This document shows positions 1 to 49,900 of a DNA stretch of 49,900 nt, piece after piece. Made by a program: the position numbers and the translations under genes. Location of the stretch: assembly GCA_012974475.1 (NCBI GenBank), contig JAAXQD010000219.1, positions 1-49,900 of the forward strand, in the 5' to 3' direction. Every line of letters starts with the position of its first letter. The first letter of the stretch is position 1. Under the pieces are notes generated by a model, which ran no database searches, was not told the DNA's origin, and was given only the letters and a program-made list of their open reading frames with translations. The stretch comes from Desulfobacterales bacterium (GTDB lineage Bacteria > Desulfobacterota > Desulfobacteria > Desulfobacterales > UBA11574).

Positions 1-495
1 GTCATCTTAATAGGTATTGCTTCGTATTTGACCTTTCAGGAAGTGATTTTAAGATATGTTTTTAATACCGGATGGAGCGGCTCTTATGAAATCACAGTCA
101 TGTCGCTTATATGGTGTACCTTTATCGGAGCCAGCCTGGGCATCAAGGAAAATATCCATATCGGCGTTGATGTTCTGGTAGTGAAGTTTGGCCCCAAGAC
201 CCAGCGTATCATAATTACTGTTTCCATTGCTTTATGTCTCCTTTTCGGAATCATATTGGCTGTAAAAGGCTTTGAATTCGCAAAATTCATCAGCCGCAGC
301 CACCTTCTGTCTCGTGATTTGCGCATTCCGATGGAGATAGGTTATCTGGCAATACCTGTAGGAGGAGTTTTGGTCTGCCTTCGTTTCATCGAGCGCCTGG
401 TCTATGTATTAAAAGGGGAGTCGTTTAAAATAGACCGTATGCACGAATTATCCGAAGAGGAAAAGGAAAAGCTCGTTCACACCCTGGATGATTAA
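1..495 (+). CDS. dctQ: TRAP transporter small permease (DctQ family), 5' end outside window
   Basis: Frame 1 is open from base 1, with no stop before the track's TTG at 28. The product is a small hydrophobic ~4-TM protein directly upstream of a DctM-type large permease. Confidence 0.8.
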   Translation, partial: VILIGIASYLTFQEVILRYVFNTGWSGSYEITVMSLIWCTFIGASLGIKENIHIGVDVLVVKFGPKTQRIIITVSIALCLLFGIILAVKGFEFAKFISRSHLLSRDLRIPMEIGYLAIPVGGVLVCLRFIERLVYVLKGESFKIDRMHELSEEEKEKLVHTLDD

Positions 496-550
496 CCAAG
501 TGCTGATATTTTTAGCATGACAGCAACATAATCCTATTAGGAGAAACCTG

Positions 551-1846
551 ATGGAGAGCCTAGGGATTACTCTTTTTATTGTCTTTTTTGTATATCTGGT
601 CCTGGGGATGCCCCTGGCCATTTGCCTGGGCCTTTCCGTAATCACCACATTCTGGTATCATGACGCCCTTCCCCTGATGGCTGTGGCCCAAAAATTATAC
701 AACGGGCTGGAACATTTTGCGCTGATGGCGATTCCTTTTTTTATCCTGGCCAGCAATATCATGTCCAAGGGAGGCGTTTCAAAACGCCTCATAGACGTGT
801 GTAATGCCTTTGTGGGGCATTATAGAGGCGGGCTGGCTGTGGCCTCTATTGTTTCCTGCATGTTTTTTGCTGCGATTTCCGGGTCCAGCCCCTCAACAGT
901 GGTTGCCATCGGCACTATCATGATCCCGGCCATGATTGCCTCAGGTTACGGCGATAAATACAGTGTGGGTCTGCTGGGTTCTGCCGGTTCCCTTGGCATT
1001 CTTATTCCTCCCAGTATCCCCATGATCGTTTATGGTGTGGCCACCGAACAATCTGTGGGCAAGCTTTTCATGGCCGGTGTAGGTCCTGGTTTGTTCATGG
1101 GAAGTCTTTTTATTATCACAGCAGTTATTTACGCTCGGTTCAAAGGGTTTAAAGGCGGGACGGTCGTACCCTGGAAAGATCGACTTGTTTTGCTCTGGAA
1201 AGCGTTGCCCGGTCTTTTTATGCCTTTTCTGATTCTTGGCGGAATCTACGGAGGGATTTTTACCCCCACGGAAGCTGCTGCCGTGGCTGTATTCTATTCT
1301 CTTTTTGTGGGACTTTTCGTATACAAAGACCTTAAGATCCGGGATATTCCCCAGGTATTCGTTCGAAGCGCTGTAATGAGCGCTATGATACTTTTCATTA
1401 TTACAAATGCTATGCTTTTTGCCTTCATTCTCACCACCGAAGGGATTCCAGCGGCTATTGCCGCGTTTATTATTAAACATGCCGTAACACCCTGGGTTTT
1501 CCTTCTTTTTGTCAATGTACTTCTATATTTTGTTGGAGACTTCATGGAGCCGAGCGCAGCCATTTTGATCCTGGCGCCGCTATTTCTGCCTATTGTGTTG
1601 AAGCTGAATATAGACCCTATTCATTTCGGGATCATCATGACCGTGAACATGGAGATCGGAATGATCACACCGCCTGTAGGCCTCAATCTTTTTGTGGCCA
1701 GTGGAATCTCAGGTCTGTCTCTGTGGGATGTTTTCAAAGGGGCGGCACCTTTCATGATTATCATGCTGTTCGCTCTCTTAATCATTACTTATATTCCGGT
1801 TATATCGCTCTGGTTTCCCAAACTTCTGTATGGAGTCCTTTTCTAA
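551..1846 (+). CDS. dctM: TRAP transporter large permease (DctM family)
   Basis: 431 aa polytopic membrane protein of typical DctM length. Motifs include MAIPFFILA and ITPPVGLNLF. An AGGAG Shine-Dalgarno (SD) site lies upstream of the ATG. Confidence 0.9.
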   Translation: MESLGITLFIVFFVYLVLGMPLAICLGLSVITTFWYHDALPLMAVAQKLYNGLEHFALMAIPFFILASNIMSKGGVSKRLIDVCNAFVGHYRGGLAVASIVSCMFFAAISGSSPSTVVAIGTIMIPAMIASGYGDKYSVGLLGSAGSLGILIPPSIPMIVYGVATEQSVGKLFMAGVGPGLFMGSLFIITAVIYARFKGFKGGTVVPWKDRLVLLWKALPGLFMPFLILGGIYGGIFTPTEAAAVAVFYSLFVGLFVYKDLKIRDIPQVFVRSAVMSAMILFIITNAMLFAFILTTEGIPAAIAAFIIKHAVTPWVFLLFVNVLLYFVGDFMEPSAAILILAPLFLPIVLKLNIDPIHFGIIMTVNMEIGMITPPVGLNLFVASGISGLSLWDVFKGAAPFMIIMLFALLIITYIPVISLWFPKLLYGVLF

Positions 1847-1857
1847 GATTCAAAAAG

Positions 1858-1885
1858 AGGCCGGAGGAACTTTCTCTTCCGGCCT
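1858..1885 (+). terminator. Hairpin downstream of dctM (possible terminator, no U-tract on + strand)
   Basis: AGGCCGGAGGA (1858-1868) pairs with TCTTCCGGCCT (1875-1885): 11 bp with one G-T pair and a 6-nt loop. It starts 12 nt after the dctM stop. It is followed by GCCCC rather than a T-run. Confidence 0.35.
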
Positions 1886-1939
1886 GCCCCAAATTTCTTA
1901 TAAGCAAAGGTGAAAGGCATTTATAAGAGAGGATCCATT

Positions 1940-2509
1940 ATGAAAAGAATGATAGTCGGCTTTTTTGTAACGCTTGTTTTTATACTATTGACTGTCTATA
2001 TCCCCATTGCAATGTCTGGTGATCCGGTCAATTTGCGAAGTCAAGCGAAGCGGCTTTCAGATAAAGATGTAAAGTCGATGCTGACAAAATACAATTATTT
2101 TGACAGGACCAAAAATAAAACCGGAACTTTTGCCAACGACTTTGTGGATAACGGTGACGACACGGTGACCGACCGGGCCACCGGATTGATGTGGCAAAAG
2201 AATGGCTCATTAAAGGGGATGACATGGGCAGAAGCAAAGGAGTATGTAAATAAGCTCAACAGCGACCGGTTTGCCGGATACTCGGCCTGGCGGCTTCCAA
2301 CCATTGAAGAGCTTGCTTCCTTGTTAAAATCCAAAAAAGCCAATGACAACTTGCATATCGATCCTATTTTTTCCGGAAAACAGAAATTTTGCTGGAGTGC
2401 CGATACCTTCGCTCCGGACATCGCCTGGTATGTGAGTTTCAAAGCAGGCATGATCCGACACATCTATCATTTCTTCTATCACGTAAGGGCGGTTCGTACG
2501 ATCAAGTAG
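1940..2509 (+). CDS. DUF1566 (Lcl C-terminal domain) secreted or membrane-anchored protein
   Basis: The ATG at 1940 gives an N-terminal signal/TM segment (MKRMIVGFFVTLVFILLTVYIP). Motifs ATGLMWQK and WRLPTIEEL are typical of DUF1566. The track ORF starts earlier, at 1910. Confidence 0.6.
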   Translation: MKRMIVGFFVTLVFILLTVYIPIAMSGDPVNLRSQAKRLSDKDVKSMLTKYNYFDRTKNKTGTFANDFVDNGDDTVTDRATGLMWQKNGSLKGMTWAEAKEYVNKLNSDRFAGYSAWRLPTIEELASLLKSKKANDNLHIDPIFSGKQKFCWSADTFAPDIAWYVSFKAGMIRHIYHFFYHVRAVRTIK

Positions 2510-2540
2510 CAAATGTATTGATATATGCTACATAAGGAAT

Positions 2541-3266
2541 ATGGCACTTCTTGAGATAAAAAATCTTACCAAAGCTTTTGGCGGACTCCTGGCGGTCAAT
2601 GACGTCTCCTTTAACGTGAAAGAAGGGGAGATTGTCGGCCTCATCGGTCCCAACGGCAGTGGAAAAACCACGACATTCAACTGCATCAATCAATTTTTCC
2701 CCGTTACATCCGGAGACATCCTGTTTAAAGGAAAAAGCATCATCAGGTTGAAAACCCATCAAATTTGTCATCTGGGTATTGGGCGGACGTTTCAGGTTGT
2801 CAAGCCCCTGGCCAGAATGACGGTTTTGGAGAATGTTACTGCATCCGCCTTTTGCCGTGTCAATACCATCAAGGAAGCAAAGGATGAAGCTTTAAGTGTT
2901 CTGGAATTCTGTAATCTTGCAGACCAGAATGATAAACCGGCCAAAAGTCTGCCCATCGCCAGCAGAAAACGCCTTGAAATTGCACGGGCACTGGCAACCA
3001 AGCCGGAACTTTTGCTTCTGGACGAAACCGCTGCCGGTTTAAATCCGGGTGAACTTGATGAGGCCATCGATCTGATTAAAAAAATCAGGGAAAATGGGAT
3101 CAGCATCCTGATTGTCGAACATATCATGAAGGTCATCATGACCATATCGGATCGAATTCACGCCATCAACTTCGGCCAAACCATTGCAGAAGGAGCACCC
3201 CAAGAAGTTGCCAACAACCAGGCGGTGATTGAGGCCTATTTGGGAGAACAGCATGCTCAAGGTTAA
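2541..3266 (+). CDS. livG: Branched-chain amino acid-type ABC transporter ATP-binding protein (LivG-like)
   Basis: Walker A GPNGSGKTT and Walker B LLLLDETAAG, with a LivG-type C-terminal extension (EVANNQAVIEAYLG). Confidence 0.85.
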   Translation: MALLEIKNLTKAFGGLLAVNDVSFNVKEGEIVGLIGPNGSGKTTTFNCINQFFPVTSGDILFKGKSIIRLKTHQICHLGIGRTFQVVKPLARMTVLENVTASAFCRVNTIKEAKDEALSVLEFCNLADQNDKPAKSLPIASRKRLEIARALATKPELLLLDETAAGLNPGELDEAIDLIKKIRENGISILIVEHIMKVIMTISDRIHAINFGQTIAEGAPQEVANNQAVIEAYLGEQHAQG

Positions 3267-3957
3267 TGGAATCAACGTCTTTTACGGAGATCTACAGGTT
3301 CTCTGGGATGTCACCTTCGAAGTCAAAGAGAAAGAAATCCTGGTTTTGGTGGGCGCCAACGGAGCCGGGAAAAGCACGACACTCAAGACCATCTCCTCAC
3401 TGTTAACGCCGGCGTCCGGCACCATCGAATTCAATGGTATCCGTCTGGATCGTTTACCCTCCAACAAAATCATTGAACAGGGGATTGTTCACGTTCCTGA
3501 AGGAAGGCGTCTCTTTCCGGAGATGAGCGTCGAAGAGAACTTGATCATGGGTTCACTCCACGGCAGGGCCAAAGCCAAACGCGATGAAACTCTCGACTAT
3601 GTCTATTCTCTGTTTCCAAGACTCAAAGAAAGAAGAAAGCAAATGGCCGGCACCTTGTCCGGCGGTGAGCAACAGATGTTGGCGGTGGGGCGCGGATTGA
3701 TGTCCCTTCCCAAATTGATGATGTTTGACGAGCCGTCCCTGGGTCTGGCACCCATTCTGGTACAAGACATCTTTGATTTGATAAAAAAGATCAACCAGGA
3801 AGGCGTAACCATCCTTTTGGTGGAGCAGAATGTCACACAGACACTGGCCATGTGCGACCGGGCCTATGTCCTTGAAAACGGTAGAAACGTTCTTGAAGGC
3901 ACCGGAAAAGAGCTGATGGCCAACGATCATGTGAGAGAGGTTTATCTGGGCATATAA
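3253..3957 (+). CDS. livF: Branched-chain amino acid-type ABC transporter ATP-binding protein (LivF-like)
   Basis: The ATG at 3253 overlaps the livG stop by 14 nt. Walker A GANGAGKST, signature LSGGEQQML, Walker B LMMFDEPSLGL, C-terminus VREVYLG. Confidence 0.85.
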   Translation: MLKVNGINVFYGDLQVLWDVTFEVKEKEILVLVGANGAGKSTTLKTISSLLTPASGTIEFNGIRLDRLPSNKIIEQGIVHVPEGRRLFPEMSVEENLIMGSLHGRAKAKRDETLDYVYSLFPRLKERRKQMAGTLSGGEQQMLAVGRGLMSLPKLMMFDEPSLGLAPILVQDIFDLIKKINQEGVTILLVEQNVTQTLAMCDRAYVLENGRNVLEGTGKELMANDHVREVYLGI

Positions 3958-4042
3958 AACGGCCATTAAATTCCCATCGAATTTCAAGCACCACAACATC
4001 CCATGCCCCCCGTCCTTTGATCTCCGATCCCTGTCTCATAAA

Positions 4043-5776
4043 TCATCCTTTTATTATCCTGGGCAGGATCAGGTGATGATGGGGACATATTGATTTTGGG
4101 TTCTGGTAAGCTGCTCCTGCAAAGGCCACAAGGTATTTCCTCAGATCATGAATCGGCACAATCTCATCAATCAGACCATTTTCTGCACAGAACAGGGGCC
4201 TTGATTTTTCGTGATAATCTTTGGCCAGTTTGTTCATCTTTTCGATGATCGGTTCCAAAGGTCTTCCTGCTTCTTTTTCTTTGACCAGTCTTCGAGAATA
4301 GGTGGCCACCGCAGCGGTCTCACCATGCATGACATATATTTCACTGGCCGCGGTTCCCAGGGTAAAGGCATTGTGCCGGTTGGCGGTGGGTCCGCCCATG
4401 AGATAGTGGGCCGACGCCGTTCCTTTTCTGAGAAGCAGAAGCATCATGGGAATGTCGGTCTGCTGGATCGAATAAACAAGCCCCTGGGCCAGACCCAGCA
4501 ATTCGGCCTTTTCCGCCGCATCTCCCACATCCAGACCTGAGCTGTCCTGGAGCCAGACAATCGGAATACGATCCCTTCCGCAAAGGGTCACGAACTCGTT
4601 CATTTTTATCAACCCCTGGCGGTAGAGTTTTCCGCCCATACCAGGATAATCGGCGTACTCCGGATAATTCTTCCCCAGGTATTCCTGCCGGTTGCCGATG
4701 CATGCCACGAGAAATCCGTCGATTTTGCACAATCCCGCATACACTTCCGGGCCGTAATCGGGACGGAATTCCATATGTTCACTTGAATCCACCAGCCTGG
4801 CCAATACCTCGTCAAAATCGTATACTCTTTTGGGATTTAAGGGAATCAAGCGGTAAAGATCGTCTATGGAAAATCGGGGTTCTTTGGGTTCAGCCACCCG
4901 GTAAAATTTGGGGTGATATGCCGGCATATCTTTCATGTAATCTTTTAGCCCCTCCAACACCCCGGTTTCATCTTCAAACACATATCTAAAAAAGCCGGTT
5001 TCATCATGGTGGATGTTTACCGACCCCGGTGGTTTGGCCCGAAACTGTTTTGCCTTTTCGATGATTTCTTCTGCGGCTTCTAAATTAAATTCTCCTTTGG
5101 GCGCCATTCCGCTGACGATGCCCACACCACCCACGGCAATATTACAGTTTTTGTGGGCAAAGAGTATGGTGGGACTGATGCTCTGGTACCCGCCGCCGGC
5201 CGGGTTTGTGCCGTATATCCCAGCAAGCACCGGAATTCCAAACTGTTCCAGCTCGGCATGCCTGAAAAAAGGGGTTCCGGCCCCACGACGATTGGCATAG
5301 AATTTTTCCTGTTCAGTCAATTTGGCGCCACTACAATTAATCAGCCAGATCAAAGGAATATTCAGGCGTTTGGACAGGTCGGTCACCCGCAAAATATTTT
5401 CAGACTGCCCCGGAAGCCAGGCCCCGGCCATCACTTTATTGTCAAATCCGATAATAACGGCCCATTTACCCGAGATTTTGCCGATTCCATCAATAACGTT
5501 TGTGGTCCCTTCCACATTGTTCATTGGATTGTACAGGGTATGCAATGGACACCAGGTGCCTGGATCGACCAGGTATTCAAGACGCTGCCACACGGTCATC
5601 TGTCCCCTGGCATTAATCTTCTCTTCAGGGAACCCGGCCAGTTTCACCCGATTCACTTCATCAGCGACATCTTTTTCGATCTTTTTGATGCTGTTAAGGT
5701 TTTCTTCGGTGCTTTTAATTCGGCCTTTTTTTAGGGCGCGGCCGAATTCGGTCATCTTCTCAAAATAAGGTCTCAT
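4043..5776 (-). CDS. gcdA: Glutaconyl-CoA decarboxylase alpha subunit-like acyl-CoA carboxyltransferase
   Basis: 577 aa. Long stretches match my memory of Acidaminococcus GcdA: GTWCPL, DNKVMAGAW, GIYGTNPAGGGY, KLYRQGLIKMNEFVTLC, WLQDSSGLDVGD, AYQNPKSICPHH. Confidence 0.8.
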   Translation of the reverse strand: MRPYFEKMTEFGRALKKGRIKSTEENLNSIKKIEKDVADEVNRVKLAGFPEEKINARGQMTVWQRLEYLVDPGTWCPLHTLYNPMNNVEGTTNVIDGIGKISGKWAVIIGFDNKVMAGAWLPGQSENILRVTDLSKRLNIPLIWLINCSGAKLTEQEKFYANRRGAGTPFFRHAELEQFGIPVLAGIYGTNPAGGGYQSISPTILFAHKNCNIAVGGVGIVSGMAPKGEFNLEAAEEIIEKAKQFRAKPPGSVNIHHDETGFFRYVFEDETGVLEGLKDYMKDMPAYHPKFYRVAEPKEPRFSIDDLYRLIPLNPKRVYDFDEVLARLVDSSEHMEFRPDYGPEVYAGLCKIDGFLVACIGNRQEYLGKNYPEYADYPGMGGKLYRQGLIKMNEFVTLCGRDRIPIVWLQDSSGLDVGDAAEKAELLGLAQGLVYSIQQTDIPMMLLLLRKGTASAHYLMGGPTANRHNAFTLGTAASEIYVMHGETAAVATYSRRLVKEKEAGRPLEPIIEKMNKLAKDYHEKSRPLFCAENGLIDEIVPIHDLRKYLVAFAGAAYQNPKSICPHHHLILPRIIKG

Positions 5777-5779
5777 AGT

Positions 5780-6013
5780 TTAAACCTCGATGTATTCTTC
5801 ATCAACAACGGCCAGAATATCGTCTTCCGCCACTTCGTCCCCTTCTTTAACCATCACTTTCCGTATGGTTCCATCCCAGGGGACAAATACCGGTGTTTCC
5901 ATCTTCATCGCTTCAATAACCAGGATTTCTTCCTCCGCCTCCACCGTGTCGCCTGCTTTTATTTTCAGTTGAAATACCCTTCCGGCAAGAGGCGCTGCAA
6001 TCTCCTTGGCCAT
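5780..6013 (-). CDS. Biotin carboxyl carrier (biotinyl domain only, 77 aa)
   Basis: The ATG at 6013 is preceded by a GGAGG SD; the track ORF starts earlier, at 6064. The biotinyl-lysine motif EAMKME is present. The stop lies 3 nt upstream of the gcdA start. Confidence 0.8.
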   Translation of the reverse strand: MAKEIAAPLAGRVFQLKIKAGDTVEAEEEILVIEAMKMETPVFVPWDGTIRKVMVKEGDEVAEDDILAVVDEEYIEV

Positions 6014-6122
6014 AATAATAGTCCTCCATTTTTCTGCTTCATAGTTTTGCAATAGCGCGTGCAATCCCCGCGTCCTGCCGGGTCGGGACTGCAGTATCGG
6101 CGAGCGAAATTTATCCCTTTAA

Positions 6123-7286
6123 TTATCTGTTCGCTTTGCGAATTCCAAGCTGATCCAGAGCAATGATCCATTTACAGATATTGGCCGATCCTTCAACCAT
6201 GGTATAGGTGGGGGCGTCCCGAAAAAAACGTGCGATGGGATACTCTGTAGAATATCCGTATGCCCCCAGAATCCTCATGGCAAAGTTGGCGCACTTTGTT
6301 ACGACTTCACCGGCAAAATATTTTGCCTGTGCCACACCGAGGCCGTTGTTGAGGTTCCCCTGATCCTTTTCCCAGGCAGCCTTGTAAACCAGGAGCCGGG
6401 CAGCCTCGATCTCGGCAGACATCTGGGCAATCATATCCTGATTCATCTGAAACTCGCCGATGGGTTTCCCGAACTGTTTGCGTTCATTACAATATTTTAG
6501 CGACACATTCAAACATGCCTGGGCAACTCCTACGGCACCGGCGGCTGCAGAAAGGCGGGTCTGATTGAGTGAGCCGAAGAGTATCCTTGCGCCGTCTCCG
6601 GGTTTTCCGATGATATTTTCCCGGGGTACCCGTGTATTGCTTAAAAATATCTCACCTGTGGGAGAGGAGTGAGACCCCATTTTTTCTAAGGCCGATGTTC
6701 TAACACCGTTAAAATTCTTCGTCTCCACAACAAAGGCCGAAAGACCCTTGGATGCCTTATCTGTATCCGTATAGGCATAATAAATAATAACATCTGCAAC
6801 ATCTGCATTGGAGATCCAGGTCTTGGAGCCGTTTAATAGCCAGTGATCCCCCTTGTCTTCTGCAGTTGACATCATGGCCATCACATCGGAACCGGCATCG
6901 GGTTCTGTGATTGCAAAACCACCGATGGTGTCGGCGTTAACCAGCTGGGGGATGTATTTTTGTTTTAAGACTTCGCTCCCGTATTTGCATATGGTAAAAG
7001 CGCTTCCAAGGCACTGCATGTTGACCTGAACCCTCAGAGAGCTTGATGCTTTTGCAATTTCTTCGGTCACAATCATGGCCGCCAGCCAACCCATGTCTTC
7101 TCCGCCATATTTTTCAGGAATGACCGTTCCGAAAAAACCGAGTTCTCCCATGGGCTTGATGGCTTCTTTATAAGGGAAATAATGGTTTGCATCCCACTCA
7201 TCAGCATAGGGTGCAATTTTTTTGGCTGCAAATTCAGAAACCGCCTTTTTCAGCATCTGAAGTTCTTTAGATAACGCAAAATCCAT
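6123..7286 (-). CDS. Acyl-CoA dehydrogenase (context suggests a glutaryl-CoA/short-chain role)
   Basis: 387 aa from the ATG at 7286 (GGGAGGA SD). ACAD-family N-terminal, middle and C-terminal domain pattern: FAITEPDAGSD, FGKPIGEFQ, and a catalytic-base region YEGSANI-like (MVEGSANI). Confidence 0.85.
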   Translation of the reverse strand: MDFALSKELQMLKKAVSEFAAKKIAPYADEWDANHYFPYKEAIKPMGELGFFGTVIPEKYGGEDMGWLAAMIVTEEIAKASSSLRVQVNMQCLGSAFTICKYGSEVLKQKYIPQLVNADTIGGFAITEPDAGSDVMAMMSTAEDKGDHWLLNGSKTWISNADVADVIIYYAYTDTDKASKGLSAFVVETKNFNGVRTSALEKMGSHSSPTGEIFLSNTRVPRENIIGKPGDGARILFGSLNQTRLSAAAGAVGVAQACLNVSLKYCNERKQFGKPIGEFQMNQDMIAQMSAEIEAARLLVYKAAWEKDQGNLNNGLGVAQAKYFAGEVVTKCANFAMRILGAYGYSTEYPIARFFRDAPTYTMVEGSANICKWIIALDQLGIRKANR

Positions 7287-7581
7287 ATGGCATCCTCCCA
7301 ATTAGAGCCTATCTCAATTTTTGAGAAATGATGTTTTTCTTTAGGTTTCTAATCTTTTATTCCAATTAATGGCAGCTCGGTTTTATGGGCATTAAAATAC
7401 ACTCAAACTTTTTTGAAAAGAATAACGGATAGGATACGATGTATTTACTTTTTATCTCATCGTCGTCGCCTGTTGAATTTGTGGTGATTTTTTCGATTTG
7501 ATATAATTTGTCAAACACTTGTAGAATAGCATTCGAAGACCGGAATCGCAATCATTTTCCTTTTAGATCTCATCCATAAAG

Positions 7582-8949
7582 TCATTCTCTATCAGGCGCG
7601 GAGATGCTGATAAAACCGAGGTATGACATACCCATTATCGCTGAGAGAACAGACCCTGTCAGGATCGCAATTTTTGCATAATTGAGTATTTGAGGATCGG
7701 AAAATGAAAGGTCGGAAAGAAACAAAGACATGGTGAAGCCGATTCCCCCAAGCATAGCTGCTCCAAAAATATGCGACCACCTGACTTCTTGGGGCAAGGA
7801 AGCAATCCCGGTCTTAACCGAAAGATAGGAAAATAACATGACTCCTATGGGCTTTCCGAAAACCAGACCAAGGATAATCCCCATGATTACCGGATTTGAG
7901 ACCATTTCCGAAAAAACGATATTGTGAAAGGTCAAACCGGTATTTCCCAAGGCAAAAAAAGGCAGAATTAAAAATGCAACCCATGGATGCAGGGCGTGCA
8001 TCAACCGCTGCAGGGGTGTTTCCACATCATGACAGGCCAGTTCCAGGGCCTGAACGGCATGCATGTGGTCTTGATTCAAAAGGATTGAATAACCACAACT
8101 TTGTTCCTCACATTCAAACTTTTCCGTTATTTTCTTTACGTTTTGCAAAAAGTTGTCGGTATCATACCTTCCCCGGGCCGGTACAAAAAGAGAAACAATC
8201 ACACCGGCGATGGTGGGATGAATGCCGGATCCCAGAACAAAAAACCAGACGGCAAGTCCCAGAATTGCATATACCAGCGTCCATCGGATCCAGAGAAAGT
8301 TTGCCACGGCAAGTCCGAGAATCAAAAACAGGCTGATGATAAGATAAGACCAGACGATTTTCTGGGTATAGAAAATTGCGATAATGACGACCGCACCCAG
8401 ATCGTCGGCAATGGCGAAAGCCGCCAGAAAGATCCTCAGACCCACCGGCAGTCTGCGGCCAAATACGGCCACAGCCCCCAAAGCAAAGGCGATATCCGTT
8501 GCAACGGGAACTCCCCATCCGCTTATGGTTGGTAATCCGATATTAAGTGTTGCATAGATCAGGCCGGGTATAATCATTCCTCCCAAGGCGGCGATCACCG
8601 GCAGCAAAGCCTTTTTGGGAGTCGCGAGTTCTCCCACGAGAATTTCGCGTTTAATCTCGAGACCCACCGTAAAAAAGAACAAAGACATGAGACCGTCATT
8701 GATCCAGTGAACGAGTGTTTTGCTGATACGAAAATGTCCGAAGGCAAAGGAAATTTCGGTATGCCAAAAGCTGTGATAAGTTTCCCCGATGCGGGAATTG
8801 GTCCAAATCAGAGCAATGATCGTCGCGGCAATGAGCAATATACTGCTGGTAGCTTCTTTTCTGAAAAATCGCTGGAAGGGTCTAAAAATTTGGTCGGCAA
8901 CCAGTTGCCGGGGGGATGTCATGTACTTGTTACGGTTAAAAGGCATCAT
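7582..8949 (-). CDS. nhaA: Na+/H+ antiporter NhaA
   Basis: 455 aa with ~12 TM segments. NhaA hallmarks include WINDGLMSLFFF, ATDIAFALG and AIADDLGAV (the DD pair). The start codon is uncertain (8949, 8946 or 8922). Confidence 0.9.
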   Translation of the reverse strand: MMPFNRNKYMTSPRQLVADQIFRPFQRFFRKEATSSILLIAATIIALIWTNSRIGETYHSFWHTEISFAFGHFRISKTLVHWINDGLMSLFFFTVGLEIKREILVGELATPKKALLPVIAALGGMIIPGLIYATLNIGLPTISGWGVPVATDIAFALGAVAVFGRRLPVGLRIFLAAFAIADDLGAVVIIAIFYTQKIVWSYLIISLFLILGLAVANFLWIRWTLVYAILGLAVWFFVLGSGIHPTIAGVIVSLFVPARGRYDTDNFLQNVKKITEKFECEEQSCGYSILLNQDHMHAVQALELACHDVETPLQRLMHALHPWVAFLILPFFALGNTGLTFHNIVFSEMVSNPVIMGIILGLVFGKPIGVMLFSYLSVKTGIASLPQEVRWSHIFGAAMLGGIGFTMSLFLSDLSFSDPQILNYAKIAILTGSVLSAIMGMSYLGFISISAPDRE

Positions 8950-8989
8950 TCTTTTTATCTATAGGCACAAGGCAATACTTAAATTTCGA

Positions 8990-9607
8990 TTATTCGATTT
9001 TATGCTTTACGTTGTCACATATCATGTCAACGGCCTTTTCCACCGATGTTTTTCCCATATCGATAATCAAATCATAAAGGTGTGCAGCTTTCCAGTCTTC
9101 GTTGAAGTATTGTTTGATATAAGCCTTTAAATCACCTTCTTCTCTGTCAATAAAATCTTTTGCAGCCTTATGATTTAAGTTTTCGGATTGCATAATCGTA
9201 TTTATTTTTAGTTCATTATCTTTTATCAAACGGACATGAAGCGTATTTGGTTTTTCTTTTAAAAGGCACTGGCTTCCCCATCCAAGAATGATGACGTTAC
9301 CGGCGTCGTATACATTTTCAACCAACTTTTTGGTGACCTCATAGTAGTTCTTGTCGTCCAGGCAGCCGTGTTCGCGGTCGACCACCTTCTGGACAATAGA
9401 GCAAGTGTAGCGATCGACAAAACGAAGGATTCGTGACTGGGAAGCTTTGCGAAACGTTGCCGCTTCACTTTCAGATATATGGAGTTCTTTAGCAATATCA
9501 GCAACTAAATTTTTGCCGATGTATTCGTAACCAAGTTTTTCCGCTACCTGCGATGCGACCTTTTCACCTTCAGTACCAAATTCTTTGCTAATGGTAATTA
9601 CTGCCAT
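8990..9607 (-). CDS. Cytidylate kinase-like family protein (degenerate P-loop)
   Basis: The N-terminus MAVITISKEFGTEGEKVA and overall layout resemble the Cytidylate_kin2 family. An AAGGAGG SD is present. Function unknown. Confidence 0.55.
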   Translation of the reverse strand: MAVITISKEFGTEGEKVASQVAEKLGYEYIGKNLVADIAKELHISESEAATFRKASQSRILRFVDRYTCSIVQKVVDREHGCLDDKNYYEVTKKLVENVYDAGNVIILGWGSQCLLKEKPNTLHVRLIKDNELKINTIMQSENLNHKAAKDFIDREEGDLKAYIKQYFNEDWKAAHLYDLIIDMGKTSVEKAVDMICDNVKHKIE

Positions 9608-9828
9608 GAAACCCTCCTTTGACCCTATTAATTATCGAGACCTTTGAAAAAAGCTCCGTCTTGACCTTAATCATGAACAACCCTCCATATCTTCAATGAT
9701 CGGGCATTGTCAAGAGATTGGGGGGTAAGTTCTCGATAAAGGTGGACCCTGCATGCTTATTATCACCTAAATTGAGCAATTTTTGATTCGATCTGCACGA
9801 ATCTCTTGCGCATCAAAGATCTGCTAAA

Positions 9829-10047
9829 TTACACAGATTCCACGCTGATTATCTCCGGAATTAGCTTCTTAATATACCGCTCAATACCCTGTTTGAGTGT
9901 CATCTGGGACATGGGACAACCGGCGCAGGCACCTTTTAATCTTACCTTGACAATATTATTTTCCACCTCAACAAGTTCCACATCTCCACCATCTGCCTGA
10001 AGAGACGGTCTGACATCATTTAACGCTTTTTCAACTTTTTCTTTCAT
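9829..10047 (-). CDS. NifU-like (Nfu C-terminal domain) Fe-S cluster carrier
   Basis: 72 aa. Contains LQADGGDVELVEV and a CAGCPMS CxxC motif typical of the NifU C-terminal domain. Confidence 0.75.
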   Translation of the reverse strand: MKEKVEKALNDVRPSLQADGGDVELVEVENNIVKVRLKGACAGCPMSQMTLKQGIERYIKKLIPEIISVESV

Positions 10048-10116
10048 TGGATTTGCGCTCCTTATTCTGTTGAATTCAAATTGTATTAGAGCTCGGTTTT
10101 TTAAAAAAACACTCCT

Positions 10117-10977
10117 TTATATATGTTTTTCGAGTACCGGCCGGATATTCCCGGGTGTTAATTGGACAGGAATCCTTCCTCCCAAAAGTTTCTCTTCATA
10201 GGTAGGTTTTTTTACCTGGTAAAAAATGCCTATGGGAATCTTTTCACCCTCTCCGTAAGCCCATTCTCCGGCCTTGACAAACGCGGCCTTTCTATCTGAA
10301 ACATCATGATTCAGCTGGATGAATTCATACACCCTTTCGTTGTAATAATCATAGGTATTAAAAAAGGTGAAACAAGGTTGAAGCACATCAATAAAGGAAA
10401 ACCCTTTATGGTTGATTGCCGCTTTAATCAAAAACTGAAGATGTTCCATATTTCGCGTATACCCTCTGGCGACAAAAGTGGCACCGGATGTCAGCATGAG
10501 TTCAATGGGATTCAACGGTTCTTCGGGGCTGCCTTTCGGGGTCGACCGCCCTTTAAACCCGGAAGGACTGGTGGGCGTAAACTGACCGGTTGTGAGTCCG
10601 TATACCCTGTTGTTGTGAACAATGAAGGTCATGTCTAAATTTCGCTTGGCACTGAAAATAAGATGCTCAATGCCTTCACCATATGCATCTCCGTCACCGG
10701 CGTGGCCGATTACCGTCAATTCCGGATTGGCCAGTTTAATTCCGGTCATGGGCGGGGGAACCCGGCCATGAATCGAATAGAAGGTGTTGACGTTGACATA
10801 GTCCACAATTTTAGCATGACACCCGATTCCCGAGACTATAGCGACTTTATTAAGATCGAGTCCATCATCTTCAAGATCTGCCAATGCTTTTTTGATGGAT
10901 GCCAAGATGCCGAAGTTGCCGCAACCGGGGCACCAGGTATTCTGGGCATAGGTCCCTAATTCTTTAATGGTTGTCAT
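10117..10977 (-). CDS. korB: 2-oxoacid:ferredoxin oxidoreductase beta subunit (TPP-binding)
   Basis: 286 aa. Contains WCPGCGNFG and the TPP motif GHAGDGDAYGEG...NN. The start overlaps the korA stop (ATGA). Confidence 0.85.
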   Translation of the reverse strand: MTTIKELGTYAQNTWCPGCGNFGILASIKKALADLEDDGLDLNKVAIVSGIGCHAKIVDYVNVNTFYSIHGRVPPPMTGIKLANPELTVIGHAGDGDAYGEGIEHLIFSAKRNLDMTFIVHNNRVYGLTTGQFTPTSPSGFKGRSTPKGSPEEPLNPIELMLTSGATFVARGYTRNMEHLQFLIKAAINHKGFSFIDVLQPCFTFFNTYDYYNERVYEFIQLNHDVSDRKAAFVKAGEWAYGEGEKIPIGIFYQVKKPTYEEKLLGGRIPVQLTPGNIRPVLEKHI

Positions 10978-12395
10978 GAAAGCACCTCCTTTACGTTGTC
11001 GAGCAAAATATCCACGGTAAAAGGACGCGCGTCAAAACGTAAAATCATATCATCAATGCAGAAACCGTGGCCGGAAATGAGTTTTGCCAGTTGTCCGGTG
11101 ACATTGACTTCCACATCTATGATTTTGTCGACGCCGGACAGGGCGTTTTTTAGCGCCTCTACCGGTAAAGGCTCCAAAATCAGGGGTTGGACCACTTTAA
11201 GATCTAGAGCCTCGGCCACTTCTATACACGCCCCTTTGGTTGAACCCCAACAGAGGAGGGCGGTTTTTGAATCAGGGTTTCCGTATACCTTTACTGTTTC
11301 ATATTTTTCAAGCTCATCTTCCAAGGCTTTTCTTTTACGCAACCGTTTCCTTTGCATTTGCTCAATCATTTCAGGTTCCTCAGTGGCAATACCGTACTCA
11401 TCATGTTCATAAGAGGTGGCTTTAATGATTGCCGACGAATTTCCCGGAAAGGCCAACGGTGAAATGCCGTTTTGAGTATCTATATATCTTTTGTATTCTC
11501 CCTGGTTGTTCCATAGAAACGGCTGTTCCGGTTTAACCTTGTCCAGATCGGCCTCGAAGCTGAATATGCTCTCGCTTAAATGCTTGTCGGTAAGCACAAG
11601 GGTCGGAATCTGAAATTTCCATGCAAGGTTCATGGCCATCCCGGCCGTGTAAAATGCTTCATCGGCATCGCCGGGTGCCAGCACCACCCTTAAAATTTCA
11701 CCATGCCCGGCATGGACAACAAAGGCCAGATCTCCCTGCATGGTGTATGTGGGAACACCGGTACTTGGCCCAGGTCTCTGAGCTTCCACGATAACCATGG
11801 GAAGTTCACCCTGTCCGGCCAGACTCAACGCTTCTGTCATCAACGCGAATCCTCCGCCGGAGGTGCCGACCATGGTCCTTGCGCCGGCATAGGCGGCTCC
11901 CAGTGCCATGAGTGCAACACCAATCTCACTTTCAGGGTGTACTGTAACCACCCCCAATTCGTTTTCGTGGGCTGCCAGATAATGGAGAATGGCCGATGCG
12001 GGGGTCATGGGATAGGCAATGTACATATTCAGACCGGCTTTGACCGCTCCAAGGGCAATGGCTTCATTCCCGGAGACCAGCGGAAGGGGTTTTTGATCCA
12101 GTTTTGGCACCGACTTGGAAGGATTTTCAACCCGATTGTAAGCATGCTGAGCGATTTTGAGATTCAAGTCGACGTCCTTTTCTACGGCATCCATGATAAC
12201 TTTTTCCAGGACAGACCATTCAATATTTAATACACCGGTCAGTGCCCCGATGGCTGCGGTGTTCCTCATAATCGGCTTTCCCTCGAACTTTTTTACAATT
12301 TCCATAAAGTCGAATCCCAAGCCTTCGGCATTGGCTTTTTTAGAATCATAGAGAATTATTCCGCCGGGATTGAGCCGATGTTTATGGTTCTCCAC
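10974..12395 (-). CDS. korA: 2-oxoacid:ferredoxin oxidoreductase alpha subunit with a partial N-terminal gamma domain (5'-truncated relative to the family)
   Basis: The alpha domain is intact (VSGNEAIALGAVKAG, YPMTPAS, GGGFALM). The first canonical start in frame is the GTG at 12395, which falls inside a gamma-domain sequence. Confidence 0.8.
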   Translation of the reverse strand: MENHKHRLNPGGIILYDSKKANAEGLGFDFMEIVKKFEGKPIMRNTAAIGALTGVLNIEWSVLEKVIMDAVEKDVDLNLKIAQHAYNRVENPSKSVPKLDQKPLPLVSGNEAIALGAVKAGLNMYIAYPMTPASAILHYLAAHENELGVVTVHPESEIGVALMALGAAYAGARTMVGTSGGGFALMTEALSLAGQGELPMVIVEAQRPGPSTGVPTYTMQGDLAFVVHAGHGEILRVVLAPGDADEAFYTAGMAMNLAWKFQIPTLVLTDKHLSESIFSFEADLDKVKPEQPFLWNNQGEYKRYIDTQNGISPLAFPGNSSAIIKATSYEHDEYGIATEEPEMIEQMQRKRLRKRKALEDELEKYETVKVYGNPDSKTALLCWGSTKGACIEVAEALDLKVVQPLILEPLPVEALKNALSGVDKIIDVEVNVTGQLAKLISGHGFCIDDMILRFDARPFTVDILLDNVKEVLS

Positions 12396-12530
12396 TGCAT
12401 CCTGATTTAAGGCTACAATGACATCGACCGTCTCTTTGTGCGCAACGATACGTTTTTCCGCGGCCCTGATGATGGAAAAATTGTGACCGCCACGTATCAG
12501 AGAGGGATAATCATCATACGATTTAGCGTG
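12396..12530 (-). other. In-frame gamma-domain coding remnant upstream of korA with no start codon
   Basis: The minus-strand frame continues as HAKSYDDYPSLIRGGHNFSIIRAAEKRIVAHKETVDVIVALNQDA up to a TAG at 12533-12531. It contains the Y-P-S-x-I-R-G-G gamma-domain motif. The expected ~40 aa N-terminus (GxGGxG strand) is absent. Confidence 0.6.
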
Positions 12531-12541
12531 CTATTGATCTT

Positions 12542-12569
12542 AATATAATCCCACACTGTGGCATGTCAA
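12542..12569 (-). promoter_or_regulatory. Sigma70-type promoter abutting the korA truncation point
   Basis: On the minus strand: TTGACA (12569-12564), a 16-nt spacer, then TATATT (12547-12542). It sits between the ferredoxin terminator and the kor remnant. Confidence 0.45.
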
Positions 12570-12588
12570 ACCTAATGTTATCGCAGGA

Positions 12589-12634
12589 TAAAAAGCGACG
12601 GGGCCAGATTTTCACCGTGCAACCCTGACCCCGC
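12589..12634 (-). terminator. Rho-independent terminator after the ferredoxin gene
   Basis: On the minus strand GCGGGGTCAG, a 17-nt loop and CTGGCCCCGTCGC form a ~9-bp GC-rich stem with one G-U pair, followed by TTTTTAT. It begins 11 nt after the ferredoxin stop. Confidence 0.55.
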
Positions 12635-12644
12635 TTAAATATAA

Positions 12645-12839
12645 TCAATCATCTTCTACGATAATGGCATCAGCGCCGCATTCATCTGCAGCCTGCCTGA
12701 CAAGCGCCTCGTATTGTGCAGGAACTTCATCCACCTTAACAATAGACTTCAGCTCGTCCTCATTGTATTCGAAAACTTCAGGACACAAGTCGTTACAACG
12801 CCGATCTCCCATGCAATTTTCAGTGACTTTTACTTTCAT
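12645..12839 (-). CDS. Small single-cluster ferredoxin
   Basis: 64 aa from the ATG at 12839 (AAGGAG SD 7 nt upstream). Cys pattern CMGDRRCNDLCP...C resembles Fer4_13-type 3Fe/4Fe ferredoxins. Confidence 0.8.
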   Translation of the reverse strand: MKVKVTENCMGDRRCNDLCPEVFEYNEDELKSIVKVDEVPAQYEALVRQAADECGADAIIVEDD

Positions 12840-12876
12840 TTTTTTCTCCTTATTCAATTAATTTCAAGCTGTGGGG

Positions 12877-13320
12877 TTAAGAAAACTTCTGACCAATGGC
12901 TTTCCCGTAATCCTGGCAGGCACGCGTCCCTTCATCCGTTTCCAATCCCTGTTCTTTCAGATTTAATGAACCCAGATCAACCATGTCCATTTTGAATACG
13001 TAAAGCATGGTGTCATATATCATGTCGGCAGATTCCCCGCTATGGGTATAGGACCCGAATGCGCCTCCCATCTTGCCCACCAGATTGGCTTTTTCCGCCA
13101 GGAATAGAAATGTTTTCATGCCCGCAGTGATGTCCCGATGATATGTGGGACACCCGAAGATAAAACCGTCATATCCTCCTATATCTTTTTCATCTTTTAT
13201 TTCAGAGATTTTTTTCAGCTCTGCGGTGTTTCCGGTGAGACGGACACCTTCAGCGATATATTCCGCCATTTTTTCCGTGTTTCCAGTTCTGCTGTAATAG
13301 CCGATAAGCACTTTTGCCAT
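12877..13320 (-). CDS. Short-chain flavodoxin
   Basis: 147 aa. The N-terminal FMN phosphate loop YYSRTGNTEKMA is present, along with GCPTYH. An AGGAGG SD is present. Confidence 0.8.
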   Translation of the reverse strand: MAKVLIGYYSRTGNTEKMAEYIAEGVRLTGNTAELKKISEIKDEKDIGGYDGFIFGCPTYHRDITAGMKTFLFLAEKANLVGKMGGAFGSYTHSGESADMIYDTMLYVFKMDMVDLGSLNLKEQGLETDEGTRACQDYGKAIGQKFS

Positions 13321-13360
13321 TTTTTACCTCCTTTTTAAATTTTTGAATATTTGTAATTTT

Positions 13361-13858
13361 TTAATCCACCCTGGAAAAAGCCTTGATGTTGGCGTTGCAA
13401 ACCGGGCATGTTTCCGGAGGTTCATTCTCACAGGTATAGCCACACACGCCGCAAACATAATAGCATTCCACGGCTTCAGGATTATCAAGACTGTCCAATG
13501 CCTTCTGGTAGAGATCGGCGTGTATTTTTTCAACTTCATTGGCATAGGTAAAGCTTCTCAGAGCTGCTTTGTCTCCTTCCGATTGTGCGGTTTCAATCAT
13601 TGCCGGATACATACTTTTAAACTCATGGGTTTCACCGGCAATGGCTTCTTTGAGATTTTCAGCGGTTGAATTTACTCCTTTGAGAACTCTCAGATGTGCA
13701 TGGGCATGGACGGTTTCAGCCTCTGCAGCCGCCCTGAAAAGGTTGGCAACTTTCGGATAACCTTCCCGATCCGCCTTTTTTGCAAATGCAAGATACTTTC
13801 GGTTGGCCTGGGATTCCCCGGCAAATGCTTCCTGTAAATTTTTTTCTGTTTGACTCAT
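13361..13858 (-). CDS. rbr: Rubrerythrin
   Basis: 165 aa. N-terminal di-iron four-helix motifs (EAFAGESQANRKY, E..H pairs) plus a C-terminal rubredoxin-like CGVCG...CPVC. Confidence 0.9.
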   Translation of the reverse strand: MSQTEKNLQEAFAGESQANRKYLAFAKKADREGYPKVANLFRAAAEAETVHAHAHLRVLKGVNSTAENLKEAIAGETHEFKSMYPAMIETAQSEGDKAALRSFTYANEVEKIHADLYQKALDSLDNPEAVECYYVCGVCGYTCENEPPETCPVCNANIKAFSRVD

Positions 13859-13873
13859 ACGATCTCCTCCTTT

Positions 13874-14344
13874 TTATTCAATTAAATCTTCCATGGTCAG
13901 TTCATAGTTGATATCAATACAACCGATGACGCTTTGGGCTCCGGGACACAATTTCAAATGGGCTTTAAGCGCATCTTTTGCCTCTGTCCTCTTTTCCTTT
14001 GGCAATTTAAGCCAGTAACTGACGTTAATGCGTGTAATTTTCAAAACACCGTCGACGTTTTCGATGTCACCGGTTACGACGGCTTTAAACTGATCTTTAA
14101 AGGTCCGAATCTTTTTGCCGGCCAGCACCGCGGCCAGTGTGCCCATCATTCAGCCGCCCACTGCACCGACAATGTGATCTAACGTTGCCGCATGCTCTTC
14201 TTCCGGATCAATTTTATAGAAATTTTTGATTCCGCCGTGGACCCCGTAATAGACCGGTTCAGCAAAACCCTTGATCACGGCTTTCCGGGTAGGCCCCATT
14301 TCTCTCGTGATCGTAATATGTGATGTGTGAACAATTTCAGCCAT
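13874..14344 (-). CDS. OsmC/Ohr-family peroxiredoxin-like protein with in-frame TGA (putative selenocysteine)
   Basis: Track ORFs 14150..14365 and 13874..14149 are contiguous in one frame, separated only by a TGA at 14152-14150. The read-through is ...LDHIVGAVGG-U-MMGTLAAVLAG..., at the conserved first-Cys position. The second conserved Cys is in LKLCPGAQS. The ATG at 14344 has an AAGGAGG SD. Confidence 0.75.
14118..14137 (-). promoter_or_regulatory. Candidate bacterial SECIS hairpin
   Basis: On the minus strand CUGGCC-GCGGUGCU-GGCCGG forms a 6-bp stem with one G-U pair and an 8-nt G/U-containing loop. It starts 12 nt downstream of the in-frame UGA. Confidence 0.45.
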
Positions 14345-14387
14345 AATTTCCTCCTTGATTATCACCCCGAACAGCGGGTGAATTATG

Positions 14388-14407
14388 TTAATGATATTTA
14401 ATGATAT
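14388..14407. repeat. Exact tandem 10-mer (TTAATGATAT x2) in the promoter region of the osmC-rbr-fld-fdx operon
   Basis: Read directly at 14388-14397 and 14398-14407, 44 nt upstream of the OsmC-like start. The AT-rich ATGATA content is reminiscent of Fur/PerR-type boxes. Confidence 0.4.
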
Positions 14408-14453
14408 TCTTATTATGAAACCATCATATGGGGCGATGGTTCATGTCGATTCA

Positions 14454-15923
14454 TCAATGAATCGGCATGCCCATGATCGGCCACAGAACATAAACTGCAA
14501 AACCGATCACTGAGATCAGCAAGATACTGGCCGGTATTCCGTATAGAAAGAATTCAGCGGGTGTAAATTGTCCGGATTCATATGCAATGGCATTTGGAGC
14601 AGCACCGACAAGCAAGAGAAACGGCATTCCTGCCGTGACCAAGGATGTAAAAAGGATGACATCCGGTGCTACGTTTAGATAAGAAGCAAGCACCAAGGCA
14701 ACCGGCAGGGAGATCGCGATGGCCGCTACGTTCATTAAAAAATTGGTCATGATCATAACGAAAAATGCAATGCCCATAATAAAGAAGAAACCGCTTGAAT
14801 TATGGAATATCATCAGCCATTTTACCGCAAGCCACTTGGCCGCACCTGTTTGCCAGAGGCAAAAACCCATACTCATGGCACCTGCAAAGAGCAGGATGAT
14901 ATTCCATGGTATTTCTTCAAGATCATCGATATCCAGGATGCCTGTGATAAAAAAAAGAATCGTTGACGTTAAAATAACGGCTGTTTTATCGAGAACCTTA
15001 AATGCCGGGAAAAAGGAACTCAGAGACATTGCCAGAATACAGGCAAAGACGATGACCATGGCGATAATCTCTTTTCTGGTAACAGGGCCCAGAGCTTTAT
15101 TGAGCCGGACAGCCCTTTCTCTTAAACCTGGAATACTGTTCTTTTCAGGCCTGAAGAAAAACATGAAAAACCCCCACAATAAAAACACCATCAGCCATCC
15201 TATGGGAAGCATATAATAGCTCAATTGAAAAAACGAGACATCCCTGCCCACAACATCATTATAAAAGCCGATGGCAACCGCACCCCGTGCAGCTCCCAAT
15301 AGCGTTACAATGCTCCCTGCCCCGGCGACGTAAGCCATGCCCATGAAGAGCCCCTTGCCAAACTTCGTGGGTTGGTCTTCTTCTCCATAAAGTCCGTAAA
15401 TAGAAACAAGGAGCGGATATATGGTTGCCGCTACAGCTGTATGGGCCATAATGTGAGTCAAAGCAGCGGTCAATACAAAACAGCCGAGATAAATCATGCT
15501 GGTTTTTTCACCGACGATCATCAGCATTTTATAGGCCATCCGTTTGGTAAGTCCTGTTTTTGTAAAAACCATGCCGATGACGATGGAGGCGAAGATAAAC
15601 ATGACCGAGGGGTCCATAAAGTCCGTGAACGCCGCCTTGGCCGGACGGATAAGGAAATAGACCTGAAGGACGCCGATGGCAAGGCTGGTGACGCCGACGG
15701 GTACGACTTCCAAAACCCACCAACTGGTGGCAAACAGAGATATCGCCAGAGCGCCTTTTCCTTCTCTGCTCAGTACAAAATGTTTTCCGGCCGGATCGAT
15801 GGCATCTGACCACGGCGGTGCATAATACACCAGTGCAAAGAGCAATATACCGGCAACAAGAAAAATAAATTGTTTTACGTTATAAGGACCGTTACTAACT
15901 TTAAATTCAAAATCTCCTGCCAT
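14454..15923 (-). CDS. DASS/SLC13-family (ArsB/NhaD superfamily) anion:Na+ symporter
   Basis: 489 aa polytopic protein. Size, repeated hairpin-like segments and GAxxN motifs are typical of di/tricarboxylate or sulfate DASS carriers. The substrate cannot be assigned. Confidence 0.75.
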   Translation of the reverse strand: MAGDFEFKVSNGPYNVKQFIFLVAGILLFALVYYAPPWSDAIDPAGKHFVLSREGKGALAISLFATSWWVLEVVPVGVTSLAIGVLQVYFLIRPAKAAFTDFMDPSVMFIFASIVIGMVFTKTGLTKRMAYKMLMIVGEKTSMIYLGCFVLTAALTHIMAHTAVAATIYPLLVSIYGLYGEEDQPTKFGKGLFMGMAYVAGAGSIVTLLGAARGAVAIGFYNDVVGRDVSFFQLSYYMLPIGWLMVFLLWGFFMFFFRPEKNSIPGLRERAVRLNKALGPVTRKEIIAMVIVFACILAMSLSSFFPAFKVLDKTAVILTSTILFFITGILDIDDLEEIPWNIILLFAGAMSMGFCLWQTGAAKWLAVKWLMIFHNSSGFFFIMGIAFFVMIMTNFLMNVAAIAISLPVALVLASYLNVAPDVILFTSLVTAGMPFLLLVGAAPNAIAYESGQFTPAEFFLYGIPASILLISVIGFAVYVLWPIMGMPIH

Positions 15924-15981
15924 AGATTAATTCCAAAAACTTTCACTCACAGAACGCATTAAGAAGATACGTTCCGGACAG

Positions 15982-16536
15982 TTAGAGTTCACAAACGGAA
16001 AGTGTTTGTACAACCTCTTTGAACATATCTGTTTGTCTTAGAATCCCCACAATTTTTTTGCCCCGGGTTACCAGTAGAGACTGATGATGCTCCAGAGCCA
16101 GCTGATGTATGGCTTCACTCAGGGACGCGTCTTCTGGAACATACTCTCCTTCGGCTGGAGCGCAGACCAGTATTTGGACTTTAAGCCGGCCCGCACCTCT
16201 ACAGATATCAATCAAAGGTTTGTCCCAAAATTCGCATTGATTGAGCATCGGTCGTAAATACTTAGCGCTGACACCAAAACGGGATAGTGTTTTTGAATCC
16301 CCGATCTGTTTTCCTTTGGGTTCCAATGCTCTGAGGACATCCAGCTGGCTAATTTTGCCGACAATCTCTCCCTTTTCATCGGATATAAGAAGTATTTTAT
16401 GGGGATAAATCCCCTGCTCATAATCTTTCTGAACCTTATCGAGGGCAAGAGCGGCTTCATAGAGATTGGCTTCAATGGAAATGGTCTCATATTCTGATAT
16501 GGGGGTCATTAAATCTTTTACAATTTTATTTTTCAT
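15982..16536 (-). CDS. CBS domain pair protein
   Basis: 184 aa with two CBS-like repeats (VKDLMTP..., LLVTRGKKIVGILRQTDMF). Confidence 0.7.
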   Translation of the reverse strand: MKNKIVKDLMTPISEYETISIEANLYEAALALDKVQKDYEQGIYPHKILLISDEKGEIVGKISQLDVLRALEPKGKQIGDSKTLSRFGVSAKYLRPMLNQCEFWDKPLIDICRGAGRLKVQILVCAPAEGEYVPEDASLSEAIHQLALEHHQSLLVTRGKKIVGILRQTDMFKEVVQTLSVCEL

Positions 16537-16793
16537 GTTGCGTCTTCCATGGTAGGTCTATTCATGCTCTTCCAGAAAACGGACCATAGATTCTTTAATC
16601 CGTTTACCAACCTCAGACGATAGCTGAATTGAAAGGTTCGAGTCTTCACTGCTTTCGGAATACAGATGTTTTTTTTCGAAAGTGATCGATGATTTTGTGT
16701 TTAAGAATACCGGCAAACCAAGTTTTTATGGATGAACGGTTTCGATATTTTTATTCAGCCTAAATTTTCAATGCGTTGATTGTCACGAAGAAT

Positions 16794-18389
16794 TTAGGTC
16801 CAGTATGGATTGATGAGGTCTTCAAATATGGCCATAGCCGCTTCTGCACCGTGTCCGGCGGCCGTTACGATTTGCTTGTATCCCCCGGACACATCTCCGG
16901 CCGTATAAATTCCCGGAATATTTGTCCTGTAATTATCATGCTTTATAAACCCTTCATCCGAAAGCTCGATCCCAATTTTTTGGGCCAGCTCGACAGCAGG
17001 ATCATACCCAATGGCAATAAAGACGCCATTAACGGATCGAGGATAAGATTCTTCGGTATTATTGTTGAAAAGCAGAACTTCTTCTACGTTATGTTTTCCC
17101 CTGATTTCCTTGACTTCAGTATCAAAAAGTATCGGAATATTATTTTGTATCAGGTTTTTCACCAAAAAATCCTGAGCTTTTAGATTATCTCTCCTGTGAA
17201 CCAGGGTGATATCCACGCCGATATGATGCAAATGAAGTGCTTCTGTAACGGCACTGTTGCCGCCGCCGACAATAATGACTTTTTTCCCCTTAAAAAGCGG
17301 GCCGTCACAGGTACTGCAATAACTGACGCCATGCCCTGAAAGGCGTAATTCGCCAGGGACGCCGAGATTCCTGTGCGTCGCCCCGGTGGCCATCAATACG
17401 GCCTTGGTCTTGAATTTTCGTCGGGTGGTTTGTACGTTGATAGGATCATTGAGGGTGATCTCAACAACCCCTTCTCCCGGGAAAATCTGTACATATTCCA
17501 AAGCATGGGTCACCATAATATCAACAAGTGTTTTTCCGCCAATTTGTTTGAGGCCCGGATAATTTTCAACAACCGGGGTGGTGGCCACCTGACCCCCAAG
17601 GACCCCTTTTTCTACGACCACCGTTTTAAGACCGCTTCGTGCTGCGTATATCCCGGCTGTCAGTCCCGCCGGGCCGCCCCCCACAATTACCAGATCTGCC
17701 TCGACTTCCTCTGCATCACTTTCGGGAATGAATACCGTCTGTTCCTCCATTTTATCCAGAGATAGCATAAAAAGCTCTTCCGTCTGTGCACCCTGGGCAA
17801 TCAAAATGTCATTTGCATATGTTTGGGGAACAGATTGGGCTGAATATCGGGTGGCAAGTTCAGGGTTGGCTTGGATGTCGATGATTTCCAGAGAAACTAA
17901 CCCGGGTTTTTCAACAGCCGCCTTTAACGCGTTCAGCGCCTGCTGGGGACAATACGGACAGCTTGCGCTGACAAATACCTTGATATTTCTTGGGGTGTCT
18001 ATACGTTTTATGATCTGGAGTGATTGTTCGTTGAGATTGCTCTTCTGAAGACCGATGAGGATGAGCGCTTCCAGAAAGATACGCCCCTCTTCACCGAGGG
18101 GTGCTCCCAGCCACCGGATATTGTATCGGTCCGGATCGAAAACCAGAGTAGGCGAATATTCAACGTTCCATTTTTTTGCGGATTCATGATATAAATTAAA
18201 TTCGCGCAATACAATTTTATCGGTGAGCTGCCGAAAAAAACGAATGGCCTGCCTGGCGGTATCAGTGAATACATCATTTTGGCCGGGCTGAGCGTACAAA
18301 AAAATAGGAATTTCTGCTTTGATCGCACCCAAAATTCTTTCAATTTCTTTTTGGGCTTCCAGTGCCTGAATGTCTTCCTGTTGATCCAT
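16794..18389 (-). CDS. AhpF-like fusion: N-terminal thioredoxin/glutaredoxin-fold domains plus thioredoxin-disulfide reductase
   Basis: 531 aa. N-terminal CPYC redox motif (SASCPYCPQ), FAD motif VIVGGGPAGLTAG, TrxR active site CSTCDG, NAD(P) motif VGGGNSA. Confidence 0.8.
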   Translation of the reverse strand: MDQQEDIQALEAQKEIERILGAIKAEIPIFLYAQPGQNDVFTDTARQAIRFFRQLTDKIVLREFNLYHESAKKWNVEYSPTLVFDPDRYNIRWLGAPLGEEGRIFLEALILIGLQKSNLNEQSLQIIKRIDTPRNIKVFVSASCPYCPQQALNALKAAVEKPGLVSLEIIDIQANPELATRYSAQSVPQTYANDILIAQGAQTEELFMLSLDKMEEQTVFIPESDAEEVEADLVIVGGGPAGLTAGIYAARSGLKTVVVEKGVLGGQVATTPVVENYPGLKQIGGKTLVDIMVTHALEYVQIFPGEGVVEITLNDPINVQTTRRKFKTKAVLMATGATHRNLGVPGELRLSGHGVSYCSTCDGPLFKGKKVIIVGGGNSAVTEALHLHHIGVDITLVHRRDNLKAQDFLVKNLIQNNIPILFDTEVKEIRGKHNVEEVLLFNNNTEESYPRSVNGVFIAIGYDPAVELAQKIGIELSDEGFIKHDNYRTNIPGIYTAGDVSGGYKQIVTAAGHGAEAAMAIFEDLINPYWT

Positions 18390-18415
18390 CGTTTATTTTC
18401 CTTTTTTTTATGAAA

Positions 18416-19069
18416 TCAATCTCTAAACACGAGCTTCCCGCCGAGAAATCCAGCTGTCACAGCCGCACCAAGCATAACCATGTTAACAAAGAGAAACGCG
18501 ACCAAATGGGTGGAAGTCAGTGATAACACGCCGGGGTCAACAATAGACCATGCGACCAATATCATTGCCGTTAATGATACCACACCACCGCAAATCATCT
18601 TTGTCAGAAACAGGGTTGTCATCGCACCGTTATATTTTTTTTGCCACACAATAACCCCTGAAAAAAGCACCAGCGGCATAGAGAAGACCACAAATATGAG
18701 GTTATAAAATGCGGCCTGACTTAAGCCGGTGAACTTGAAAATAACAGCCAAAAAGATAAACAGAACAGAAACGGGAAGTAAGCCGTTGGGGATATGGACC
18801 GAAATCGGATGGACATGATGCTTGACCATCAGTTGATAAATCCGGTCATATTTTGACAAAGGGTCAAGCGTTGTTCCTGGAGCATCTGCGACGTTTGCTT
18901 CAGTTTCAGGTTCTAAGGGGTCTATTTTTGTTTTTGATTTTTTTTCACCATTTTCTTCAGCAACAATTTCAACAAACTTACTTCGATCAGCGCCACAAAC
19001 CGGGCATATTTCAGGCGGCTCCTCTCCTTCATGAATGTAGCCGCAGACCGTACATCGCCACTTTTTCAC
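18416..19069 (-). CDS. Rubredoxin-domain protein fused to a 4-TM (DUF2231-like) membrane domain
   Basis: GTG start with an AGGAGG SD. N-terminal WRCTVCGYIHEGEEPPEICPVCGADRSKF, followed by hydrophobic helices. Confidence 0.7.
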   Translation of the reverse strand: MKKWRCTVCGYIHEGEEPPEICPVCGADRSKFVEIVAEENGEKKSKTKIDPLEPETEANVADAPGTTLDPLSKYDRIYQLMVKHHVHPISVHIPNGLLPVSVLFIFLAVIFKFTGLSQAAFYNLIFVVFSMPLVLFSGVIVWQKKYNGAMTTLFLTKMICGGVVSLTAMILVAWSIVDPGVLSLTSTHLVAFLFVNMVMLGAAVTAGFLGGKLVFRD

Positions 19070-19219
19070 ATTACCTCCTTTTCATATTCCCGTTCATAAC
19101 CACCGCAACAGGGTATCCATTCAAAATCTACATGCCATTATTCCATTTCCGAGGTAAAAGCTTGGGTGTCAATATTCGTCTTTATTTTCAGAATATTCTT
19201 TAAATTTCAAGATATTAAA

Positions 19220-20398
19220 TCACCTTTCTTCTAAGGGTACAAAGGTGCACTGATCCGGACCGCAGTAATCACCAATATACTCAGAGTCGGGACGATACAG
19301 CACCGGTTTAGCCTCAGCACCGGCAAACTGCTCTTCAATAACATGAGCGGCCCAGCCGGAAATTCTTGCGATGGCAAATATCGGCGTAAAGAGGTCTATC
19401 GGTATCCCCATGTAGTAATACAAAGACGCGCTATAGAAATCGACATTTACAAAAATGTCTCTGCCCTTTCTCTGTTTAAAGGCTTCCTTACCCTTTTTCT
19501 CAAGAATTTTGGACATTTCGTACCATTTTGGTTCTCTGATACGCTCGCCCATTATTTTAGACATGGGTGCAAGGATATGCGCCCGGGGATCATCGGTTTT
19601 GTAGACCGCATGGCCGAGCCCCATGATCTTTCCGCCGGTATCGAGCAAATTGTTCACGTATGCTTCAACTTTGTCGACAGAATCGATATTAAGGAGCATC
19701 TCCATGACACGAGTATTTGCACCACCATGCAATTCACCGGATAAGGAACCGACGCCGGCAGCAATGGCCGAATACATGTGGGCCCTTGTGGATGCCACTT
19801 GTCTCGCCGAAAATGTTGAAGCATTAAAAGAATGTTCTGCATGGAGTACCAGGCAGGTATCAAAAAAACCGGCAAGTTCATCGTCCGGAATTGTTCCGTT
19901 GAGCATATAAAGAAAATTGGCTGCATGGCCTAACTCCGGATCCGGATCAAGAGGTTTTTTATTGTTCCGGATGCGATCCCAGGCCGCAACAATAGTCGGG
20001 AATTTTGCGATCAGCTTTATGCCCATGCGAAGTGCCGCTTCAGGAGAATGCTCTCTGGCGTCAGGATCATGGTGTGCCAGTAAGGCAGTCGATGCCTGAA
20101 GGACATCCATGGGAAGAGCATCTTTGGGTATGGTTCCAAGGGCTGCGATGATTCCAGGCGGGACTGACCGTTCCGATACAAGCTGTTTTTTGAAGTTTTC
20201 AAGTTCTGTTTTTTGAGGCAGGCTTTCATAGAGCAACAGATATGCAACCTCCTCAAATGACACTTTTCCGGCCAAATCCTGAACAAGATATCCTCTGTAG
20301 ATCAATCTTCCGGCTGTACCGTCAACATCACCCACCCGGGTCGTTGCCACTTTAAAACCGCGCAGACCGGTATTTAATATAGGCTGACATGCTTCCAT
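19220..20398 (-). CDS. gltA: Citrate synthase (Si-type citrate/2-methylcitrate synthase family)
   Basis: 392 aa. Contains HAEHSFNAS, GELHGGAN and GLGHAVYKTDDPR catalytic His/Asp motifs. Confidence 0.9.
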   Translation of the reverse strand: MEACQPILNTGLRGFKVATTRVGDVDGTAGRLIYRGYLVQDLAGKVSFEEVAYLLLYESLPQKTELENFKKQLVSERSVPPGIIAALGTIPKDALPMDVLQASTALLAHHDPDAREHSPEAALRMGIKLIAKFPTIVAAWDRIRNNKKPLDPDPELGHAANFLYMLNGTIPDDELAGFFDTCLVLHAEHSFNASTFSARQVASTRAHMYSAIAAGVGSLSGELHGGANTRVMEMLLNIDSVDKVEAYVNNLLDTGGKIMGLGHAVYKTDDPRAHILAPMSKIMGERIREPKWYEMSKILEKKGKEAFKQRKGRDIFVNVDFYSASLYYYMGIPIDLFTPIFAIARISGWAAHVIEEQFAGAEAKPVLYRPDSEYIGDYCGPDQCTFVPLEER

Positions 20399-20486
20399 AA
20401 TTTACCTCCAGTTCTATTTTTTTAAGTTTTCGCGCGGAGCTATAAACATATTGTTTTTATTTACAGCTTAATCTTTAATTTAACAA

Positions 20487-20501
20487 TCAATTTTCGTGCC
20501 A
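20487..20501 (-). promoter_or_regulatory. Weak sigma54-like -24/-12 element upstream of citrate synthase
   Basis: The minus strand reads TGGCACGAAAATTGA. The consensus is TGGCAC-N5-TTGC, so the -12 element is GA instead of GC. It lies about 90 nt upstream of the ATG at 20398. Confidence 0.25.
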
Positions 20502-20811
20502 GGTTTGGGTCCTAATCCAAAATTTCACCATGACATTTCCCGGGGTTTAACCACAAGCAATTGATTGCAGAGTGATAGGCGTCCGTGTTATTTAGAGTTC
20601 AATGATTCTGAAGACCTAGCGAATTGTCGGCTTTCGGCCGGATACTTGCAAAGCAATGAAGCGAAGCATTTTAATAAAATGTATCATTGATGATGGTCTA
20701 TGATACACATATGTCTCACAGATCACCCGTTGCGCGGTTATGAAACTTTGGTTTTAAAAGAAATGTTTGTCTTGAAATCCGTTATAGACCTGCCATGAAA
20801 GGATTGAGTGT

Positions 20812-21642
20812 TTACATAAAATATATCTCAGGTGAAAGGAGGCTTCTTTTGAGTCGTTTTATATGTTCATTTTCCAACCTGTGAACAACCTCCGGCCTAA
20901 CCAAACCCTTCATCAGGTGGCGCATCGTGATACGATCATTCAGAATTTCAAAGAGGTTTTTCATGCGGTTCCGTTGGTCTAATGCGGATATTTTTTCCAT
21001 AACCTTTTCGAAAAACCCGATGGCGTTGATCATTTCATGCAGGAGTCTGTCATAATCCTGTATGGAAAAAGCCCGGTCTTTGGGATGATCTTTTTTAAGT
21101 CGCTTTTTTAAAGGTTTCGAATCGACGATAAAGCTTGGAACTCCGAAGAGATCATAAGAAGATAAAGCCTGTTCCATCAAACTCATTCTCCTAAGCTTTT
21201 TTAAAGCACGGCTTCTCTGGTCCGAGACGACAATCGGATTCTCAAGGCATGGGAACCCAGAAAGAATCGGATTCCGGGTCAGTTCCGGAATAAGACCCTT
21301 TATCTGCTGATATTCCGGAAAAAGCACACAGCTTAGCGGCTTTGAACCATGAACACGGCATCGCTTCTCCAAAAGGAAAAAACAGGGTTTTTTCAGCTTT
21401 ATTAAGACTTTTTTATAGCGGAAATCGAACTCACAGTTCATCAGTCCCAGGTGGCAGTGTCGAGAAAAAAGTCGGGAAACCGGTATATTCAGAACTCGGC
21501 TAAGTTTGATTAAGTCAAAGAGGGTTGCTTCAACGATGACGTCAGCCATCCAGCACCCGGGTGCGCTGCAATCGTTGGGGCAGCGGAGATTGCATTCCAG
21601 ATCTGAAAGATCCGCCTGGTGTTGGAAGTAGTCATCCAGCAT
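20812..21642 (-). CDS. YkgJ/UPF0153-like Cys-rich (zinc/iron-chelating domain) protein
   Basis: I prefer the ATG at 21642, which overlaps the fur-family stop by 11 nt; the track start at 21744 would overlap by 113 nt. It has a Cys cluster CNLRCPNDCSAPGC and the motif KKPCFFLLEKRCRVHGSKPLSCVLFP. Confidence 0.55.
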   Translation of the reverse strand: MLDDYFQHQADLSDLECNLRCPNDCSAPGCWMADVIVEATLFDLIKLSRVLNIPVSRLFSRHCHLGLMNCEFDFRYKKVLIKLKKPCFFLLEKRCRVHGSKPLSCVLFPEYQQIKGLIPELTRNPILSGFPCLENPIVVSDQRSRALKKLRRMSLMEQALSSYDLFGVPSFIVDSKPLKKRLKKDHPKDRAFSIQDYDRLLHEMINAIGFFEKVMEKISALDQRNRMKNLFEILNDRITMRHLMKGLVRPEVVHRLENEHIKRLKRSLLSPEIYFM

Positions 21643-22078
21643 GGTCCGGAGTTGCGTTTTCTGAACATTCGGGACAGAGCCCTTTAAACTCAAGGTTGTG
21701 CCCGATGATTTCAAAAACAGTTGCCCCGTAAAGTTCGTTTTCAAGTTGATTCAAGGGCGCAATCGGTGCATCATCCACCCGGTCACAGTGCACACAACGA
21801 ATATGGTAATGCTTGTTCGTGTCCCAGTCGAAGCGTTTCAAAGAACCGCTGAGTTCCAGTTTTTGGATTTCACCCATCTGGACAAGTACTTCCAGATTTC
21901 GGTAAACCGTTCCAAGACTGATCCGGGGAAGACGATGGCGTACCATTCTATATACTTCGTCAGCACTCGGATGGGTGTGTTGCTTTCGCAGCTCTTCAAG
22001 AATTACTTTGCGCTGCTTGGTCATCCGAATGTTTTTTTTTTGCAGCAAGTTTTTACCTCTAACACGACAAGTTTGCAC
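21632..22078 (-). CDS. Fur-family metalloregulator (Fur/PerR/Zur type undetermined)
   Basis: GTG start at 22078 with a GGAGG SD 6 nt upstream. Contains the winged-helix segment TKQRKVILEEL...HPSADEVY, plus HIRCVHC and CPEC metal-site motifs. Confidence 0.85.
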   Translation of the reverse strand: MQTCRVRGKNLLQKKNIRMTKQRKVILEELRKQHTHPSADEVYRMVRHRLPRISLGTVYRNLEVLVQMGEIQKLELSGSLKRFDWDTNKHYHIRCVHCDRVDDAPIAPLNQLENELYGATVFEIIGHNLEFKGLCPECSENATPDHAG

Positions 22079-22187
22079 TCCGATCCTCCAATGTTCCTAA
22101 GCCGAAAAGACATTTGTGTCAAGCATGAAATGACGTATTCGGATGTCGACCAAAGGCTTAAGTCACAACTTTCGGTATGAATATTGC

Positions 22188-22207
22188 AAAATAAAAAATT
22201 TTATTTT
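22188..22207. promoter_or_regulatory. AT-rich palindrome in the fur-family/nqrA divergent region (candidate operator)
   Basis: AAAATAAAA-AA-TTTTATTTT has 9-bp perfect inverted arms. It ends 38 nt upstream of the nqrA ATG. Confidence 0.3.
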
Positions 22208-22244
22208 ATACTAATTTAAAGCCCTTCAACCCACAGACCGACTT

Positions 22245-23588
22245 ATGATTGAAATCCGCACCCGTAAAGGCTACAATATCAATATCGCCGGCATGCCTTC
22301 TCATGATCTTGAAATTTTGGAGAAGCCCGCGAGAGTGGCGCTTTTGCCGGAAAGAATCCCCTTTGTTAAACCCCGCCTCAAGGTCAAAGTCGATGATCCG
22401 GTTAAAGTGGGTTCCATTGTTTTTGAAGACAAGCGAAATTCTCAACTCGTATTTTTATCACCGGGCGGCGGTAGAATCGCCAAAATCAAATACGGTCCCC
22501 GAAGAGTCATAAAAGAGATCGTCATAGAGTTGGATCAGGATGAGGGCTACAAAGCATTTCCCGTTATCAGCGAAGCCCGGCTTGAAGGCATGGAAAGAAA
22601 AAAGCTGGTTAAAACGATAATGACAGGCGGGCTATGGCCCCTGTTCAGAGAGCTCCCCTTTCGAGATGTTCCAAATCCTGACGTCGTCCCACCATCGGTC
22701 ATTGTCAGTCTCAATTCCAGAGAGCCTTTTCAGCCCGTGCCGGAAGCTTATTTAAACGACAGAATTGATCTGTTTGAATTCGGCATAAAAATTTTACAGA
22801 AACTGTCAGAAACGCTTATAATAAGCACATCTTCGGACGATAGTTTTGTCCAAGACCGCCTAAACGGTTTTGTGACGCACACCTGCAATGGGTTTTATCC
22901 TGCCGACGATCCGGGTGTATTACTGTATCATATCAAAAAAAGTCCGGATGAAAACCGGTCCTGGTATATCAACGGACAGGATGTACTTCTTTTGGCGATG
23001 CTCTTTAAAACCGGAAAATACCCCGTGGATCGAACCCTGGTTTTAGGCGGATCCCTTGCCAGGGAAAGAAAGCATCTTCAGACCAGAATCGGCGTTCCTT
23101 TGAATCATATCACAAAGGGACGTGCAGACGATACCGGAGCAGCCAGATATATTGTCGGGGGAATTTTCAAAGGTTATACCGGTTCAAAAGATTCATATCT
23201 GGGGTTTTATGAGACCTCTCTGGTGTTGATTCCCCAAGGCGATGAAAAAGAGTTTTTTGGGTTTGCCAGACCCGGGTTTGACAAACCCAGCCGGTCCAGG
23301 ACATTTTTATCTTTTTTAAATAAATCGTCTATGGCCATGGATTGCAATTGTCATGGTGAAGTACGGGCTTGTATCAATTGCGGATTCTGTAGCGAGGTCT
23401 GTCCGGTGGATATTTTACCCCAGTTCACATACAAAAGCATACTGGCAGATGAAGTTGAAGAGGCATTAAATCACGGCCTGCTCGATTGTGTGGAATGCTG
23501 TCTGTGCACCTATGTCTGTCCATCGAAGATCGAACTGAAAAATATTCTCAAGGAAACAAAAAAAGCATACTTTTTGGAACAGATGTAA
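22245..23588 (+). CDS. nqrA: Na+-translocating NADH:quinone oxidoreductase subunit A, with RnfC-like 2x[4Fe-4S] motifs
   Basis: The N-terminus (MIEIRTRKGYNINIAGMP...VFEDKRN...SPGGGRI) is NqrA-like. The C-terminus carries CINCGFCSEVCP and CVECCLCTYVCP. It is the first gene of an nqrABCDEF-ordered operon. Confidence 0.85.
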   Translation: MIEIRTRKGYNINIAGMPSHDLEILEKPARVALLPERIPFVKPRLKVKVDDPVKVGSIVFEDKRNSQLVFLSPGGGRIAKIKYGPRRVIKEIVIELDQDEGYKAFPVISEARLEGMERKKLVKTIMTGGLWPLFRELPFRDVPNPDVVPPSVIVSLNSREPFQPVPEAYLNDRIDLFEFGIKILQKLSETLIISTSSDDSFVQDRLNGFVTHTCNGFYPADDPGVLLYHIKKSPDENRSWYINGQDVLLLAMLFKTGKYPVDRTLVLGGSLARERKHLQTRIGVPLNHITKGRADDTGAARYIVGGIFKGYTGSKDSYLGFYETSLVLIPQGDEKEFFGFARPGFDKPSRSRTFLSFLNKSSMAMDCNCHGEVRACINCGFCSEVCPVDILPQFTYKSILADEVEEALNHGLLDCVECCLCTYVCPSKIELKNILKETKKAYFLEQM

Positions 23589-23590
23589 TC

Positions 23591-24784
23591 ATGAAGTTTA
23601 TACAAAAAATTTTCGATTCCAAGCGAAAGCATTTTGTGGAAGGCGGTAGGTTTGAAAAAGTCTATCCTCTTTTTGAGGCCTTCGAAACTTTTTTCTTTAT
23701 TCCGGGCAATGTAACAAAAAACGATGCTCACGTGCGAGACAGCCTTGATCTCAAGCGTCTGATGAGTCTGGTGATCGTGGCCCTGATTCCGCCGCTTTTT
23801 TTCGGCATCTATAACACCGGCTATCAGTCGAATCTGGGCTCCGGACTTCCGGTGACGTTGGTCGCTGTTTTCATCAAGGGGCTCCAAATTGTTCTACCGA
23901 TAATTATGGTATCCTATGGTGTTGGATTTGCATGGGAGGTTTTGTTTGCATCCATTCGAAAACACAACATCAGCGAGGGATTTCTGGTTACCGGTCTCTT
24001 ATTTCCCCTGACACTTCCGCCGACGATTCCCCTCTGGCAGGTTGCCCTGGGCATCTCATTCGGTGTGATCTTTGGTAAAGAGATCTTTGGCGGCACGGGA
24101 AGAAACTTTTTAAACCCCGCATTGACCGGACGGGCGTTTTTATTTTTTGCCTATCCCATGAAAATGACCGGGGATACCGTATGGACGGTGGTTAGCGGTG
24201 TCAATTCCCAGGGTGTGGATATCTTCAGCGGAGCCACACCCCTTGCGGTTTCCGCCGTTCAAGGGACCTCTGCATTTATAGAATCTTTGCTGTCAAAAGC
24301 CGGGTTTACGTTGCCCAAACTCTTTTACGGCTTGTATCCCGGAAGCATCGGGGGGACATCGACGTTCATGTGCCTATTGGGCGCTCTCTTGCTGGCTTTT
24401 ACGGGCATCGCCAGCTACAGGATCATGATCGGCGGTATTCTTGGGGCACTGGTCGCCGCATCTCCGGGATACATTGTGAGCCTTGTATCCGGAAATTCAA
24501 CGGTTCCGATGCTGTCGCTGCCACCGTTTTATCATCTGGTGATGGGTGGATTTGCTTTTGGAATTATCTACATGGCCACCGATCCGGTTTCAGCACCGGG
24601 AATGAACATTTCAAAATGGATATACGGTTTCGCCATTGGTGCGTTGACGGTACTGATACGCATTTTCAATCCGGCATTCCCAGAAGGGATCATGCTGGCG
24701 ATTCTTTTCATGAACCTGTTTTCGCCGCTGTTGGATCATTTTGAAATTCATTTCAGGCTGAAAAAAAGGGTGCCCAATGTCTAA
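23591..24784 (+). CDS. nqrB: Na+-NQR subunit B
   Basis: The ATG at 23591 is 2 nt after the nqrA stop. The protein is polytopic. FSGATPLA is the covalent-FMN threonine motif. Confidence 0.9.
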   Translation: MKFIQKIFDSKRKHFVEGGRFEKVYPLFEAFETFFFIPGNVTKNDAHVRDSLDLKRLMSLVIVALIPPLFFGIYNTGYQSNLGSGLPVTLVAVFIKGLQIVLPIIMVSYGVGFAWEVLFASIRKHNISEGFLVTGLLFPLTLPPTIPLWQVALGISFGVIFGKEIFGGTGRNFLNPALTGRAFLFFAYPMKMTGDTVWTVVSGVNSQGVDIFSGATPLAVSAVQGTSAFIESLLSKAGFTLPKLFYGLYPGSIGGTSTFMCLLGALLLAFTGIASYRIMIGGILGALVAASPGYIVSLVSGNSTVPMLSLPPFYHLVMGGFAFGIIYMATDPVSAPGMNISKWIYGFAIGALTVLIRIFNPAFPEGIMLAILFMNLFSPLLDHFEIHFRLKKRVPNV

Positions 24785-25475
24785 TTATATCAAATCCTTT
24801 TTATTTGCAGCAGTGTTGAGCCTGGTTTGCGGCAGTTTGCTGACTCTGGCATCCACCGGTTTGAAGGAATATCAGCTTGAGAACATTGAACTCGACAAGC
24901 ATAAAAACATATTAAAATCCGTTGGTCTGCTGAATGGCGAAGACGCTGTTTCACAAGAGACCGTTGAACAACTTTATTCCGAGAACATCGGACAGATATG
25001 GATTAATGTTGACGGCAAAATTGTTCCGGAACAACGAAAGGGTAAAAATGATCTGCAAGTCTATCTTTTTTCTCAACAGGGGAAAATACAAGCCTATATC
25101 ATCCCCATTCATTCTCGAGGGCTGTGGGGAAAAATCTCAGGATATATGGCGATAAAAAATGATGGGGCCACCATTTCAGGATTTACCGTTTACAGCCACC
25201 AGGAAACCCCCGGTCTCGGCGGAGAGATTGAGAAAAAATGGTTCCAGAAAAATTTCCAAGGTAAAAAAATTCTGGATGACCAGGGTAATTTTGTCGCCAT
25301 TGCCATTGCCAAAGGATCGGTTAAAGAGCGGATACCTGAAAGCCGTCAGAAAAATTTCGTCGACGGCATCAGCGGCGCTTCCATGACCGGAAAATTTTTA
25401 TCTGCCGGGTTAAAGCAGACATTGACGGAATACGAACCTTTTTCTGAAAGATTCAGAAAAAACGAAATCAAATGA
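24777..25475 (+). CDS. nqrC: Na+-NQR subunit C
   Basis: Overlaps the nqrB stop by 8 nt. It has an N-terminal TM anchor and the flavinylation motif DGISGASMTG. Confidence 0.85.
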   Translation: MSNYIKSFLFAAVLSLVCGSLLTLASTGLKEYQLENIELDKHKNILKSVGLLNGEDAVSQETVEQLYSENIGQIWINVDGKIVPEQRKGKNDLQVYLFSQQGKIQAYIIPIHSRGLWGKISGYMAIKNDGATISGFTVYSHQETPGLGGEIEKKWFQKNFQGKKILDDQGNFVAIAIAKGSVKERIPESRQKNFVDGISGASMTGKFLSAGLKQTLTEYEPFSERFRKNEIK

Positions 25476-26095
25476 AGATAACAAAAACCAAAGCCTTTAA
25501 CGTATTCTTTAAACCCATATGGGAAAGCAATCCGATTTCCGGACAAATCCTGGGAATATGTTCTGCCCTGGCAGTCACCGTTCAACTAAAGACAGCCGTT
25601 GTTATGGGCCTGGCCCTGACCCTTGTTCTGGCTTTTTCGAATCTGTCGATCTCTTTGATGCGCAAGTTTATCCCCAGAAATATTCGTATTATCATCGAAC
25701 TCACCGTCATCGCAACATTGGTGATTCTCACAGATCAGGTTCTGAAAGCATTTCTGTACGACATCAGCAAGCAACTCTCCATTTTCGTGGGGCTTATTAT
25801 CACGAATTGCATTATCCTGGGAAGGGCCGAAACATATGCCCTGGGGAATCCCCCGTTTCTATCCCTGTTGGATGGCATCGGTAACGGTCTTGGTTACAGT
25901 CAAATTCTGATCACGGTGGCGGTGATTCGGGAGTTTTTTGGTGCAGGAAAATTTTTTGGATTTCAGGTGATACCCGATACGTTTTATGCCGCAGGATATG
26001 AAAATATGGGGCTTATGGTTCTGGCGCCGGGTGCGTTTATCGCTATCGGCCTGATCGTTTGGCTTCAAAAGACGGTTTCAAAAGAAAAAACTTAG
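25472..26095 (+). CDS. nqrD: Na+-NQR subunit D
   Basis: ATGA overlap with nqrC. 207 aa with 6 TM. Conserved Cys residues occur in ILGICSALAV and ITNCIILGR. Confidence 0.9.
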   Translation: MKITKTKAFNVFFKPIWESNPISGQILGICSALAVTVQLKTAVVMGLALTLVLAFSNLSISLMRKFIPRNIRIIIELTVIATLVILTDQVLKAFLYDISKQLSIFVGLIITNCIILGRAETYALGNPPFLSLLDGIGNGLGYSQILITVAVIREFFGAGKFFGFQVIPDTFYAAGYENMGLMVLAPGAFIAIGLIVWLQKTVSKEKT

Positions 26096-26113
26096 TTTCG
26101 CTTCACTCGCCAT

Positions 26114-26237
26114 TGGAATAATGGATTCATGGAATGATGGGTTTAAAGGAAAAGGGGATATATACAATACAAATAGATTTATTGGCTATTAACAAATGTG
26201 ATAAATTCTGTTTTTTACCCAATATTCCAATATTCCA
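26114..26237. repeat. Convergent arrays of TGGAATNN-type octamers inside the nqrD-nqrE spacer
   Basis: Plus strand, 26114-26145: TGGAATAA TGGATTCA TGGAATGA TGGGTTTA. Minus strand, 26237-26214: TGGAATAT TGGAATAT TGGGTAAA. The two arrays face each other across 68 nt. Confidence 0.6.
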
Positions 26238-26312
26238 TGGAGATTTCGTCATCGATTGGATTTAAAGATTAAATAAATTTCAAAAAGTTGTAGAAATTCC
26301 AAAACGTAAAAT

Positions 26313-26921
26313 ATGGAAAATCTTGTCAGCATATTTTTAGATTCCGTTTTTGTCGGTAATATCCTTTTGGCGTATTTTCTGGGGATGTGTTCTTTTCTTG
26401 CCATTTCCAGAAAAATGGAAACCGCCATAGGGCTCGGTTTGGCGGTGACGTTTGTGCTTTCCATTACAACACCGGCAAACTGGCTCGTTTATCACTATCT
26501 GCTATCGCCCGGCGCCCTTGCATGGGCGGGTTTCCCGGGAATTGATCTTAGCTTCTTAAAATTTATAATCTTTATCGCCGTTATTGCAGCCATTGTTCAG
26601 GCCCTGGAAATGATCATCGACAGGTATTTACCCCCTTTATACATGGCGCTGGGCGTGTTTCTTCCACTGATTGCCGTGAATTGTGCCATTTTAGGAGCGT
26701 CTTTGTTCATGGTGGAGCGGAATTATAATTTTATAGAATCTGTTGTGTACGGCGCAAGTTCAGGTTTTGGATGGATGCTTGCCATTGTTACCATGGCGGG
26801 AATTCGAAAAAAACTCAGATACGCCAATGTTCCCAAGGGACTTGAAAATTTTGGAATCAGTATGATTATCACCGGCCTTATGGCCATGGCGTTTATGTTG
26901 TTTTCGGGGATTACGCTATAA
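26313..26921 (+). CDS. nqrE: Na+-NQR subunit E
   Basis: 202 aa. Contains [11 protein letters not shown] and [10 protein letters not shown]. It is separated from nqrD by an unusual 217-nt spacer. Confidence 0.9.
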
Positions 26922-26996
26922 CATGATAATGGGTTATGGTTAAGGGACAATAGAATTATTTGTGACATCTAGCCACGGACTATTAAGGAATTATCG

Positions 26997-28223
26997 TTGA
27001 CTTACCTCGTTAGCCTGACAGTTTTTTCCTCAATCATCTTCATCCTTGTGGGGCTCCTTTTGCTGGTGGAAGCCAAGGTCGTCAAAAAGGACGACTGTGA
27101 TATTGTTATCAATGATGACGAGGAGAAAAGCTTAAAGGTGCCCGGTGGTATCACACTTTTGTCTGCGCTTGCCGCCAATGAGATTTATATTCCATCGGCC
27201 TGTGGCGGGGGCGGTTCATGCGGGACATGCAAGTGCGTGGTAGAAGAGGGTGGAAGAGGTATTCTGCCCACCGAGCTTGCCCATCTGACCCGACGGGAAA
27301 AAAAGGAAAATGTTCGTCTATCCTGTCAGCTCAAGGTCAAAGAAAATATGAAGATTCGGCTGCCGGAAGAAATCTTCAATGTTAAAAAATACGGCGCTAC
27401 TGTGGTTTCAAACGACAATGTTGCGACATTTATCAAGGAACTGGTACTGAAACTCGATCCCGGCGAAGCACTTGAATTCAAGGCCGGGGCCTATATACAG
27501 ATTGATATTCCGGAGTATGGGTTTTCGTTTTCAGAATTCAGGGCCAGGGTGGCCGAACGTTTCAGGCCCGACTGGGATGCCTTCAACCTCTGGGGGTTGC
27601 AGTCAAAGGCAGAAGAGCCGATTTTCAGAGCCTATTCCGTGGCAAATCCTCCCAGTGAAAAAGACATCTTGGAATTTACGATCCGGATCGCCACCCCGCC
27701 CCCCGGGGTTATAGAAGCACCCCCCGGCATAGGATCATCTTATATTTTCAATTTGAAACCGGACGACCGGGTGACATTAAGCGGTCCTTATGGAGATTTT
27801 TTTACTAAGGAAACCGAAAGGGAAATGTGTTTCGTTGGCGGCGGCGCCGGAATGGCGCCGCTAAGGTCTCATATTTTTCACCAACTCAATACATTGAAAA
27901 CAAAACGGAAAATCACGTTTTGGTACGGGGCCCGATCAAAGCTGGAGCTGTTTTTCGAAAAAGAATTCAGGGATTTGGAAAAAATATATGAGAATTTCTC
28001 ATTTCACGTGGCATTATCTCAGCCCAAAGAAGCGGATGATTGGGAAGGTATGACCGGATATATCCACCAGTGTCTGCTTGACCATTACCTTATCCAACAT
28101 GAGGATCCCACCGAAATTGAATATTATCTCTGCGGCCCGCCCCTAATGATTGATGCCATTGAAGATATGCTGGACAATCTCGGGGTGGACCCGGAAATGA
28201 TCGCCTACGACAAATTCGGTTGA
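26997..28223 (+). CDS. nqrF: Na+-NQR subunit F (2Fe-2S, FAD, NADH-binding)
   Basis: TTG start with an AAGGAA SD. N-terminal TM, 2Fe-2S motif CGGGGSCGTCKC, FAD motif RAYSVAN, NADH motif GGGAGMAP. Confidence 0.9.
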   Translation: MTYLVSLTVFSSIIFILVGLLLLVEAKVVKKDDCDIVINDDEEKSLKVPGGITLLSALAANEIYIPSACGGGGSCGTCKCVVEEGGRGILPTELAHLTRREKKENVRLSCQLKVKENMKIRLPEEIFNVKKYGATVVSNDNVATFIKELVLKLDPGEALEFKAGAYIQIDIPEYGFSFSEFRARVAERFRPDWDAFNLWGLQSKAEEPIFRAYSVANPPSEKDILEFTIRIATPPPGVIEAPPGIGSSYIFNLKPDDRVTLSGPYGDFFTKETEREMCFVGGGAGMAPLRSHIFHQLNTLKTKRKITFWYGARSKLELFFEKEFRDLEKIYENFSFHVALSQPKEADDWEGMTGYIHQCLLDHYLIQHEDPTEIEYYLCGPPLMIDAIEDMLDNLGVDPEMIAYDKFG

Positions 28224-28402
28224 TATTCCGAGGATTTATCTCCGGAGGCCAGCCGGCAGGGACATGCCATATAACCATAACGTTCTTTATTGGTTGTCAG
28301 GGCTTGCAACAGTTCGAGCACTCGGTGTCGATCCTCGTTAAAGTAGTACCCCTTGGCTTCCTGGATTTTTTTTAGCATGTTGTAAAGTTTTTCGACGTCC
28401 AT
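28205..28402 (-). CDS. Ferredoxin:thioredoxin reductase catalytic-subunit-like protein, C-terminally truncated (possible pseudogene)
   Basis: 65 aa. The N-terminal helices and the first CPC motif (YMACPCRLASGDK) are present. The second CPC and the CHC motif are absent. The ORF tail overlaps the convergent nqrF 3' end by 19 nt. Confidence 0.55.
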   Translation of the reverse strand: MDVEKLYNMLKKIQEAKGYYFNEDRHRVLELLQALTTNKERYGYMACPCRLASGDKSSEYQPNLS

Positions 28403-28656
28403 TACAGTCCCAGTGCCCCCCTTATTTCTTTTTCCTTGAATCCTACGATGACGGTGTCACCGATGATAATGGTGGGAAAAGAGCATTTCGGGTTGAATTT
28501 TTTAACGTCTTCCAGAATGGCCTGACGCTCTTCTCCTTCCAGGAGATCGACATCGACAAAATCGTACATAACCGTACAGTCTGCAAGCAGTTTTTTAGTC
28601 GATTTGCAATGACTGCAGGTGCTCAGAGAATAAACTTTAATCGTATTATCAGACAT
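28402..28656 (-). CDS. Glutaredoxin-like small redox protein
   Basis: 84 aa. CSHC active site after a beta1 strand (IKVYSLSTCSHCKSTKKLL). The stop overlaps the FTRc-like ATG (TAATG). Confidence 0.75.
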   Translation of the reverse strand: MSDNTIKVYSLSTCSHCKSTKKLLADCTVMYDFVDVDLLEGEERQAILEDVKKFNPKCSFPTIIIGDTVIVGFKEKEIRGALGL

Positions 28657-28832
28657 ATGAATATCCTTTTTTTGGCATACGTGCCATTGGGTTGGAGCCT
28701 TCGATCACTTCAGCATTTTTGGCACCCTTTTATCTCATATTTAATGGAATTTTACAACACTCACTTCAAAGTTTCTACGCTGTGACAAAAAAGTTTTATT
28801 TTAAAAGAGTTAGGCCTGTTTTTTATGCGACG

Positions 28833-31022
28833 TCAGGGTTTGCCGGATCCGACTCGATTCAACAGATTTTTTACTGCCTCCGGGTCTGTCACCGGTGGCT
28901 TGCAGGCGTTGTCCGTGCAAACATAAGCTGTAGCCGTGTTATCTATTCTTCTAACAGATGCCATAAACGGGAGATGTCGGGCCAGTCGTTCCCGGCTCAC
29001 GTCATTGTCCACCAGGACAACCATTTTGCCGGGAATGAAAAGAGAATTTACAGCGGTCAGCATTGCCCGCGTATCTTCTGTGCTGCGGTCTCCGGCGATG
29101 ACCACTTCAATCGGTTTGACCCGTGACGTGATCAGGGCGACCAGAAGCTCAGCCGCTGAATCCGGATGTGAACCGATTCTTTCCGAAACGCTCTTTATAG
29201 TATCCTCGGCCACGGTGGAATAGCCTCTGGAATCGCCAAATCGTGCGAGACGCAGCAGATTCAGCGCCGCCACCGACGCGGCCGAAGGGATCACACTGTC
29301 CGCATCCTCTTTGATGCGCAAATCGATTTTTTCATCATGTCCTTTGCGGGTCATGAAAAATCCCCCATGTTCCGTGTCATAAAACAGTTCTATCTGCGCG
29401 TCCATGAGTTCAAGTGCCCATTCGAGCCAGTCCGGATCAAAGCCGGCTTCATAAAGATCGATAAGGCCCTGGGTTAAAAAAGCGTAGTCATCGGCCATGC
29501 CGGAGATTTTTCTTTCGCCTGTGCGCCACCGTCTGAAAAGTTGTCGAGTCTTAGCATCATAAAGGTTTTTTCTGATAAATTCCGCTGCCTTTTCTGCGGC
29601 CTCCAGATATCTATCTTCACCCAAAACCTGGTAGGCTCTGGAAAGGGAGGATATCATCAGACCGTTCCACGAGGTCAGAATTTTATCGTCGAGATGCGGC
29701 CGGGGTCTTTCCGTACGTGCCGCAAACAGTTTTCTTTTTGATTGTTTTAACGAGGTTTCGATGTCTTCGTTTGACAGGTTGAAATGATCGGCGACTTTGT
29801 CAATGGAATGGGCAGCAAACAGAATATTTTTCCCTTTGAATTCATCAAAAGGATCATTTTCGGCATTCCCCTCGGCTTTAACGCCGTAGCGGAATGAAAA
29901 GATTTCTCCTGCATCAGTGCCTAACAGCGCATGGATCTCCTTTTTCGTCCACACATAGAATGCGCCTTCAACTTTCTTTTCATGCCCCTTATTTGAGCGT
30001 GTCTCTGCAGGAAGACTGTCTGCATCTTCTGCCGAATAAAATCCCCCTTCAGGGTGGGTCATATCCCCTAGGACATAATCCGCTGTTTCCCCGGCAATCT
30101 CTTCGAAAACCCTGTCCCGGGTAATTAGATATGCATCCAGATAGTTTTTTAGCAGCTGGGCGTTGTCATACAGCATCTTTTCAAAATGGGGAACATGCCA
30201 TTTTGCGTCCGTGGAATAGCGATGAAATCCTCCGCCCAATTGATCATAAATCCCGCCATTCGCCATCGCACGAAGTGTGAAATCGCCCATTTCACGGGCC
30301 GGAGTTATTTTTTTAACTTTTTCGACGCCGTTTCCATAATAAAAGTCGTAAGCAAATAGAAAGTTCTGAATCGACGGAGACGGAAACTTTGGCGCAGGAC
30401 TGAAACCGCCAAGGCTTTTATCGAACCTTGAGGAAAATCGATCCAGTGCAGTGTGGAGCAAGTTTGAATCGATGGATGCATCGCTGGACGTCCATGACAG
30501 TGCCTGGGTAATCCCCTCATGAAGTTTCTGGCTGAAAGATTGAAACTTTTCCCGCTGGTCAGGGTCTTTCCACCCAACGGCAATCAGCCTTAAAAGATCA
30601 GGCCATGCAAAAGACCCTTGTCTGGGTTCAGGGGAAAAATAGGTGCCCCCGTAAAACGGCTTAAGATCCGGTGTCAAAAAAACATTCAGCGGCCATCCTC
30701 CTGAACCGGTAATTGCCGAAACCGCGGTCATGTATATTTTGTCGAGATCCGGCCGCTCTTCCCGGTCCACTTTGATACAGACGAAGTGAGTGTTCATCAA
30801 TTCAGCGATGTCCGAATTCATGAACGATTCCGATTCCATAACATGGCACCAGTGGCATGTGGAATAACCGATGGATAGAAGAATCGGTTTGTCCTCCTGA
30901 CGGGTTTTTTCCAGGGCTGCTTCGCCCCATGGATACCAGTCAACCGGATTGTAGGCATGCTGGAGAAGATAGGGGCTTTTCTCATGAATAAGGCGGTTAG
31001 GTTTTTCTTTGTTTTCAGTCAT
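28833..31022 (-). CDS. yyaL: Thioredoxin-domain protein of the YyaL/DUF255 (SSP411-like) family
   Basis: I prefer the ATG at 31022 (GAGGAG SD 6 nt upstream). N-terminus [18 protein letters not shown] and CHWCHVM, followed by a long six-hairpin-like C-terminal region. Confidence 0.85.
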
Positions 31023-31216
31023 TCTGCGCTCCTCGACCGAATTCATTCGTCGGATTTTGACAGGCTACATTGTGGTATATATTTTTATTGGTAATAATTA
31101 TCATTAATGATTTGACTGTCAACTTTCAAACAACAAATATTTCCACGAAGGAGGTAGAATGGAAAAACAGAAAGTTTTATCCAAAAAGAAAGAATAAGAA
31201 CAGAACCGCGAAAATA

Positions 31217-31420
31217 GAAATTCCGAAAATCGTAAACAAAGGCGTCCATGGGTTCTCCCATGAGTACATCAATTGCATGCTCGGCGGATCCTTCCGAGCA
31301 TCTCATGCGCCGTTGAATGACAATATCATTAACGGCAGGATCCGGGGGGTGGCCGGTGGGATGCGGTATACCAATCCCAGGGTAAAACAGGACTGGGTTC
31401 ATGTGGAGATGGTCAAAGAG
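31217..31420 (+). pseudogene. Internal fragment resembling anaerobic CO dehydrogenase catalytic subunit (CooS-like relic)
   Basis: The frame of track ORF 31070..31483 reads GFSHEYINCMLGGSF...PLNDNIINGRIRGVAGGMRYTNPRVKQDWVHVEMVKE. From memory, CooS has GFS.E.I...LGG...PL.DAI..G.I.GV.G.VGCNNPKVKQD..HV...KE. Here the conserved GC is RY, and there is no flanking CODH sequence. Confidence 0.4.
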
Positions 31421-31443
31421 GGCTCCTTTTCGGAGCCCTCTTT
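31415..31443. terminator. Perfect 12-bp hairpin immediately after the sigma54 activator stop (bidirectional terminator candidate)
   Basis: AAAGAGGGCTCC (31415-31426), loop TTTTC, GGAGCCCTCTTT (31432-31443). A T-run follows on the + strand. On the - strand it begins 1 nt after the TGA at 31447-31445. Confidence 0.6.
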
Positions 31444-31444
31444 T

Positions 31445-32806
31445 TCATCGCCCGTCGGGCATGGTTTCAGGATGATCACTTAAAAATCGGTACAGGGTGG
31501 CCCGTCCCACGCCGAGCAACCGTGAAGCTTTTGCTTTGTTACCGCCGGTTTTTTCCAAGGCCGATTTTACGATTTCAATATTCAGTTTCCTCGAAGCCCC
31601 GCGGGAGGAACGGAGGATGCTCTCATCCTTGAGCTCCATGGGAAGATCTTTGGGAAAGATAGTATCGCCGCTGCAATTTACAATGGCAAATTGGATGACA
31701 TTCTGCAATTCCCGAACATTGCCCGGCCAGTGATAGCCCATCATTATCGAAAGGGCTTCCTTAGAGACTTCTGGCGGTTTACTGTCATGCATCTCCTCGG
31801 CTTCGTTCAAGAAATGTTCCATAAGAAGCGGAATGTCGTTTCTCCGCTCACGAAGCGTTGGAAGCTGTATCGGAATGACGTTAAGCCTGTAAAAAAGGTC
31901 TTTACGAAAATTGTTCTGCTGAACCTCTTTTTTGAGATTCTTGTTGGTGGCACTCACCACCCGCACGTTAACGGAAGTCGTTTTTTCACCTCCGACCTTT
32001 TCAAATGTGCCATCCTGAAGAAATCGCAAGAGTTTTACCTGCATCGGTTTGGAAAGGTCGGCAATCTCGTCGAGGAAAATGGTGCCCCTGTCAGCCAGTT
32101 CAAAACGTCCTTTTTTGTTGCGGACGGCCCCTGAAAACGCCCCTTTAACATGACCGAACAGCTCACTTTCAATGAGACTTTCCGGGAGCGCCCCACAGTT
32201 AATCGGGACAAAAGGAGCACCGCTTCTGGGACTTTCATTGTGAATGGCGTTGGCCACCAGTTCTTTGCCGGTCCCGGTTTCTCCGGAAATATGCACCGGG
32301 TAATCATACCCGGCAACATCCCGGATCTGCTGGAAAACCGTCAGCATTTTGCTGTCTTTGCCGAGAATACCTGAAAAACTGGAAATTTTACGAGCTCGAA
32401 TCGAAAGGTTTAAAAAATCGGTCATATCGGTTAATGCAGCCAACACCCCGAAGTTTTGATTGTTTTCATCCTTCATGGTCGTAACGGACATTTTCACCCG
32501 TCGGGACTCATTGTTTTTCGTTGCAATATTGATTGTATATTCGGTTTTATCGTTAAAAACATCTTTGATGCCGCAGAAAGTACACTGCCCACCGCACAGC
32601 GGGGCTCCAAAAACTTCATGACAATCTTTCCCAAGAACTTCTTCCCTGTTGTATCCGGTTATTTTTTCGGCCTGTTCATTGAAATAAAAGATTTGTCGAC
32701 TCAAGTCATGGGCGATAATACCGACGTCGAGGTTTTCTAGAATCCGTTCCAGGTTTTTCCTGTTGGATAGTATTTTTGATAGGTTAGATTCTGACATGGT
32801 GGTCAT
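31445..32806 (-). CDS. Sigma54-dependent transcriptional activator with an N-terminal PAS domain (no receiver)
   Basis: 453 aa. AAA+ Walker A GETGTGKE, sigma54-contact loop GAFSGA, Walker B IFLDEI, C-terminal Fis-type HTH ASRLLGVGRATLYR. The PAS domain carries 4 clustered Cys. Confidence 0.9.
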   Translation of the reverse strand: MTTMSESNLSKILSNRKNLERILENLDVGIIAHDLSRQIFYFNEQAEKITGYNREEVLGKDCHEVFGAPLCGGQCTFCGIKDVFNDKTEYTINIATKNNESRRVKMSVTTMKDENNQNFGVLAALTDMTDFLNLSIRARKISSFSGILGKDSKMLTVFQQIRDVAGYDYPVHISGETGTGKELVANAIHNESPRSGAPFVPINCGALPESLIESELFGHVKGAFSGAVRNKKGRFELADRGTIFLDEIADLSKPMQVKLLRFLQDGTFEKVGGEKTTSVNVRVVSATNKNLKKEVQQNNFRKDLFYRLNVIPIQLPTLRERRNDIPLLMEHFLNEAEEMHDSKPPEVSKEALSIMMGYHWPGNVRELQNVIQFAIVNCSGDTIFPKDLPMELKDESILRSSRGASRKLNIEIVKSALEKTGGNKAKASRLLGVGRATLYRFLSDHPETMPDGR

Positions 32807-32846
32807 TTATAAAATATCGGCAAGTTTTTGTCAAACCTCTAAATTT

Positions 32847-33641
32847 TCATATGCTCAATTGAGATAAAAGACTGTTCATATCCATACCCTCCCGGATCCC
32901 GAACCGTGTCAATGAAAAGTCATACTTTACGGGATCATCGGGGACAAAATTTTTAAAGCCGTCGGTTATTTCAAGGGCAGCATGCATGTTCGCCTGTTTT
33001 TTTGAAGTGAAACCCAATTGAAGGCTTATTTTATGCATGTGGGTATCCAGCGGAACGATCAGTTTTGACAACGGTACATCCGCCCACCCTCCGGGATCGA
33101 CGCGGTCTTTTCGAACCATCCACCTTAAAAATAGGTTCATTCTTTTGCATGCGCTCCCTTTTTCAGGCAAAGCGACAAGATGGCCCGGTTTATTTTTTCC
33201 TGCGGTCAGCGTTTTCGCAAAAAAGGTCATGGCAGGGATTATGGTCTTGTCATCGGGCGACAGGTTATCAACAAAACACCCGTTGAGGGAACCAAATTGG
33301 GCGATGACGTTCTTCGCCCCCCAGAGCAACGCCGCAAGCTGGGCCCCGCTGGCGAATCTATGGGTAAAACCCTCAAATGCATTGCACAGGGAGGTATAAT
33401 TAGAATTCATTAAAAACCGGTACGGCGACGGTTTCATGATATCAAGCACCGATGAGACACTTTTGAGAATTTGTTTCACCTTGCCGTATGCAAGAGAAGA
33501 TGCTATCAGTCCAACGACTTCGCGATTCTTGATATCCGGATATGAATATAGAAATTCCAGTGGATCGGGATGAACATATGTGCGCCGATTATATCGGCGA
33601 TACAAATTTTCCAGTGTAATTTTGATATTTTCCTGATTCAT
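32847..33641 (-). CDS. DUF2400 / TIGR02757-family protein
   Basis: 264 aa. The N-terminus YRRYNRRTYVHPDPLEFLYSY...EVVGLIASSLAYGKV matches my recollection of this family. Function unknown. Confidence 0.5.
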   Translation of the reverse strand: MNQENIKITLENLYRRYNRRTYVHPDPLEFLYSYPDIKNREVVGLIASSLAYGKVKQILKSVSSVLDIMKPSPYRFLMNSNYTSLCNAFEGFTHRFASGAQLAALLWGAKNVIAQFGSLNGCFVDNLSPDDKTIIPAMTFFAKTLTAGKNKPGHLVALPEKGSACKRMNLFLRWMVRKDRVDPGGWADVPLSKLIVPLDTHMHKISLQLGFTSKKQANMHAALEITDGFKNFVPDDPVKYDFSLTRFGIREGMDMNSLLSQLSI

Positions 33642-33781
33642 TTTTGTTCAGGGTTGATAAAATCGGGTTTTTATTTAATCATTGGATAGATTGTTTGGAT
33701 TGTTGTTTCTAAAAACAATATTAATACATCTTTTTATGCGACTTAAATTTTTAAATTTACCGAAATACATATCGAATTCTC

Positions 33782-34945
33782 ATGAAAAACGAAACCAATA
33801 ACATATATCGCCTCTTTTTTGAAGACAAAGAGGTCATACTTTTGGGCACAGCGCACATATCCAAAGCCAGTGAACAGCTGGTGGCGGATGTCATCGAAGC
33901 CGAAAGACCGGACACCGTCTGCGTTGAACTGTGCGAAGCCAGATATCAATCCATTCGTCAAAAAGATAAATGGCTGGACACGGATATCATTAAGGTCATC
34001 AAAGAGAAAAAATCCTTTCTGCTTCTCTCGAATCTTCTTCTGGCGTCTTTTCAAAAACGGATCGCCGATAAATTCGACATTAAACCCGGAGCGGAAATGA
34101 TAAAGGCCATTGAAAGCGGTGAAGCCATCGGCGCCGGAATACATCTTGCCGACAGGAACATCCGTATAACCCTGGCAAAAACCTGGCGGGTCATGGGATT
34201 GTGGGATAAAATTAAACTTTTGTTTCAACTGGTCCTGTCCATGGGTGACATCGACGAAATCAGCGAAGAAGATATTGAAAAGATGAAACAAGAGGATGTA
34301 CTTGAGACCCTGCTGGTAGATGTTGGGAAATCACTTCCGGTACTCAAAGATATCCTCATCGATGAAAGGGACCAGTACCTGACCCATAAAATCCGGACGG
34401 CAGCCGGCAAAAAGATCGTTGCGGTTGTCGGTGCCGGCCATGTGCCGGGTATTAAAAAGTACTGGAACACCGAAATAGACATGGCGCGTTTAGAACAAAT
34501 CCCTCCCAAGAAGAAGATATCGGGCCTCTTGAAATGGCTGATACCTTTCGCCATATTTGTCATACTTGTTTTCGGCTTTTATCATGGCGGGACCCATGCA
34601 GGGGCTGAAATGATCACCTGGTGGGTAATGGCAAACGGTATTCTGGCAGGCCTTGGCGCCGTTGTCGCTTTTGCGCATCCGTTAACGATTCTATCTTCAG
34701 TTCTGGCCGCTCCGTTGACCTCGTTGAATCCCATGATTGCAGCCGGCTGGGTTTCAGGGCTTGTGGAGGCCTTTTCACGGAAACCGAAGGTCAGGGATTT
34801 TGAGAATTTGCCGGAGGACATACTCTCCATAAGGGGTTTCTGGAGAAATAAGATTACGCGAATTCTTCTGGTGGTGGTTTTTACAAATATCGGCAGTTCA
34901 TTGGGCACCTTTGTTGCCATTCCGTTGATGGTAAAAGTGTTGTAA
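33782..34945 (+). CDS. TraB/GumN-family protein with C-terminal membrane domain
   Basis: 387 aa. Contains VILLGTAHISKAS, PDTVCVELCEARY and VVGAGHVPG, plus ~4 C-terminal TM helices. Confidence 0.75.
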   Translation: MKNETNNIYRLFFEDKEVILLGTAHISKASEQLVADVIEAERPDTVCVELCEARYQSIRQKDKWLDTDIIKVIKEKKSFLLLSNLLLASFQKRIADKFDIKPGAEMIKAIESGEAIGAGIHLADRNIRITLAKTWRVMGLWDKIKLLFQLVLSMGDIDEISEEDIEKMKQEDVLETLLVDVGKSLPVLKDILIDERDQYLTHKIRTAAGKKIVAVVGAGHVPGIKKYWNTEIDMARLEQIPPKKKISGLLKWLIPFAIFVILVFGFYHGGTHAGAEMITWWVMANGILAGLGAVVAFAHPLTILSSVLAAPLTSLNPMIAAGWVSGLVEAFSRKPKVRDFENLPEDILSIRGFWRNKITRILLVVVFTNIGSSLGTFVAIPLMVKVL

Positions 34946-34957
34946 TCCCAATTGAGA

Positions 34958-35773
34958 ATGAACAAAATGAAACAACCCATTCGTATCGGAGCACTGGTAT
35001 CGGGGAGCGGCACCAACCTGCAGGCCATTATGGATGCGTGTGAATTGGGGGATATCGACGGCAGTATCGTATTCATCGGGTCGGATACTCCCGATGCCGC
35101 CGGCCTCAAAAGGGGGCGTCGGCTTAACATCCCGACCTTTGTCGTAAATTATGGCTCCATCATTCGACGATATAAAAAAACACCGGAGACGGTAACAGTT
35201 CCGGATGACTTCGATCTAAGCACCGTACTTTCAAAGCAAACGCTTTTCCCTGCAGATGCCGATGGGGAAACGGTAAAAGCCTTTTTCATTACCCGGGCTG
35301 CTGCCGAAGCAAAGCTCCTTGAGCGGATGAACCCGTATCCCTTTGACCTTCTGGTGCTGGCGGGGTTCATGCGGAATTTGACGCCGTATTTTATCGACAG
35401 GGTCAATACAGTACCGGACCACCCACGAATAATGAATATCCATCCTGCCCTGCTCCCGGCGTTTCCCGGCATTGACGGTTATGGGGATACGTTTCGCTAT
35501 GGATGTAAGATGGGCGGATGTACCGTGCATTTTGTCGATTACGGCGAGGATTCAGGTCCGATTATCGGTCAAAGGGCTTATGAAATCTTCGAGGATGACA
35601 CCCTGGCGTCGGTCCGGGAAAAAGGTCTCAAGCTGGAATGGGAACTTTACCCGAAATGTGTCAAGATGTTCGCTGAAGGGCGTCTTAAGAAGATCCGGGA
35701 GACCTACCCACTGAAAGACGGGAAAAAAATGCACAGAACTGTGGTGAGGATATTACCGCCGCCAAAAAGATAG
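34958..35773 (+). CDS. purN: Phosphoribosylglycinamide formyltransferase (long form)
   Basis: Contains IGALVSGSGTNLQAI, LVLAGFM, NIHPALLP and GCTVHFV motifs. The start is ambiguous (34958 or 34967). It is ~40 aa longer than E. coli PurN between the first two motifs. Confidence 0.85.
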   Translation: MNKMKQPIRIGALVSGSGTNLQAIMDACELGDIDGSIVFIGSDTPDAAGLKRGRRLNIPTFVVNYGSIIRRYKKTPETVTVPDDFDLSTVLSKQTLFPADADGETVKAFFITRAAAEAKLLERMNPYPFDLLVLAGFMRNLTPYFIDRVNTVPDHPRIMNIHPALLPAFPGIDGYGDTFRYGCKMGGCTVHFVDYGEDSGPIIGQRAYEIFEDDTLASVREKGLKLEWELYPKCVKMFAEGRLKKIRETYPLKDGKKMHRTVVRILPPPKR

Positions 35774-35783
35774 TTTGTGCAAT

Positions 35784-36122
35784 ATGAGAAGGTTATCGTT
35801 CAAGTTTTTCATTTTGACGGCCATGCTGCTGGGTTCGCCGGTGTTGGGAATTCTTCTGGCCGGCCATCCGGTGGCAAGATATCTGGAATTTCCCCCCGAA
35901 AGCCGGTATGTTCGCCATGCACCGTTTTCGTGGGTTGCGTTTGCCCTTTACACACTTTTCATTGGTGCTGTAACAATTCCGGTCATTTTAAACGCTGCAA
36001 AATCCTTCAGACAGATTAAAATTGAATCTTCGCCGACCCGGTCGTTCCCCTGGCGGGGATGGAATGACTTCAAACCTTTGGATGTGCACATCCTAAAATA
36101 TCGGCCTATGCCGGTCTCATGA
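35784..36122 (+). CDS. Hypothetical membrane protein (possibly the 5' part of a split gene)
   Basis: Two or three TM helices followed by a non-hydrophobic tail after FPWRGW. The stop overlaps the next ORF's ATG (ATGA). Confidence 0.35.
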   Translation: MRRLSFKFFILTAMLLGSPVLGILLAGHPVARYLEFPPESRYVRHAPFSWVAFALYTLFIGAVTIPVILNAAKSFRQIKIESSPTRSFPWRGWNDFKPLDVHILKYRPMPVS

Positions 36123-36421
36123 TCTCCGGTGCCGGCCTTGCCGGCATAGGTGTGTGGCCCGATTCTCTTTTTTCTTTGCTGTGGATCTCTCCTTTAATCA
36201 TCATTATTTCACTTCAGGTTCTGATGGGAGAAGGGCATGTGCTGTCGGACATGCCCCATGGGAACTGGCGTCTGATAATATCTTCTGCAGCAGCGGCGCT
36301 TTTCTGCGGTGCATTCTGGGAAATGTGGAACTTCTACAGTCTGGCCAGGTGGGAATACAGCATTCCGAACAGAACATCTTTATATGACGCAACTGCACCA
36401 TCGTGTGGCTGGAAAACTTGA
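36119..36421 (+). CDS. Hypothetical membrane protein (possibly the 3' part of a split gene)
   Basis: 100 aa with hydrophobic helices (LFSLLWISPLIIIISLQVL, AAAALFCGAFWEMWNF). No recognised family. Confidence 0.35.
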   Translation: MISGAGLAGIGVWPDSLFSLLWISPLIIIISLQVLMGEGHVLSDMPHGNWRLIISSAAAALFCGAFWEMWNFYSLARWEYSIPNRTSLYDATAPSCGWKT

Positions 36422-36497
36422 GTCTAAATCTATTCAAGAAATCGTTCCCAAGTTTTTGCGTCATACTGCCATATATTGTTTTTTTTTATTGACACAC

Positions 36498-36511
36498 CCC
36501 AATATATTGGG
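36498..36511. promoter_or_regulatory. Perfect 14-bp palindrome CCCAATATATTGGG next to a TTGACA hexamer upstream of the GT4 gene
   Basis: Read directly. TTGACA lies at 36489-36494, and the palindrome starts 3 nt later. It is 107 nt upstream of the ATG at 36618. Confidence 0.35.
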
Positions 36512-36617
36512 ATAAAGGGCAATAAAATGATCGGAAAGAGATCATCCCAACATTCCAGACGCGAAAAACCCATTTATAACATCGACCGATGGGTGTTATT
36601 TTAGAAGGTAGTATACA

Positions 36618-37937
36618 ATGTCAAAGAACATCGGATTTATTTCAACCCGATTTGCAGGCACAGACGGCGTCACGTTGGAAGCGAGCAAGTGGGCTGAAGT
36701 CCTTAAAGAAAACGGACACAACTGTTTCTGGTTTGCCGGAAAACTGGATCGGGACCGTGATAAAAGCTTTCTCATCCCTGAAGCGCATTTTCAACACGAG
36801 CAGAATCGATGGATTAATGCCCAGGTTATCGGTCATAAAGGACGAAAACCGCCGGTAACCCAAGCCATTCACGATTTAAGGTCGCGGTTGAAAGTTCATC
36901 TCCATGAATTCATCGATGCCTTCAAGATAGACCTTCTGATTGCCGAGAATGTCCTCACCATACCCATGCACATCTCTTTGGGACTTGCATTGACGGAAAT
37001 CATTGCGGAAACCCAGATCCCCACCATATCTCACAATCATGATTTTTACTGGGAACGAGATCGTTTTTCAATAAATGCGGTAAATGATTACCTCCGCATG
37101 GCCTTTCCGCCCAATTTGTATAACATAAAGCATGTGGTAATAAATTCCAACGCCCAGGAACAGCTCGCACTCCGAACCGGAATTTCATCGACGATTATTC
37201 CCAATGTTCTCGACTTTGAGAACCCGCCGGGTATGGATGTCGATGGGACCCGTGTTTTCCGAGAATCTATCGGACTCAAACCGGATGACCGGATGATTTT
37301 ACAACCCACCCGAATTATTCAACGCAAAGGGATTGAGCATGCCATTGAATTGGTTAAAAAACTGAATGATCCCCGAAACAAACTGGTGGTATCTCACGAA
37401 GCAGGTGACGAAGGGTTTGAATACGTGGAATGGTTGAAAGAATATGCCTGCGAACATGGCGTTGGTCTTAGACTGATAACCACCAAAATCGCAGACCCCT
37501 GGGGCAACAATGGAAACGGCAAAGCGAAATATTCTCTCTGGGATGTCTATCCTTTTGCTGATTTTATTACATATCCCAGCCTGTATGAAGGATTCGGCAA
37601 TGCGTTTCTTGAAGCCATCTATTTCAAAAAACCCTTGCTGGTCAATCGATATGCAACGTTTGTCAAGGATATAGAACCCCAAGGGTTTGATCTGATTGCA
37701 ATGAACGGGTTTCTTTCCAGAAAAATCGTTCAAAGCGTGATAGAAATTCTGGAATCGCCTGAAAAAAAAGAAAAAATGACCAATTATAATTATAATGTTG
37801 CAGCCCGGCACTATTCTTATTCAATTCTCCGGACCCGCCTCAACGCTATTTTGAGCTACTTTTTTGGGGATTCTAAAAAACATATCTCTGACAACACCTC
37901 GTTTTTAAAACAAGAAGACGATACGCATCCATATTAG
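36618..37937 (+). CDS. GT-B fold glycosyltransferase (GT4-like)
   Basis: 439 aa. The C-terminal half has the GT4-type E-x7-E region (PSLYEGFGNAFLEAIYFKKP). Acceptor and donor are unknown. Confidence 0.7.
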   Translation: MSKNIGFISTRFAGTDGVTLEASKWAEVLKENGHNCFWFAGKLDRDRDKSFLIPEAHFQHEQNRWINAQVIGHKGRKPPVTQAIHDLRSRLKVHLHEFIDAFKIDLLIAENVLTIPMHISLGLALTEIIAETQIPTISHNHDFYWERDRFSINAVNDYLRMAFPPNLYNIKHVVINSNAQEQLALRTGISSTIIPNVLDFENPPGMDVDGTRVFRESIGLKPDDRMILQPTRIIQRKGIEHAIELVKKLNDPRNKLVVSHEAGDEGFEYVEWLKEYACEHGVGLRLITTKIADPWGNNGNGKAKYSLWDVYPFADFITYPSLYEGFGNAFLEAIYFKKPLLVNRYATFVKDIEPQGFDLIAMNGFLSRKIVQSVIEILESPEKKEKMTNYNYNVAARHYSYSILRTRLNAILSYFFGDSKKHISDNTSFLKQEDDTHPY

Positions 37938-38003
37938 TTTAGCGAAAAGAACGTCACAGCAATCTTACTGACGATCCCCCGCTGAATCGCGTCACGGCAC
38001 AAT

Positions 38004-39110
38004 CTATATTTTTGTCAGCTTATAGCTGCGGCGTCCAAGTCCGAGGCTTTCTGCATAATCCAGTTGAATGGTCCAGTCGACCTCGGGATAGACCCCTCTG
38101 AACTTATCTTCACCTTTTGCAGTATTGATCTCAAGGCATGATTCCGGAAGCGCCTGCTCCTGATTCACAAGATCTACGGACGCCTGGTCAATGGCAACCG
38201 CATCTTTTGAAGCGACAATACCGATGTCCCTAACGATAGGAGCATCATTGTGGCCGTAGCAGTCACACGCCGGTGATACCTGGGTAATGAAATTTACAAA
38301 CAACGTCTTATCTGTTTTATTCTTTAAGACACCCATGGTGTATTCCACCATATTCTCCAGAAACACCGGGATGGCTTGATTCCACTGAATCTCGATAGCG
38401 CTGTTGGGACAGATAAGAAGACATTCCCCGCACCCGATACACTTTTTGGCACTCAAGACCGCTTTTTCTTTTTCCAGTGAAAGGGCCTTCTGAGAGCAAT
38501 GACCGATACAGTCCCCACATCCGATACATTTTTTCTTCACCACCTTGGGCGCAACGGTTGAGTGTTGTGCCAGTTTGCCTCGACGTGAGGCGCACCCCAT
38601 CCCCAGATTTTTTATGGTTCCCCCAAAACCCGAAAGTTCATGCCCCTTGAAATGGGCCACCGATACCAGTGCATCGGCTTCGACGATATCGGATCCGATG
38701 TACACCTTTTTAAAATTTTTCTGATTGACGGCAACAGGCGTTTCGGTTTTGCCCCTTAAACCGTCGGCAATGACAATGGGAGCATCCACAACAGAATAGG
38801 CAAAACCGTTTTGGATGGCTGTGCTAAGATGATGCGGCGAGTCGCTTCGCGTCCCCGAATAAACCGTATTGGCATCGGTCAGGAACGGAAAGCCCCCGAC
38901 CCCTTTGATCGATTCCACAATCTTGCGGATAAATACGGGCCGGATAAATGCGGTGTTCCCCTTTTCTCCAAAATGAAGCTTCACCGCAACAAGATCTCTT
39001 TCCTTGATGGCTTCAGATAGGCCGGCGGTGACCAGAAGCCGTGCAAGCTTTTCAACGAGGCTTTCTTTGGCCGATGCCCTTAAATCGATAAAATAGACGT
39101 TGCTTTTCAT
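38004..39110 (-). CDS. DUF362-domain protein with 2x[4Fe-4S] ferredoxin insert
   Basis: The ATG at 39110 has a GGGAGGA SD. Contains CIGCGDCIGHC and CIGCGECLLICP. The N-terminus (VYFIDLRA...) is typical of DUF362. Confidence 0.75.
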   Translation of the reverse strand: MKSNVYFIDLRASAKESLVEKLARLLVTAGLSEAIKERDLVAVKLHFGEKGNTAFIRPVFIRKIVESIKGVGGFPFLTDANTVYSGTRSDSPHHLSTAIQNGFAYSVVDAPIVIADGLRGKTETPVAVNQKNFKKVYIGSDIVEADALVSVAHFKGHELSGFGGTIKNLGMGCASRRGKLAQHSTVAPKVVKKKCIGCGDCIGHCSQKALSLEKEKAVLSAKKCIGCGECLLICPNSAIEIQWNQAIPVFLENMVEYTMGVLKNKTDKTLFVNFITQVSPACDCYGHNDAPIVRDIGIVASKDAVAIDQASVDLVNQEQALPESCLEINTAKGEDKFRGVYPEVDWTIQLDYAESLGLGRRSYKLTKI

Positions 39111-39261
39111 GGAATCCTCCCTGTAAAATCTTTTCTCAAGAATGAATAGTGAGCTCACAAAAATATTTTTACGAGACTGCCCGGTTTGTTTTGAGAAAAA
39201 TTACTGACTGCCCTCAACAAAGTCAAGGTATTTAGGCAAAGAATCTCGCAAGAAAAGATAG

Positions 39262-39987
39262 ATGGATATGAATATAAAGTTAGCCGTTCTGGACCGGATT
39301 TACAGAATTTATGAGGATTTTTCCAGCGGTTTGGACATGGCCTGCAAAAAATATTGTGCCGAATGCTGCACTCCCAATGTCACCATGACAACCCTAGAAG
39401 CCTGTCTGATCGCCAACCACATGATTTCAAGCGGCCAGTCTGATTTGTTTGAGAATGTTCAAGCAACACGCTCCGAAAAACGTTTCAAGCCTCGAACCAC
39501 CACCAACCGTCTTGCCGATCTTTGTCACAAGGGAGAGGATCCGCCGGAAGAGGCGCACACTTATTTTAACGGAAGTTGTCCCCTGTTAACAGACAACCTG
39601 TGCCCCATTTACCCGGTCAGACCGTTTGGATGCAGATGTTTTGTTTCAAATCATGATTGCGGAAAAGAAGGTTATTCCGAAGTCGACCCCTTTGTGATAA
39701 CCGTGAACACGCTTTTTTTGCAATTTGTGGAACATGTCGACGCCATGGGTTTTTCCGGTAATTTTGCAGACGTTCTACTGTTATTGGCCTCCAAAGAGAA
39801 TCGAGATCATTACGAGATAAACACCCTGAAACATCCCGGGACCGGGTTTATCCCAAATCTTCAGATAACGGTTTTAATGATACCTCCGGAACACCGGATT
39901 AAAATAAAACCCCTCCTTGACGCGCTAATGCATATAAAAGGGCAGTTGGCCATGACACGGTATGATAGACACAATACCCCTGCTTGA
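39262..39987 (+). CDS. YkgJ/UPF0153-like Cys-rich protein (second paralogue in the window)
   Basis: Contains the CKKYCAECC (CxxxCxxCC) cluster and CPLLTDNLCPIYPVRPFGCRCF. Confidence 0.55.
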   Translation: MDMNIKLAVLDRIYRIYEDFSSGLDMACKKYCAECCTPNVTMTTLEACLIANHMISSGQSDLFENVQATRSEKRFKPRTTTNRLADLCHKGEDPPEEAHTYFNGSCPLLTDNLCPIYPVRPFGCRCFVSNHDCGKEGYSEVDPFVITVNTLFLQFVEHVDAMGFSGNFADVLLLLASKENRDHYEINTLKHPGTGFIPNLQITVLMIPPEHRIKIKPLLDALMHIKGQLAMTRYDRHNTPA

Positions 39988-40044
39988 CAAACAAACCGCT
40001 TTTATTTATATTCCTTTTGCCGCAAACGAATGGAGGTTTGAACC

Positions 40045-40428
40045 ATGTTTCAGACGGCCATAGAAGAAAAATATAACGATGGAGACATCATCTTTGAAGA
40101 AGGGAGTTCAGGGGACTGGATCTACGTGGTTGAATCGGGTGCGGTGGAGATTTCAAAAATAATGCACGGAGAGAAAGAGGTGCTGTTGGAGCTGGGGCCT
40201 GGCGAAATCATCGGAGAACTCGGCTTTATCACCAAAATGCCACGCACCGCTACAGCCAGAGCAGTCGGTGATACCACCGTCGGAATAATTGACCCGATTT
40301 CCTTTGAACAGGAATTCAATCGACTGTCCCCCGATTTTCAGGCGGTTCTGATCAGCCTGGCCACACGCCTCAAGGAGACAACCGAGGCCCTATACCTCAT
40401 GAAAAAAATCTCCGGCAAAAACCCGTAA
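40045..40428 (+). CDS. Stand-alone cyclic nucleotide-binding domain protein
   Basis: 127 aa. Beta-roll with a phosphate-binding cassette (GEIIGELGF...PRTATARA). GGAGG SD. No DNA-binding domain. Confidence 0.75.
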   Translation: MFQTAIEEKYNDGDIIFEEGSSGDWIYVVESGAVEISKIMHGEKEVLLELGPGEIIGELGFITKMPRTATARAVGDTTVGIIDPISFEQEFNRLSPDFQAVLISLATRLKETTEALYLMKKISGKNP

Positions 40429-40568
40429 TATAATTTTTGTCACCGACATTTCACTTGCCGCTCATCTACCGATGATTTCTTATAAAATATTCGTACCGGT
40501 GTTGACTTGACGCCGCCCTTTTGGTATCGCAACGGGGATCAAAAATCCACTTAAAGGAATTATGACTT

Positions 40569-40985
40569 ATGGAAAGAACATTATCTATCATCAAACCCGA
40601 TGGCGTTGCCCGAGGAATCATCGGTGAGGTTATTAAACGATTGGAAATCAATCATCTAAAAATCGTTGCCATGAAAATGATGAAAATGGATACCGCACAG
40701 GCGCAAGGTTTTTATTCGGTGCACAAAGAACGACCATTTTTTGACAGCCTGACACATTTCATGACTTCCGGACCGGTGGTGGTCATGGTCCTTGAAGGTG
40801 AAAACGCCATCACGAAATACCGTGAAATTATGGGCGCCACCGATTACAGGGAAGCGGCGGAAGGTACTATTCGAAAAGATTTTGCAACAGATATTGAGAA
40901 AAATGTGGTCCACGGTTCAGATTCACCCGAAACCGCTGCATTTGAAATCGGCTACTTCTTCAATAGATTTGAACTCATCGTCTGA
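40569..40985 (+). CDS. ndk: Nucleoside diphosphate kinase
   Basis: 138 aa. Contains [13 protein letters not shown] and the active-site segment NVVHGSDS. Confidence 0.95.
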
Positions 40986-41749
40986 TGACCGACAGCGTCA
41001 ATTTAAGTAATATCAGCATCGTGCTGATGCAGCCCCGATATTCTGAAAACATCGGGGCTGCCGCGCGTGCCATGCGCAATATGGGTATCCACCACCTTGT
41101 GATCGTCGATCCCCAAAACTTTGACCTGTACAACGCCCTGAAACTGGCCACCCATTTTGCGGCAGACATTGTTGAAAGAATTAGCGTCTGTGAAGATTTG
41201 AAAGATGCCCTTGCGCCTTTTAACTACGTTGTCGGGGCTACGGCAAGGCTGGGGAAGCAGCGAACGCTTATCCATACGCCTTCGAACCTGGCGCAAAATC
41301 TAATTCCCATTTCCATTGAAAACCGTATTGCCATACTCTTTGGCCCCGAAGACAAAGGGCTTTCCAACGAGGATCTCCGGTATTGCCAGGCGCTGGTAAA
41401 TATCCCCACAACTGAGTTTTCTTCTCTAAATCTGGCACAGGCGGTCATGATTATGTGTTATGAAATCTTTATCGCCGGTCTCGAGACAAACGAACAATTT
41501 ACACCGAGGCTTGCCAGCCGGCATGAGCTTGACGGGATGTACGATCAACTCAAAGACATACTGGTCAGGATCAGTTATATTAATGCTGAAAATCCGGATT
41601 ACTGGATGAATAATTTCCGCCGTTTTTTTACCCGTCTGAAATTACGGGCGAAAGAGGTCAACATCATCCGCGGCCTGTGCCGGCAAGTGGACTGGTATGG
41701 GAAAAAGTGCTATAAAGACGGAAAGAAAAACAACCCGGATATCTCGTGA
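40985..41749 (+). CDS. trmJ: SpoU/TrmH-family RNA 2'-O-methyltransferase (TrmJ-like)
   Basis: TGATG overlap with ndk. Contains ENIGAAARAMRNMG, ILFGPEDKGLSNE and NIPT...SLNLAQAV motifs. Confidence 0.7.
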   Translation: MTDSVNLSNISIVLMQPRYSENIGAAARAMRNMGIHHLVIVDPQNFDLYNALKLATHFAADIVERISVCEDLKDALAPFNYVVGATARLGKQRTLIHTPSNLAQNLIPISIENRIAILFGPEDKGLSNEDLRYCQALVNIPTTEFSSLNLAQAVMIMCYEIFIAGLETNEQFTPRLASRHELDGMYDQLKDILVRISYINAENPDYWMNNFRRFFTRLKLRAKEVNIIRGLCRQVDWYGKKCYKDGKKNNPDIS

Positions 41750-41775
41750 ATATCCGGGATAAGGAGTCTTGATTG

Positions 41776-42612
41776 ATGAAACTTGTCAGATTTGGTCAAA
41801 AGGGAAATGAAAAACCGGGGCTGTGGAGAGACGGCAAAATCGTCGACCTTAGAAAAATTTTCCCCGACATTCCGGATATCGGCGAAGCATTTTTCAGAGA
41901 GAACTGGCTTGAAACAGTTGCCGATGTCAATGACCCCGGTCAAAACATCCACGCGCGAATCGCGTGCCCGATTCATGCGCCTTCTAAAATCATCTGCCTT
42001 GGGAAAAACTATATGGAGCATGCCAAAGAAGGGGGGTTCGATCAACCGGAAACACCGCTGTTATTCTGTAAAACACCGAACACCTTGAATGGTCCTTTTG
42101 ACGCCATCATCCTTCCTAAAAGCAGTGGACAGATTGACTGGGAGGTGGAACTGGCGGTGATCATCGGAAAAGAAGGGAAAAGAATATCTAAAGCAGACGC
42201 CCTCGATTATGTCGCAGGATTTACCGTAATGAATGATGTCTCGGGAAGGGAAGCCCAGTTCTCCGATTCCCAGTGGTTCAGAGGGAAATCCTTTGACGGT
42301 TTTGCACCTGCGGGCCCTGTGATGGTTACCCCCGACGAGATCGGCGATCTGAACAATCTGAGGCTTACCGCAAAAGTTGACGGGAAAATTATGCAAGATG
42401 GGAACACCCGGGATATGATCTTCGACATACCCACCATCATAGAAAATATCAGCGAAGACATCACCCTTATTCCCGGTGATATCATCTCAACCGGAACACC
42501 TGCCGGTGTTGGAATATTCAGAGATCCACCGGTGGTATTAAGGCCGGGAAACGTGGTCGAGTGCACCGTCGAAAAGATCGGTACCATCATCAATACCGTG
42601 GTCACCGCCTAA
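41776..42612 (+). CDS. Fumarylacetoacetate hydrolase (FAH) family protein
   Basis: ATG at 41776 with an AAGGAG SD. Contains IICLGKNY..H, EVELAVIIGK and GDIISTGTPAGVG. Confidence 0.85.
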   Translation: MKLVRFGQKGNEKPGLWRDGKIVDLRKIFPDIPDIGEAFFRENWLETVADVNDPGQNIHARIACPIHAPSKIICLGKNYMEHAKEGGFDQPETPLLFCKTPNTLNGPFDAIILPKSSGQIDWEVELAVIIGKEGKRISKADALDYVAGFTVMNDVSGREAQFSDSQWFRGKSFDGFAPAGPVMVTPDEIGDLNNLRLTAKVDGKIMQDGNTRDMIFDIPTIIENISEDITLIPGDIISTGTPAGVGIFRDPPVVLRPGNVVECTVEKIGTIINTVVTA

Positions 42613-42641
42613 CAGATTACAGTTTAACTCAAAGCTTAAAA

Positions 42642-43166
42642 TCAGTATTTGGAATCCGCGTAATCGACCCAGCCGCCGGTCGTTATCAGGGCGCGATCAA
42701 AGTTTGAAATCGAAAACGGTATTTCCGCATGCTGACCGTCGGCGGTGATGGTAAATACACCTTTATCCAGATCTGTTTCAAGATAGGTTTCCCTGTGGGC
42801 GAAATCTTTGAAGATACCGTCGATGGTCCGGGCCGGAAGTTCTACCGCCATCATTCCGCAATTAAACATATTCTGTCTGAAAATTCTGGCAAAGCTTTCA
42901 GCAATGACCAGATGGATGTTGTTGACTTCAATGGCCCATGGCGCATGCTCTCTTGAAGAGCCGCATCCAAAATTGGCCCGGGTGATAATTATATTTTTAT
43001 CTTCTACATCGCGTCTGGCGTTGAATCCTTCCAGCCAGATATCCTCTAAAAAATAAGGCTTCAATGCCTGCTTGGAATTTTCTGTAAGGTATTTTGCCGG
43101 AATGATCTCGTCGGTATTGATATCGGACCGGTCTAGAAAGAGTACGTTTCCACTAAAATTTTTCAT
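42642..43166 (-). CDS. leuD: 3-isopropylmalate (or homologous) dehydratase small subunit
   Basis: 174 aa. Contains the NFGCGSSREHAPWA motif. It lies 2 nt downstream of the large subunit. Confidence 0.8.
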   Translation of the reverse strand: MKNFSGNVLFLDRSDINTDEIIPAKYLTENSKQALKPYFLEDIWLEGFNARRDVEDKNIIITRANFGCGSSREHAPWAIEVNNIHLVIAESFARIFRQNMFNCGMMAVELPARTIDGIFKDFAHRETYLETDLDKGVFTITADGQHAEIPFSISNFDRALITTGGWVDYADSKY

Positions 43167-43168
43167 CT

Positions 43169-44455
43169 TTACCCCTTATAAAGCTCGGAATTGGCAATGA
43201 AACCTGAAATGGCTGTGGCTGCTGCCGTTGCAGGGCTTACCAGGTGCACCATGCCGCCTTTGCCCATACGTCCGTTGAAATTTCTGTTTGTTGTGGATGC
43301 GCAGACTTCGCCTTCGGCCAGGACGCCGTTGCTCATGCCCAGACACGCGCCACAGGTGGGATTGGTGACACAGAATCCGGCATCCAGAAATATTTTCAAA
43401 ACCCCTTCCGCCATGGCCTGCCGGTAAACCTGGGTTGTGGCCGGCGATACGACACCCCGCACGGAATCGCTAATTTTTTTCCCCCTGAGCACCTGTGCGA
43501 CAACCCGGAGGTCTTCGATTCGTCCATTGGTACATGATCCAATGTAGACCTGATCGACCTGTATGGATTCCATCTCCCGGACGGGCTTGACCTGATCGGG
43601 CTTGTATCCATAGGTTACCAGCGGTTCAAGACTGCTGACATCATGTTCAATCACCCGGTCGTATTGGGCGTCGGCATCTGACAAAAACCTGCCGGCGTCC
43701 TCGAGGGCTTCTTCTTTAGAGGCATATTCGTCTTTGATAAAGTCCCATAAATATTCGATGGTGACCCTATCCGGGCTGCAAATTCCGGAAGTTCCCCCGG
43801 CTTCAATCGCCATATTGCAGAGGGTCATTCTCGATTCCATGCTCATGGCATCGATAACCGGACCCGTGAATTCAATAACTTTGTTGGTGGCACCATTAAC
43901 ACCCAAAAGACGGATGACCGAAAGGATCACATCCTTGGCGTAAACACCTTCAGGCAAGGGGCCGCTGATGTTAATTTTGATGGTCGACGGATAGCGAAAG
44001 GCGCAAACGCCCTTCAGAATTCCAACTTCCAGATCCGTTGTCCCGACGCCGGCGGCAAATGCGCCGAACGCGCCGTGGGTACACGTATGAGAATCCCCCA
44101 TGATCACCGTAGACCCAGGGCGAACAAATCCCTTTTCAGGGAAGATAGCATGGCAGACTCCATTCCTGCCGATATCGAAAAAATCCCGGATATTGTGTCG
44201 TCGGGACCACTCCCTGAGGATTTTACCCTGCATGGCGGTTTTTGAGTCTTTTGCGGGCGATACGTGATCGATGACAACCTTGATTTTGTCAGGATCGAAC
44301 ACCCGGTCTTTACCGCGGTTGACCAGGTCGTGGATCGCCAGCGGGGTTGTTATTTCATGACAAAATACGGCATCCAGCCGGATCACATGAATATCATCGG
44401 CAGGATTGTCGACACTGTGTGCATCGAATATTTTTTCAGCAATGGTTTTTCCCAT
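43169..44455 (-). CDS. leuC: 3-isopropylmalate (or homologous) dehydratase large subunit, short archaeal-type form
   Basis: 428 aa aconitase-family protein. Contains DHVSP, GDSHT, IGSCTNGR and CGACLG cluster ligands. Confidence 0.85.
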   Translation of the reverse strand: MGKTIAEKIFDAHSVDNPADDIHVIRLDAVFCHEITTPLAIHDLVNRGKDRVFDPDKIKVVIDHVSPAKDSKTAMQGKILREWSRRHNIRDFFDIGRNGVCHAIFPEKGFVRPGSTVIMGDSHTCTHGAFGAFAAGVGTTDLEVGILKGVCAFRYPSTIKINISGPLPEGVYAKDVILSVIRLLGVNGATNKVIEFTGPVIDAMSMESRMTLCNMAIEAGGTSGICSPDRVTIEYLWDFIKDEYASKEEALEDAGRFLSDADAQYDRVIEHDVSSLEPLVTYGYKPDQVKPVREMESIQVDQVYIGSCTNGRIEDLRVVAQVLRGKKISDSVRGVVSPATTQVYRQAMAEGVLKIFLDAGFCVTNPTCGACLGMSNGVLAEGEVCASTTNRNFNGRMGKGGMVHLVSPATAAATAISGFIANSELYKG

Positions 44456-44570
44456 GTTTTCCCCTTTTGTATCATTTCAGTTTTTGAAAACGACGGCACC
44501 AACACGGCATTCTGTCAGTTATTATTTCCGTCGCCATGGTCGTTCAAAATGGTTAAATGGATACGCCGGT

Positions 44571-46376
44571 TTAATCGGTATCCGTCTTTAACACCGATAA
44601 AAAAGCCGACTGGGGGATCATGACCTGACCCACCATTTTCATCCGTTTTTTCCCTTTTTTCTGTTTTTCCAGGAGTTTGCGTTTTCGTGATACATCACCA
44701 CCATAACATTTTGCGGTCACATCCTTTCTGAACGGTGAAATTGTCTTCCGGGCGATAATATTCCCGCCGATAGCCCCTTGAATGGCTATTTTGAACATCT
44801 GTCTCGGAATTTCGTCCCGGAGTCTTTCGCAGACACTCCTTGCCCGATCATCCGCCCTGTCTCGATGAACAAGCTGGGACAGCGCATCGACACGCTCACC
44901 GTTGATCAGAATATCCGTCTTGACAAGATCCGTCTCTCTAAAATCTATGACGTCGTAGTCGAAAGATCCGTACCCCTGGGTAACGGACTTGAGTTTGTCG
45001 TAAAAATCGTAAACCACTTCAGCAAGAGGGAGTTCAAATATCATCTCCAGGCGCCGATCGGTCAAATACTGATAATTCTTGTTAACACCCCGGTTATCCA
45101 GACAAAGCTTCATGACGGCGCCCATATAACGGTCCGGAACGATGATAGAGGCACGTATAAACGGTTCTTTGGTACGCTCAATCGTTGTGGGATCCGGATA
45201 TAAGGCAGGGTTGTCGATGATCATCGTAGACCCGTCATTCATAATCAGTTTGTATTGGACTGAAGGCGCAGTCAGGATCAGTGAAAGGTTATATTCCCGC
45301 TCAAGCCGTTCCTGAACAACTTCAAGATGAAGGAGCCCCAGAAAGCCGCAACGGAATCCAAAACCCAAGGCCACAGACGTATCTTTCTCATATATCAGGG
45401 AAGCATCGTTGAGCTTGAGCTTTTCAAGGCCGGCGGCCAGTTCCTCATAACCGTCTGAAGCAACCGGATAAATCGAAGAAAAAACAACCGGTTTTGCTTC
45501 TTTGAATCCAGGCATGGACGTTTTGCAAGGACGGTCTTTTAATGTAATGGTATCTCCGCAACGGGTATCGCTGACCGTCTTTATGCCGGCAATGATATAG
45601 CCGACCTGACCCGCTGAAATCTCTTGCCGGGGTATACGGCCAATCTGAAATATCCCCACCTCCTCAACCTTATAGGCCACATTATTCGACATAAATTTAA
45701 TGATATCTTTCGGCTTTACGCGTCCCTGAAAAACGCGAATATGAACAATGGTGCCCCGAAAAGCATCGTAGTGGGAATCAAAAATCAATGCCTTGAGCGG
45801 TGCTTCGGGATCTCCTGACGGCGGTGGGAGATAATTCACGATGGCTTCAAGTACATCATCGATGCCGATACCTTCTTTGGCAGATGTCAGTATGGCAGTT
45901 TCAGGGTCAAGACCAAGATCCTCTTTTATCTGAGCTTTTGCCCGGTCGATATCGGCCGACGGCAGATCTATTTTGTTGATCACCGGAATAATTTCAAGGT
46001 CATGCTCAAGGGCCAGGTACAGATTCGCAAGGGTCTGGGCTTCTACGCCCTGGCTCGCATCGACCAGAAGCAGCGCCCCTTCACAGGATGCAAGTGCCCT
46101 GGAGACTTCATAAGAAAAATCTACGTGCCCGGGCGTATCAATAAGATTCAAGGAATAGGTCTGATTGTTTTCGGCTTTATACGGCAGGCAGATGGTCTGA
46201 CTTTTTATGGTAATTCCACGCTCCCTTTCAATGTCCATGTTGTCGAGAATCTGATCTTTAAAATCCCGATCAAGGACAACATGGGTCATCTGAATCAGAC
46301 GGTCGGAAAGTGTCGATTTGCCATGATCGATATGAGCTATAATGCTGAAATTTCTAATATTTTTCATTTTGTCCAT
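44571..46376 (-). CDS. lepA: Translation elongation factor 4 (LepA)
   Basis: 601 aa. Contains AHIDHGKST, DTPGH and NKID GTPase motifs, plus a LepA-specific C-terminal domain. Confidence 0.95.
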   Translation of the reverse strand: MDKMKNIRNFSIIAHIDHGKSTLSDRLIQMTHVVLDRDFKDQILDNMDIERERGITIKSQTICLPYKAENNQTYSLNLIDTPGHVDFSYEVSRALASCEGALLLVDASQGVEAQTLANLYLALEHDLEIIPVINKIDLPSADIDRAKAQIKEDLGLDPETAILTSAKEGIGIDDVLEAIVNYLPPPSGDPEAPLKALIFDSHYDAFRGTIVHIRVFQGRVKPKDIIKFMSNNVAYKVEEVGIFQIGRIPRQEISAGQVGYIIAGIKTVSDTRCGDTITLKDRPCKTSMPGFKEAKPVVFSSIYPVASDGYEELAAGLEKLKLNDASLIYEKDTSVALGFGFRCGFLGLLHLEVVQERLEREYNLSLILTAPSVQYKLIMNDGSTMIIDNPALYPDPTTIERTKEPFIRASIIVPDRYMGAVMKLCLDNRGVNKNYQYLTDRRLEMIFELPLAEVVYDFYDKLKSVTQGYGSFDYDVIDFRETDLVKTDILINGERVDALSQLVHRDRADDRARSVCERLRDEIPRQMFKIAIQGAIGGNIIARKTISPFRKDVTAKCYGGDVSRKRKLLEKQKKGKKRMKMVGQVMIPQSAFLSVLKTDTD

Positions 46377-46411
46377 GAATTCATTTTAACCAAAAAAACG
46401 GTAAAAGTCTG

Positions 46412-46440
46412 TTGACACCGCCAGCCTTTCAAGTTATATT
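46412..46440 (+). promoter_or_regulatory. Near-consensus sigma70 promoter for the receiver-GGDEF gene
   Basis: TTGACA (46412-46417), a 17-nt spacer, then TATATT (46435-46440). It would give a leader of about 150 nt before the ATG at 46598. Confidence 0.5.
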
Positions 46441-46597
46441 AAGAGTTCTCAATAATTTACGCCGATGTATCTCATCCGAAATTAAGCACACTGAAGGAAA
46501 AGGAAGATCTTCTATCAAATTTTTATTGAACATGTCAAGTCCGGTACCCTGCGTACCGATATCTCTTGAACAAAAACAGCTGGCTGGATAAGAAAAA

Positions 46598-47512
46598 ATG
46601 GGAGAAGACATTTTAATCGTTGACGACGATGCTGCCATCAGAGACTCGATGCTCGAATTTATCACAAGGTCCGGATACAATGCCCAAACCGCTTCCAGTG
46701 CAGAAGAGGCCATTGAACTTTTAAAATCCACCCGTATGGATCTCGTGATAACCGACATAATACTGCCCGGGAAAAACGGTCTCCAACTCACCGATTTAAT
46801 AAAACAAAATTACGATATCGACATTATTGTAATGACCGGTTACAGTGAAAATTATTCTTACGAAGAGGCCATCAATAAAGGCGCCAGCGACCTTGTATTT
46901 AAACCCTTTCGCTTAGAAGAGGTGATGCTCAGGTTAAAAAGAGTACTCAAAGAGAGACGACTCACCAAAGATCGTAATCGAATCCTGAGCAAGCTTGAAA
47001 ACCTTGCAATCACAGACGGCCTCACAAAATTATACAACTTAAGACACTTTTATAATCAGTTGGAGATAGAGATTGACCGTTCCAACCGTTACGGACATCC
47101 ACTGGCACTTTTGCTTTTGGATATCGATAACTTCAAGACGTACAACGATACATATGGTCACCTCGAAGGGGACAAGGTGCTGGTGAAACTCGGCCAGATT
47201 ATCACATCATGCCTCAGAACAATGGATTGCGCTTACAGATATGGCGGCGAAGAATTTACGATTATTCTTCCGGAGACAACCGGCGAAGAAGCCAAAAATG
47301 TCGCCCACAGGATAAAAACCTCCGTAGAAATCGAAAATTTTTTGCCGGAATCCGGGGATGTTGTAAACATAACCATCAGTATCGGCGTCACAGAATATTT
47401 TAAAAAAGAACCGCTCGCCACAGTTATCCAGAGAGCGGATCGGGCGATGTATAAGTCAAAAGCAAAAGGCCGAAACACAATCTCCTTCCTGTTGGCTGAA
47501 AACGCTTCATAA
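46598..47512 (+). CDS. Response-regulator receiver fused to a GGDEF diguanylate cyclase
   Basis: Receiver motifs DDD...D (LVITDIILPG)...KPF. GGEEF active site (RYGGEEF), with an RxxD I-site (RTMD) 5 residues upstream. Confidence 0.9.
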   Translation: MGEDILIVDDDAAIRDSMLEFITRSGYNAQTASSAEEAIELLKSTRMDLVITDIILPGKNGLQLTDLIKQNYDIDIIVMTGYSENYSYEEAINKGASDLVFKPFRLEEVMLRLKRVLKERRLTKDRNRILSKLENLAITDGLTKLYNLRHFYNQLEIEIDRSNRYGHPLALLLLDIDNFKTYNDTYGHLEGDKVLVKLGQIITSCLRTMDCAYRYGGEEFTIILPETTGEEAKNVAHRIKTSVEIENFLPESGDVVNITISIGVTEYFKKEPLATVIQRADRAMYKSKAKGRNTISFLLAENAS

Positions 47513-47563
47513 TCGAATCCGAAATGGCTGTGAAATCATCCCGGAGGTTATTCCGAGTTACGG

Positions 47564-48270
47564 CTATCTGCGGATTTGCCCCACTGCAAATGCTGCAAAA
47601 AAAATGAACGATCCCAATGTAACAATGGCGGCACCGGATGGCAGGTCGGCATAATAAGAGATGATAAGACCGCCGATGGTGGATATCAGGGCGATGATGA
47701 TGGAAAAGGCGATCATTGAATCATAGCGGTGTGTTATTTGTGAAGCAGCCGCCCCTGGGATAACCAGCAGTGCGGGACAAGAGCAACCTCCCGGTCATAG
47801 GCAACAAACAGTAATTCCTTAAAAAGCAGCACGGTTGAAAGGAGTACCAACCCGCCGAAGACTGCAATGACAATCAAATCTTGTCTGGTGATTGCCAGAA
47901 TGTTTCCAAAAAGATACCCGAAAAGATCCACATTATATTGATCCGACATCCCGATAAAAATAACGCCAAGGGCCATTGCTAAAGGAAAAAATATGCCGAT
48001 GGCTGTGTCTGTGCTCAGATGGTCTTCTTTTCCGATATATCCGATGGCGTTGGATACAACCACGGCAAAACCGATGGCTGTAAGCGTTGGAGATATCCCC
48101 AAAAGCGCGCCCAGAGCTACGCCGCCGAACGCCGAGTGCGCCACCCCCACGCCGATAAAAGACAAACGGCGCAGGACAACAAAAAATGAGACCACCGCCA
48201 GAACAAAACTGAGCATAATTCCGGCCAAAAAGGCATTTTGCATAAATTGAAGGCTTAAAATATCAATCAT
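47564..48270 (-). pseudogene. znuB: ZnuB-type metal ABC permease disrupted by an internal deletion of about 100 nt plus a frameshift
   Basis: The N-part frame (ATG 48270) matches ZnuB up to ...FVAYDREVA, then reads LVPHCWLSQGRLLHK-stop. The ZnuB C-part (ALLVIPGAAASQ...YYADLPSGAAIV...) resumes in another frame from ~47773 to a TAG at 47566-47564. About 35 aa (one TM region) has no counterpart. Confidence 0.7.
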
Positions 48271-49075
48271 GGTCTTTATGACTGTGATAACAGGTTGCAC
48301 ATTTTGAATCATGAACAATAACTTTAAGATCTTCCCCAAAAACTTCTCTGGCAACCTGGGGCGAAAAGCAGGAGTCCGGCTCATCATGATAGTGAAGCTG
48401 AACGTTCAGGCATGCAACCCGATCCGCATGGGAAGTAATCACCCCGATGTCGTGCGATACCATTATGACAGATATGTCCTGCTCATTTCTGAATTTTGCC
48501 AGCAGTTCATAGAAATCTTCCTGAGCCACGCTGTCGATACCGGTTGACGGCTCATCAAGGACCAGAAGTTTCGGTTTGGAAGCCAATGCCCTTGCGATAT
48601 TGACCCGCTGCTTCTGACCGCCCGAAAGCACTGCAAAAGGCCTTCTGGCATGATCCGCCATGTTCACCTGGTCGAGCAGTTCCATGCCTGTTTTTTTATT
48701 TTTTGGGCCGGGGCGATGGAAAAAACCGATACGATTATAAAGACCCATCAGGACGACATCAAGTACGGTGACCGGAAAGGATCGATCAGCATGTGAAATC
48801 TGGGGAAGGTAGCCGAGTTCGAGCCTGCTCCGTTTGCCCGGCTTGCGGCCGAATAATCGAACCGAACCTTTTTTCGGGTGCACAAGGCCGAGGATTACAT
48901 TCAGCAACGTGGTCTTCCCGCCACCATTGGGACCGACGATCCCGAATATCTCGCCGGCATAACAATTAAGGTACACCGACTTTAATACCCATTTCCCGTC
49001 GTATGCGACCCATACATCATGAAGATCGACAAGGAGCTCCTTTTTATTTTCAATTTCTGCTGACGGGTCTTTCAT
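48263..49075 (-). CDS. znuC: Zinc/manganese-type ABC transporter ATP-binding protein
   Basis: Walker A GPNGGGKTT, signature LSGGQKQR, Walker B LLVLDEP. ATGA overlap with the upstream binding-protein gene. Confidence 0.85.
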   Translation of the reverse strand: MKDPSAEIENKKELLVDLHDVWVAYDGKWVLKSVYLNCYAGEIFGIVGPNGGGKTTLLNVILGLVHPKKGSVRLFGRKPGKRSRLELGYLPQISHADRSFPVTVLDVVLMGLYNRIGFFHRPGPKNKKTGMELLDQVNMADHARRPFAVLSGGQKQRVNIARALASKPKLLVLDEPSTGIDSVAQEDFYELLAKFRNEQDISVIMVSHDIGVITSHADRVACLNVQLHYHDEPDSCFSPQVAREVFGEDLKVIVHDSKCATCYHSHKDHD

Positions 49076-49900
49076 TCCATGGCCTCCTTGAATACGCCGA
49101 TATTGTAGCTCATAAGATCGATGTATGAATGAACGTTTTTCTGTTTGGACCCTCCCATAGGATCGAGAAAAAGGGCTCTAACACCCGCTTCTCTGGCGAT
49201 GATTTCTGCGGCCCTGGCGTTAAGCTGAGGCTCGGCAAATATTGCCCGAATGTGGTATTTCTTTATCATTGCAACAATATTTTTTATCTGTTTCGGTGTT
49301 GGATTTCGGCCCGGAGCAGCTTCGATGACACCGACGGATTCAAGGCCGTAACGCCTGGCAAAATAATCCCATGACGCATGAAAGGAAACATATTTTTTAA
49401 TTTTAAAGCTCGCCACCGTAGCTTCGATCCGGCGGTGGAGCTTATCCAGTTCTTTCAAATAATTTTGCCCACGTTGTTTATAATACGTTAAATGCTGATG
49501 ATCAATCTCACAAAGCGCATCCATAATTTTTTTGGCCATCGATTTTGCAATAACCGGATCGAGCCATATGTGTGGGTTGGCAATGGTCGATCTGTCTTCT
49601 GAATCCGCAAATTTTTTGTGACGGTCGTAATTTTTATGGGTATGCCCGGTTGTATCTATCAGATCAACCCCTTCGGATAACACCACCGTCATCAAACCCG
49701 GCCCTGTCAGATCGATGAATTTTTCAGCCCAGAATTCCAGTCCGGCACCCACCATAAAAAAAATACGGGCTGTAGAGAATTTCTTTAAAAGGCTCGGTTT
49801 CGGTTCAAAAGTATGGGGACTCGCACCTGCCGGAAGAACAAAAGTGACCTCAACATGGTCGCCGCCCACCTGCTGAATCATGTCGGCAAGAGGAAAAATG
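49072..49900 (-). CDS. znuA: Cluster-9 (ZnuA/TroA-like) periplasmic metal-binding protein, 5' end outside window
   Basis: The frame stays open beyond the track's ATG at 49881 to the window edge (...IFPLADMIQQVGGDHVEV). Contains ASPHTFEPKPS, NPHIWLDP and a short His/Asp-rich loop (GHTHKNYDRHKK). Confidence 0.8.
   Translation of the reverse strand, partial: IFPLADMIQQVGGDHVEVTFVLPAGASPHTFEPKPSLLKKFSTARIFFMVGAGLEFWAEKFIDLTGPGLMTVVLSEGVDLIDTTGHTHKNYDRHKKFADSEDRSTIANPHIWLDPVIAKSMAKKIMDALCEIDHQHLTYYKQRGQNYLKELDKLHRRIEATVASFKIKKYVSFHASWDYFARRYGLESVGVIEAAPGRNPTPKQIKNIVAMIKKYHIRAIFAEPQLNARAAEIIAREAGVRALFLDPMGGSKQKNVHSYIDLMSYNIGVFKEAME

Follow-up and report, generated by a model that had tools for sequence, protein, structure and literature searches.

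A predicted OsmC/Ohr-superfamily selenoprotein with a SECIS-like hairpin in Desulfobacterota

In 2005, Zhang, Fomenko and Gladyshev predicted OsmC-like selenoproteins in Sargasso Sea data, describing three sequences of the COG1765/YhfA type with a UxxT motif (PMC1088965), so that the mention of earlier reports that accompanied the original prediction for the locus described here was correct. These sequences have since been relisted (PMC2398784, PMC9312934, PMC13188914), and a survey of Olavius symbionts contained none of the Sargasso type in its deltaproteobacterial symbionts. Thermodesulfobacteriota rank with the bacteria that have the most selenoproteins (PMC13188914, PMC9312934). The closest relatives with solved structures are the thiol-dependent Ohr/OsmC hydroperoxide reductases, which carry Cys instead of selenocysteine (Sec) and include E. 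coli OsmC (1NYE/1QWI), Xylella Ohr (1ZB9) and Elizabethkingia Ohr (6D9N).

The window analyzed here, by which we mean the whole stretch of 49.9 kb of DNA of a sulfate-reducer-like bacterium, contains on its minus strand a complete gene of the OsmC/Ohr superfamily (13874-14344) in which codon 65, a UGA, is very probably decoded as Sec within a protein of 156 residues. The frame runs from the ATG at 14344 to a TAA stop at 13876-13874, comprises 156 codons with GAA as the last sense codon, and its sole interruption is the TGA at 14152-14150. In agreement with the original prediction, the two open reading frames located at 14150-14365 and 13874-14149 share this one minus-strand frame and are parted by nothing other than the TGA. 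When read through, the junction becomes ...ATLDHIVGAVGG-U65-MMGTLAAVLAGKK...LKLCPGAQS..., and the second conserved Cys that had been expected in LKLCPGAQS is residue 133 (codon 13948-13946, minus strand), presumably the resolving Cys. A Shine-Dalgarno sequence, AAGGAGG, is located 5 nt upstream of the ATG (14350-14356, minus strand), and an equivalent precedes the start codon also in relatives. Standard annotation had been predicted to split the gene, and this is what we found in NCBI, where a Desulfobacterales MAG carries the halves as MDX2496400.1 ('hypothetical protein', 64 aa) and MDX2496401.1 ('OsmC family protein', 91 aa), with many analogous split pairs besides. An exact look-up of the joined 156-residue protein in public protein records, with either W or X at residue 65, showed that it is absent from them. 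The 109-nt stretch upstream of the gene (14345-14453, minus strand) contains ATATCATTAA twice in tandem. We also observed an inverted repeat, TCACCC-GCTGTTCG-GGGTGA, at 14362-14381, directly ahead of the ribosome-binding site, and a weak sigma-70-like site at 14419-14391. The upstream repeats, kept in the closest relatives alone (loci L003, L007, L008 and L009), may be an operator or a 5′-UTR hairpin.

Membership of the OsmC family was analyzed on the joined product with Cys set at position 65. Pfam OsmC (PF02566) matched it with 40.6 bits (E=3.7e-10), above the gathering threshold of 27.5 bits, and the match spanned residues 56-147 and model positions 10-99 of 100. The alignment proposed as a check of the original prediction is thus above threshold across the junction created by the TGA. 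NCBIfam gave a faint match to a peroxiredoxin subfamily and nothing else. An AlphaFold2 model built from 18 sequences reached a mean pLDDT of 82 and a pTM of 0.77, and the best 50 PDB fold matches listed by Foldseek were all OsmC, Ohr or OsmC-like proteins (E values of ~1e-5 to 4e-4, TM scores of 0.4-0.6), their high rmsd probably arising because a monomer model was used for a domain-swapped dimer. A profile search of PDB sequences gave no match at E≤0.01, and at E≤10 its sole match was a marginal one, to an Ohr at E=0.094. In this marginal alignment, column 65 corresponds to the first, peroxidatic Cys and Cys133 to the second Cys in VCPYS. The window protein therefore resembles the Ohr/OsmC hydroperoxide reductases in fold, in its similar length and in keeping both catalytic Cys positions, with the predicted Sec at the peroxidatic one. 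In contrast to them, it would have Sec in place of Cys, it is only 9-18% identical to the solved structures, and its family has a His/Tyr-rich N-terminal motif of its own.

We then compared the window protein with the Sargasso representative AACY01145085, whose sequence was taken from the supplement of the paper. BLASTP showed 28% identity over 53 residues, and hhalign of AACY01145085 against the window clade gave 20% over 101 columns with a probability of 76% (E=2e-5). Both are members of the OsmC superfamily (PF02566), and the alignment pairs U65 with the Sec of the Sargasso protein and C133 with the second Cys of that protein. The placement of the TGA at the peroxidatic Cys position of OsmC/Ohr proteins, as originally proposed, is hence supported by two alignments, since the Ohr Cys and the Sargasso Sec share its column. 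The AACY01145085 gene also contains a hairpin located 13 nt after the UGA (UGAAGCG-GUA-CGCUUCA) that resembles the window's in its 7 bp and small G-containing loop, although the two hairpin sequences are unrelated, and both the Sargasso type and the window clade are known from sequence prediction alone. In other respects the two differ: the motif is UxxT in the Sargasso type and UMMGT (UxxxT) in the window protein, the latter has ~20 more N-terminal residues that include an invariant YYGVHGGIxxFY, and the hosts are surface-ocean plankton in one case and anaerobic Desulfobacterota of sediments and wetlands in the other. The clade profile did not reach E. coli YhfA (1ML8) by sequence. Because of the UMMGT motif, the longer N-terminus with YYGVHGGIxxFY and the anaerobic hosts, we regard the clade as separate from the Sargasso type, and the window gene appears to represent a distinct, widespread clade of an already known kind of selenoprotein. 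Our literature search found no description of this clade, which is absence of evidence only. A bolder interpretation, which we advance tentatively and hold to be somewhat doubtful as a whole, is that of an undescribed, Desulfobacterota-wide clade of OsmC-fold selenoproteins in which Sec is the prevailing and probably ancestral state, with motifs of its own, perhaps a chemistry other than that of Ohr/OsmC, and a place missing from the protein databases because its members are systematically split or mistranslated. The Sec state was found in ~95% of ~165 sampled loci, the Cys forms being nested within groups of Sec forms to which they are 84-87% identical.

The residue encoded at the TGA was followed across relatives. 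A protein search returned full-length homologues of 152-164 residues together with hundreds of ~90-residue fragments that start right after the TGA. In the alignment of the full-length homologues, column 65 contained C in eight and W in nine. Two of the W entries were checked (P0001 and P0008, corresponding to loci L001 and L002) and their DNA codon is TGA, the W being due to gene callers having used genetic code 4 or 25 on short contigs; P0159, P0238 and P0291, classed on protein sequence alone, also have W or G at the active-site position in public protein sets. A species-level scan (one genome per species) revealed a relative in at least 584 genomes, the best 80 of which all belong to Desulfobacterota and include the isolate Desulfosarcina cetonica JCM 12296. 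Carriers of the gene with a complete genome sequence include CP070768.1, CP070652.1, CP070735.1 and CP070692.1. TGA was present at the same codon in 82/82 species-genome loci, as it is in the window itself, and a scan of metagenome contigs seeded with Cys forms yielded 76 TGA and 2 TGC among 78 motif-matched loci. The resulting 158 full-length Sec-form relatives (82 from species genomes and 76 from metagenome contigs), which are 59-93% identical to the window protein, all keep the frame intact. The codon is TGC in eight loci (L083-L088, L090 and L091), and one pair of a Sec form and a Cys form shares 84% identity. True Cys forms thus read TGC at the TGA column, the homologue state that the original prediction had proposed to look for. 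Among representatives of 50%-identity clusters of the wider family, Cys occupied column 65 in 28/40 full-length proteins, W or G occurred in three (probably TGA again) and other residues in six, and many entries end at profile position 64 or begin at position 66. In the Sec-form relatives both halves of the gene are conserved in residues while third positions vary, a pattern which indicates that both are under purifying selection. None of the relatives was seen to carry two genuinely separate genes, the arrangement named at the outset as speaking against a single selenoprotein gene, and the halves were always contiguous in frame.

The SECIS-like hairpin is located at 14118-14137 on the minus strand, within the coding region. 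Its sequence is CUGGCC(G)-CGGUGC-(U)GGCCGG and the base of the stem lies 12 nt 3′ of the UGA, in agreement with the CUGGCC/GGCCGG hairpin originally placed here. Positions 14137-14131 pair with 14124-14118 to form 7 bp, including a closing G-U, and the apical loop CGGUGC occupies 14130-14125. The minimal SECIS element of E. coli fdhF has an 11-nt spacing from the UGA. The window's hairpin is like a bacterial SECIS of the fdhF type in being a coding-region hairpin just 3′ of the UGA, with a stem base 11-12 nt away and a small G(G)U apical loop; it is unlike it in lacking a bulged U in the upper stem and in having a stem of only 7 bp. RNAalifold analysis of 36 diverse sequences identified a helix 16-22/29-35, numbered from the U of the UGA, in which 95% of cells were paired, compared to 3-52% after sliding one strand. 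Pair 16-35 changed from C-G to U-A in 12/36 sequences and the observed covariation score was unmatched by any shuffle; compensatory evidence comes from this one pair, because the GGCC/GGCC core never varies. Synonymous sites within the hairpin are frozen. The third-position entropy in 83 Sec forms was 0-0.16 bit at codons +5 (Leu), +6 (Ala), +7, +9 (Leu/Met) and +10 (Ala), versus 1.3-1.9 bits at flanking four-fold degenerate codons, and in 157 distinct Sec-form sequences the values were 0.10-0.62 bit in stem and loop codons versus 1.25-1.97 at nearby four-fold sites. At codon +7 the residue itself varies (T65, A36, R27, V13) and yet the third base, which is the first G of the apical loop, is G in 155/157. 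Codon bias does not explain these frozen sites, since GCC accounts for 43% of Ala codons and CTG plus TTG for 47% of Leu codons in the window genes. The isolated hairpin has a predicted energy of -9.7 kcal/mol in the window (mean, -9.3), and the window's 48 nt downstream of the UGA are no more stable than shuffles (z = -0.17) and are predicted to adopt an alternative structure, so that the case for the hairpin comes from comparative data and not from thermodynamics. Rfam gave no match on the whole window at the gathering threshold, nor on 14050-14200 at E≤10. Of four distinct Cys-form sequences, P0012 retains the hairpin, and in the other three, namely the P0003/P0004 clade (CTG TCC), P0010 and P0014, it is absent or its stem is broken, a contrast that involves few Cys sequences because the Cys-seeded scan gave 2 TGC loci. 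The comparative data agree with the proposal of a bacterial SECIS-consistent hairpin in that the element behaves as a constrained RNA. In one Sec form (L028, ~6192-6240), the stem is rebuilt as CGCCC/GGGCG and the residues are TFARVLGA instead of TLAAVLAG; this natural compensatory variant would be useful for SECIS tests.

The steps described next, from SelB recognition and selenium insertion to the chemistry of a peroxidase and its reductant, are inferred. When the ribosome reaches the UGA, the hairpin located 12 nt downstream, with its 7-bp stem and conserved G-G-U loop, would recruit SelB-GTP-Sec-tRNA(Sec), and Sec would then be inserted at codon 65 in place of termination. Sec65, at the position of the peroxidatic Cys of OsmC/Ohr, would attack a hydroperoxide to give a selenenic acid, invariant Cys133 would resolve this to a selenenylsulfide, and a thiol or dithiol donor would reduce the latter. 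We consider it fairly probable that the protein is a hydroperoxide reductase. A different redox chemistry of Sec65 and Cys133, for example in a relay of disulfides or persulfides or in a reaction that involves a metal or sulfur, is conceivable but rather unlikely. The clade is remote from characterized OsmC/Ohr proteins and has its own invariant YYGVHGGIxxFY, His51 and Asp56-His57, which are not known from characterized enzymes; the neighbours of the gene vary across the clade, with an Rrf2-type regulator upstream in 13 loci; and many OsmC-family members are not known to have a proven activity. On the other hand, Sec65 and Cys133 occupy both catalytic Cys positions of Ohr, and the window gene shares a predicted transcript with that of rubrerythrin, which reduces peroxides. 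The positions invariant among the 158 Sec forms are R14, R20, H36, E50, H51, D56, H57, M67, G68 and C133, some of which were included in the search motif, with R14, R20 and C133 outside it. R14, R20, E50 and D56 were considered as putative counterparts of the Arg and Glu by which OsmC/Ohr enzymes activate their peroxidatic Cys. YYGVHGGIxxFY (residues 33-43, window 14215-14247) is the most conserved motif of the clade and invariant in the 158 Sec forms. It coincides with the sole stretch that AlphaFold modelled with low confidence (pLDDT below 50 at residues 34-48), and this stretch may be a dimer-interface or active-site loop.

The genomic context was examined for its bearing on function. According to Pfam, the OsmC-family gene is followed on the minus strand, after 15 nt, by a rubrerythrin gene (13361-13858); a flavodoxin gene (12877-13320) comes next after a gap of 40 nt and a 4Fe-4S ferredoxin gene (12645-12857) after one of 19 nt, and past the ferredoxin are subunits of a 2-oxoacid:ferredoxin oxidoreductase. 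Upstream, on the same strand, are genes for a DASS-type transporter, a CBS protein, an AhpF/TrxR-like flavoprotein and a rubredoxin-DUF2231 membrane protein. The tight operon that had been said to fit a peroxide-detoxifying role is thus present in the window, where it suggests a role in the peroxide or oxygen defence of an anaerobe, but this context does not characterize the family as a whole. The rubrerythrin/flavodoxin/ferredoxin order is conserved in the closest ~12-15 relatives alone, the other relatives having different neighbours, and for this reason the operon is weak evidence of a family-wide function and conserved synteny was rejected as a functional clue for the whole family. In the region 16794-19069 (minus strand), the flavoprotein (16794-18389), a 531-aa AhpF/thioredoxin-reductase-like protein with an N-terminal thioredoxin-like CPYC domain, stands beside the rubredoxin-DUF2231 protein, and in ~12 relatives both occur together with the OsmC gene. 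The flavoprotein may serve as the reductant system of the OsmC-family protein.

Two real genes, instead of one, could in principle be encoded at this locus, the UGA ending a 64-residue peptide and UGAAUG restarting a 91-residue OsmC fragment, to give a split protein by termination-reinitiation coupling. This arrangement would account for the ATG ATG located directly after the TGA in 153/157 distinct Sec-form sequences, for the GGAGG found immediately before the TGA in some relatives and for the two genes of the public annotation. However, Cys-form relatives are single ORFs that read TGC-ATG-ATG, and the Met-Met pair is therefore a part of the protein and not a start signal; in addition, CTG follows the TGA in four Sec forms. 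The cut would also fall within the active-site helix turn of one OsmC domain, and the constraint on the hairpin and its loss in Cys forms would be left without a role. Taking these results into account, a split pair is very improbable compared to a single gene with Sec at codon 65.

Reading of the UGA as Trp, Gly or Cys, through a reassigned code or near-cognate suppression, was likewise weighed against Sec. Gene callers have put W or G at the codon in several database entries, and no Sec machinery came to light in the DNA examined, which comprised the 49.9-kb window and flanks of related loci: no SelA, SelB or SelD was found by Pfam among 37 window ORFs, ARAGORN detected no tRNA in the window and no tRNA-Sec in the flanks of 60 related loci, and selA, selB, selC and selD were all missing from this DNA. 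The only translational GTPase of the window, a protein of 601 aa, was considered as SelB and rejected, since Pfam identifies it as LepA. In contrast, TGA is the stop codon of 13/35 Pfam-supported genes in the window, which indicates that it is not reassigned here (genetic code 4 or 25), and the hosts are Desulfobacterota, a selenoprotein-rich group with the standard code (PMC13188914). Moreover, relatives have Cys at the aligned column, in no case a Trp encoded by TGG, and the conserved hairpin is located at SECIS distance. We thus hold decoding as an amino acid other than Sec to be scarcely credible. When the window and all loci were screened for additional conserved ORFs with an internal TGA, none emerged beyond the OsmC-family gene, and other clusters of TGA-containing ORFs were rejected as selenoprotein genes because they are antisense or out-of-frame shadows. 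Finally, the TGA could stem from an error of assembly or sequencing, or from a nonsense mutation that disabled a Cys-type OsmC gene of the ordinary kind, and a single TGC to TGA change would suffice. This reading is virtually dismissed by the occurrence of the same TGA in 158 full-length loci that are independent of one another, come from various species and samples, are free of frameshifts and show strong residue conservation on both sides while synonymous sites vary.

The practical value of recognizing the Sec codon is in annotation, since relatives occur in hundreds of metagenome contigs and in no fewer than 584 genomes at the species level, and public records either contain a 64-aa hypothetical protein with a 91-aa truncated OsmC or wrongly place Trp or Gly in the active site. 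These entries could be mended with a profile combining the joined protein with the hairpin, which would also add one family to counts of the selenoproteome of sulfate reducers. The biological value is smaller: the protein would be a Sec-dependent member of the oxidative-stress set of strict anaerobes, which includes rubrerythrin, flavodoxin and ferredoxin, and the natural Sec/Cys pair, with up to 84-87% identity, offers a probe of the benefit of selenium to an OsmC-type active site. No concept is changed by the finding.

Two further observations were made in the course of the analysis. Selenoprotein forms of NqrE are known from marine metagenomes. The window contains an Nqr/Rnf-type six-gene cluster on the plus strand (22245-28223), in which the NqrE has no in-frame TGA and a gap of 218 nt (26096-26312) separates two Rnf-Nqr membrane-subunit genes. 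In the Cys-form locus L083 (5001-5956), the gene is convergent to a second, divergent OsmC-family gene of 132 aa, and the neighbourhood, which comprises MarC and DNA alkylation repair genes, is unrelated to that of the window.
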